DNA from: Isurus oxyrinchus
Taxonomy: Eukaryota
Direction of reading: 5' to 3'
Length of the DNA stretch: 64,000 nucleotides
NCBI GenBank assembly: GCA_026770705.1
Contig: JANJGN010000004.1
Span: forward strand, 43,958,001-44,022,000
This document shows, in pieces, positions 1-64,000 of this stretch. Each line of letters begins with the position of its first letter. Positions within the stretch are counted from its first letter, which is position 1. The translations under genes and the position numbers were made by a program. The notes beneath the pieces were generated by a model. The model was not told where the DNA came from, ran no database searches, and saw nothing but the letters and a program-made list of their open reading frames with translations.

Positions 1-2
1 AG

Positions 3-2050
3 ATAGCACAGTGGAATTAGGAAAAACTAATCAGTGTAGAGAACAAACTTTCATGTATTGTTAGGAAATAGAGAGAGTTTCAGTAAGTTATATTGGTATT
101 TGTGGGCATTAGGAATGAGTTTTAGCTTTAAAGTTTAAGTTTGATTTGTATTTCTGAATCTGTGTGTTAAGAAATGTCAAACTGAGTTTTAGTTTCACTT
201 TAAAGGAGTTTTAGTTTCACTTTAAAGGTGTTTGCATTTCTAATGAGAGTTTTACGACTTAAGTTAAGCAAACACAAGAGTAGAAAAAAAACAGTGCCTA
301 GCAACAGGGGTCCAGAGAGGCAGGTCCCTCCCACAGACACACACAGAACAAGAGAAACAGCAGCTTTGATTTGGAAGCTGGTGGAGTTCAGCAATTTTTG
401 AAGACAGCTGTCAGACAGAAACAGCCTATAAGGGACAGATTTCCAGTCCCAAGCTAAATTTGGTTAAAAGTAAGTGCCAGAAAGAGACTGGAACAAAGGG
501 AACAGGTATCCAGTCCCAAGCTAAAGAAAGCACCCCAGAATCCAGGGGAGTTGAACAGGAGAAAATCCCAAGCAGACCTTCTAGTCAAAGGAAGGAAGGA
601 ACATGGAAAAGTTACTGTTAAATGAAGTTAAGAGTGAGGGGCACATAGAAAGGCTCCAAGCTTCAGATTTAAAGAGACAAAAGCTGCAGAAAGCAGATTT
701 ATAGTGAGAACAGTTTGCAAGAGGCAAGAGGGTCCAAAGAGATAACTGAAGATCTGTAACTCATGTGAAGCAGTGGTACTGTTGGTGGCTAAGCCAGTGA
801 GAGAGAGTGCATGGAAGACAGCTTGAATGCATGTCGTGACCCAGGAGAGTTCAAAACCCTGGAGACGAACCCTTGGCGAAGGTGTCAGAGAGAAAGCGTC
901 AGTTTGGGAGAAGATTTCAAGGGGAAGTCTTGGAGAGTGGAGATTGGAAACCCTCATGTGAAAGACAGAGTGCAGTGAGACTGGTTGGCTCATTGTGTGA
1001 TAAGTGTCTAGGGGGTAATTGAGGAAAGATCTGTACCATCTGGTTGAAATGGCATCTGTCACTTGGTTTCAGAGTGTGCTGTGTCTGACCACAGATCACC
1101 TATTTGTACATAGACTGTGTACTTACTGTGAACATTAAAGTATAAGATAGCTTTTGTAAGTTGTGTTACCCTTACAAATCTGTTAAGATCTAGTTGTGGA
1201 TGAAGGAGTATTGTAATATAATTAATCTTTTCTTGTTTAATAAATGCTTTATTCTTTTGTTAAAAGTTCATCAGCTGACTTCTGTGACTGTTCAGTAGCC
1301 ACTCTCCATGTATCTAAACAAACAAATAAGAGTTAGGATCTATCAAGCTGGGTTCCACCCTGGGATCAGGCTTGTCCAGGGGTAACCTCAGCTGGGATCA
1401 TAATGGTGTGGAAATGGAATTTTCTAGTGATAAATGAGAACTGAGAACACTGGACTGTCGCTTACAGGAAGTTGAACACTTTGAACAGGACTTGAATGAC
1501 AAACATGTGGAAGCAAATTCAACAAAAATAAGTCTTCAATTAAAACTTGATGAACTTCAAACAGTAGAAGTCTTTATTAAGTATTATGAACATTGCCTGA
1601 AACAGGAGAAGGAATTGTTAATGATTCAGAAAGGTTGGTTGAATGTGGAATTAACAGACAAGACTGAAGTTCTTGAACTTCAATCCGACCTGAAGAACAT
1701 GAAAGATGAGATGCGCAGCATGGAACAGCAAATTCAGATGTTAAAAGCAGAAAAGGAAATTTCTAAGAAACAGATTAATGATGTAACGAGTGAATTGGAA
1801 GGATCTAACGAGCAGTCAGAGATCATGGAAGAAAGAGTCTGAAAGGAGCTGAATTCCCAGGTAAGGTTGTTAAGTTTGTGTTAGAATTTCACAGATAACT
1901 TTGGAACAAGGACAACTGAGCACACCAGAGTAGTTGCTGAGCTAAATGAAAAGATTCATAAGCTTGAAAAAGGATCGGAAAATAAGAGAGGAAACAAATA
2001 TTTGGATGGAATTGTGCAACAAGTGGAAATGAATATTCCAATTTGTAAAA
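3..2050 (+). pseudogene. Decayed intronless coiled-coil reading frame, CENP-F-like, split by the solo LTR at 59-1405
   Basis: Removing the LTR joins IAQWN*EKLISVENKLSC to MEMEFSSDK*ELRTLDCRLQEVEHFEQDLND..., continuing into ORF 1492-1842 (heptad-rich E/K/L/Q). In-frame stops are present. Confidence 0.55.
59..1405 (+). mobile_element. Solo LTR (family A, about 1.35 kb)
   Basis: Begins TGTTAGGAAATAGAG and ends GGGATCATAATG. Flanked by GTAT/GTGT (near-perfect 4-bp TSD). Full-length inverted copy at 59964-61303 and partial copy at 47649. Confidence 0.85.
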
Positions 2051-4764
2051 ATTCATTCATGGGATGTGAACTTCACTGGCTGGGCCAACATTTATTGCCC
2101 ATCCCTAGTTGCCCTCGAGAAGGTGGTGGTGAGCTGTCTTCTTGACCCGCTACAGTCCATGTGGTTTAGATACACCTATGATGCTGTTAGGAAGGGAGTT
2201 CCAGGATTTTGACCCAGCAGCAGTGAACGATGATATATTTCCAAGTCAGGTAGGTGAGTAACTTGGAAGGGGTAGTGTTCCAATCTATCTGCTGCCCTTG
2301 TCCATCTAGATGGTAGTGGTCGTGGGTTTGGAAGGCGCTGTCTAAGGAGCCTTGATGAATTCCTGCAGTGCATTTTGTAGATGTACACACTACCTGGTGG
2401 TGGTGGTGGGAGTGAATGAGGATGTGGTGCCAATCAAGTGGGCTGCTTTGTCCTGGACAGTGTCAAGCTTCTTGAGTGTTGTGGGAGCAGCACTCATCCA
2501 AGCAAGTAGGGAGTATTCCATCACACTCCTGACTTGTACCTTGTAGATGGTGGACAGGCTTTGGGGAGTCAGGAAGTGAATTAGTCCTCACAGCATTCCT
2601 ATCCTCTAACCTGCTTTTGTAGCCACAGTATTTATATGGTTAGTCCAGTTCAGTTTCTGGTCAATGGTAACCCCCAGGATGTTGATAGTGGGGGATTCAG
2701 TGATGGTAATGCCATTGAATGTCAAGGGCGATTGGTTACATTCTCTCTTGTCGGAGATGGTCATTGCCTGGCACCTGTGTGGCACGAATGTGACTTGCCA
2801 CTTATTAGCCTAAGTCTGGATATTATGCAGGTCTTGCTGTAATTGGACATAGATTGCTTCCGTGTCTGAGGAATGTTGCTGAACATTGGGCAATCATCAG
2901 CGAACATCTCCACTTCTGACCTTATGATGGAAGGAAGGTCATTGATGAAGTAGTTGAGGACACTACCCAGAAGAACTCCTGCAGTGATGTCCTGGAGCTG
3001 AGATGATTGACCTCCAACAACCACAAGCATCTTCCTTTGTGCTAGGTATGAATCCAACCAGGGGAGAGTTTCCCCCCGATTCCCGTTAACTCCAGTTTTG
3101 CTAGGGTTCCTTAGTGCCACAGTCAGTTAAATGCGGCCTTGATGTCAAGGCCAGTCACTCTCACCTCACCTCAGGAGTTCAGCTCTTCTGTCCGTGTTTG
3201 AACCGAGGCTGTAATAAGGTCAGGAGCTGAATGGCCCTGGCGGAACCCAAACTGGGCATCATTAAGTAGGCTATCACTAAGCAAGTGCTGCTTGATAGCA
3301 CTGTTGATGACCCCTTCCATTATTCCACTGATGATTGAGAGTAGACTGATGGGGCGGTAATTAGCCGGGTTGGATTTGTCCTGCATTTTGTGTACAGGAC
3401 AATTTTCCACATAGCTGGGTAGATGCCAGTGTTGTAGCTGTACTGGAACAGCTTGGTTAGGGGCATGGCAAGTTCTGGAGCACAAGTCCAGAACTATTGC
3501 CGGAATGTTGTCAGGGCCCATAGACTTTGCACTATCCAGTGCCTTCAGTTGTTTCTTTGATATCACATGGAATGAATCGAATTGGCTGAAGACTGGCATC
3601 TGTGATGCTGGGGACCTCTGGAGGAGACTGAGATGGATCATCCATCGGCACTTCTGGCCAAAGATTGTAGCAAAGACAATTGCACCTCTTGGATGCCCAG
3701 CCCTGAGTTGCTAGATCTGTTCAAAATCTATCCTATTTATCACGGTGGTAGTGCCACACAACACGATGGATCCTCAATGTGAAAGCAGGACTTTGTCTCC
3801 ACAATGGCCAGTCCTACTGAAACTGTCATGGACAGATGGATCTGCAGCAGGCAGGTTGGTGAACGTGAGGTCAAGTATGTTTTTCCCCTCACCACCTGCC
3901 GCAGACTCAGTCTGGCTGTTCGGCCGGTAGTGGTGCTACCTAACCAGTCTTGGCGATGGACATTAAAGTTCCCACCCATGTGCATTCTGCACCTTTGGTG
4001 CTTCCTCCAATGGGGTGTTCAACATGGAGGAGCACTGATTCCTCAGCTGAGGGCAGGGGGTGTGGGGGGGACAGGGTGGCATGTGATAATCAGCAGGATG
4101 TTTCCTTGTCCATGTATGACTGTTGCCATGAGACTTCATGGGGTCCAGTGTTGATGCTGAGGACTCCCAGGGCAACTCCCTCCCGACTGTGCTGCCACCT
4201 CTGTTGGGTCTGTCCTGCCAGTGGGACAGGACTTACCTAGGGATAATGATGGTGGTGTCTCAGATATTATCTGTTGCTTGACTAGTCTGAGACAGCTCTC
4301 CCAATTTTGGCACTAGACCCCAGATGTTAGTAAGGAGGACTTTGTAGGGTTGATTGGGCTGAGATTGCTGTTGTCTTTTCCGGTGCCTAATTGATGCCAA
4401 GTAGTCCATCTGGTTTCATTCGTTTTTTGTGACTTTGTATTGGTTTGATATAACTGAGAAACTGAGTGGCTTGCTGGGCCATTTCGGAGGGCATTTAGTG
4501 TTGACCACATTGCTGGATCACATGTAGGCCAGACCAGGTAAGGGCAGCAGATTTCCTTCCCTAAAGGACATTAGTGAACCAGATGGGTTTTTCCTACCAA
4601 TGAACAATGGTTTCATGGTCATCTTTATACATTTAATTACAGATTTTTATTGAATTCAAATTTCACCGTCATGTGGCGGGATTTGAACCCCGGTCCCCAG
4701 ACCATTACCCTGGGTCCCGGGATTACTAGTCCAAAGACAATACCATTATGCCATCACCTCCCCC
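2051..4764 (-). mobile_element. CR1/L2-group LINE with APE endonuclease and RT remnants, tRNA-like 5' head
   Basis: NIWGL endonuclease start, GNFNVH, KSMGPDNIP, NPANYRPISLLS, QFGFRQGHS, FADD. 3' tail ...cacatcccatgaatgaat. A box TGGCATAATGG and B box GGTTCAAATCC at the 5' end. Confidence 0.9.
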
Positions 4765-4779
4765 TTAAAATATTTTTAA

Positions 4780-5505
4780 ACATAACTATCCTGGAAGCAC
4801 ATGGTGGACCCCACTGAGAAAGATCACCTGAGTCCACTCTAGGAATGAACGGAGTGCACATTCCCTCCCCAAGGTACAGGAGAAACCCATGATGTCTGAA
4901 CAAAGCAGATGGGTTGTCAATAAAGAGAAATGCAACTCAAAGGAGTGCAAAATGCAAATCAAATGCTTACAACCAAGTACCGGAAACACAGAGTACTACA
5001 ATTTCAATGCCAAACCAACAAAGTCAACCCAAAGCAACTGAGACTACCATTCCTCAAACGGGACAGACTGAGATCTAGAAGAATTGTCAAGTCTATCTGA
5101 ATTTATAAAGACAGAGACTTGAGGGGGGGAGAAGAAGTAGCAAGTAAAGTAAAGATTGTATTTTAAGCAGTTATACCTCATTGAAAGAGGGAGAAAGTTA
5201 TTTTTTAAAAAGAAAGGGGGTTGTTTTATATGACTTTAAGGGATAACAGCATGCCATTATAGTATAAAGCTGTTTGGCAGGGCAAAGGTTAATGTGGGCC
5301 TGGAGAACAGTGCTGTTCATGATATGATGGAGAGAGTCACATGATAGACTGAGAGTAGAGTCTGGAAGAGGCCAGCATGGAGACAGCGCTCATACATGGC
5401 AGTACTTTAGCTATGTACATAGTTATGGTTTAACAAGAAACCATTTATGTTTAAATATACAAGCCTCTAGACCTCTTAGTGAGGCACCAAACAAACCTTT
5501 ACAAC
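4780..5505 (+). mobile_element. 3' end of a Gypsy-type element: integrase-tail remnant, polypurine tract and short LTR (about 5222-5505)
   Basis: RLRSRRIVKSI*IYKD resembles the RRSxRxxKP end of Gypsy pol. PPT aaaagaaaggggg at 5207-5220 is followed by TGT. Confidence 0.55.
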
Positions 5506-5678
5506 TATAGAGACCTGTACTGTTGCATCTTGTGAATAATCCTACCCACAAGGAAAAGATCTGTGCCTTGTTTCATGCTTCAGCTCTTGGCGTGAATCCA
5601 TTTAACATTAGTCATGTTGTTAACACTCCATGTCCCACCAAGGGAGGCACTGCAGAACCACCACTGGCTTGAGGGTAT

Positions 5679-8600
5679 TGTTACAACATATCCCCGAGTG
5701 AGATCACCCAATTTGTAAAGATCCCAGACGAGATACTCCAAATTGTTAACGTCCCGAATGGGATCCCAATTTTGTTATGCTCCCAGGTGAGGAGGAGTGA
5801 GCTGGCTCCCCTTCTTTATTCAATCCCCTTGGTTGGTCGCAACAAGGTTAATTTTAAAAAGATCCCTTCCTTGGTGGATACATTTTCCGAGTCCAATATG
5901 CATTAAAAGGAACCAATTTAACCAGGCTTTCTTGAGTCAAAGAAAGAGTAAGTTTATTAGTTACTAAAAATCCAAGAAAAAAAATACAAACACAATGCAC
6001 ACACTCACAGATCAAAAATGAGAAGTTGAGTCCAAAAAAAAGTTTTTAAAAAGATATACAAATCAGTCTTTGGCTTGTCCGTGAGGAGTAAATGGTGAAA
6101 TGTTGCAGCCATTTAATTGGGTGATTCCGGTAGAGCTGACTTTGGCAGTTGAGCAGTTGGTTTAGAGACACTTGGTTCTGCAGATTAGCTGAAGGAGCTG
6201 TCCTGTTTCCTTTTTGACTGTGGCTTTACTGACTTGCCTCCAGCCAGAGAAAGAAAGAGATCTATTTTTACCTGCATGCTATATGGAAGCCTAGTTGATG
6301 TTCTTCTACTGTAACCTTCACAGCACACATTAGCACACCACAGCAAGAACATACAGATCAGGTAGCTTTTTTTTAAACCCATTTCCTTGTGTATTCCTGG
6401 AAGGGGGAAAAAAAACAAACATGTCTTTCGCCTAGAATCTGCTTTCTTTCAACTCAGACCATTTCCACATTCTGAGATATAACCCAGCAGGGGATGGTTT
6501 CTGCTGAGATGTGGTAATCAGTCTCCATTGTCTCTGCAAACACAGGAGATTAACTTCGCTATCTCGATGTCTTTTGCATTGCATCTCTGCCTTTCAAGTG
6601 CCTGTGTCTAAAGTAGGCCTTGACACCTTTTTTAGGTGTCACATTCCATGCTCTCTTTGAACTAGTTGGTCAAGTATAATCCACATAGGAATTTTCCAGA
6701 AAGTGGTCACTTTATAGTCTCAACCAACTTTTGCGTGTATACCCTATTTAAAAAAACATATGTAATACTTAAAAAGTTCAGTATGTCCATAAATAATTCA
6801 TGGCTGTGATCCGCTGTCATGACACTTCCCCCACATGCCAATGAAATGAGAGTCATTCTCATTTCATTACAAAGGGAGGAAAAAATTATAAAACAACAAA
6901 AACACTCATACACACATTCATTCTCATAGCCTTTGTCCATATTATCTGTTTAGTTCTAACCAGGTCTCTTTAAGTTCTGGACAGGGCGGCTGAAATCACA
7001 TTTGATTTCCCAGCAATGTGGGTGATTTTTAGGTGGTATGGTTGGAGAAACAAACACCACCAGAATAACCTGGCATTCTGTGCCTTTAACTTTTCGACAA
7101 AGGTTAACAGGTTGTGGTCAGTATCGACTGTGGTCTCTCTGTATCCATTTCAGACATATATCTCAAAGTGTTTGAGAGCCAGTAATAATTTGAGTTTCAT
7201 TCTCCACTGTGGAGTACCTTTTTTGATGCTTGTTTAGTTTTTTGAAGAAGTACCTGATTGGTCTCTCCACACTTGATTTGTCTTCCTGGAGGAAGATAGG
7301 CGCTTTCTCGATGTCACTTGCATTAACAGCTATTTTAAATGCTTGGTTAAAGTTTGGAGCTGCAAGCACAGGCTCACCTATTAAAATAGCTCTCAGCTTT
7401 TTGAAATCTGTCTGGCATTTCTCAGTCAACACCACCTTTACCTTTTTCTGTAGTAGGTCTATCAGCAGAGCTACTATTGTGCTGAAGTTTGAGGCAAACT
7501 TGCGGTAGAACCCACACATCCCCAAGAAACACATGATTTTCATCTTGTTGTGGGAATAGGGAACTCTGCTACTGCTTGTACCTTTGCTGTCCTGGGCAGT
7601 ACTTGTCCTTGACCCACGACGTGTCCTAGATAGGTCACCGAATTCACTCTTTGTGAGATTGACCACTAGGTCTGCTGACTGCTTTCTGCAAGAGGTCTTC
7701 CAGTTGCTCTAAGTGAGTTTCCCAGGTGTCACTGTACACTAGGAGGTTGTCTTTGGTACACCAATCAATTGGAGAAGCCCACTGTTATCTGATTCATCAG
7801 CCTTTGAAAGGTGTTTGGGGTATTTCAGAATCCAAATGGCATGACTCAACACTGGTATAACGCATCCTGTGTTACAAAGATGGAGATTTCCTTTGCGTGG
7901 GTGATCAAGGGAACCTGCCAGTATCCCTTGAATAAATCTATCGTTGTAATGTAGACTGCTTTACCTACCCTATCTCTGCAGTCTTCCAGATGGAGTATTG
8001 GGTAGGAGTCAGCTCTGGTCACTGCATTAACTTTTTGGTAGTCTATATAGAACTTTGTGGAGCTGTCTAGTTTGGGTTTGAGCAGGAGCTCCAGCTACTG
8101 CTGCTAGGCTCTATTAGTTGGTGCTCCAGCATGCAGTTAATCTCCTCTCAAACCTGGGCCAACTTCTCTGGGCCTAGGCAATAGGGATGTTGTCTTATGG
8201 GAGGGGCCTCTCCCACATCCACATCATGCAGCGCTAGTGTGGTTCAAACTGGCTTGTCTTTGCATAAGCCTTTAAATGCAGTGAGCAGCCTTGTCAAGTC
8301 TGCTCATTGTTCTGCCACTTAGGTATGTGAATAAGGAATCTAAGTTAACTAGTACCTCTGTGCTGGTTAGCCGGGAGTAGTGGGTTGAATGTGGGCTTCA
8401 CTAATGCATCCCTCGAATTCATCTCCACTGCTACCCTCATCCTCTAGGTCAGTGGCAACTGGCAGATCGTTGGCCACCCATTTTCAAATTTTGGGTTTTC
8501 TGTCTTTCGGGCAAAATTCTAAACCTAAGTGCCTTGCTAGCTCTTTTAACTATTTGAGGGACAGAAATTTTAAATCCTCAAAAGTAACATCCCCTTCTCC

Positions 8601-9769
8601 TGGACAAGCACTAGCATCAAATGTGGACATTTCTACACTTTAGTATTTCAGACTCAGGGAAACCTTTTTGCAGTTTTTAAAATTGGTTTCAAAGGAACAA
8701 TTTACTTTCCCAACCCTAATTGTTGTGTCTGTGGGAACTATTCCAGCACGAAGCCCCCAATTTGTTAAGACCGGTCCCTGGGCGTGGTCCCCCAATTTGT
8801 TATGATCCCAGACAAGGTACTCCAAATTGTTAACTCCCCTCAGCAGGACCCCAGTTTTGTTGTGCTGCTTCTGAGTGACAAGTGATGAGCTGGCTCCCCT
8901 GCTATATTCAACCCCTTGAGTTGGTTGCAATAGATTAATTTAAAAAGAATCCCTCATCTGTACAATTTCCCAGTCCAAATGTATTTATGTTTTAGAAAGA
9001 GCCAATTTAATCAGGCTTTCTTGAGTCAAAGAAAGAGTAAGTTTTATCAGACTTGGGCCATCCATGAAGAATAGATGACAAAACATTGCGGCCATTAAGT
9101 TGGGTAATTTTGGTGGAGCTGATTTTGGCAATTGAGCAGTTGGTTTGGAGAAACTTGGTTCTGCAGGTTAGCTGAAGAAGTTGCCCTGTGGTTTTGCTGA
9201 TTGCCTCCAAACAGAGAAAGAGAGAGATCGATTTTTACCTGCAAGCTGCAGGGATCCCTAGTTGATGTTCATTTGCTGTGACTTTCACAGTACACACACG
9301 CACACCAGAACTAGAACACACAAATCAGGTTTGCAGCTAGTTTTTCAAACCCATTTCCTTGTGCATTCCTGGAAGGGAAAAAAACTTTCACCCAGAGTTT
9401 GCTTTCTTTCAACCCAGACCATTCCTACATTCTGAAATAGAACTCAACAGGAGATGGTTGCTGCTGAGATGTAGTAATCAGCCTCCATTGTCTATGCAAC
9501 CAAGGAGATTAAAGTCCAGTCTTTTGCATTGCATCTTTCCTTTTCAAGTATTTGTGTCTGAAATAGGCCTTGACATCTTTTTTATGCACAACATTCCATG
9601 TTCTCATTGGACTAGTCGGTCAAATATAATCCTCATTGGAATTTTCCAGAAAGTGGTTACTTTACATTAACAGTCAGCTTTTGCTCATAGGTCTTTAAAC
9701 AAAACACAATAGGTCTGTAAGCTCAATAGGTCCATAAGTAATTTGGAGCTGTGATCCACTGTCGTGACA
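5679..9769 (-). mobile_element. Internally deleted Gypsy (Gmr1-like) LTR retrotransposon with two LTRs
   Basis: Direct repeats 8763-9769 (5' LTR) and 5679-6824 (3' LTR), both TG...CA. PBS TGGGGGCTTCGTGCTGGAAT (tRNA-Pro-like) at 8740-8759. PPT gggggaag at 6825-6832. RT (DLFKGYWQV, MPFG) and RNase H (FLGMCGFYRKF, LAAPNF, YSTVE). Flanks GTAT/GCAT. Confidence 0.9.
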
Positions 9770-10099
9770 GCATAATTACACCTATGTGAAAGCTCACATG
9801 GGCAGTCTCCATTAAAATGTGGAACTATGTTTGATTATCACCTTGCCTTTAATTCTTTTTCACTTGAAGGTTATGCTTAGTTTTTATTCCCTGTGTGCAG
9901 CACCAAGGGAAATCAACTGCTGTATTAAATTTATTGTCCATGCCCTATATTACTTATTCTGACCATCACCGTCTGTCATGTCTGTCAGCTCAATAGGATA
10001 TCCCTATTATAAAATGACTTGTCACACAATGAGCCCTGCAGTTACGAGCCTCTACCACTAGATAGAGCATTTTAAGTTTCTGAAACAGCAGATTTCCAA

Positions 10100-10961
10100 A
10101 CTTATAGAGGTGATTTTTCATGCAGTGACGGTGTGCAGGTGGGTGTGCTGGCAATTTTCTGCTACTGGCCGACATGGTGGTCTGGCCGCATGTTCCCACC
10201 CACTTTCAGTCAGGCTGCTTCTGCGAGGGGGTGACAGCTATCCCTTTGTCAGAGGTGGGTAACCATTAAGGGCAATTAAAGTGCCATAGTGGGGGTACTT
10301 AACAGATGCTGTCTAGAATTTTCCAGAAAGTAGATGGGCCCCCTGCTGAGTCTGATGCTCAGCAGATAGTTGGAAGCAGCCTTTCGTCAGCAGGTTGGTG
10401 GGGAGGTGGGGTGGGGGGTGGGGGGGGTGGGGTGCGGTGGGGTTGGTGGTGGGGGGTGGGGATGGTTGGTGGGGCGGGGGGGGCGGGGGCGGGGAGGGGG
10501 GTAGGGAGTGGTTTGGGGGGAAGTTGCTAGCTTAGGCCTCTTTTAATTCTCACTCCTTCCCCAACACTGTGGTTGCCAGAGGGCCTTAGCTGTGGAGACA
10601 GACCACCCTGTGAAGGGGTTTTCCCTCCATGATGCAGGTCTGGCAGCTGCAAACACATTTTATTTTTAAACTTTTTAAAGCCTTCAGAGGCGCCTCCATC
10701 TTGAAGTGCCCTCTTGTTTCTCCCTCCTGCGTCAGCAGCACCAACCTCTCCCGGTGGTGTTGCCGGCTTCCCAGAAGCTCGGGTGCTCCTGACTCTGGAA
10801 CCCAGCCAGCATCCTTAATTGGACAGAGCTCCTGGAGACAGCCTCCTAATTGGCTGCCTACTTGAAAATCTCCTCCAGGGTGCTGCCATGTTCACCTCCG
10901 GGTTTCTGAACTGGGATTTAGCCCAGCATCAGAATCAGAACCTAGAACTAAAATGCTGCCC
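10100..10961. mobile_element. Probable non-autonomous DNA transposon (MITE-like) with a G-rich core
   Basis: Right end aaaatgctgccc resembles the Harbinger-type TIRs elsewhere in the window. Left end unclear. Confidence 0.35.
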
Positions 10962-11019
10962 ACAAATGCGCTCTTGAGGAAATTTTGATTCATTCTGACT
11001 TCTGATAGGCAATGCCAAC

Positions 11020-11570
11020 AATATCCTGCATTTGTATAGCACCTTTAATGTAATAAAACCTTCCACAATATTCCATAGGAGCTTTATACAGCAAAAGGTC
11101 ACGCCAAGTCACATGAGCAAATATTAAGGCAGATGATCAAAAGCTAGGTCAAATAGATAGATTTAAAGGAGGTAAGAGAGGCAGAGAGGTTTAGGGAGGG
11201 AAGTTAGAGCTTCATACCCAGGCACCTGAAGGTATTGCTACCATTAGTGATGTAATTGAAATCAAGGATGCTCGAGACACTATGAATTAGAGGAGTGCCA
11301 ATATCTCGGAGGGTTGTAGGGTCGGAGACAATTACGAAGTTTGGGAGGGCATCTCGATGGAGGGATTTGAAAATAAGAATGAGAATTTTAAAATTGAGTT
11401 GTTGTTTTACCAGGAGTCAATGGATGTCAGCGAGCTCGAGGGTGATAGGTGGGCAGGACTTGGTATGAGTTAGGACACAGGCAGCAGAATTTTGTATGAT
11501 GTCAAGTTTATGAATGGTAGAACATGGGAAGTCAGCTAGGAGTGTGTTAGTATAGTTAAGTCTCGAGTAT
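11020..11570 (-). mobile_element. L2-type LINE 3' fragment
   Basis: SRLNYTNTLLA...IQNSAACVLTHTK...ITLELADIH (L2 RT C-terminal motif). L2-like tail near 11020-11060. Confidence 0.75.
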
Positions 11571-12039
11571 CTGATGAAGAAACAAACCCCCTTCTTAATT
11601 ATGCACAAAATGGATCCAAAAACAGGTTTGTAAACACATATTTTAGAAGTACCTGATGCTGATAAAAATGCTATCGTTTATTTATAGGGCTGTCAAACAA
11701 TTAAGTAAGTGTGCTGTTTCTAACTTTGTATCTTTTTATTTCCAGATTTTACCAATATCAGTAGGAAGATGAAAGTATTGCTCAAATTGGACTAAATACA
11801 GAAGGATAATGATCACATGACCAGTGCTGTGGTTCACCTTTATTTTATTGAATAGTTTACATTTGCATGTCTTAAATTTACATCATGTAGATCTACTAAA
11901 GAAAATCACCTTTCAAGAGCAGAGATTGAACATTTAAAATTAATTCAGCTCTAAAATTAACTCTAAAATCAACCTCTGAAGGTCTATTAAATAATGTAAT
12001 CTCAGTCAGTTTAAGATTAGACAAGAATAACAAGAACAT

Positions 12040-12400
12040 TTAAAAACTAAGAAGAATTTTGATGGAGTGAATATGAAGGAAATGTTTCCAATAGCAGAAG
12101 ATTCAGTAACCAGAGGTCACAGACCTAAGGTGATTGGCAAAAGAACGAAAGGGGAGATTTGGATAAATCCTTTTACACTGCGAGTTATCGTGATCTGGAA
12201 TGCATTACATGAAGCATTGGTGGAAGCAGATTCAGTAGTAACCTTCAAGAGGGATTTGGATATATACTTGAAGAAACAAAAAATGTTTGCAGGGTTATGA
12301 GAAAGGAGCAGGGAAATAGGCTTCATTGGATAGTTTATTCAAAGAGCTGGCACAGGTTAAATGGGCTGAACAGCCTTTTGCTGTATCAAATAACATGAAC
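12040..12400 (+). mobile_element. CR1 LINE 3' fragment
   Basis: TRGHRPKV...FTLRVIVIWNAL...TFKRDLDIYL is the typical CR1 ORF2 C-terminus, followed by its 3' UTR. Confidence 0.8.
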
Positions 12401-12416
12401 ATGACTATTAAAGTTC

Positions 12417-12422
12417 TTTATT
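12417..12422 (-). promoter_or_regulatory. Candidate polyadenylation signal of MINAR2
   Basis: AATAAA on the minus strand about 24 nt after the stop codon. Other AATAAA hexamers lie further downstream. Confidence 0.35.
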
Positions 12423-12445
12423 AAGCTAACAAATATTTATATAAT

Positions 12446-12631
12446 TTAGTATCCAACAACAACTATTAATATAGTAATTACAGTAATTAAAGTGCAGGCT
12501 ACTAATACTAGCAGCGTCACTATTTTACAGCATTTCGCTCTTTTCAGTTCAGACTCTTTCTTCTTCAGTAAAGAATCATATCCTGGTGTATAAATGTCAT
12601 CCAACCAAAATTTCAGGTCTTTTGGATCCTC
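12446..12631 (-). CDS. MINAR2: MINAR2 coding exon 3 (C-terminal transmembrane anchor)
   Basis: Acceptor ttcatttag|GAG. Reads EDPKDLKFWLDDIYTPGYDSLLKKKE...CCKIVTLLVLVACTLITVITILIVVVGY* (MINAR family DLxFWLxDxYTPGxD motif plus hydrophobic tail). Absent from the ORF track because it is an internal/terminal exon. Confidence 0.92.
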   Translation of the reverse strand, partial: EDPKDLKFWLDDIYTPGYDSLLKKKESELKRAKCCKIVTLLVLVACTLITVITILIVVVGY

Positions 12632-13004
12632 CTAAATGAATATAAATGAAATTTGAATATCGCTGAAAAGAGGGACATGTTGCTGAAGTTTCTTGTCATG
12701 CACATCAGGACAAATGCAAGAATGCAAATTTCAAATGGTCACAACAATTTCTACTACAGGAGAAAAAGGTGCTGATTGGTTGGCTAGTCAACTTGTACCA
12801 AGTCCTGTCCACTAATCACCTCTGTGCTTGTGCATTCTGGCACAAAGAATGGAGAGCACAGGATGAATAGTGAAGGGTGAACCCAGAGACATTTAATGAC
12901 TTGAAGGCCCATTTTATCTGTCTTATATGATTTAACCTCCACTTTTTTAGCACTACCCAATGGCTGCATTCTTGCTTTTGAGGAGAAGGTTGTGTATTTT
13001 CTTC

Positions 13005-13100
13005 TCTGCCAATGCTGCCAGACCTGCTGATTTTTTCCAGGTAATTCTGTTTTTGTTTGGGATTTCCAGCATCCGCAGTTTTTTGTTTTTATCTCTGTGT
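13005..13100 (+). mobile_element. Penelope-like element tail fragment
   Basis: tgctgccagacctgctga...atttccagcatccgcagttt matches the tail at 49035-49120 and another fragment at about 35730-35820. Confidence 0.6.
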
Positions 13101-13134
13101 ATTTAAGTCCCATTCCTAGGCCATAAGAACATGT

Positions 13135-13460
13135 TTGATAGTTCAGTGCAGTACCAAAGGAGTCAGAGGTTCTGTCCTGTGGATGAGAAATAAACTGAGG
13201 CCTATTTTCAGGAGGTCATAAAATAGCCCTGGTGTTCTTCAAGAAAAAGCCAGGATTTAATTTGGTCTACATCTCTCCTTCAATTAACATCACTGAAGCA
13301 TACATCAACTGATCGTTCATTCTACTTGCACTTTGTGGGATTTTCCTCTGGACTTATCAGCTAATGCCTATTTTTAGATAATAACAATGATTGAATTCAT
13401 TGAATTAAAGTGCTTTAGGATATCCTGAGGTCATGATAATGTATGAATGCTAATGTTTCC
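13135..13460 (+). mobile_element. Deu-domain-type SINE remnant (in MINAR2 intron 2)
   Basis: tgcagtac...ggatgagaaataaactgaggcc...aacatcactgaa...tttgtggga...gctttaggatatcctgaggtcatga resembles the DeuSINE body and tail. A related reverse fragment lies at about 15760-15870. Confidence 0.6.
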
Positions 13461-13568
13461 ATTCATTCACAAATTCACTCCTTCATTTATCGAGGCATGC
13501 ATTCAAACATAACATCATGTCATAAAGTATGTAAGTAGCATTTGAAGGGTTCTTTTGCAGACAGCATT

Positions 13569-15310
13569 GTGATGTACTTTCTTCTTGGAGTGCCACAAGA
13601 ACCTGACAGAGCTTCCAGTGACATTGAAGAAAGCAGCAATATGTTAGGCCACAACTAATCCAGTGGATTTAGGGTACACTGGGTGAATCACACAGCATGA
13701 GTGAGCAACAGATGAGATTGTGAAGGAGGAGGAACCTGCTGCTTTGATGGCCAGTTTGTGTCTGTTTAGGTTTGAAATGCAATCAGTTCTACATGTCTCA
13801 TCTAGTCAGGTGACTTCTGCCATGACGTAGCTCTCTGGAGGCTGCCATCTTGAGATCAGTTCAATAAAGACTACAATTAGAAGGCACTGATAAGCACTTT
13901 AAACTCAAAAAATGGTGTCAGGAAGTGGAGATAAACAGTTTTAGAATACTGGAAAAACAGCAGAGAAGACATGGCTCTGAAAGGCACACAGAAAGGCTAA
14001 ACTTTGCTAAAAGCTGCTGAAAATGATAATAAAAGCAAACAAATTGAAAGTCAAAAGTAAAATACTGGCTGCAGAGAAGACTTAGCTCAGAAAGGCACAC
14101 AGTGATGTTAAAATGTGCTAAAAGCTGCTGTAAAAGGACAAGGAAAAGCAAATACATACTGAAGGCTGCAAGCAAGATACTGGGTTTGTGAATATGGCAC
14201 TAAACTGTCAAATCTCAGCTCCTGTTGAACTGAAAAGTGATACATGGAAGAACTGGCAGTTTTCCCACTTGTAATGATAAAACTACGAGCTTACAACAGA
14301 AATAATTAACAAGCCAGAACTGATAAGGATGGCCAATTTCTAACACTGCTGGGGAGGGACTGCAACAAATTGTATACCACCCTGAATCTAACTGATGAAC
14401 AAAGAAAACAGATGTCAGAGATTTTGAAAGTCTTGAACAAATGCTTTGAACGCCAATTGAATGTTAGTAATGAATGCTATGTATTCAACTCTAGAGCTCA
14501 AGATGAAACGAGATCATTGAACAGTATGTGACTGCAGTAACACAGCTTGCAGAATCAGGCAAATTCAGCCAGCTAAATATATGACCTGATTAAAGATAGG
14601 TTAGGCTTAGGCATTTGAGACCCCTCACTGAGAGAAAGTCTATTGAAGGAAGAGAAACTGATGCTCAAAAAAGCAATAGACATGTGTAGAAATATGGAAG
14701 TTGTGAAATGTCACCTAAAGGACTTGTATGGCAGAGCAGACCAGGAGATACATTATGCTGAGAGACATTCCAGGCCGAAAGAGCAGAGTCATTGCAGACA
14801 TAAGGCAGGATGCAAATACTGCAGAGGACATCATACAGAGGAAAATAAGAATTGCCCAGTGTGGGGAAAGCAGTATTTTGACTGCAAGAAGCAGAATCAT
14901 TTTGCAAACAAGAGTTGGGCTAAGAAGAAGCAAAACAAGTCTCTACATTGGCCACTGGAGAAATATCAGCAGAAGAGTCTGATGAAGAACTATAAACAAT
15001 ACAACAGGTTGGCTCCATCAGGTCTATAGGTGATAAATGGCTTGTGACTGTTAGAATGCTGATTGCAGAAGGACAGCAGCAAGTGAACATGAAGTGTCAG
15101 ATTGACATTGGTGCATCATGCAACATCATGCCCTTCACAGGCCTCTATGAAGTAGCTCAACTTGGCGATCCAAAAATGAAGCCCTCAAAAGTAAAGTTGA
15201 GGCTATATGATGGCAGGATACTCATACCAAGAAGACAAATTAGTCTGAGAGCCCAAAGGAATGGCAAGAAGAATGAGCTATAGTTCTAGATCATAGATGG
15301 GATGCAGTCT
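13569..15310 (+). mobile_element. Truncated Gypsy element: LTR, PBS, gag and protease
   Basis: PBS TGGTGTCAGGAAGTGG (tRNA-Leu-like) at 13913. gag remnants with CKYCRGHH/CPVWGK knuckle-like motifs. Protease CQIDIGASCN. The LTR left boundary is approximate. Confidence 0.75.
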
Positions 15311-18147
15311 GTGGATTCTAAGTGCCAGCGATTCTGCTCTCTGGTTTCAACATGCTGAGGAATTAGATGGACAGAGCCATTAGGAAGCTTTTTGCTGCCA
15401 TCATTGCTACCCAGAAAAAGCTGAAGAAATGCCCATTGGAGAGATTTTGCATGGAGGAGGAGGTGGAGCCAGGGGAACTGGGATGACAGGACAGGTGGGG
15501 GGAGCCGGGGGAACCAAGCTGGAGGAAGTAGCCCGGGACCTAGGGGTGAGGGGGAGGAAACAGAGTCAGGGGAGCTGAGGGGAAATGGAGCAAGGAGAGC
15601 CGGGAGAGGCCTGGAAACAGGGATGGAGGGAGTCGCTGGTTCTGGTAGAGTCAGGGTTACCAGGGGTGCCAGTGAGAGGGAGCCAGGGGGAAGTGGAGCC
15701 GGGGGTTCTGGTGATGTTAATTAAGGGAATAATGTTGGCTGAATTAACTCCTTCATTTCTTTTGAACAATACCAAGGGATATTTTACAACCTCCTCAATA
15801 GATAGGCCTCAGTTTAGCTTTCATCCAAAAGAAAGGACGTCTGACTCCTTTGGTACTGCACTGGGTGTAGGTTGATATTTTTGCTGATTTCAGTGGCTGT
15901 GGTCCTGAGCATGTTCTAAGCCCACTAGGACCAGCCCTAAATAAATCATTGTAAATACAGGGTAAGTACAGGGCAATCAGCCCAAGTTTACACACTGAGA
16001 GGTCCTGATAGGGCCATCACCATGGGCTCCCCCCACCCTCCAGAGCTTTTTCAGACACCCCGGAACTTCCAGATTCAAGTTTAAGTGAACACCCTAGAAA
16101 TTTTGGTGCCAGTGTGGCCTGCAATAGCAGCGACCCTCTCAGCATTCACTGCTGTTATGACTGCAAGATTCAGGCCAATTACCCTGGTAGATGCATGAGT
16201 TTTATTATACGTGCATTCTGGCCTCACAAGGCTGCTTTGAGTCTCCTCTGCCCCAGGATACCCACTATTGCACTCCATTATCCCCAAACATAGACTTTCC
16301 AACCTCCCTACATACCCAGCTATGGAATGTTCCCATAGATCCCTGGTGGAGGCATAACTATGCCCCCAATACATTTTGATCTCTGATGACATTCATTCTC
16401 ACTTCGGGTGGACGTCAGTGTTGGGCATCTAAACAATTCCTAGGTGTTAAAATTTCCCAGCCATTGCACTCCAGGACAGGATTATTCAAATCAGGACTAA
16501 TGAACTGACAGTCATAATGTAGATAATAGCTGCTTACAGATCACAAATACAAGAAATGATATTATAAAAATAAGTTTAAAACTGTGTCACAGACAAAACT
16601 TATGTGTTCCTTTTTACTGCCCATGATCAATATGTTTGTGTGTAAGGGGTGTGTGCTTTCTTACCCATAGAGTAAGTGTCCCAATTAAATAATTTCCAGC
16701 AGCAAGCTTTCTGTGAGTTTTAAGTAAAGCAGGTTATTTATTATCACACGCTTACTCTGGATGTTTAAAACGTGACATCGCACTCACTCATCTCACACAC
16801 CATTTCACAGACACAGAGATTAGATACAAATGAATGTAAATCAATACAATTACAACTTATGATTATCTCAGTCTCTAGCATGACAGGGCTATAGTTTCTT
16901 AGTTGAATTGATGCTTTAGTTGAAGTGAAGCTCTTGTAAAGCAAAGGATTCTCAGTAAGCTGTAAGGCTTCTTATAGTCAAACTTCAAGGAGGCTGGTTT
17001 TCAGGTGAACCTGAAGTTGGAACAAGCTAGGGGAGTTCATCTCCCATTTTTAGGGTATTTCTGTTTTTTACCTTGGCTGCTTGGATGACTTGCAGCTGGT
17101 TCAATGGCGTTTTGATTGAACTCTGTCGAACAGCTTTTTGCTGTTATTTTAAAGGCAGACAACAAAATTGCTTCCTCACCATGTGACTTGCACAAGTTCA
17201 AAGTCATTTTTTCTAAAAATGAGTGGTATGTTGATTATACATCCCATGTTGTTGATTGACAATTTGAAATTCACCCAGTCTAGTTTGGATGAAGCACCAA
17301 TGTAACACTATGGAAGGTCGATGGGATCTATTCACATTCATTGAACGTACATGAGTTCTATGTTTCTTTTGTCCATGGTAAAACCCAAAGATGGGCCTGA
17401 ATAAATGCTATAGTTCTTTTGTTTGTGGTCTGTCCTTAAACAAAAGGATGTGTGGATTCTCCAGATGGCTGTGAATGTCCATATTTAATTAGGTATTTGC
17501 TTGAGATTCAGAATTGTCAAGAGCTCAAAATGCCAAAAGGTCACATGATTTACTGGACTATGACAACTGAATAAGATTGTGTGATATCTTGGAGATTGAT
17601 GAAAAAATATAAACCACAATAAAATTAAACTGCTTGAATCATAAGGATGAGGAAATTAAGTCCAAACTTAAATCTTTTACCATTGATAAAAAATTGGAAC
17701 TTTTGCTCCATAGGAATGAATTGTAATTAACAAATGCTTTGTAATTAAGGATGATGATGCAAATTTATATGTAATTTTAAACATGCTTTCATTTAAAGAA
17801 GTGGTGACAGACCAGCTGGGATCTTGAGAATGAGTGAGTGTTGGGGGAAAAAGCAGGCTACAAGCTAGAGAGACAATCATAGTAGCATTCAAAACTGTTA
17901 AGAATGTAAGAAACTTTGGATCACAAAATGGTCACTTGCCCCACTGATAGACAATTTTGTATGACTCCATAAAATGTTATTATAAAATTGATCAATCCTT
18001 TGAAAATTTAGTAATTGCTGAAGTTTGAAGGTAAGACCAAGAGAGGTGGGTTTACAGCTATGTCGTACACTTGTCTTACAAATAGATATACTTTTTGTCT
18101 CTGCTAGAAAGTAAGGTGTAATTTATATGCCTTTGTTGCTTAATATG

Positions 18148-18800
18148 GGGAAAAATGTTTAAGTCGGCATGTGGGTGCATGCCTGACCCAATCAGATGCA
18201 AAATCATGCGGGATAACGTCGGGTGAAAGTCCCAACATCATCCCGCGCTCGCGCGATATTTCGGTTGGTGGGCGCAAGCAAAAGTCGGAAGCACACCCAC
18301 TGACAGTTAAGAGTCCAATCAGTGCAATTAAAGTTGTAATTGTCTCTGATTTTTCATGGTCCATCCAATCTTATGGTTGGCAGATGGGCGAATCAGCCAG
18401 GCGGACTTTGCATTTTTCATGGAACCTCATCCAAGGGCGGTTATTAAATTTAAAAAAATAAAAATGTATGGACAGAATTTTCATCATGTATATGTTGTGA
18501 CTCGTGGACTTTTTTTTCCAGATTTTAAAAGCTTTATTTATTGGTTTTAAAATCTTCAGCTCCCTGAGCTGCTCTCTGCTTTCAGGGAGCTCTCATTCGG
18601 CCCCGGCCCATGCCCCCGCTTATGTCAGCATCTGCTCTCCTCCCACCCCCACATCAGCAGTGCTGAGCATTTCAACGTTTCATTTAATTGGCCAGCCAGT
18701 GTGAAATTACGGTCGTGAGCCAATCATGGGCGGTAGTCCGTTCCCTAGCCACTCCCAGGCCCGCTAATCGCACCCGCACAGCAACCTAAAAATCCTGCCC
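18148..18800 (-). mobile_element. Harbinger-type MITE (copy 1)
   Basis: Imperfect TIRs gggaaaaatgttt / aaaaatcctgccc. 3-bp TSD ATG/ATG. Homologous to 31907-32618 and 37554-38247 in the opposite orientation. Confidence 0.8.
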
Positions 18801-19847
18801 ATGGAAACATATTTAGCACTCCTTGACCTATGTAAATATTAGTCAAAGTTTGCAAATGCCTGATCAGGAAAGAAAAAAGGGATACAGCTATGGCAGAAAA
18901 TGTAATGTTCAATGCATGGAATATATTTTTTAAAATTAACTAACAAGGGAAAGATTATGAGTTAACATGGAAGAAAGCTAAATTGTGCTGTTAAAATCAT
19001 GAATGTAATATTATTAACAGACATATTAATTTTAATTGAGTAAACACGTGATAAAATAACAAATCAAGGAGGTTCATGTGAATGTAATGAAATATTTGTT
19101 AAAAAATATTGCCCAGACAGAATTAAGCTCCATCTTGTCATAAATGGCTAGAGATAGAGTCACCTCTCTACTATCACATTTAGCTTCTTGTTTGCACGCT
19201 GAATGGAAAATTCCAGCTTGCGAGTGGTAACCGTCACTGACCACTCCCCCTTAATGATCCCCGCGGAGCCTGGAGTTAGGACCATGGCAGGAGACCAGCA
19301 TGCTGGCTTGTGGGAAATTGGGAGCCTGTCTGCCTGTGTAACTGTTTGAAAATTTGGCCCATAGAGTCATTATGGCAAGGAAGCCATTTGTCCTTTCAGA
19401 GGCTTCGTTTACACCAGTTGCTCAACTTCAAAACTCATGTCCTCATGTACAAGTCCATCCATGACCCTTCCTTCATGACCTCATCATGTTTGTTCAGTGC
19501 TGTGTTCCTCCATGCATACTCCATTCCTCTGTCTCTGGCCTTTGCACTCTGCTTCTATTGCACTGCCATTGACCACAGAGGCTTCAGACAGTTTGGTTCT
19601 ACACTCTGAAATATCCTCCCTAAAACTCTTTGCTACGTTACCAGCCCTCTCCATTCATTCAGATGGTTTATCTTTGATTGTGCCTTTACTAAATACCTCC
19701 AATGCTCTACTATTGCCCAATGTTGTTCTTTTGCCTCCGTGAACTACATTGTGACATTTGGCAAGCTGTTAATTGCAAATTACGGTATATAAATTGAAGT
19801 TAAAACATGGATGTCTATTAACAACAATACTTTTTGCAACACATCAC

Positions 19848-20096
19848 CTTGCTTAAATGATCAGCTAGATTTGTTTGTACTGACTGTCTGTCATAATCCT
19901 GAATCGTCCAGGATGGATGAGCTTTGTTCTGTTGCCAGCTGTTGTCTGTCCTTATATCTGCATACAAGGGATTTGTCTTGATGGTGGACTTCAAGGTTAG
20001 AGGAGTGATATGTTTGCTGAGGACTTTATCGATGAGAACAGGGCCATCACCATACAATTGCAAGTTGAACGTCTCTGATACTTCTTGGTCCTTAGT
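19848..20096 (-). CDS. MINAR2: MINAR2 coding exon 2
   Basis: Acceptor ttctag|ACT. 249 nt open frame TKDQEVSETF...IKTNPLYADI...HPSWTIQDYDRQSVQTNLADHLSK (MINAR2 motifs NPLYxD, PSWTIxxYD). Donor AAG|gtgatg, phase 0. Confidence 0.9.
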
Positions 20097-20507
20097 CTAG
20101 AAGACATTTAATACACAACAGTGCCATAACAGTGATGTAATTCACAGCACTATCATTGGACTTAATTAGTAATTATATTATAGCTGTTGACTCTACCGTC
20201 AGTCTGATTGAATGAATGTTTTTTTTATTTTAGCAGTAGCTGCAAACGCCCATTTCATTTTGCAAAAATAGTGATTTAACACAAGTTACATCCTAATAGA
20301 TGCAAGGAACAATTACAAAAGTGCACTCAACTAATTAAAATCCAAACTTATTATGGTTACATTTACAGAGGCATTTATATGAATGCTTCATATCTTTTTA
20401 TCTAGGTCAGTGATTTTAAGATATTTCTTTAAAAATATAAAAGCCTTTTTCTACAAGGATGTATTTTCAGTTCTCAGGTCAAAAGCACACTTGTTTGACC
20501 CACTTAC

Positions 20508-20669
20508 CTGTGAATAGACTAAGTTGTGCCACTGTTGACCACTCAGAGCTGCCCCATAGAGACCTGTAAAACCAATTTGGCTCAAACCAGGACTTGTAGC
20601 TAATGTTTTTACATCTAACTGCAGAAATTTGTCAGGATGGTTGTTATTTGGCAAGACAGATAGATCCAT
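20508..20669 (-). CDS. MINAR2: MINAR2 (KIAA1024L-like) coding exon 1
   Basis: Translates MDLSVLPNNNHPDKFLQLDVK...QQWHNLVYSQ, matching the MINAR2 N-terminus as recalled. Strong Kozak context (aacATGG). 162 nt, phase-0 donor CAG|gtaagtg. Confidence 0.93.
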
Positions 20670-21164
20670 GTTTCACTGTTCTGTCCAACTCCAGTCTCAC
20701 ATTGGGACTGACAAGCAATATACTCTCTTCTCAATTATTAATAACTTGCTGAATATTTAGGTAGATAGCTGAAACATTACCTGTCTGCAGAGCTCTTTTT
20801 CGATAGTAAACAAACTAATCTTGGACTGCAGTCACTTATGAATAATGCACACCTTTGTTGTTGGGGCTTTTTCATTAGCACATTGCAGATTATGAGGTAA
20901 TGTGGAAGATATGTTTAAAATTATGATAGGATGGGACAGGCTAGATAAAAGCAGACTGTTCCCAGTAGTTGAGAAGTCCAGAATGAGGAAGCCTAGCTAC
21001 AGGATTAAATGTTATCAGGTTTCACGGAATGTGCAACACGGTGTCCCTCGGGGAACTCCGTTGGAGCAGAGTAGAGTCGGCAGAAGAGAGGACATGCTCC
21101 GTTTTTATGGCACTAGCTGCCATATGTTAACCATGTGGTTAGTGAATGGGTAAGTCATTGAGCG

Positions 21165-21620
21165 AATGGGTAGGTGGGTGAGTGGCCAGGTGCGTCAGTA
21201 GATAGGATAGGTAGGTAAGTGAGTGGTTAGGGAGGGTAAGTGAGTGGGGTGGGTAGGTGGGTAAGTGAGTAAGTAGGGTGGGTAGGTGTGTGAGGCGTGT
21301 GGAGTGGATAGGGTGGGTAGGTGGTTGAGATGGTAAGTGGATGAGGTGGGCACGTGGGTAAATGGGTAATCAGGTCACAGGATTGTTGGTTCGGGAGAGG
21401 TAGCTAGGTCTGATCAGGGGTTAGTCGAGTGGTTGGGGTCAGTCGTGTCAGGGTGTTTGGCGGGGGGTGGGTGGGTAGTCGGTTTGGGTCAGGAGGGTAG
21501 TCCGGTTGGCAAGATCAGGAGGAAGTCGGATGGTCAGAGGGCTATTTGGGTGAACATGGGGGTAGTCGGGGGGGTTGGAGGGTGTGATTGGGGAGTTGGT
21601 TGTGTGGTTATTCAGGTGTT
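21165..21620. repeat. G/T-rich low-complexity tract (ggtgggtag/gtgagt-like units)
   Basis: Direct inspection. Lies inside a probable MITE ending gaaaatttggccc at about 21848. Confidence 0.7.
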
Positions 21621-22359
21621 AGACTAGATTTCAATCTATCTAACATTTCCTGGGTAGCTATTCAGGTAAGGCCCACAGAACTGTCTGAAGTCTCTGACTG
21701 TACCTCACATTCAGTGACATCTGCAGAGGGTCTTGTGGAGCAGAGCAATTCCCATGTGGGTCCATGTGTCTAGATTTCAATAGGTTCCCAATGCACATCT
21801 TCAGTCGTGTGTCCAGTCTCTGACAATCCAGGACTGAAAATTTGGCCCTATGTATCTATTCCCTAATACACTGAGAAGAGAAGAGATTATGACTTAGTAT
21901 AAACAAGTCTTACCCAAATTACCAGCTCACTTAAACAAATATGCAATGACTGCTCCAAAAAAGGCTAAGGAAATTAGACTTATATGTTTTTAACCAATTT
22001 CATTATTAATTCTTTAAAGCAGGAACAGAAATGGGTGCCACTTTGGCTTTCATGTCAGGAGCCGGCATTCACATGATTCATATGAAAATTTAAAGGGCCA
22101 GCAGTGGCCATGTGGCGCATCCTGCCATCAGGTGACGGTCAGCAGGTCCAAGTGAGCTGTGGACAAGCAGGGAAGCTCTGCATCTAGGCCATGGGTTCCA
22201 CATCCACCTACGTTCATTCTGCAGTCTGGTCAATTTGTTTTTGTGACTCTTCATAACCTTCAGCCCCCCTCAAATTTATCCCCACATCTCTTCCCTGCTC
22301 ATTAAAATCTATCATCCTGTGAGCCAAACTATTTACAAATATAATTCAAAATGTCAGAG

Positions 22360-24480
22360 CAAAGACATAGACCATGATTCAGTGAAGCCTCCCTGTGGAT
22401 TCTCCTCAAGTCCATCGGCGAACAGGAGGAGGTGCTCTTCCAAGCAATGGCAATAAGTGGCTCTTCATCCTGACCAAGGCAGCCTGGACGGAGATCTTAC
22501 AGAAGGTGACCAACCATGGGGACCGCTCATGATCATAGGCACAGTGTCAGAAAGAAGTCAATAACCTCCTTGGATACACCTGGGTAAGTGGTACAGTGGC
22601 ATGGATTGTCTCTCATGTGGGAACTAGGTGGTGTATTTGTGAGAGTGTGAAACTTGACCAGGTGGGTAAATGCATGATCAACTTCAGGGCCACATGTCAC
22701 TTGAGGCCAAAGTGAGTGACCGTTTGTCTTGAGTAAGCAATTGGATACAACCTAACACATTGATAGGCCAGTATGTGTGATGGAGATATGTACAGACAAA
22801 GGGGTCAGTTGGTATTTGTCAAGTCACTAAATCTCCACTTTCTCCTGCAGGATAAGTAGACCCATAATCAAAAGGAAAGGGCAAAGATAGGCAGAAGGGT
22901 GTCTGATCTCAAGGTCCTGTTGAGGAAGACGCCTTCCAGACTGCAGGAGAACAGGGGCAGCCAATCTGTTGCTGATGGCAAAGCTGGATTGGCAAGGCAG
23001 CAGAATGGCAATGCATCCAACTGCTGCCACCATAATAGGTGCTCAGGACCACATGAGGAATAGATAGACTCTGTGGGACCTTAACATGTTTCTTGTTGTT
23101 CTCCTTTTGAAGAGGAAAAATGTGCAAGATTATTGGGACAAGGTGGGAGAATGGCACTAAGTGAATTGCTCATTCAAAGAGCCAGTGCAGACACAATGGG
23201 ATGAATGGCCTCCTTCTGTGCTGTAACAATTCTGTGATTCTGTAATCCTTTACAGATGCCTGCAGTCTAGACACCAGGCCTCAGCCACTCCAGGAAACTG
23301 AGGACTCCACCTCTTGGCGCGATGACACCAGTAATCCAAAGGATGCACACTCCACCAGCTCAGCTGCACCCACCTGGGTATGGAGGGGTCGAATTTTGGT
23401 TTGCACAGTGTGGACATGTACAAGATGCTGAGGGGGGGCTGTGACTGCCAAGGTCCCAGACACTCAGAGGACTGTTGAGGATCAGGCCCCCGATGAACCC
23501 CATGCTAACGACAGGCATCTGGTCACAGCCACAAGAAATCTGCTGAAAACGCAGTGAGGGTAGGGGACCATATGGCCGAGATGTCAGGGGTTATGTGCAT
23601 ATTTGCACAAAGTACGGAGGAATCCATTCATGTCATGAGTTCTAGTATGTCTCAGGCTTGTCTCAAACCAGTTGAACATTTATAGAGTGGGATCCCTTGC
23701 CAATGGCTGTTTCCAGGGAACTCTATGGCAAAATGAGTGCAGTCAATTGCCCCTTGCACTCTAGGAAAAAGAACGATGGTTGTGAAGCCTATTGCCCTGA
23801 CTGCCTGGTTGCCATGATCTGTGGTGAACCTGATGAACACATTGGCATGATGGACAAGGGCATTGGCCAGCTCTTTGTTGCACCTGTGTGAGGCAGCCTC
23901 TGAAATGCCACAAATGTCACCCATGGATCCTTCAAAGCAGCTGGTGGTGAGAAAGTTGAGTGCTGCAATCACTTTGAGGAACACAGGCATGTGGTTGTTG
24001 CCAAATCCATTTGGTGGCGGGTCTTGCTGCAGGATCCGACAGATTTTGGTGGCTGCTTCCCACAACATCTTCAGGCATCTCTGGCATTGCCTCCCTGAGA
24101 TCTGGAGGTTTGTCCATGTCCTGAAGATATGCCAGTGACTTGCTAGCCCTATATCTTCCCTGGATAGCTGCCTTCTGACCACCCTCCCCTTAGGTGCTGC
24201 CTGCTGCAGGCCTTTTGGCCTCAGTTGTTGACCATTGAGAGACCCCCTTTGTCATATCCTCTCCTCCTGCTCTCAGGGTTGCAGGTGGACTGTGTGTATG
24301 GGACCCATAGGCAATCAACCAAGTGAACTGTGTGAAAAGGGCAAACAGTGTTATGTGGATCTGCCTGTCCAGGGGTATCAGCCATACAGCTTCTGAGCAG
24401 TTTTCCACTCCTCCCATTGTTCACACCCAAAACTCCAACAACCACCCACACTGGCCTCCTCCCAATTGGATCTGCACTCC
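22360..24480. mobile_element. Decayed Harbinger element: Myb/SANT-like gene remnants (+) and HARBI1-like transposase (-)
   Basis: Plus strand: FSEASL..., AAWTEI...CQKEVNNL|gtaagt, and exon cag|DK*THNQKERAKIG. Minus ORF 23652-24182: ALNFLTTSCF...GDICGISEAASHR...FPRVQGAIDCTH. Confidence 0.85.
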
Positions 24481-24511
24481 TGGCAGCTACAAGTAAGTTT
24501 TTGGACATGTC

Positions 24512-25515
24512 TTTTTTTTTATTCATTCGTGGGATGTGGGCTTCGCTGGCGGAGCCAGCATTTATTGCCCATTCCCAGTTGCCCTTCAGAAGGTGGTGGT
24601 GAGTTGCCTTCTTGAACCGCTGTAGTCTATGTGGTGTAGGTACAGTCACAGTGCTGTTAGGAAGGGAGTTCCAGGATTTTGAACCAATGACAGTGAAGAA
24701 GTAGCAATATATTTCCAAGTCAGGATGGTGAGTGGCTTGGAGGGGAACTTCCAGGTGGTCGTGTTCCCATGTACGTACTGCCCTTGACTTTCTTGATGAT
24801 AGTTGTCATGGGTTTTGAAGGTGCTGACTAAGGAGCCTTGGTGAGTTTCTGCAGTGCATCTTGTAGATGGTACACACTGCTCCCACTGTAGACAGAGTGA
24901 ATGTTTGGGGATGCGGTGCCAATCAAGCAGGCTGTTTTGTCCTGGATGGTGTCAAGCTTCTTGAGTGTTGTTGGAGCTGCACTCATCCAGGCAAGTGGGG
25001 AATATTCCATCACACTCCTGACCAGTGCCTTGTAGATGGTGGACAGGCTTTGGGGAGCAGAAGGTGAGTTACTTGCCACAGGATTTCCAGCCTCTGGCCT
25101 GCTCTTGTAGCTACAGTATTTATATAGCTAGTGCAGTTCAGCTTCTGGACAATGGTAACCCCCAGGATGTTGATAGTGGGGGATTCAGTGATGATAATGC
25201 CATTGAATGTCAAGGAGCAATTATTAGATTCTCTCTTGCTGGAGATGGTCATTGCCTGGCACTTGTGCGGCATGAATATTACTTGCTATTTGTCAGCCCA
25301 AGCCTGGATATTATCCAGGTTTTGCTGCTTTTGGACATGGACTGCTTCAGTATCTGAGGAGTCGCTAATGGTGCTGAACATTGTGCAATCATCAGCGAAC
25401 ATTCCCACTTCTGACTTTATGAAGGAAGGAAGGTCATTGATGAATGAAGCTGAATGAAGCTTGTTGGACCTAGGACACAAGCCTGAGGAACTCCTGCAGT
25501 GATTTCCAGGAACTG
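24512..25515 (-). mobile_element. 5'-truncated CR1-group LINE (same family as 2051-4764)
   Basis: FINDLPS...MFADDCT, YKALVRSVMEYSPLAW, and the tail cccacatcccacgaatgaataaaaa. Confidence 0.9.
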
Positions 25516-26041
25516 TGCAAGTGACCCTTGCTTTCTAACCCTTGACCCTTCACCCTCCCAACATCACTGTTCGCCTTCTCTTTGTGAGCTTTGAACCTCC
25601 CCCCATCACCTTGGATCCTGTCATTTCTGAAATGGACATGTCATCTCTCCTCACTGAGCCTACTCCCATTCCTGTTGAGATTCCACCTCTATTCCTAGAC
25701 CCTCCCCACATCATCTGTTAGATTCCGTGACCCGCCCTTTGAATACCCCTACTTCAGACTGGACCTGTCTCCCTACCAAATCTAACTCCCCCTATGACTG
25801 TTGACCAGATTTTATGAGGGGTTGGAGGGGGACGGGCATGTGTGGGCATATTGCTCACCTACCCCCGGGGAGAAAATTCAGTCTTGAGTCGACTGACTTA
25901 AAAAAGGCTGTCCCACATTTATAATACTTTGGGAGCAGGGTTAATGAGCTGAGAGTGGGACCACCATCCCTCAAGGACGGGAAGTCCTGCTCTTAAGAGC
26001 TACCGGCCAAACTGATTGACCTCAGTAGTGGCCACGGCTGG

Positions 26042-26280
26042 TGTAGTAAAGAGGGTTAACAGATGGGATATGCTAATGAATGACATAGGTGGTGATGTGC
26101 CACTGAGGCTAGTCAGTCATGTGATAGACTCTTGAGAGAGAGGTTGGAATCAAGCCTAGGTGCAATGTGCCTACTCTATAACTTGTTTACATGTAGTACC
26201 AATAAACAAGTGTTAAGCAGGTACCAGATTACGTCTACTGTCTGCCTAAGAACCAAGTTCCAGGCCTAGAGTCCAAGACA
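26042..26280 (+). mobile_element. Possible short solo LTR
   Basis: TGTAGT...CA with AATAAA. Shares an agtca...tgatagact motif with the LTR at 5222-5505. TSD not resolved. Confidence 0.4.
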
Positions 26281-28879
26281 GAAGGACCCAAGCTGTCCTG
26301 AGGAGAAGGAACATGGGTGCCAGACTGAAAACCAGAGTTTTTGGTCAGGGAGTGTCTCTAGTGAGGAGGGTGAGGAGGGTGGGAATGTTGAGTTCTGGAT
26401 GCTGGGAGCAGGCACAAAGGGGCTGGACCACCTTGAAGGGCGCTGCCACCAATGGACAGAAAGCACCTCACAAAGGAGGTACACCCACTTCTTTCCCACA
26501 TTTTAACTTGAAGTGGTGAAAAAACAGACTGGACTATTTGTTCCACCTTTCCCAGCTGCACATGTTATTGTGGTGGAGGCAGAAACAGGCCCTTAATTGG
26601 CCAGTTAAAGACCTCAATAAGCCTAAAAGTGGGTGGGCTCACTGTTGCCTTACCCCACCCACTGTATTACGGGGAACAGCTTGGGGTGGGCGGGAAGGCA
26701 GTGGGTTAGTCATCCATTCTATTTCAAGCACCAACCACCACCCCCCCACCAACCTGGTGAGAAGCTGTAAAATTTCCCCTGTGCACGTTCCCACTGCCAG
26801 CCAGCACCCTGAGTTGACCCACAGAATCCATATGCGGATAACACTGACCCTGCCCTTCAGGCCCCTCATTTTATTTATCCGCGTTCTCTGCCCCCAACCC
26901 CTCACCCTCGCACCGCCCCCAAGACGTCAGGCACTTCCACTGCACACTTTCATGCCTTGACCTCACCCTCTGCCTTCCCTTGGGAGACATCCCATTCTCC
27001 CATGCCATCGCCTAATACCCCCTCCACCTCCTGACCCTGACTTGCCTTTGCCAGTCTCGGCCCTCCATGCAGATTCCATTCTCCTGCTCCCCACGCTCAT
27101 GCCACAGAGTTCAATGACTACAACCGCTCACTGCAGACACAGCTGTACAAAGCTGACTGGTGCACACCACCTCTAAACGAATGTGAACTGGGTTCCCATG
27201 TGCCGTTGACTTAATCTTGAAGGTAGCACTTAATTTCAAAAAGTTTTAATGTAATGAGTACTCATGGCATGAAAATGTATTACAAGTAGGAACCTGTCAA
27301 AGGATGGTGAGAGGCTCGACCCGCCACTGCCACACTGCCAACTTGATTTTTCATTCTGAACCTGCCATCGTGATTTCTTTTACAAGCGTGTTTTTTAGGA
27401 CTGAATTTCATGGTGAAGGGGGCATATTGCTTCCCTCACCATTGCAAAAGTTGAACACCAGGCAACTAACTTAAAGATAGCCCGCCCCACAGCGACAGTG
27501 TGCTGGAGGGGCTAAACCAGCAGAGAGTGGGATTTCCACCCCCCCCAGGGGGAGAAAGTCCTGCTCTCAAGTGCTGCCGGCTAATATGATTGGCCAGTAG
27601 CTCTAGCAGTCGTGGCAGCACCAGAACTGAGTAGATAATGCTGCTAGGACTGCAGGTAGGCCCCGGGATGAAGGCAGCCATGGCATCAGGACCCAGGTAA
27701 TTAAAGGTTTTGAACTGGGAGGGATTAGAGAGCCTAGGGAGGGAGATGGAGAAGGTGGTGGGGTGGGTTTTGGAGGCCATACATGGAGGAACAAAGGGGT
27801 GGTAACATCTTTGGTGGGGGGGGGGGGGGCTGCTGCTCCCAATGTGCACAAGGGAGCCCCATATGAAGTGCCCCCCCTTACTTCCCACTTTTTCCACAAG
27901 GTTAAAAAGAAACAACCTTCTCAACCCAGGGTCTGCCCATGCCAACTGTATTATGGCATGAGCAGAGTGATAATCATGTCAATTGTCTTGGTAACAAGCT
28001 CAATTTCCCATTCATTTTTTTTTAAACGGCAGGCGGGCTGCCTATTTTGGTGCCTATCCAACCACTGTTTTATGAGGGTCGGGAGTGAGCAGGAAGGCAA
28101 TGGGCTACCCACCCGTCATAGTTTCCATGCCCCGCCACCAAATACACACCCAGTGGTGGGGTGACTGGGGAGTGGGGGAGGGAGCTAAAATCCAGCCCTT
28201 AATTATTCCAGCCAACCGTTACTGAAACCTTAAGCGAGTTATTGTAATAAAGGCCCCAATTTTAACTTTCCCCACCCCACCTGGTGGATACTGGGAGGGA
28301 TGGGTGGGGGTTGGAATTTAAAATAAGGACAGAGACTCACCTGCTGTAATCCACTGCCATACTGCTGTGTCCCAATCTTTACTTGCTTTTGTAAGCAGTC
28401 AAGCAGGATACTGCAGGGCAGGGTTATTGGGACCTGACTACAGTCTGAGGACTGAGCAATGGTAGCTTCCTCAGCAGGCCCAACCTGCCAGGAGCTGGAT
28501 TGTGAGCCACAAGAGGTCCAGTCAGGTGATTTTTACATGTTGTTTTTAATATTTCCTTCTGGTTCAGGAGAGGCAGGAATGCTGCTTCAGGCAGCACTAG
28601 GCCCCATATGGGCCTCCTTTGCCCTGGATTCCCTCCCCGTCACTGATCACAATTAGCTTCACCATAAGCCACCTACCCTGTCACCACTCCCGTTCCCAAA
28701 GATTCCCCGCTGCAGCCTCCTGCTTCCTGAATTCCTGCTGCCACTCACAGACCAACTAGTGGACCCAGCCACATTTCGGTGGGAATCCAAGGGAATTTAT
28801 TAAAGTATACCAATTAAATTTGGTTCCATTTGGACATCTCAAATGTTTCCCAGTGCATTGCTCACTTCAGGGTCGCACT

Positions 28880-29130
28880 TACATAGAAACATAGGAGCAG
28901 GAGTAGGCCATTCAGCCCATTGAGCCCGCTCTGCCATTCAGTACGATCATGGCTGATCATGCATTTCAATGCCTTTTTCCCACACTATCCCCATATCCCT
29001 TTATTAGTATTTAGAAAAATGTCAATCTCTGCTTTAAACATACCCAATGACTGAGCTTTCACAGCCCTCTGGGGTAGAGGATTCCAAAGAATCACAAACT
29101 CTGAGTAAAAAGATTTACCCTCATCTTAGT
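28880..29130 (-). mobile_element. CR1 3' fragment
   Basis: catagaaacataggagcaggagtaggccattcagccc is a CR1 tail in reverse orientation. Confidence 0.7.
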
Positions 29131-29289
29131 CCTAAGTGGTTTCATAATGCAGCCTCACCCTTCCCTTTAAAATCAGGTCCAATGGTTCTGTTTTCTGGGT
29201 TTGGTGTTGATGTTCATTTCATAGGTAACTGAGGGGAAGACTTATGAGGCTTGACTGATGGAAAGCAATTGGATGATGGCAGTCATAAG

Positions 29290-30960
29290 GATTGTTGATA
29301 CTGATGGTTTATTTGGGATTGGAGAGATGGTTCTGTCCAAGTGGTCTTAGATCACTTTCCCTCAGAGATCATTGGCAGCTAGGGCTCTAATGGTTGGTGC
29401 TGTTCTTGTTTTTCCTTGTCTTCATGTGTTCTTCCTCCTCCTTATCTTCCATTTCTTGTTGCCCAGGCCAGCTTGTATTTCAGTTTAGTGAAGAGCTGTA
29501 CTGCAGAGCTCCTTCTAAACAGTCCAAGCAAGAGAAAAGAGAAATGGACTGCTGAATGACATATCTGGTGGTGGTACAACTCCCAATGTAGGGAAGCTCT
29601 CCAACTGGGCACAGGCTCCTAACAAGAGCCCTAAGACATGTTTGGGTTAGATATCCTTTGTCACCCAAGCAGTCAGCTTGTGACTTGAGGCCCATTTGGA
29701 ATAATGGCAGAATGGAGGACTGGTGCAGGTTACACGGGTCATGACAGCTGCCAGGAAACTGTATACAGACCTGCATGATGCGCTTTCTGCCTGTGGTTGC
29801 AAACAAGTTGCACATCCGAGGATTGACAGCCCTTTATTTGAGAAAAGTGCTAGGTTGGTAATGGGGTGCATTCAGGGAAAAATGAGTGCAGTCTTTGGGA
29901 CTTTGCATTCACAGGAATCCTGCAATGCCGATGAAGCCTAGAATTGTCTCATACTATTTCACCATGGGGCATGTGGTGAATCTGTATCTCCTGATGTAGG
30001 AAGCTCAGTCACCTACCTACTACAGTGGTGAACAGCAAATTGTGATATGTCACTGATGTCACCAGTTAGAATGACCCTGTAGAGTTAATGACCACAGTGA
30101 CCTTGACAACTACAGGCAGTGTGTCCATGCCCCAGGACAGGGCTCCAGTTGTGAATGCAGGAGGTGATGTAACTTAGCCTCCTCAGTGAAGTACAGGTGC
30201 CACCTGCATTGCTCCTAGGTGAATGCTGAGGAAGAAGAAGTGTTCTGCTGTGGGAATGGTCTCTTGTGCCCTCCCTCTTCCTTTTCTCCCAGCTGCTCCT
30301 ATTTCCTTTTCTTTGCTGCTCCTCCAATTCTCCCGCACCAAAGGTAAAGTGCAGCCCCAAGAACATTCAAGAAGCTTGAAGCCATCCAGGACAAAGCAGC
30401 CCACTTGATTGGCACCACATCCACAAACATTCATTCTCTCCATCACTGACACACAGGGTAGCATTGTGCACCATCTAAAAGATGCAGGAACTCACCAAGG
30501 TTCCTTAGATAGCATCTTCCAAACCCTTGACTGCTACCATCTGGAAGGACAAGGGCAGCAGACACATGGGAACATCCCTACCTCGAAGCTCCCCTCCAAG
30601 TCACTCACCATCCTGACTTGGAAAAATATCGCTGTCCTTTCACTGTCTCTGGGTCAAAATCCTGGAACTCACTCCCCAACAGCACTGTGGGTATACATTC
30701 ACCATAGGGACTCCAGCGGTTCAAAAAGGCAGCTCACCACCACCTTTTCAAAGGATAGACAATAAATGTTGGCCTAGCCAGCGATGCCCACATCCCATGA
30801 TGAATAAAAAAAAGACACTCTTTTCAAAGAAAACAAAAGCACTCCCACACCAGCACAAAGTTATTAGTAGAAATCAGCACTCACTGGTGTGGGAGTATTA
30901 TAGAAAATTGTCAAAAATGACCCAAGCGTTAGCTAGCAGCCTCAGAGAACAAGCAGGAAT
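29290..30960 (-). mobile_element. Decayed Harbinger transposase, interrupted by a CR1 3' fragment (30349-30812, +)
   Basis: FPGSCHDP, LGDKGY, CLDCLEGALQYS (DDE_Tnp_4-type motifs). The CR1 fragment ends cccacatcccatgatgaataaaaaaa. Confidence 0.8.
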
Positions 30961-31219
30961 TAACCTCTTTGAAGCCCTCTAACTAGCACATTAACTAGCC
31001 AGTTTCTTCCTGACTATTAGCACCTGAGTTGCTGGGTGAATTTATCATAAGGCGAGTGCATGTGGCAGACCAATTCCACAAAAGAAATGGATCCTTATTT
31101 AAATATGTTAATGAACTTCTTGAACAATTCTGGCACCTACTGAGCAGCATCCAATAGGGCAGGCAGCTTATCTCTGGGACAGGCATGCACACCAGCTGCC
31201 ATATACAGGGGTACACACA

Positions 31220-31906
31220 GGTTGAGTGAGTGGGCAAAAACATGGCAGATAGAACATTGTGTGGAGAAATTTGAAGATATCCACTTTAGAAGAAACAAGA
31301 GAAAAACAAAATATTTTTAAATGGTGAGAGACTGGGAAATGTTGGTATTCAGACACCTGGGTGTCCTTGTACATAAATCACAGAAAGTTAAAATGCAATT
31401 AGGAAGGCAAATGTTAGCTTTGTTACAAAATAATTGGACTGCAAGAGTGATGACATTTTATTGCAATTGTATAGGTCCTTGGTGAAACCACATCTGGAGT
31501 ACTATGTACAGTTTTGTCTGTTTAGGATATACCAGCCTTGACAGGAGTACAATGAAGGTTCACTAGACTGATTCTTGGGATGAGGGGATTGTTCCTAAGA
31601 AGAGAGATGGATAGACTGGGATTATATTTCCTGGAACTTAGAAGAATGAGAAGTGGTCACATTGAAAAGTACAAAATTTTTAAAGGGTTTCATAAGGTAA
31701 ATGCTGGAAGATTGTTTTGCTTGGCTGGGGAGTCTAGGACTAGGGTCACAGTCTCAGAATAAGAGGTCAGCGATTTAGGACTGATATGAGGTTAAATTTC
31801 TTCACTCAAAAGGTTGCAAATCTTTGCAGGTAGAAGGGCAGCCATGATCCTATTGCATGGCGGAACAGGCCGAAAGGGCCGAATATCTCTTGCTCCTGTA
31901 TTTTAT
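31220..31906 (+). mobile_element. CR1 LINE 3' fragment with an internal deletion
   Basis: LYRSLVKPHLEY, LGLYFLELRRMRSGHI, ESRTR. The tail is interrupted by the MITE at 31907. Confidence 0.8.
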
Positions 31907-32618
31907 GGGCAGTATTTTCCCCACCATCGGTGGGGGGTGATGTTCAGGAACGGGTGTGTGCAGGCTTGCCTCCGATCGGGGCCCCCAATCGGGGGCACAC
32001 CGCCATTTTACGTGGGTGGGCCAATTAAGGCCCTCCCAGCGTGATATCTGCCAGGAAGCGCTATGCACTCCCTGTGCGGGCGGAGGGGATTCCCTCAGCC
32101 AAGAGTGCGCTCTTTTGCGCATGTGCACGAAGAAGCACAATGATCTCCCTGAGGCTAAGTGCTGCCTTAGGGAGATCAGCAACAAATTCAAAAATGTTAA
32201 AAATATAAAAATAAAATTGCCTGGACATGTACTCTCATGTGACACTGTCACATGAGTTGGGACATGTCCATCACTTTTAGTTAAACTTTTATTAAATTTT
32301 TAAAAACCTACATAAAACCTCATCCCACCCGTGGATGAAGTTTTATGCTTTTTCTGAAGCCCTCCAGGGCTCCCAGCCTGCCCGCCAACCCTAAGGTTGG
32401 TCGGGCAGGTTCTTTAACTACTGCAATTACTTTTTCAATGGCCTCAATAGGCCGTTGACAGGTTGGCGGGCACACAGCTGATTCAGTTGCATCTCCGCCG
32501 ACCTGATAATGGAAATGACACGAGGTGACGTCAGGAGTTCCGCCTGACTTCATCCCATGTCATTTACATGACGGCAAGCGGGCCCTGCCCCCTGCACGCT
32601 GACCTGGAAATCCTGCCC
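31907..32618 (+). mobile_element. Harbinger-type MITE (copy 2)
   Basis: TIRs gggcagtatttt / aaatcctgccc. 3-bp TSD TAT/TAT. Inserted in the CR1 tail. Confidence 0.85.
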
Positions 32619-32629
32619 TATGTTCTTAC

Positions 32630-32870
32630 TTGACTCCCTCAATGTACAGCTGATGTGTGGCCATACTCAGTGCACCATGTGGGCCCAAGCCCAGTATCCT
32701 GACAACAGTCATGATGCCTTTATTCAGTGGCAATTTGTGCTAGCTGTATTTGAATCATAATGAGAAACAAGTGCTTCTTGGGCAACAAGGGCTATCCGCT
32801 GCTTAAATGGCTCATGAGTCCAGTGTACAATCCACACGGACATCAAGAACACATGTCCTAATGGAATCCT
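32630..32870 (+). mobile_element. Harbinger transposase fragment
   Basis: SLNVQLMC...YPDNSHDAFI...LLGNKGYPLLKWLMSPV. Confidence 0.75.
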
Positions 32871-33786
32871 TATGGCTGAAAAATATGTGTGGTGCAAATT
32901 AATTCTTAGGGCATTGTTTTTAATTTATAAGCAAGGCTCCACATTAATCTTAGGTACTGAGGTGCTATGTGCTGGCACCTGGAGCTTTTAAGCTACTTGC
33001 CTGATAGACAAACATACTTTTGTCCCGGCTCCAGCAAGATATTAAATTATTAAAGTTAATTTTGTAATGGATTCCTCGACTTTTATCTCCAGTTTTATCT
33101 GCAGATAAAAGTAGAGAAGACAGACTCAGTGAGAGGGCAGCCTAAGAGAGAGAGAGGAAGATACTCCCGGCTCAGTTAGAGTCAGCTGTCCTTTTCCACA
33201 TTCGGAAAACCAATGAGGTATTCCCAGAATGTTTTATAGCCTTTTGGCATAAGGAAAAGTCAAACTCATTCAACATAAAACAAACCATTTACAAGAAAGT
33301 CTCCCAGTTTGTTTAATCCGGATGATTAATTATGTTTGTTCAGGATCATTAATTGCACTGACTCCTGATGACATTTTCTGGAGAAACAAAGCACCCAAAA
33401 TAAATAAATTGAATGTTTTTATTTTAGCTCATTCTTGGCCAAAGTGGCTAAAACCAGATGTGAATTCCTCCTCAGTCTATATACATGATATCATTACACA
33501 TTCGTGGTTGCCTAATCAAACTATAAATTACAGGATTATTGTGAGTTTTTTTTGTATATCAGGTAGCATAATCCTGCAGCCTGAATTAACTGTAATGAAG
33601 ACAGATGCCTTACAAAATAAGCCATTTTGGAGTTGCTGAAAACAGAGAAGGCCTGGAGAATTTGTCCTTGTGGTGGGGTGATTGGGGTGGAAACAAAAAG
33701 GAAAGTGTGTGTTTTAAATAGTTACCATAATTGTGCAATAACTAATAAGTTTCTTAAGGGTCTTTATGTTTTTAAAAAAGTCACTG

Positions 33787-34625
33787 GGTGGAATAGTCCC
33801 AGATTTACACGAATTATGGTAGCGAGTAGGTAAAAGGGCATTTTACCAGCAGGCCATAACGGTGGCTTTTCGTGCCATATCATCACATTTCTGGCATGTC
33901 CCATATCATTAATAATGCATTCCCAGGAAACACACTGGATCACTGACAGGGTGGCCTCTGATTCGCCTGCCCTGCCATCACCTCAGGCCTTCAGTAATCC
34001 GGGCACCATATTTAAAAGGTGTCCCTGCACAGAGCTAGCTCTCTTGAAGGCATTGGAAGCTGCTGCAAAGTCATGGCTGCCATAGGGAGGAAACATACTG
34101 CCCCCAAATTTAGCAATGCCTCCCCCAGGCGCTTACTGAACACAGTGGAGGCCCACTGTGAAGTCCGCTACCTCTCTCTGGGTGAAGACCAGCAAGCAAG
34201 GTCACCAATCCAGCCTGGGGGTGGTGGCAGCGGTGGTCAACGCCAATGGCCTGCAAAAGGTGACAGCCACCCAGTGCCAAAAGAGGATGAATGATCCCTT
34301 CCATTCAGCTAGGGTAAGTTACCTTCTCATCACTCTCAACTCACACACTCACAAACCCATCACACAGCCACAGGACCCACACTCTCTGCAAGTTCAAGGG
34401 ACATCACCATTCAATCTCTTATACACACCTTCACCTGCCCTGCGGATCATGGCCTCATCCCGTCCTTGGCACCACTCACCACCCACACATGCTAGACATC
34501 CTTACCATCTTGCCTCACAGGCATCCTGCATACACTTTCTCCATCTGTACTCATGCAGGGCAAGCTGGCACACAACAAACAGAAGAGATCGCGGACTGAT
34601 GGAGGCCTGACTGATCCAAACATTA
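33787..34625 (+). mobile_element. Harbinger family B left end with Myb/SANT-like exons
   Basis: Terminus gggtggaatagtcccagattt shared with 39703 and 56301. MAAIGRKHTAPKFSNAS...VNANGLQKVTATQCQKRMND...|gtaagt. Second exon cag|GKLAHNKQ. Confidence 0.75.
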
Positions 34626-37553
34626 AAAAAGACATTGCAAGGGGCAGTGAACGCCTCCACCCGTGACTGCTCCATGGCCACTTTTCACAAGCGGAATCTA
34701 AAACTTGCCCAGTCGGCCAATTGCTCTGTTGCCCCTAAACTGCACATTAATTTGCACTCTATGCCTGAGGGTGAAAGGTTCTGGAGCATTTGGTGGCATT
34801 TTCATTCTTTAGTGTTGCTTGAGTGGGCAGGAAATCTTCAGAGTCCTGACTCCCAGCATATCAATGGAGCTGCAGCTGAACGGTCTCAGCTGCAGAAGAA
34901 TGCTCACTTTTGACAAATTTTTCCAAGTGCAGGGCCCTCACACCCCCTCCCCCCACCAACCCCTTGAGTATTTCCTTCGGTCTGTCTGTGCTGCCTTTCC
35001 CCCAGCCTCCCCCGCCCACACCCCCTCACCCCCGCCCCCACCCCCATCTAACCTGCATTGGAACCCTTGCCCCGGCACTGCACTGAATGCCAGCTGGGAA
35101 AAAGGGACTTGCCTGTGCCCCCCCGCGAATGCACAGCGCCTCATCCTTGATGTCCTACGGGCAATGCATAAGCTAATTATTATTTGGTAATAAATTCTAT
35201 CTAAAAATTAAGTCCATTGTTTAGATCTAATTGACTGAATTATAATGTGGGCTTCAATGTTGGGACGAAATGGGGGTCCTGAGGCTGCACTTTCCAGCAG
35301 CAGCACTAGCTTAGCAATCTGCCTGGAGGTGGCCTCCTCATTGCCTGTCTCCAGGATCACTGTCCAAGGACCCCAGGTGGTATGTAGATGCTGCCAGTCC
35401 AATCAGAGGGCAGGCGGCTCTGAAACCTTGGCAGCCCCACCAGGAGAGTTTAAGTTATCGAGAGCACATCTCTGTTTTGAGGCGCCCTCAGATATGGAAC
35501 CAAAAATTTAAAATAGGAGGGGTCAAGAGGGCATGGGGCTGCCTTTCCTGCCCCCATATCTCCTCACTGGGGCATGGAGCCTCCAGCTCCGATGGCCCCC
35601 TCAGACAGCTGAAGGGATGCTACCTCCATGAAGCTGGCAGCCTCCACACATGGCAGGGGCCACTCTGCTGCCAACAAATGCCAGTGCCCCGGGAAAATTG
35701 CTTTCAGTCAGACCCTTAGTTATTCTATGTTCTTCTCCACACAGATGTTGTCTGAACTGCTGAGTATTTCTGAATTTTCTGTTTTATTTCAAATTTCCAG
35801 CTTTTGTAGTATTTAGATTTTGGTCTTAAATATTTATAGTGGCTGCCTGCCTCTCTTCAGGGGCCAGCCAATCCGCCTACAGTTCCACCACTGGGAAACT
35901 TCCCAGCAGAGGAACTGCATCAGGGAGTCATCTTGATTTAGTTCCTTGGTATTTTCCTGGCTCCCTGCCTCCCAGTCCACCAACCTGGGACTGGAAAAAT
36001 CCTGCCTAATGTTTCTGGTAATTTTGGTGCCTGGCATAGGGAATGTTCCCGAACTACCACTAAATAATGCCAATATTCCAATGATGTTTCTGGGTCACCT
36101 ATCTCAATTTAATGGGATAACTGGAGAGCTGGGATGGTCTGTGATTTTGGTAAACTTGCTCTTTATCAATTAGCTTGTTACAATGTTACATGAATTATTG
36201 AAGGAGCCTTTCATCTAGGCAATGGTTTGAAGGATGATACCATTTGTATGCAGACTGTATAAAAGTGATGGATCATCTTTTGTAAAATCAGAGAGCACAG
36301 AAGGACAATAATCGGCCCACCACATCTGTGCTGGCTTAATGCAGAAAAATACTTGAGTTACAGGGAGTCATGGATTTTTTAATAACATGGGAGGGGAGGC
36401 TTTCAAAGCACAAAGTGTTGAGAATCCCTGCCATGGAGAATGGTTAGATTCCAATCGAAAAGAGAAACAGTGACTGAATCATTAAGAACTTTATCAACCT
36501 TTCCTAATGCCTCAGTGGATATCTGCATCATCTGATGTGGTACTAAGCCATACAGATTGTGACGTGCTAGCTAATGATGTATATATATCAACATCAGGAA
36601 ACTACATCCAGCATTGAGATTGGCTTGCGTGCCAATTGGTTAGACATCCTGTCAACATTCACAGTCTAGGCTCACACAGGAAGAAAAGCCTCTTGGACAA
36701 GCAAGTGGAAAGGTGCTAGGCCCTAATGAACCAAATCCCAGCAAGTGTTCATGCTTTACAGGATGGAAATTTACAAAACATACATATTATATTGAAAATC
36801 CTTTTATTTTGACATAATTTAAAAATGATTAAGTTCCTTTCTGTTTTTTTTCTGAACAATAAAAAATACCACATAGGAATACATAAACATAACTGTCTTA
36901 AACTCACTTCGACAGATCTGCTCTGGCTGCTGGGTGACAGGGCAGCTTCTGCTCTGTCCTGACTTGGATCTCCTCAGAACCTTCTGGACAGTGGCTGGAA
37001 TTTTCGAGCCCTGTTGACGTCAGACATCATGGTGGGCAACGGGGAGACAATATGGCGAGAAGGCCAAAATTTGGTTTTACACTCTCGTGAAACCAATTTG
37101 CGATTATCCACTCCACCTGTAAATGGTGGGAAGATTACCTGATCTGCCGCATTTATTTAACCACATTTCTCACTTCTAAGGTTCAAATTAATAAAATTCA
37201 TAAGTTTTACTTACAAATCTAGGTTAGAAGCAAAAGGTTGTGTTAACATATTTGACAGAATTATTATTAGTTGTATTTATATACAAAACCATGGTAAGCA
37301 AACAACAAATGTCTTTAATAAATTCACTCGCCTTTGTGATGTTATTAAGATAGACACATCATGTATATTAATAACCTGTAACTTTAAAATGGTCACTAAC
37401 TACCATATAACTATCAAATCTTTCCTCATTCAATATATTTAAATCTCCATACTTTGCAGTAGTCTCATGCAGTATATTTGTGGCCACATTGCTCTCTCTG
37501 TTGGGGAGGTGCAAATAAAGTTAGTTCAATAATGGTTGGCTTCAGTTGACCAT

Positions 37554-38247
37554 GGCCAGGATGTTGACAAGTCAGACGGGCTCGGCAGGGGTGAGCGGGA
37601 GTGGTCGGGGAGCCGACCACTGCCCACAATCTGGCCACAATTGTGATTTCACATTGGCGGGCCAATTAAGGCCTACCCAGCATGAAACACGTGCTGCAGC
37701 ACTTGGCGCTGCCTGAGTGGGGTGGGGTGAGGAGGGTGAGTGGGGAATTTTGTGCATGTGCGCAGGAAAAGCTCTCTGAGGCACAGATGTGCCTCAGGGA
37801 GATGAAGATTTTTGAAGATTAAAAATAAAGAATATTAAAATGTTAAAAAAAAATGTCCCCTTATGTGACTTTATAATATGAGCAGGGACATGTTGTGAAT
37901 GAAATTTAAACATTTTCATTTAATTTTTATTTGCTGTTGGAAGCCTCATCCCGCCCGTGGATGAGGTTTCCTAAAAAATCCAAAGGCTGCGTGGCCTTTC
38001 CGTCTGCCCATCAACTGTAAGGATGGATGGGCAGTGAAAAATTGAACTTAATGATAACTTCAATGGCCTTAAGAGGCCTTTTAATTGTCGGCAGGCGCAC
38101 TGCCGAGTCCTGCACCCGCCCGCCGACCAAAATACTGAGCGAGTGCACGATGACGTTGGGGCGCTCGCCTGACATCATCGCGCGTCATTTTACGGTTGTT
38201 CAGGTCGGGCGCATGCCCCCCACCCCGACGAGCAAAAAGTTCTGGCC
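37554..38247 (+). mobile_element. Harbinger-type MITE (copy 3)
   Basis: TIRs ggccaggatgtt / aagttctggcc. 3-bp TSD CAT/CAT. Confidence 0.85.
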
Positions 38248-39702
38248 CATGTGTTAGTCTTACTCAGTGCAATACACAGCAGAAAGATGACAACAAATCT
38301 GGGATGGAGTTTTATTTTACATTTCATTTGAGAAATTAAGGACTGAAGAACATTGTGCCATATTTTTGAAATATTCTTAAAATTGATTTTGAGGAAGTTT
38401 GAATGACTTGAAAGGTTGCTCCTGGTGCACGTTTTGTTCTGGTACAGTTCAGTAAGTCAGCATGGTACATAATTTAAAAAAGCGGCATTGAAGGCATATT
38501 TGGGGACAATGGGGGAATTCAACCCTAACAAAGAGGACTGGTGTAATAATGAATGAAGGTTTCACATTTGGCTGAAGGTGAATAAACCAGGAGATGAAGA
38601 TAAAGTAAATATTTTCCTTACCATGATAGGGTCAGATGCTTTTGGTATACTTTATAACCAGAGTTGCCTGTATGACCCCAGTACTTTGAAATATGTTGAA
38701 ATTAATGAAATTCTAGACTTAGGTTATGGCACGACTAAGAATGAGGTTGCACTGAGAGTTGCATCCTGTGAAAGGAAGCAGTTGTCAAGTGAAATTGTTG
38801 CAGTCTACATTCTCGAATTAAAGAAATTCTCTCATCACCGTGCGTATGGCATGAACTTAGAAACTGACCTGAGAGAAATGTTCGTTGAAGGCCTAAAGAA
38901 CAGTAAAATCCAGGCCCAGTTTTTTGAGCAAAGGCAGTCAGCTAATGTGGAAGGAGGCCTGAGATGATACCACGGCCATGGAAATGGCAGAAAGAAATAG
39001 TTGCAAGTTGTAAGGGAGTTCTTTTCCTGAGCTGGCAGAGGAAGTCCACCAAATTTCAACGAGATCCAGGCCACCACAGCCAAATTCACAGCCTTAGAGT
39101 CAGAAATTTCCATTGCCATGTTAGCCACCAACCATTTAAATCCCCTCAGTTCCAGTCAAAATGCTATGCCTGTGGGGAAGTTGGTCAATATCAGATGACA
39201 TGCATGAGTAAAGCAAACAGTAATGCTCCAGGTCGTGATAAAGTACCAGGTTGCAGCCATGCACCAGGTCAAGGCTGTGGTAGATCTAAAGCTGGTTCAG
39301 GAGCCTGGAACTCCTCAAACTTCTGTGTGTTAGATGAGGAAACAGAAGCTGATATCAAACAGGAAGGTCAAGAGATGTACTCAGTTAAATATAAAAAAAG
39401 AAACTGCACATGGAAAATGAGAGTAATCGGGCTGAAGATATAATTCCAGCACCCACAGCGGAAATGAAAGTAGACATTTACAACTTATTTTCATTGTTGA
39501 TACAATTGCAGCCATGTCTGTTATCTCAGAAGGACAGTGCAAGAAATCCGTAAGTCACATTCCCTTATGCAAAGCTGGTGTGAAATTGACTAGTTCTTCC
39601 AATGACAGTATTCTAGTATTCATCAGTAAAGTGATGGAAGGGGTCATCAACAATGCTATCAAGCAACACTTGTTCAGCAATGACCTGCTCACTGACACTC
39701 TG

Positions 39703-42700
39703 AACAGCATCATCCCAGATTTGCACAAAGTGCGATAGCGGGAGGGTAAAACGACATTTTATCTGCTGTCCACAATGGCGGGTTTTCATGCCGTTTTGTG
39801 CCAAACTTGTTACTTATGCATTCCCAGGAAACATGCCATTTCCATGGCGGGCGGGCTTTCATTTGCTCACCATGCCATCACCCCACCATTTCATCACATC
39901 AGGCACCACATTTAAAGTACAGCCGCGCTTAGTGCTTCCAGCCCAAGACTGCAGCAAAGAAGACATGGCCCCGAAAAGCAAGAAGACTGCAGCCTTAGAG
40001 CACCTTTTGGACTCAGCGGGGGCCCGCTGTGATGTCCTCTACCTCCGCTCTGGCTGCAGGAGGAGCAGCTACATTACCACCCTAGCTTGGTAGGCGATGG
40101 CTGCAGCGCTCAGATCCAATGCTGCACAGAAGAAGATGGCCATCCAACGCAGATAGAGCATGAATGATCTCATCCCAGACACCACCATCAACATCCCTGG
40201 GTATTTTCTGTCCCACTGGTAGGACAGACCTAGCAGAGGTGGCGGCACAGTGGTATACAGTCAGGAGGGAATTGCCCTGGGAGTTCTCAGCATCGAGTCC
40301 GGACCCCATGAGTTCTTGTGGCATCAGGTCAAACATGGGCAAGGAAACTTCTTGCTGATTACCATATACTGCCCTCGCTCAGCTGATGAATCAGTTCTCC
40401 TCCATGTTGAACACCAGTTGGAGGAAGCACTGGGGGTGGCATAGGCACAGAATGTACTCCGTGTGGTGTCTTCAATGTCCATCACCAAGAGTGGCTCAGT
40501 AGCACCACTACTGACCGAGCTGGCTGAGTCCTAAAGGACATAGCTACTAGACTGGGTCTGCGGCAAATAGTGAGGGAGCCAACAAGAGGGAAAAATATAC
40601 TTGACCTCATCTTCACCAACCTGCCTGCCACAGATGCATCTGTCCATGACAGTATTGATAGGAGTGACTACCACACAGTCATTGTGGAGACGAAGTCCCA
40701 TCTTCACATTGAGGATACTCTCCATCATATTGTGTGGCACTACCACTGCGCTAGATTTCGAACAGACATAGCAACTCAAGACTGGACATCATGAGGTGGT
40801 GTTGGCCATCAGCAGCAGCAGAATACAATCTATAACCTCATGGCCTGGCATTCCCTCAGTCTAACATTACCATCAAGCCAGGGGATCAACCTTGGTTCAA
40901 TGAAGAGTGCAGGAGGGCGTGCCAGGAACAACATCAGGCATATCGAAAAATGAGGTGTCAACCTGGTGAAGCTTTAACACAATATTACTTGCGTACCAAA
41001 CAGCGTAAGTGCAAGTGATAGACAGAGCTAAGTGATCCCACAACCAACAGATCAGATCTAAGCTCTGCAGTCCTGCCACATCCAGTCATGAATGGTGGTG
41101 GACATTTAAACAATTCACTGGAGGAGGAGGCTCCACAAATATCCCCATCCTCAATGATGGGGACCTAGCTCATCAGTTCAAAAGGTAAGGCTGAAGCATT
41201 TCCAACAACATTCAGCCAGAAATGCCGTGTGGATGATGCAGCAATACCTGGACGATATCCAGCCTTGGGCTGACAAATGGCAAGTAACATTTGCCCACAC
41301 AAATGCCAAGTAATGACCATTTCCAACTTGAGAGAATCCAACCATTGCCCCTGACATTCAATGGCATTACGACCAGTGAATCCCCCACTATCAACATCCT
41401 GGGCATTACCATTGACCAGAAACTGAACTAGACTAGCCATATAAAATACTGTGAAACATGCAACGAGTAACTCACCTCCAACTCCCCAAAGCCTGTGCAC
41501 CATCTACACGGCACAAGCCAGGAATGTGACGGGACTCCCCACTTGCCTGGATGAGTGCAGCTCCCACAATACTCAAGAAGCTTGATACTATCCAGGACAA
41601 AGCAGCCCACTTGATTGACCCCAGAAACATTCACTTCCTCCACCACTGACACACAATAGTAGCAGTGTGTACCATCAATGAGATGCACTGCAGGAATTCA
41701 CCAAGGCTCCCTAAACAGCACCTTGCAAACCTGTGACCACTACCATCTAGAAGGACAAGGGCACCACCACCTGGAAGTTCCCCTCCAAGTCACTCACCAT
41801 CCTGACTTGGAAATATATCACCTTTCCTTCACTGTCAAAATCCTGGAACTCCCTTCCTAACAGCACTGTGGGTATACCTTCACCACATGGACTTCAGCGG
41901 TTCAAGAAGGCAGCTCACCACCACCTCCTCAAGGGCAAAGAGGGATGGGCAATAAATGCTGGCCCAGCCAGCGAAGCCCACATCCCATGAATGAATTTTT
42001 AAAAATCTCTGCAGTGAGGATATGACAACCATCTTTTCACTCTAAACTCACCCAATCAAACCTATCACATATTCACTGGAATCTCACTCACTATCAGCTC
42101 AAGGGACATCACCACCCATTCTCAAACACATACCCTAACATGTCCTTCTGGCCTCATCTCCTCTGGAGACTGCCTCCTCAGCCCTCACCATCTTGAAGTC
42201 ACTTGCACAGATCAACATGTGTCCCCAGACACACCCTACGATACCCTCCTTCCCCAGCACAGCTCTCGTTCTGTAGCCTCTTCCTTTGCTTGAGGCCACT
42301 TTTTCCCCTTCCCCACGCAAGCCCTAGTCCTGTAGCCATTGAAAAGCCACCCACATGTGGCTGATCTGATAGGTAGAGATCTGCCGTGAGCCCCCCAAAT
42401 GTGATGTGGTGTTGTCTGTGAAGCCTGGCGCTGATGACTGTGAGTGCTGACTGAAGCAAGGTAGACAAACAAACTTTGAAGTCCCAAGCGAAATGCACTT
42501 CACCAGGTGCACATCACTTATGTGCTGCTGTGAAACATGTCAGTGGAGGGCCTATCCAGTGGGTGGGAGGGATGAGGTTGACGGGCTGGCTTTATAATGT
42601 TATGCTGATGTACTATAATGAGGTTCCTGATGTCTGATGGCAGGAAAAGCAGCCGCTGATGGCGGGCTGAGTGGACAATTGCAAATTGGTTCCATGCTGT

Positions 42701-42769
42701 CGTGAAACTGATCGCACCATTTTGTCCACTCACGCCAACAATACCAGCGGGCACGGGAAATCCCAGCCC
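39703..42769 (+). mobile_element. Harbinger family B non-autonomous element carrying a Myb-like exon
   Basis: Left end like 33787/56301. MAPKSKKTAA...MNDLI. Right TIR gggaaatcccagccc. Flanks CTG/CAG. Confidence 0.75.
40175..42000 (+). mobile_element. CR1-group LINE (internally deleted) nested in the Harbinger element
   Basis: Endonuclease EPTRGKNILDLIFTN and the tail cccacatcccatgaatgaat. Confidence 0.85.
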
Positions 42770-44114
42770 CAGTTTGGGTTCTGCCAGGGACACTCAGTTT
42801 CTGACCTCATTACAGCCTTGGTTCAAACATGGACAAAAGAGCTGGACTGCACAAGTGAGGTGAGAGTGACTACCCTTGACAACAAGCCTGCATTTGAACG
42901 AGTGTGGCATCAAGCAACCCTAGCAAAACTGGAGTCATACCTTGCACAAAGGCAGATGGTTGTGGTTGTTGGAGATCAATGATCTCAGCTCCAGGACAAC
43001 ACTGCAGGAGTTCCTCACGGCAGTGTCCTAGGCCCAGCCATCTTCAGCTGCTTCATCAATGACCTTCCTTCCATCATAAGGTCAGAAGTGGGGATGTTTG
43101 CTGATTATTGCACAATGTTCAACATCATTCACGTCTTCTCAGATGCTGAAGCAGTTCATGTCCAAATGCATCAAGACTTGGACAATATCCAGACTTGAGC
43201 TGACAAGTGGCAAGTAACATTCATGCCACTCAAGTATCAGGCAATGACCATCCCCAACAAAAGAGGATCTAATCATCACCCTTTGACATTCGATAGCATT
43301 ACCATTGCTGAATCCCCCATTATCAATATCCTGGGGGTTACCGTTAACCAGAAACTGAACTGGACTAGCAATATAAAAACTGTGGCTACAAGAGTGAGTC
43401 AGAGGCTAGGAATCCTTTGGCGAGTAACTCTCCTCCTTAATCCCCAAAGCCTGTTCGCTATCTAGCCAGGAGTATGATGGAATACTCTCCACTTGCCTGG
43501 ATGAATGCAGCTCCCACAACACTCAAGAAGCTTGACACCATGCAGGACAAAAAGCCCCCATCTACAAACATTCACTCCCCCTACCACCAATGCACAGTGG
43601 TAGCAGTAGGTACCATCTACAAGATACACTGCAGAAACTCACCAAGGCTCCTTAGGCAGCACCCACCAAACCCACAACATCAACCCTCTAGAAGGACAAG
43701 GGCAGCAAATACATTGGAAAACCACCACCTGGAAGTTCCCCTCCAAGCCGTTCACCATCCTGACTAGGAAATATATCACCGTTCCTTCATTGTCACTGGG
43801 TCAAAATCCTAGAACGCCCTCCCTAACAGCACTGTGGGTGTCCTATACCACATAGACTGCAGTGGTTCAAGAAGGCAGCTCACCACCACCACCTTCTCAA
43901 GGGAAACTAGGAATGGGTAATGAATGCTGGCTTAGCCGGGGACACCCACATCCAGTGAATGAATAAAAAAACAGTGAAGTTAGTGTTAGCATTGACTACA
44001 ATGATGCATCCTGTTACTTGCCATTGCTCGTAGTGGGAAGGAACAAAGTCTCCCTGATGGGAAGAAATTGGCTTAAGAAAATACAGTTAAACTGGGCTAA
44101 GTTATTTACAATAG

Positions 44115-45096
44115 TGTCATGATAATGAAGGAAAAACACCGATTTGCGTATGGAAATATTGGACTTTAAAAAATAAGACCTGAGTTATTAGAAATGCACA
44201 CAAGCCACTGGCTGGAGTGCTGCAGGTTGACTCCCTAAGAGGTAATGTTGCCAGACAAGGTACTGCTTAAGACATCCAGAAACTAATTGCTCCCTCCAGA
44301 AGAGACAATGGGACATAATGGAGATGAGAATCATTTCATGAAGAAATCCAAGAGCAATGCCCAGGCAGGTTTGTGAATTCACTTCCCGCTTGAAATATAC
44401 AAAGAAGTGGTTAAAAGTGAGCAGAAAAGCAGCCCCGGTGTCGGTTTGTTGGTGGGTGTTCTGAGAGAGAGCAAGTGCTGGAAGTTTGACTCAGAAGTAA
44501 AAGCCGCACACAGTACCCCTGCAAATCGCCATTTTGCAGGCATCCTGATCTCTCTCCCTCTGTACCAGAGTCAACTCTACTGGAACCTCAAATCTGGCTA
44601 TTCGTCTACTGGAATCAATTCTATTGGAATCTCGAATTGCAACAGCTGCAACGCTCAATCATCTACTCCCCACGAGTCAAGGACTGTTCCGTATAGCTTT
44701 TTTTATATACACATATATATATATTCACTTACTTCAAGCTAAATTCTTATTTTTAACCTGTTGGACTGTATATGCATGTGTTTTAGCATCTCTTGCTTTA
44801 GTAGTTAATAAACTTACTTTTACTCTTAACTCAAGAAAGTCTGATCAAATTGGCTCCTTCAAAACCAGGACAGTTGAGTCTGGGTAAAAGGTATCTGTGA
44901 AAGGGATCCTTTTTAGATTAAATCTTGTTGTGACCAACAAAAGGGGGAGAGGGCTGAATAAAGACAGGGGGCCAGTTCATCCCCTCTCACCCGGGGCATA
45001 ACAATTTGGGGGTGTCCCAGCCAGACAGTGACAATTTGAGGGGTCTCACCTGGATCAACAACTTTGGGGAACCTCACCTGGGGGTGGGTTGTAACG
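44115..45096 (+). mobile_element. Solo LTR with a terminal array of PBS-like units
   Basis: TGTCATG...GTAACG. Perfect 4-bp TSD ATAG/ATAG. 3' end homologous to the LTRs of 5679-9769. Confidence 0.88.
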
Positions 45097-46689
45097 ATAG
45101 GAGTTAGTGAGAGTATGCCTGACATTGAGAAATTGCTAAGAGAGCACAAAGTGATAAAATTGGGCATCAAAAGGCTGAAATCAAGATAAAGGACAATGTC
45201 ATCCAACATTTTGCAAGCCTGGGCCAGTGCCCCGTGCACAGTTAGGAGCAGCAAGTAAAGCACTGGATAGGTTAGTAAGAACAGATACAATTAAAAATGA
45301 AAAATAAAATGAGTGGTCCCATTTTTGCACACTCACTTAACGTATCAATATCTCTGTAATCTTATGCTACTTACTTTCTTCTATGCTACTTACTATGTCA
45401 CCAATCTTTTGGAAAACCTGAATATATGGCTCTCTATTGCATTACTCAAGTCATAAATAAATATAATAAATAGTTGAGATCAGGGCCCAGGAGAAGGGAT
45501 GTACAATATGCAAAACATCAGGGTCCATGCCAAAGGGGGGGCCCTGCCTCAAGCAAATATTTTGCACATGCATGACACCGACAAATCCTCCTTTTCTATA
45601 TCAAAAAACATAATATTAACCTGCTGGATTGGTAGTATTAACCCTGGGACAATTTAGGCAGTTTGCGTAAAACCTCATTGCCTCATACATTCAAGTTTTC
45701 TGAATTTGTCATTTCCCTGTCTTTGGCTAGACAGAGAGAAGGCGAGGGAGGAACATACCATCTCATGAGGCATCCAAGGCAGTGTTGGGCTACTAATGAC
45801 ATCATTGAGAAACTCTTATTTTGAATATTAGAAGCTGATTGGTGGACAACAGAGGTTACTACAAGATACATTCTGAACAAAGAATGTGATGAGTGAATGG
45901 TATTTTGTGGACTATATGGATATACATACACTTAAATACATTTATATATATATATATGCAATACAAGGATTTTACTGTAAATATAATGGTACAAGACTGG
46001 TACATGAAGCGTGTTCTGCCATAGTTGATGATATAGATTTTGATTGTAGATAGCTTAAAGTTTTTACCCTTTTTTTCTGCAATATCTGTGACAACTGAAA
46101 CACAAATGTGACACCTACATATTGAGTATGAATTGATCAGTTATATATATCAAACATAATTGTCTTAATGTTATTATGAGGACATTATCATTATAAAAAA
46201 TCTTAAATTGAAGTCAGTGCTGCAATTGTGATGATGTGTCTGAACATGCCAGCGAGCATGCTCACTTGATCAGCTTAAAAGTGACCACCCACATATGGGA
46301 TTTTCGGTTGGGGGTGTGTGGGCTGAAACAGATTTTGGAGCAGACAAATCTGCAGGTTGCCAAGTACAGAAGCAGACTGAGCAAAAGGCCTGACTCTGTG
46401 CACCAGCACTGTGTTTAAATAAATAAAAAAATAAAACAATAAAATCCCTCCAACCCTCACCCCCTCATACACTCCCTATGCCCAATCCATGCAAATCTAC
46501 ACCTCACCCACCCTCCATGGCCCCCACACTCCTATGTAAATTTAGTGCCCCACTACACAGCCCATTGTACCCATACTCCCTATGCCAACTTAGTGCCACC
46601 CCATGCCCACATCACCCTTTGCCTTTACCCCAAATTGCCGATTTACTATCCTTGGACAGTTCCTTGATAGCTTTGACACTTTTCCTAGA

Positions 46690-46975
46690 TATTTTTGATA
46701 GATTTGACAGCTCCTTAACATTTTCTTGACAGCTGGACAGTTCCTGGACAGCTGGACATCTCCTGGACAATTGGACAGCTAGACAGTTACTGGACAGTTG
46801 GACAGTTCCTGGACAGCGGGACATCTCCTGGGAAGCTAGACAGTTCCTGAATAGCTAGACAGTTCCTGGACAGTTGGACAGTTCCTCAACAGCTGGACAT
46901 CTCCTGGACAGCTGGACAATTCGTGGACAGCTGGATACCTCTTTCACAGTTGGACACCTCTTTTACAGCTTGACA
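46690..46975. repeat. Minisatellite of ctggacag(ttc)-like 8-11 bp units
   Basis: More than 20 degenerate copies of (c/t)tggacag/ctggacatctc. Confidence 0.85.
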
Positions 46976-47379
46976 GCTCCAGTGAGTTTATGCATAAAAA
47001 GTACATAGTTCTGTTCACTTTCAACAACCCCAAAGGGTGCCTTACCTCTCCCAAGAGTGTCTTGGAACTGTATCCAAATGGCTACTTTACCTTTCCAAAG
47101 GGGTACCCTGGCTATCCATAAGAATCCATCAAGTTCAGACCTCCTCTTACCTATTCTAATCTGCACACAATCCATGTGCCTGTTCTTCCAAAATCTCACT
47201 TTAGTAGAGGTAGCTGGTGATTTAAATGGCAGCTGCCTCCATGAATAACACATATGCAAACCTTGGGCCAACTCTGGGAAGATGGAAATTCCAGGTTCAG
47301 GGGTGGAATTTAGAACTTGTGGCAATTTTTGGATTTTTGCCATGACAAAGGGGCTCTCCTTCATGGCAAAAATCCAGAC

Positions 47380-47560
47380 CTAACATTGAATTCAATCATA
47401 TTATGAACATTGTTAGCTAAAAGTCGGCACACTATTAAATTATTAAGTTTCTCTGGCTCATTACTCTTTACTAAATCGAGTATGGTCTGTGCTCTTGATG
47501 GTTGTCGAACATACTGCTCCAGAAAATGATTTCGAACGCACACAAGAAAGAGCTACTCTG
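47380..47560 (-). mobile_element. CR1 endonuclease fragment
   Basis: FLEQYVRQPSRAQTILDLVKSNEPE. Confidence 0.7.
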
Positions 47561-47648
47561 CCCTTGCCAGTACATTCAAAAATTAAAGTCTCAAAACAAA
47601 TTTGCCTTTGCTACAAGTCTCTAATCCATAAAGTCATGTACAGAATGT

Positions 47649-48290
47649 TGTTAGGAAATAGAGATCATTTAAGTAAGTTATATATGTGTTAGGAATAAGG
47701 TATATCTTTAAGTTTAAGTTCAATTTATATTTTTTTCTATTGCGGGTTAAAAGGTGAAACCTCGGATCCAGTTTAATCTTTGAGTGGAGACAGCAGGTCT
47801 AAAGCTCTGTTTGTATACCTGCATTTCTAATGAGATTTTTACAACTCTTGGAGGAGAGTTAAAGCCAACAGGAGCGGAGAAAAAACTGCTGTTGCCTAGC
47901 AACTGGGATTCAGAGAGGGAGGCCCCACCCGCACACACGCACACACAGAGAAACTGAAAGTAGTTTGAGTTCAGCTGGTCATTATGCTGTAAGTTGAAGG
48001 GAACAGTTTAATTCTCTCTCTCAAGCTGACATACTTGCAGACTACTGAGGGAAATAAGTCTAAGAATCATAGATGAGTTGCTCTAAAGTTAAAATAATAT
48101 TGAATGTCAAGTGACTTCTGGATCTCAAGGGAGATACCAAGTTGTCAGCAGTCTTCTGGGAGAGGTAACTGCAGAGGGCAGATTTCCCAAAAGAACTGAA
48201 AGACCCCAAAGCCAAGGAGTGAGACAGAAAGGAGGTGTCCCAAGGAGACCTTCTAGTCTAGTCAAAGGACAGGAATCTGGAAGAGGTTCT
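47649..48290 (+). mobile_element. Partial family-A LTR (5' portion)
   Basis: TGTTAGGAAATAGAG start and colinear similarity to 59-620. Truncated before the Penelope fragment. Confidence 0.7.
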
Positions 48291-48317
48291 TTCTGCGGCG
48301 GTGAAAATATAGAGCAG

Positions 48318-49120
48318 AGAGGAGAGACCAAACGCAAACTGGGTGACCGCTTTGCAGAACACCTTCCGTCTGTCCGCAAACATGACCCAGACCTCCCTGT
48401 CGCTTGCCATTTCAACACACTACCCTGCTCTCGTGCTCACATGTCTGTCCTTGGCCTGCTGCAATGTTTCAGTGAAGCTCAACGCAAACTGGAGGAACAG
48501 CACCTCATCTTCCGACTCGGCACTTTACAGCCTTCCGGATTGCATAGTGAGTTCTACAACTTCAGATCATGAACTCTCTCCTCCATCCCCACCCCCTTTT
48601 TTATCGCCTTTTTTAAATATTTATTTTAATTTTTATTCATTGTTTGATCCCCACCTTTTATCCTATTTTCAATCCTTTTCCCACCACCATCCCCTCCCCC
48701 CACCCCATCCCCAACAAGGGTCATCCATCACTTGTTCATGTTGTTCTTTCCAGAGTGCTTACCCTTGTCCTGCTATTATCATATTCTGCTTTCTGACCTT
48801 AATGCCACCATCAGCACCTCTTTTAGCCAGTACCACTATCATTAACACCCCTTTGTCCTTTTGTCCATGACATATCTGGTGATCTCTCCTTTGCCTCCAC
48901 CTATCACTGACCTCCTCTCCAGCTTCACCTGCTCCACCCACCTTCAACAGTATAAATTTCATCACATTTTCACTTCTCTTTAGCTCTGAAGAAGAGTCAT
49001 GCGGACTCGGAACGGTAACTGATTTTTTTCTCTCCACAGATACTGTTAGGCCTGCTGAGTTTTTCCAGCATTTTGTTTTTGTTTCAGATTTCCAGCATCT
49101 GCAGTATTTTGCTTTTATCA
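48318..49120 (+). mobile_element. Penelope-like element 3' end (GIY-YIG endonuclease C-terminus and tail)
   Basis: GETKRKLGDRFAEHL...PVACHFN...EEQHLIFRLGTLQPSGL (GIY-YIG, typical of Penelope-like elements). The tail carries a hammerhead-like motif. Confidence 0.88.
48982..49020 (+). ncRNA. Degenerate minimal hammerhead ribozyme
   Basis: CTGAAGA-A-GAGTC-atgcg-GACTC-GGAAC-GGTAACT: the CUGANGA core and stem II are intact, the GAAA box reads GGAA. Confidence 0.6.
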
Positions 49121-49559
49121 TATTCCAGTGTGATCTTTTTATTTTGATTTAGTAGTAAACCTGACTACATTCTCAAGAGAAAGATATCAGAATATATGGA
49201 ATGACCAGAAACAATAGGCAGCAAATGAAAGTTGCTCCCAACTAATGCGGGAAGCCTACATACACTGGTTCATTCCAAAATGAGCTGTGCAGTCATTTTA
49301 GATTTAGTTTTGCTGCAGGTAGTGTTTTGAAGGTCCTGATACATTTTCAGGAGCAGTCAAAAGAGCAGCTAGCTACTTCCAATCCAGCTTACATTCTGTG
49401 GGTTTGACTTTTTCCCCACGCCCACCAGTTAAAAAGTGGGTTGGGAGCCTGTCTACAAAAAAATCGGCTGCCCTGCAGTCATTTTACACTTGACAGGATA
49501 CTAATTGGCTCAGGGAAAGACTTCTACCCCCACCTAGGCGCAGTGCTGGAACTCCAGGA

Positions 49560-52500
49560 CATGTCCTGGTCAGGGTGATGACATGCTGGGAGGGGAGCTT
49601 CAAGGTGGCATGGTACTGAACCATCTGCTGCCCTCTGTGCTCCACGTGCTTGCACCTCCTTGCTATGGAAGGATATACTGTGTAGTGCCTAATGTAATAT
49701 AGGCCGCATGTGTCTAAGTGGGGGTTGGGGGTTGTGGAGGTGGGTGGGGGGTGAGTGCAGTGAGGAGCAGGCCTAGCATCTTTGTGTGAGTGTTGGCAGC
49801 AGTGGGATGAGGAGGCACTGGAGCCCTGATATGTCCCACTCTGGTTGGGGTGGGCCATGCACGAAGTGAGTCCATGTGCAATTTGCACAAATCAATGCTC
49901 GTCTCTCATTTTCAGGAGAAGAATACTCATAACGCAGCAGAGCGTGTGAGAACTGGCAGTGGGCAAGTGCAGATCGCTTAGCTGCTTAGAGCAGGAGGCC
50001 CTGGATTTGGAGAGGCGCCATGCGCCCACGTCTACTGGTGTTGGTGAGGCTGGGGTGCCACGACCAGTTATGTTTGCCCAACAGTGAGGTCAGCATTGTT
50101 CTCCCAACATCCATGGCAGTGCTGAATGTTAATTCATTTAATTTTGCAACATGGTTTGACCATTGCTTATGGAAGAATGAGCGCATAATGATCTGGGAGA
50201 CTGGGATGCACTTTGTCATTGACTCCACGTTAACTGATTCACTATTCTTGTTCTTCCTTTCAGCATCATCAGAGCAGGGCCGGGAGGAGGAGCAGCAAAG
50301 GCCCCCTCCTGATCTGAGGGGCCTGAAGTCTCACCAGGGTCACACCATTTTTGCGAGGCAGGCACCAGCGCAGATACTAGCACCTTGGTGGGAATTAGAA
50401 ATCAGCTAGTGTATCGCGGAACAGCGGTGAGGACGCTTCACAGTCGTTGGAGGAGCTGGCAGAGTCAGAGAGTGCCCTTGGCACCAGCAGTCGGAGGACT
50501 GCAGGGGACCAGGCACATGCTCAGTCGGTGCCTGATGATGTGTCTCTGGAGTCGTCCGCGACGCAGCAGCTGCAGGAAATGCGGCTGGGTGTGCGGGAGC
50601 ATCTGGGGGAGATACATGAGGCTTTGCTTGGCTTGGTCCCTGTGGCGGAGGAGTCTATGCAGACGATCGCCGATTCAATGAGCCTCATGTCCGAGCGCCA
50701 TGTGTCCTCCATGGAGAGAGTGGTGACTGTCGTGGAGAGGCTCCTCCAGGAGACCCATCAGGGCTTCCTGGGGATGCGCTCTGCCCAGCAAGCCCTCACA
50801 TTGGCATTGACCTCAGCTGGTCATTGCCAGTGTGGGAGATGGTGTGGGCATCAAGTTTCCCAGCCCAGTGCTCATCCATCCACCCATCCACAATGAGCAG
50901 GAGGTCTAAAGTGACCTCATATCAGTGCAGCAGCTGCTATCATCTCTGCGGGCACCTCTCATGGCGCTCAGGACGAGGATGGCAGCTCCTCCGCCCCTCC
51001 CCCAGTGACCGTAGCAACTGGATGGCTGCGACGACTGGGGAGATGCCAGCTGTGGCACTGGCTGCTCCGTCCCAGGCAGGGCCAGCACAGGCTCCACTGA
51101 CCAGAAGACGACCACCAATGTCATCGAGGCCAACAGGACAGCAGAATCAGCAGGCTGTCTCAAATGCCACTCCGAGTGATGAGGCAGCACCAAGATGTAG
51201 CACCCGGAAACTAAAACATAAGGCAACTTCGGCACATCATGGGTTTTTCACTGGTGCTTTTTGTTGGCCTGAAATGAGGTCCTTATGATTTGTTTTGATT
51301 TGTAACACCATTGTCTGTTTTTATGAATAACTTTGTTTGCTTAACATATTAAATTCAGATATGTCACCATGGCTGAGGGTGCCTCTTTTCTTCTCATATG
51401 GATGGTTTCCAAAACTGTAATGAGTGCTCAATTGGACATTCAGCTTTATTAACAGGGCCCTAAGTTACTGTTCCTAACCTAGCAGATTTTGCACTTAGGT
51501 GTTGAGTATGGAGCCTACAGCTCAGGCTTGTCCTGGAGGTCCATCTGTGGTGTACTAGCTAAAGATCCGTTGGATTAAAGCCTCCCAGGTAGTCCTGCCT
51601 CCCTGGAGTATGCCCAAGCCAATGTCTACCTCCTCAGCATTTCCCTGTGCATGCTAATCCACAGACTCACTGCTGGAGTCATCGTGTGCCCTTTCCAGCG
51701 CAAGGTTGTGCAGAGTGCAGCATGCAACCACTATCGCACACACATGATCTGGGGGGTATTGGAGTGCGCCCCCTGAACGGTCCAGGCATCGGAAGCACAT
51801 CTTAAGAAGATTGATGGTTCTCTCCAGCACAGCCCTTGTGAAGGCGTGCCTCCTATTGTAGCTCTGCTCAGACTCTGTTCTTGGATGGTGGAGAGGCGCC
51901 AGGAGTCACCTTCTGAGGGGATAGCCCATGTCACCCCACAGCCATCCATCCAGTCGGGCCGGAGCACTGAAAAGCCCTGGCACCTGGGAGTGTCTGAGGA
52001 TGTAAGCGTCATTGGAGCTGCCTGGGTACCTTGCACAGACTTGAAGGATCTGCATCCTATGATAACACATTATCTGTACGTTCATGGAGCGGAAGCCCTT
52101 CCTGTTGACGAAGGCACTGGGCTCACCTGCTGGCGCCTTGATGGCCACATGTGTACAATCTATAGCACCCTGGACACGGGGGAAGCCAGCAATGGCCACG
52201 AAGCCTCTGGCTCACTCAACCTGGCTTGCCTGGTCCTAGCGGTAGTGGACAAAGGTCAATGCACACCTTAACAGAGTGTCTGTAACCTGCTTGACACAAG
52301 TGTGGACAGCTGATTGGAAGACACCGCAAAGATCACCCACCGACCCCTGGAAGGAGTCAAAGGCATAGAAGTTGAGGGCAGCTGTGGCCTTTAGATCCAC
52401 TGGCATGGGGTGTCCACCCACACAGCTAGCAGAGACCTCAGGCCCAATCATCTGACAGATGAAGTTGACTGTCTCCTTTGAGAGACGGAGCCTCCTTCGG

Positions 52501-53228
52501 CACTGCATCTCAGACATATTGAGGTAGCTGCTTCGCCGCTTGTATACCCTGGCAGCAGGATAGTGGCATCTTCTGCGGCCCCTTCCTCCTCGGTCCACCT
52601 GTTGGGCCTACGCCCCTTGTGCTTTGCCTAGCCTCCCAAAGGTGGCTCCCTTGGAGGCTGAATGTGTACTCCTGGCCTCCTCCCCCTCCTAGCCCTCCCT
52701 TCCTCCTCAGAGGAGGTGCCTCCAGTGGAGAGTTCAGCTCCTATTTCCAGGCTAAGGGAAGGCTTCCTGAAACCTGCTGGCCCAGAAAAGATTATTCACT
52801 GCTGAGTGCTGACCTGAAGGTCAAGATTCCAGACGAAGCAGCTGGAATGCGTTTTGAAGTACTGTAGATCACACAGGCAAGTTCCAATAATTTTGAAAAA
52901 TAAATACACTTGCGATCCCAGTGACCCCTCTTATCCCGCCTGTGGATGAGGTTTATGCAAATGTGTCCTACCCACCTGTCCGTTGTGCCCGTGTGCTGAC
53001 CTGAAGATTGCACAGGCACCAAAAAATCGGCATCGATTGGTGAGTCGAGGGCCTTAAGCGGCCCATTAATTAATGGCAGGCGTGCATCGGACATCATTGC
53101 ACGCCCGCCCAACAAAATATCGTGATGGTGCGCAGTGACGTCAGGACGCTCGCCCGACATCACCGCGCTTCATTTTACGCGTGGATGTGCGGGGCTCGCC
53201 CCCAGACACCAACAGGAAAACTCTGCCC
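49560..53228. mobile_element. Near-complete two-gene Harbinger element: spliced Myb/SANT-like gene (+) convergent with a HARBI1-like transposase (-, about 51555-52740)
   Basis: Plus-strand exons cag|EKNTHNAAERVRTGSG and cag|...ORF 50447-50896. Minus-strand transposase RRRLRLSKETV, ALNFYA, GAIDCTH, NRKG, YPGSSND, GDMGY, FRCLDRSGGALQY, CCTLHN, with stops and frameshifts. Right TIR gaaaactctgccc. Left end not resolved. Confidence 0.9.
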
Positions 53229-54193
53229 AATGGGTTGGATGTACAATTTTACAGAGTGGTAGGCTTGTCAAAGGTTCATAGGTTATAATTTGCTTTTTCA
53301 TGGCTCTGTGTTAATGCCACGATCTTCATAAATAGGAAAGGACTTTTTTGACTTAATGTGCAGCTTGTTTGTCATCAAGACTGTGGTAAGCAAGTCAGTG
53401 ATCACCCAGTCAGCCATCCATCGTACCACCAATACTTGGCCCAAAATGGCAAGCCACAGGATGGCTTCTGGGGGATCAAAGGCAGTTCTTTACAGCCATA
53501 TGTCATGATAGCTTTGCAGTAATCCAAGCTGTAACTCGGCACAAGTTTAATGAGGGGGAATCATTATCAGAATAATCACTGTGCACCTCATTAGCATGTT
53601 AAATGGGCCTCTGGTGTCTGTATTGATCTGGTGGCCTTCTGCAATATAGCTCAGCTACAGTTTCAAGCATCATGGTAGTGTGCAGCATGCTGGGCAACTT
53701 TTCTTTAAAAAGAAGAAACAAGGGGAGCAGCTTGAGAAGCTAGAGCATCCTAAAGTTTGTGAAAGAACTTTGTGAATCTCTCATAACAGAGGAGGTAAAG
53801 CAGAGTTATAATTAACTTGGAAATGTGCCCACTGCATTAATGCTGTGTCTTCACCTATAGTGTATTCCTTTTTCATCAGTACGCATGAATCTCCCATTTA
53901 TGATACCTGATGAAACCTCTTCCCAGCCTTTCCCTGCACAAGCAACTTTAAATCAAAATCAAGTTCTCTCCCTTTTCATGAATTGTCATGGATCTTTGTT
54001 TTTAGACCAGTGCTCAGAATGTCACTAAACAAGGGAAGCACAATCTGAATTCTTTCAAGAGCCAGGAGTGGTAAGTATACTACAATCTTTCACTAAAATT
54101 AGTAAGCAGAGGAAAACATGGCTGCTGAGGAGTAAAACTAAATTGAAAAAAACACCAATGAAGTAAAACTATGACAACATATTATGGAACATA

Positions 54194-54480
54194 GAGGAAG
54201 CCTTGTGACACAATGGGTAGCGTTTCTGCCTCTGACCCTGAAGCTCCAGGTTTGAGTCCCGCCCTCAGGACTTGATAGCTAAAGAAGGTGTGTTTATATT
54301 GCAGCCAAACAGATCCTTCCAATGCACGCCAATAGCAGGCGGTAAATGTGGGGGAGATTCCTGGTCAATGTGATGGAAAGGTAGTTGGAGCCTCTACCGT
54401 CACTATATATTGCTCCAGACTAAAACATGCATGCAAAAGTGCATGTTGCCACAGCAGCTCAGACTCCCTGAGTTACCTGT
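54194..54480 (+). mobile_element. tRNA-headed SINE remnant
   Basis: A-box-like tgacacaatgg and B-box ggtttgagtcc. Confidence 0.55.
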
Positions 54481-55539
54481 AACACCTTGCAAGATGCCCA
54501 GGGATATGCTACAAGCTAGAAAACACCACTCTCTGTTTTTGTTCTCAGTGTAATCCATTGGAAAGTATTACCCAATGGGTGAACTGTGTTAATTTTGCAA
54601 ATGCAAGCTCTTGGCTCAGGACTTTGTGTCAATGAATTGCATTTCTGGAATTAAGGTAGAGAGGAGCACAGCATCTTCCTCTCCTTTCCATCTGTAAAAT
54701 CATTAAGCTCTCTGTGTGTGAAATAACAGAAGTATGAAGGTGTCAAGAAATCCTAGGATTCCCATAAAATGGTAATATTCTACCTGCTACAGAAATACAT
54801 ATTACATAAAATGCAGATACAAATTTTGATGGTAAGACGTAAGGCTTTGGCCTATCTTAAAATCAGCAGCATTTTGGTGGGGCCATTAAGTCATGGCTCT
54901 TGTTAATCTTTGCTAAGACTTTGTGGGCTTAAGTAAGGAGGTGGGGGAATCTCTAAATAAAAGGAGGTGAGCTCTGTATCATGCAAACAGAATCCCTACC
55001 TTTCTGGACTTCCCAGCAGCTTCATTTGGAGATTGTTAAGCATGGTGAAGAGTTTTCATGACTGTCAAACATGCAGTTTACCAAAATAGAAAATGTAGAC
55101 TTGAGATGAGCTGAAATAATTTCAGATTCACTGGCATGATTTACAAAGTCATCTAAAGCCATCTGTTGACTTACTGCCTCAACTCACTGTCAACTGTTAT
55201 CCTTCATTCTACATTTTAACTGAAACAGTTTTAACTGAAACAAATATACATCTTGCACTGTGTAAGTTTTGTGAGATTACATAGGAACATATGCCTTCAC
55301 TTTTGCTATCACCTTCATGAGTGATAAGTGTATTACAATCATTGAGCAATAGGTGGCCTGGTTGCCTTAGCGTGTTTAATGAGGAGGCAGTGATCCACAT
55401 TAGTGAGTGCAAGTTGGGAACAGGTTCAACAAACTAGGTTCTGCATTGAATTCCAAATAGTTTTACCTTCTGTATGCAGCATATATCTAAAGTTTACATT
55501 TACAATTTAGAACTGGAGATAATTGAAAGTATCTTCTTC

Positions 55540-55710
55540 AGTTTCCTTCTCAAAGGGAGGTCCTTGGTGATTATTGCCGAACTACAGCAAAATGCTCCAA
55601 TTTTTACTACAGATAGGGCGAGGAGACTGGCTCTGAACTTACCTCAGCCAAAACAGGGACTAACCTGGGCTACAGGTTAGCTGTCTAGCCAACTGAGCTA
55701 ACCAGCCCCC
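55540..55710 (-). mobile_element. tRNA-headed SINE remnant
   Basis: The minus strand begins gggggctggttagctcagttggctagacagct (tRNA-like A box). Confidence 0.5.
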
Positions 55711-56300
55711 TAATTGATAATACAAGTAATTTAAAATAAAAACTAACAGAAATGTGAGTTGGTGGTTTGCATGTGTTTACTGAGATTTGAAAAGTACCGT
55801 GTCTATAGGTGGTAAATCCAGGACATATTATATTAAATGATAAATTCACAAAGTTAGAAAAGTGAAACTGGTCCTGTCAGGAGATGATGGGGCTAATAAC
55901 ATCCCATTATGGCATTTATTTAGTATGTACAATGACTCCTGATCTAGATTGGAGCTTGCCAAATAGGGAGAGAGCAAAAATTGGAACCTTTTCAATGAAA
56001 CAAAGGTTGAGGTTATGTGTTTCTGGCATGTTCATTAAAGGAGGAGGAGGGAGGAGGTAGTCATCAAACTACCAAAGATCCACTCCTCTGACCTTGTGAA
56101 ATTTAGGTGTAACTGTAAGGACAGTGCAGATTTTAAGGGTCAAAGAGCTGTTTATTTGAGGGGGAATAAACACTTATTAATGAATAAAGATTTAACTATT
56201 TACTAGTGAGTTAGGAAAATACTGAAGGTAAATTTTGATTGCCTCCAAAAACAGACACGGCTATCGAGATGCGTGACTAACCTGCAATTTCTGTGCTCTT

Positions 56301-59300
56301 GGGCGGAATTGTCCCTGATTTGCACTAAGAGTGGTTGCGGGTGAGTAAAATGACGTTTTAACTGCCAGCCACGATGGTGGGTTTTCACGCCATATCATCC
56401 CAAACCCGCCACATTATTTATGCATTCCCGGGAAACAGGCTGTTTCCATAGCAGGTGGGCTCTCATTTGGCCACCCACTTCATCACTCCGGGCGCCATAT
56501 TTAAAGACAAGCCATGCACACACATCTCAGAGCTTCCAGGCCATGATGATTGGCAAAAAGATGCAGCCCCCAGGTTTAGTGATGTGTCACTGGAATGCCT
56601 TTTGGCCCGCCGCAATGTCCTCTACCCAGTTCTGGCTGTAGGATGGACAGCAGCATTGCCAACCAGGCTCGGGAGGTGGTGGCAGCAGTGGTCAGTGCCA
56701 ATGCCCTGCAAAAGAGGACAGCCACCTAGTGCCGCTACAGGATGAATGGTCTCACTCTTCTCATCACTCTCAGCTCACACACTCACAAACCTATCACACA
56801 ACCACAGGGATCTCACACCTCAAGGGACAACGCCACTAACTCTCACACACACCCTCACATCTCCATCAGGCTCATATCCTCTAGAGTTCACATCCTCATC
56901 CTGTCCATGGCTCCACACACCACATAAACATTCCATGCAGTGTCATGTGTCCTGTTCACACTCTCTACATCTGTTTTGATGCAGGAGAAGCTGACTCACA
57001 TCAGCAGGGAGAGGTCTCAGATCAGGGGACGAGTGGCCCACATTAGGCCCCTCACTCACTTTGAGGACTGTGGCCATCGCGCTGAACAGTGAGGGTGTTG
57101 ACCGTGCCTGTGGTGAAGGTGAAGTCGGCGACAAACACCCACCAAAGGATTCTGCATCACATCATCCCTTCCTCAATGCAACTGTGAGTGCTCTCTCTCT
57201 CTCCTGCTTTTGACTCTGTTGCCATGCACTACTTAGCTCTACTTTGGTTCACAGGGAGCTCTGTAAAGGGACAAACACCCTTAGCCAGCCAGTCCCTCAG
57301 ATCCAGCCACACCTCATCTGCAGCCAAGAGGGCTCCTCCTCCAGTGAAGAGATGGAAATAAGCAGCCCAGAAGAGGGGGTGGGTGTCCAGGGGGAGGAAG
57401 GGGTGCAGAGAGGGGAGGGAGTAAGGGCTGAGGAAGAAGTAAGACTGGAGGAAACTGTCAGGAAGGGGCTAGGAGTAAGGCTGGAGGAAGAAGTGAAGCT
57501 GGAAGAAGAAGTGAGGCTGGAGAAAGAGGTAAGGCTGGAGGAAAAGGTCTGGGTGGGGGGATTAAGGGTAGCGAAAGAGGTAAGGGTGGAGTAAGGAGTC
57601 AGGAAGGGGGATGGACTAAGCTGGGGGGAGTCTGGCAGGGGAAGGGAAGGACTGCGGGGGGTGGGGGGTGCGGAAGGTGTTCCAGGGATGGGGAAGGAGT
57701 ACTGGGGAGAAGGGTTCCGGGGGGAAGGGGTGCTGAGGGGAGAAGGGGGGATGTGTAGGTGAACATGCACGGGAGGTGTCGGATGGGTCTATGTCTGCCT
57801 CCTAAGGAGTGAACTGAGGGCAGGCGTGGTATGGAGGAAGGGTGAGAATGACCAAGGGGAGAATGAGGCGGTACGGTGGGAAGGTGAGGGTTCGACTATA
57901 ATGATAGAAGGGATGGTGAGGATGGTGGTGTGGACCCAGAGTCAGACACGGACCCTGGTGATGGGAAGGAGGAGATCAGGGATGTTAATGTGGATGGGGA
58001 TGGGATTTTTGGGAAGGACGGGAATGTGCACGTTCACCTGGACATCCCCGAAAGGAAAGGTTTATGGCTGGTAGCTAATAGAGGGGAGGTGGAAGATGAT
58101 GCTGGGGGAGGGGTTGGGGGGGAAGTCAACTGTGATGGGGGAAAGGAAATGGGTGACTGGGGGAGAGGCAAAGATGGGGGAGTACACAATGCAATGAAAC
58201 CAGACCATGCTGGCTAAATCGAAAGTGAAATGAGAGTCATGGTGGGAAAGCTCAGGCGCTGCATGGGGCTGTGATCATTGGGTGGGTAAAGATGCAGGTC
58301 AGCTCAGATGGACAACTGAAAGCGAACCCCAGCAGGCAGCATTCAAAATGCTCAGGAGATGTGTGTGAAACGTGAAGGAACTGCATGTGTGGGAAAATGT
58401 TGCACGAGGCACCAAAAGGCCCTGCCGCACACACACTTTGCCCTCCAGAATCACTCGTGCCGGCTGCTCCCACTGTGGTGACAGGTCTTCCAGGGTACTT
58501 ATTTTCACTTCTTCACTGGAGGAGGAGTCCTCCCCTCCCCTCTCCACACTCCCACCTCCCCCTGGATACCCTCCCCTCTCTGCACTCCTCCCATAGCACC
58601 TTCCACCGCCCTTACACCAACCTCCCCCGATGTAATCTTCTCCCCCGTTAACATCTTCTCCCCCTGTTCTCCCTAACTCCTTCTCCCAACCTCCCCCCCG
58701 ACACATTCATTCCCTCCTCCCAACCTCACCACATCCTGACACCTTCATTCCCCCCTCCCAACTTCACCCCATTCTGACATATGCATTCCCCCCATTTCTC
58801 AACCTCACCCCCGACACCTCTTCCTCTCCTAGCCAATCCTAGCCCTTCCTCTCCCCAACCCCTTGACCATCACCCACTGTGAGCATCAACGGTGACTTTC
58901 CACCTTCCATGAACTGCTTCGCAGCAGAGCCAAATCCATGGGAATCCACCCAGCATGCCATGGATGTTCCTCCAGTGTGCCGTTGGTGTCAGGCTCCAGC
59001 AACTCCTGCTCCTCAGGTGCCTGCAATGTGGGCAAAGCTCTGGCAGGAAAGTCTTGAATTCTGCATGTCACAGTTGTTAAGACATGTTCTACACCAGTGT
59101 GCTCTCCTGCCGATGATCCAGCCCAGGGTGGCGGGGGGGAGGGGGGGGGGGGGGGTGGCGGGTGGTGGGGGGTGTTGTGTGGGCAGGCCTAATAATGATA
59201 TGCTGATATATTACAATGAGGTTCCCAATGTCTGATGGCGGAGGGCATGACTCACAATTGGCGGGCTGAGCAGACAATCGCAAACTGGTTTTACGCTGTC

Positions 59301-59350
59301 GTGGAACTGATCAGGCCACATTGTCTGCTCACACCACCAAACTCGCCTGA
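56301..59350 (+). mobile_element. Harbinger family B element with three Myb-like exons and an internal purine/pyrimidine repeat block
   Basis: Left TIR gggcggaattgtccc. KDAAPRFSDVSLECLL, cag|EKLTHISRERSQI, cag|GAL. The right subterminal region 59180-59345 matches 42585-42740. Confidence 0.75.
57375..57760 (+). repeat. 18-bp purine-rich tandem repeat (gaggaagaagtaaggctg) grading into G-rich sequence
   Basis: The repeating unit gives the EEEVRL repeats in ORF 57244-57594. Confidence 0.8.
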
Positions 59351-59359
59351 CACCTTGTT

Positions 59360-61520
59360 GCTGGAGACTTAACATCTTGCAGCACTAGGTGTCATGCCCT
59401 GCCAGTGGCCATCAAAGCCACTTTGGCCTTGAACTTCATCATTTCTGGCTGCTTCCAAGGATCAGCTGCAAACTTTAGTGGCATCTCATAAACAGCTGCT
59501 CATTACTGGATCTTGCTGCTCACTGATACTCTCTTTGCCAGAGCTAGATAGCACATTCATTTAATAACAAAGGGCATTGGGCTCTGTCACTATCTCTGGA
59601 GTCCATCAGGCATCACATTGCACTCATGCAGCCATCAAAACACCAAGTGACTGGCTAGTGAGACCCATCAACAGGAAGGGCTTCAACTCCCTCAGCATCC
59701 ACCTGATCTGAGACCACGACAAGAGCTTCCTCCTGGCAGCTTCTATAACTCTTTTATCGTCCATCAATCCAGGCTGCCTCAGATCTTCACTTCAACCCAA
59801 AAGTATGTGGATGGATCCTTGGCAACAAGGGGGATCCCTTGAAGAGATGACTACTTACCCCACTATGGGAGCCCCAGGCTGAGGCACAGAGGTGATACAA
59901 TCAATGCTACCTGCTCAGTAGGACAACCATTGTTCAGGCCGTCAGGTTTCTGAAGAGTTCCAGTGTTATGATCCCGAGCTGAGATTAACTCTAGACAAAC
60001 CTGATCCCAGGGTGGAACCCAGCTTGGTAGATCCCAACTTTTATTTATTTGTTTAGATACATGGAGAGTAGCTATTGAACAGAGTCACCAGGATCAGTTA
60101 ATGAACTTTTAACAGAAAAATAAAACATTTATTAGACAAGATAACTATATAACATTACTCCTTCATCCACAACTCTACCTTTACAGATATATACAGATGT
60201 GTAAGGTTAACACAAGTTATAAAAGCTATCTTATACTCTAATGTTTACAGTAAGTATACAGTCCATGTAAACCTATGGCACCCTGTGGTCAGACGTACCA
60301 TACTCTGAAACCTAGTGACAAGTGCCACCTCAACCAGATGCTATGGCTCTCTCCTCAACTCCCCCCAGACACTTGTCACACCATGAGCCAATCAGTCTCA
60401 CTGCACTCCGTCTTTCACATGAGGGTTTCCAATCTCCACTCTCCAAGAACTCCCTTGGAATCTTCTCTCAGACCAACGCTTTCTCTCGGGTGCCTTTGGC
60501 AAGGGTTCACCTCCAGGGTTTTGAACTCTTCTTCCAATATTACTCTCCTGAGTCACCATGTGCATTCAAGCTTTCTTCCATGCACTCTCTCTCACCAACT
60601 CAGCTGCCAACAGTACACCACTGCTTCACATGTGCATAGCAAAGAGCTACAGACCTTCAACCATCTCTTTGGACCTTCTTGCCTCTTGCAAGCTGCTCTT
60701 GCTTTCTGCAGCTTTTTTCTCGTTAAATCTGAAGCTTGAAGCCATGTTCTTTGCCCCTCACTCTTACCTTCATTTAACAGGACCTTTTTCAGGTTCCTGT
60801 ACTTCCTTTGACTAGAAGATCTGCTTGGGACTTTCTCCCGTTGCACTCCCCTGGACTCTTGGGGACTTTCTTCTTTAGCTTGGGACTGGTTATCTGTCCC
60901 TTTTGCTTCAGTCTCTTTCTGGCAGCTACTTTCAACTAACTTTAGCTTAGAAATGGCTATCTGCCCCTTCCAGACTGCTTCTGCCTGGCAGCTGTCTTCA
61001 AAACTGAACTCAAAGCTGCTTTTATAGTTCCTTCTGTCTGTCTGTGGGAGGGACCTGCCTCTCTGGACTCTTGTTGCTAGGCAACACTTTTTTTCTACTC
61101 TTGTTTGTTTAACTTAGCTGCAAGTCATAAAACTCTCATTGGAAAAGCAAGCACTTTTTAAAGTGAAACTAAACCTCAATTTGTCCTTTCTTAACACACA
61201 GATACAGAAATACAAATCAAACTTAAACTTTAAAGCTAAAACTCATTCCTAACACCCAAAAATACAAATATAACTAACTTAAAACTGTCTCTATTTCCTA
61301 ATACCAGTGCTTGGACCAGCTGGGTGGTGCCCTGAGATACACCCCTGCAAGGGTCTTGGTCATTGTAGTGGTCGACTGCGCTCTCTGTCAAATTGCCCTC
61401 CAGAGAGGTGTGGACTTTGAGGATAGTGAGGCCCTGGGAGGAGACAGCTCATCTGGGGGAGGAGCAGGAGGTAGGAGACGAGATGGAAGAGGGGGCAGAG
61501 TGAGATGATGCTAAACAGAA
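59360..61520 (+). mobile_element. Decayed Harbinger transposase split by a solo LTR
   Basis: ALNFIISGCFQ, NRKGFNSL, WILGNKG. FQ|CLDQLGGALRYTPARV rejoins across the LTR. Confidence 0.85.
59964..61303 (-). mobile_element. Solo LTR (family A)
   Basis: Reverse complement of 59-1405. Perfect 4-bp TSD CCAG (59960-59963 and 61304-61307). Confidence 0.92.
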
Positions 61521-61972
61521 AGATACTCCTGCAGCATGGTCTTCTCCTGCCACTGTCTGGGAAGGGGACTTCCCTCCTCTCCACTATGGCCTCCAGCATT
61601 AGATCCAGGTCAGCATCGATGAAGACAGGGATAGCCCTGCCCCAGGTGCCAGGCCTCTCGCTCGCCTTTGTCATCTTGCTTCACCCTGGTGTTGTGGAGT
61701 CTTTAGCACATTCAGCAGGTCTCTCCCTCAGACCAACCAGCAGCCTTGGTAATGACTGCCATGGGGGTGTTTAAATCTGTTCCACACTTCATCTGATCCA
61801 TCTCCCATCCCATCCTCACTGGTTCAGAGTGGACAGAAAACCTAATTCCATATCAATGAAATGCTCATCCCAATGAAAAGCAGAATTTAAATCAGTTTCC
61901 CACCGGAGATAGGTTTCTGCATTGAAAATAAACCCTGTTCCTACCCCATCTCCATGGCAAAAATCCAGCCCA
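61500..61972 (-). mobile_element. Myb/SANT-like exon and terminus of a Harbinger element
   Basis: PVFIDADLDLMLEAIVERREVPFPDSGRR. TIR-like aaaatccagccc at about 61960-61971. Confidence 0.65.
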
Positions 61973-61979
61973 AAGTGTG

Positions 61980-62420
61980 TGCAGTCAGTGGCTTCCTCCA
62001 CCAGGGGAAAGCCTGCAACCAGTGCAAATCCTCATGCTCCGTCAGCCTGCTTGTCTCTGGCAAGAGGGATGAGATGAAGCTGTTTTTCTTTGTGAAAAGA
62101 CTCTTATGCAGCAGTGCACTGCAAGCTGTGAGATGTTTTGTCTATTTCCAGCTGCAGCATCAAAGGAGCCAAATTTGTAAAAGTTAAGAAGCACAGTTAC
62201 ATTGATAGCCACCGGAAATGCTGTCCTTGCCCTGCTTCGGCTTTACATTTGGGGCTCCAGTTGTTGGCAAAATTCACTCACGACCTCTTTAGTGAAGTCA
62301 AGGCGTCTAAATCACCGGTTGTTGCTAAAGATAAAGAGAATTGCTCCCTAAAGACCTTCTACAGATATGGCCTCCTGCTGAGATCCCTTCTTCCTTTTCT
62401 CTTGCCTCTATAACAGTTTG
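61980..62420 (-). mobile_element. Harbinger transposase N-terminal fragment
   Basis: LSRRPY, FTKEVV, FPVAINVTVLLNFYKFGSF, ISQLAVHCCIR. Confidence 0.75.
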
Positions 62421-63399
62421 TCCTGCTCTGTGTGGATTCCCTTCATACTTCCAGTTGCTAAATTCCAAGAGATAGGCTTACCAGCCATTCGTGTCTGGAA
62501 GCAACACATTTCAGCAGAAGCTTTTAAATGAAGAGAAAAGTACTTCAGCACCAGCCTGTCCACTCATTATAGGCTGATCAAACTTTAAGCCAACTATAAG
62601 AAAGCTCCAAAAATTAGTACTATTGTACCAGCAATCAAAATAAATCATCCATCAACTCGTGTAATTGTACTTGATCCCGTAAATTGCACTGGTATGGGGA
62701 TCCTTCATTTCATTTAACGTTGAGTTCAGCATTATGTGTTTATGGCAGGTTGCTGGCTGGAATATGTTGTAAAAGCCTTTAAGGGATAGCGGCAAGACAT
62801 CACAAGAAGGAAAATGTGTCCAGTCTCAGTTTCACTTTTGCTTAGAGCAGAGCACACACACAGCTATGATGCTTTCAAGCTTTATACCTATGTATAACTG
62901 TTCTCATGTGCCTAGTCCTAATAAATGAACCCACAATGTATTTACCCAATCCATTATGAGCGATTGGTGCCTTGTGCCTTGTACAGTAAATAAGCCCGAA
63001 GTATTATTTCATGATAATAACATGACATGTTGCTTAGTGGTGATAAGACAGGTGGCAGCAAGATTGAGTACAGGTACAACATGGTGAACAGCCTTGGGTC
63101 ATGCCACGTGGCATAAGAAGACCCTTGACGCTTTGGTCAGATTTCAATGAAGTCACAGCATCAGAGTGTGTTAAAAACACAGCGTGGTGGCTGTGAAGGC
63201 AAGTTTTGAAGACACAGCACCAAGCTAGTGCTCAAATAAAGAGCTGGCCAGCCCTTGGTGAGATTGCAGCACATGGTCTGTCAGTTCCATGAGTGGAACA
63301 GTGCATCGAGAGGACCAGCAGTGAGTTAGCTCAGCCAGGAAAGGCAAGTGGCCAGGGTGTGGGCTGGATCGGTAGTAAGCGAGGGAGAGTCAAAAAAAA

Positions 63400-64000
63400 C
63401 AACTCAAAAATCAGGCCAGAGAAGGCTGTGATTATGATGGGTGGCTTCAGGAGTTGCTGAACAATCAATTGAATAAAAAACAAAGGTGCTATTACTCCAT
63501 GGAGCATTCTTCATGGGCGGAGCTTTGGAAAAGTGCGCAAAAGGTTTGTGGTAGATATCAAGCACAAACCACTGGAGATGATTTGGCAAAAACCATTGAT
63601 CGGTGCACCGCCAAGATTGTAACGTCTCTTGATAAATTCAGGGTTATGACTGTGAGATTAGGTACAAGCCAGGTAACTTGATGGTCACATCGGATACATG
63701 TAGCAGGTTGCCTAACCCGGCGATAACAGAAGATATATCCTTGGATCTACAAGTTGACTTAATTGACATCAAACTTGAAGATGTTCTCCAGATTGATCTG
63801 GTACATTTTGTGCAGCACAAATGCCAACAGCTGCAAGAAGACAGTGAAATATTTTGCACTACAGAAAATGTGGAAAACCATCATCGATGGATGGCCTGAT
63901 TCAATTTAGCATATTCACGAATACATGAGACCATTTTGGCTTTACTGGGAACTAGGCATCTCTCGGTAAGTCGGCAGGTCATCATACTGGAATCTTTGTG
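63400..64000 (+). mobile_element. Gypsy pol fragment (RNase H to integrase linker)
   Basis: HKPLEMIWQKPLIGAPPRL, QGYDCEIRYKPGNLMVTSDTCSRLPNP. Confidence 0.8.

Follow-up and report, generated by a model that had tools for sequence, protein, structure and literature searches.

During plus-strand strong-stop synthesis, reverse transcriptase first copies U5 and continues into the attached tRNA, where it stops at m1A58. In dual-PBS laboratory HIV-1, a pair of primer-binding sites (PBSs) for two tRNAs was reportedly derived in culture. This virus (cited in PMC11181671) and Drosophila Gypsy, whose RNA carries two PBSs at 5′ and 3′ sites (PMC1635307), resemble the elements considered here in having more than one tRNA-complementary site per element; in neither, as far as these accounts extend, are the sites arranged in tandem within the LTR together with copies of its end. 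Another report describes read-through of m1A58 in HIV-1, with a second stop at position 54, and tRNA read-through inserts of 7–54 nt at aberrant second-strand-transfer junctions of HIV-1 proviruses (PMC12657518). The feature common to this delayed second-strand transfer and to the present elements would be the entry of primer-tRNA sequence from beyond the m1A58 stop into the provirus via a misdirected plus strand; the HIV-1 proviruses in that account are defective and deleted, whereas here a landing upstream, which we infer, would have given duplications, with products amplified as subfamilies.

According to two further reports, integrase placed before RT-RNase H is a mark of Gmr1-like Ty3/gypsy elements (10.1101/2025.03.03.638093; PMC8220671). 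Common to these elements and the present ones are this domain order, LTRs of the form TG..CA, a capsid resembling SCAN, a tRNA PBS and, preceding the 3′ LTR, a purine tract; the variable array inside the LTR end and, in subfamily A, a second PBS unit outside it are features of the present clade that the text consulted does not mention. In the literature searched, which excluded most subscription journals and Repbase reports, LTRs with PBS-plus-end units in tandem are nowhere described. The array is a variation on known reverse-transcription errors.

The window LTR and its element

The window, i.e., the whole 64-kb stretch of Isurus oxyrinchus DNA that was analysed, contains an LTR flanked by two copies of ATAG (Table 1). 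The ATAG pair and the coordinates of the units bear out the claim of an earlier note on this DNA that a solo LTR with target-site duplications (TSDs) ends here in three units; the right ATAG, directly 3′ of the third unit, likewise places the array inside the LTR. Directly upstream of the units lies CATAACA (44997–45003). Each unit begins with a spacer of 2–3 nt and a G-rich stretch and ends in ACA or, in the last unit, ACG; this copy thus ends in CG, and most relatives in CA. The unit lengths given earlier hold in part: three ACA-type units are present, and the second has 27 nt, one G having been missed. The description of a unit as TGG followed by a tRNA complement suits the window units poorly, with u2 starting in TGA and the tRNA match of u1 at shuffle level.

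Table 1. Features of the window LTR, in window coordinates
Feature	Position	Strand	Basis
Left 4-bp target-site duplication, ATAG	44111..44114	+	Window sequence; relatives also have 4-bp TSDs
Solo LTR, 982 bp, subfamily A, Gmr1-like Ty3/gypsy	44115..45096	+	Relatives; internal domains of full copies
AATAAA, candidate poly(A) signal	44957..44962	+	
"Unit 0" end, older LTR-end-like stretch ending in CATAACA	44986..45003	+	Register with tRNA-Pro complement in sister subfamilies
Inner unit 1 (u1), 30 nt, PBS-like start, ACA end, tRNA match at shuffle level	45004..45033	+	
Inner unit 2 (u2), 27 nt, decayed PBS-like, Pro or Cys, marginal	45034..45060	+	
Terminal unit (TA), 36 nt, PBS-like start, carries the real LTR end	45061..45096	+	
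Right target-site duplication, ATAG	45097..45100	+	Window sequence

The array starts about 40 nt downstream of the AATAAA and is therefore likely to represent U5; further poly(A)-type hexamers are found at 44807 and 44917. The junction motif ACAAYTTKRGGG occurs three times in the window, always at the array (0.25 occurrences expected), a count reached by none of 100 shuffles; its significance is overstated, since the motif was derived from the very junctions being tested. The recurrence of the array throughout the family is better evidence for it.

A genome search returned 2634 candidates, 40 of which were scored; LTR relatives are 75–85% identical to the window LTR over the LTR length. The element is a Gmr1-like Ty3/gypsy retrotransposon, as indicated by a SCAN domain and by integrase preceding RT. 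In L041, the one element on which this order is based, Integrase_H2C2 at 4139 and weak matches to rve (4504) and to the integrase C-terminal domain (4934) are located upstream of RVT_1 (5626–6051) and RNase H (6100–6513), with the 3′ LTR starting at 6844. A SCAN-like capsid domain was found in 2 of 5 elements scanned; the score of L181 (subfamily B) is above the cut-off (30.4 bits), and that of L175 (subfamily A) below it (E 2.5e-4). The pieces of L041 scanned lack SCAN, and the decayed pieces scanned for domains gave no Pfam protease match. A class I endogenous retrovirus with a PBS for tRNA-Pro, for which the pol order PR-RT-RH-IN and an env would be expected, was ruled out: in L041, integrase precedes RT, and the 3′ LTR begins about 330 bp past RNase H.

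The copies are old: within single elements, the 5′ LTR shares about 78–85% identity with the 3′ LTR, terminal branches in the LTR tree measure 0.06–0.13, and most RT matches contain stops. The LTR family is extinct. The window LTR interrupts a decayed reading frame (43967–44114 and 45101–45340) that may resemble the protease-RT region of an older LTR retrotransposon, and about 11 copies of a GGACAG-rich 19-bp tandem repeat occupy window positions 46724–46980.

Variation of the array and position of the LTR end

Tiling of 171 distinct LTR ends with unit exemplars, which are single real copies, left 8 ends unassigned. In subfamily A, to which the window LTR belongs, 63 of 67 ends read u1-u2-TA and the remaining 4 have internal deletions; behind the 5′ LTRs of this subfamily, two further units, P and then EA, lie outside the LTR (24 complete cases). 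The same LTR in sister subfamilies ends in b-T, c-T, T alone, b-c-T, c-x-T or, in a single TSD-bounded solo LTR (L207), T-P-T. The 1–3 inner units found inside the LTR across the clade are of differing types, and their number per LTR, which the earlier note expected to vary, is indeed not fixed, except within subfamily A. Exact matches to a 19–20-nt anchor numbered 598 and, for subfamily A, 117. Among the first 30 of the 117, 28 have all three units; the first 30 of the 598, a sample drawn independently of array content, comprise 7 c-T, 8 b-T, 8 b-c-T-like and 2 T ends, 1 c/T chimera, 2 ends scored as having b alone, and 2 without assignment. A generic tandem-PBS pattern gave 50 matches, mainly copies of subfamily A, versus 8 in the control. 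One Pro site is present in more distant Gmr1-like families (11 of 20 regions yielded a site, all single).

The LTR tree was built, with the array removed, from 70 copies of 800–1200 nt with a located 5′ start, subfamily A being thinned to 24. In it, subfamily A is a distant clade with a fixed array, and B is a supported clade with one b-c copy weakly placed at its base; in group C, where resolution is poor, T, c-T, c-x-T and T-P-T copies are intermingled, which fits recurrent gain and loss, or exchange of U3 and U5 between co-packaged RNAs. The same type of terminal unit is last in A, B and C, TA being the homolog of T in all sister subfamilies. Varying units precede it or, in A, follow it outside the LTR. 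Deletion chimeras among the LTR ends include L033, L090 and L190, as well as L354 and L376, which are chimeras of neighbouring units.

These observations bear on the proposal that U5 had been extended outward step by step. Its description of the units as a tRNA-primer complement joined to an LTR-like end can be retained; a retained primer with a newly made att end finds no support, as the terminal type is last in all subfamilies and inner ends look like duplicates of older ends. A CRISPR-like record, in which varied spacers are added in a polar manner between constant repeats, is also at odds with a single tRNA source, unit addition before or after the terminal unit, and losses by deletion.

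Exact 4-nt TSDs directly follow the last unit in 35 of the 77 copies that have a located start and no leader behind them; the other 42 include several in which the TSD has decayed or which represent the 3′ LTR of a full element. At inner ends, TSD matches number 3 of 176, each shifted by 1 nt while the LTR continues. No LTR ending at the first CATAACA was found among targeted candidates (0/6 from the 117 matches and 0/12 from the 598), the filters being estimated to catch only about half of true ends. The L388 LTR breaks after unit 1, without a TSD. With LTR ends and TSDs located at the last unit, nothing indicates that the inner units are used in priming or processing, and the suggestion that inner ACA ends serve as alternative sites gains nothing from the 0/18 targeted candidates.

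Because the LTR of subfamily A ends directly before P, P is likely the primer site in use there. The median predicted duplex of P with the last 24 nt of tRNA-Pro is −33.6 kcal/mol (EA, −25.2); with 18 nt the values are −22.1 for P versus −25.2 for EA. No LTR was found to extend through P (0/11), all 11 pattern-found P units preceding the old PBS. The array shows no special fold relative to shuffles (z +1.2). Silencing of inner units by self-folding of their starts was considered and dropped, as local fold energies disagree between unit types. There is no evidence of array function, and the inner units are likely tolerated leftovers.

Another Pro-primed LTR family, family D (L403, L408, L411, L427, L442, L447, L449 and L409), has no BLAST match to the window LTR. 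Its leader contains two PBS-like units, the first of which matches the tRNA in some copies and is diverged in others, and its LTR end resembles the tail of unit c.

Composition of the units and their match to tRNA-Pro

The tRNA genes, taken from the same genome, represent 18 classes and 14 amino acids (Ile, Met, Ser, Thr, Trp and Tyr are missing); six ARAGORN labels corresponding to decayed Pro, Arg or Val genes, or doubtful, were removed. We relied on a family-wise test, in which the best of the 18 classes is compared with shuffles for 8 copies of each unit type and the major Pro variant, rather than on the per-copy comparison, in which the shuffled-Pro control may have used the minor variant. 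Pro is the best tRNA for 27/27 copies of P, 32/34 of c, 25/26 of EA and 10/13 of E. Of 100 shuffles, none reached the observed best for c, E and EA, and one did for P; the remaining types follow with 3 (u2), 4 (b), 7 (T), 10 (TA) and 40 (u1). The longest uninterrupted match of P to the Pro complement spans 19 bases and extends six bases beyond the 18-nt PBS into the T-loop. For u2, the scores of Cys (9.0) and Pro (8.8) are close, and a unit-to-unit comparison places it nearest to the Pro-derived x, c and P of relatives; for u1, the top tRNA is Gln in 28/65 copies and Arg-ACG in 18/65.

As judged from these alignments, every assignable unit type corresponds to tRNA-Pro, and a second tRNA is without support. 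The suggestion that different tRNAs are represented therefore finds no support among the 18 classes: all clear types are Pro, and Gln comes up only for u1, at a score matched by the 40/100 shuffles. Because shuffles reach u1, TA and u2 at the above rates, the window units alone would not pass as tRNA copies; those of relatives and the neighbouring ones do, by the same measure.

Regarding the tRNA genes themselves, many tRNA-Pro genes (AGG, TGG and CGG) contain an anticodon-loop intron of 14–20 nt (L083–L085, L094–L110 and L113, on C13, C14, C21, C37, C40, C50 and C73 of G000), and intron-less ones are found on C7, C9, C11 and C18. More than 80 tandem tRNA-Gly(GCC) genes with a period of about 1.85 kb occupy 39.78–39.93 Mb of G000 C1, and arrays of His and Asp tRNAs are located on C21.

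A Pro core with tRNA spacing is present in 25/34 copies of c (9 unmeasurable), 14/27 of P (13 unmeasurable) and 1/2 of x, and the core of the leader-adjacent PBS carries 2–3 extra bases in 7/13 copies of E and 15/26 of EA, the rest being unmeasurable. Since c, P and x have the tRNA spacing and the adjacent PBS has not, these units are, on the evidence of spacing, not copies of the usual adjacent PBS. The diagnostic base, at which the tRNA complement differs from the unit-0 end, is the tRNA-type T in 21/34 copies of c, 18/27 of P and 31/45 of b, as well as in x; it is the unit-0-type C in 66/88 copies of T, 39/69 of TA and 44/68 of u2. The tail resembles that of unit 0 in 26/34 copies of c and the tRNA T-loop in 23/27 of P. 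In register from the ACA anchor, P agrees with the Pro complement at 17 of 19 positions, c and x at 14, and b at 13, and the last 19 nt of unit 0 at a median of 13/19 in B/C and 8/19 in A; none of 385 other AACA-ending 19-mers of the window reaches 13. The units u1, u2, T and TA, like unit 0 of A, are out of the Pro register (6–9 of 19).

Likeness to unit 0 is strong for c, whose score no control reached (0/380), and modest for T (1/380) and for TA (4/380), in which the PBS-like start is joined to a likely duplicate of the unit-0 end. The scores of u1 and u2 were reached by 222/380 and 103/380 controls, respectively, and b and P also lack likeness to unit 0 when aligned against controls. Taken together, the units appear to be chimeric, one part being copied from a tRNA and the other derived from an older LTR end. 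Several unit types of the relatives indeed look tRNA-copied, as the idea of retained primer sequence implied, in their spacing, T-loop complement and Pro scores. The 5′ LTRs of L412 and L414 are followed by a PBS that has the tRNA spacing and not the usual inserted form (2/19 matches), showing that the PBS at times descends from the tRNA copy of the plus strand.

Origin and meaning of the array

The observed array varies among subfamilies, matches tRNA-Pro in most unit types of relatives, is made up of chimeric units and is followed by the LTR boundary. We are inclined, with moderate confidence, to the explanation that it was generated by slip-back of reverse transcriptase during copying of the proline-tRNA primer, a step that we infer. 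During plus-strand synthesis, the enzyme would stall on the attached tRNA; the stalled 3′ end, a tRNA copy, could then slip back to an upstream look-alike LTR end and recopy from there, a realignment made possible by its resemblance, in register, to the upstream ends. The product would read [tRNA copy][old end tail][recopied units]. A crossover at about 7–10 nt would give type T/TA (the third window unit), one at 18 nt, the m1A58 stop, type c, and one at 21–24 nt, after T-loop read-through, type P. Such a product would at first be present only in the 5′ LTR and in the next round in both, so that the terminal unit would stay last. Landing on the terminal unit itself would place the new unit outside the LTR, as with P in subfamily A, and this outer unit likely became the primer site in use. 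Deletions between adjacent units would trim the array, as in L354 and L376.

Slip-back is favoured by the tRNA spacing of c, P and x, the diagnostic bases, the Pro register and the inherited tRNA copies of L412 and L414. In addition, the T-P-T end of L207 corresponds to the predicted one-step product, the L354 and L376 chimeras point to exchange between units, and the HIV-1 read-through inserts offer a precedent by analogy. Against slip-back, the window units are the weakest ones (u1 has no likeness to a tRNA or to unit 0, u2 is divided between Cys and Pro, and TA is reached by 10/100 shuffles), the model accounts neither for u1 nor for the lack of priming at well-matching inner units (c, x, and P in L207), T-P-T was seen only once, and the inserts of HIV, as an analogy, go with deletions rather than duplications. 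Only three of the six bases of the P tail are independent of the landing-site AAC; because a T-loop-like TTTGAA also trails the single PBS of other families (L399–L417, L427, L442 and L447), this tail might go back to an older ancestor, although it is missing from E and EA. In subfamily A, the first 7 nt of P carry two changes, repaired in 0/26 copies, which is odd for a primer site in use.

The strongest competitor, which we nevertheless regard as fairly unlikely, is that the element's own [LTR end + PBS] repeats slipped or recombined in the ordinary way, the tRNA not being copied anew and the spacing coming from PBS-repaired parents or an ancestral perfect PBS. The units are homologous direct repeats of 27–36 nt, the five deletion chimeras and the repaired PBSs of L412 and L414 exist, and T-only, c-T and c-x-T copies fall among one another in the LTR tree, all in keeping with this explanation. 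However, each of c, x, P and b would need its own rare parent with a repaired PBS. This explanation also leaves the P tail from the T-loop without a source, no such tail following the PBS in L412, L414, E or EA, and does not predict the crossover at exactly nucleotide 18 in c.

Outward growth, in which priming moved to a downstream PBS or the primer was retained, with the former PBS enclosed and a new att end formed each time, seems improbable. The two PBS units outside the LTR in subfamily A would be a substrate for such a shift; two PBS-like units are likewise present in the family D leader, in L409 a PBS is succeeded by an ACA end and then by unrelated sequence (its 5′ end was not located, so it lends no TSD-based support), and the oldest step, from unit 0 to T, could fit. 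Yet the terminal unit type is identical in A, B and C, none of the 11 pattern-found P units forms an LTR end, and none of the 18 targeted candidates ends at unit 0.

Less probable still is selection for the array, with tRNA-Pro-complementary sites recruiting the primer, pairing with the T-loop or acting as decoys for 3′ tRNA fragments. Every sampled subfamily does have at least one inner unit and a high copy number (598 and 117 anchor matches), and the duplexes predicted between inner units and the 3′ end of tRNA-Pro (median −17 to −24 kcal/mol, a range without a shuffled control) are comparable in strength to those of the leader PBS (−21 to −25). Unit number and sequence nevertheless vary freely, distant families thrive with one Pro site, and the array folds no better than shuffles. 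Finally, a spacer-like record of priming by Pro, Gln, Cys and Arg tRNAs, to which the Gln and Arg-ACG matches of u1 and the Cys/Pro tie of u2 might be taken to point, is highly improbable, given a u1 score at chance over the 18 classes of a test set lacking the six amino acids listed above, the likeness of u2 to Pro-derived x, c and P, and the Pro identity of all clear types.

U5 and the PBS are usually seen as one fixed junction; here, tRNA-derived modules have been repeatedly gained and lost, in a vertebrate retrotransposon clade that nevertheless grew to hundreds or thousands of copies. Programs that call LTR boundaries and PBSs are misled by such arrays. If slip-back is the true cause, an error seen in defective HIV-1 proviruses can also play a constructive part, and the sites at which reverse transcriptase stops on modified tRNA bases can be read from genomic fossils. 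A further reading, which we offer tentatively as a possibility, is that the LTR end is a heritable log of these stops (at about 7–10 nt, at 18 nt for m1A58 and at 21–24 nt in the T-loop), one capture having become the working primer site of subfamily A. Were it true, the elements would have a natural route to renew a decayed PBS and rebuild U5.
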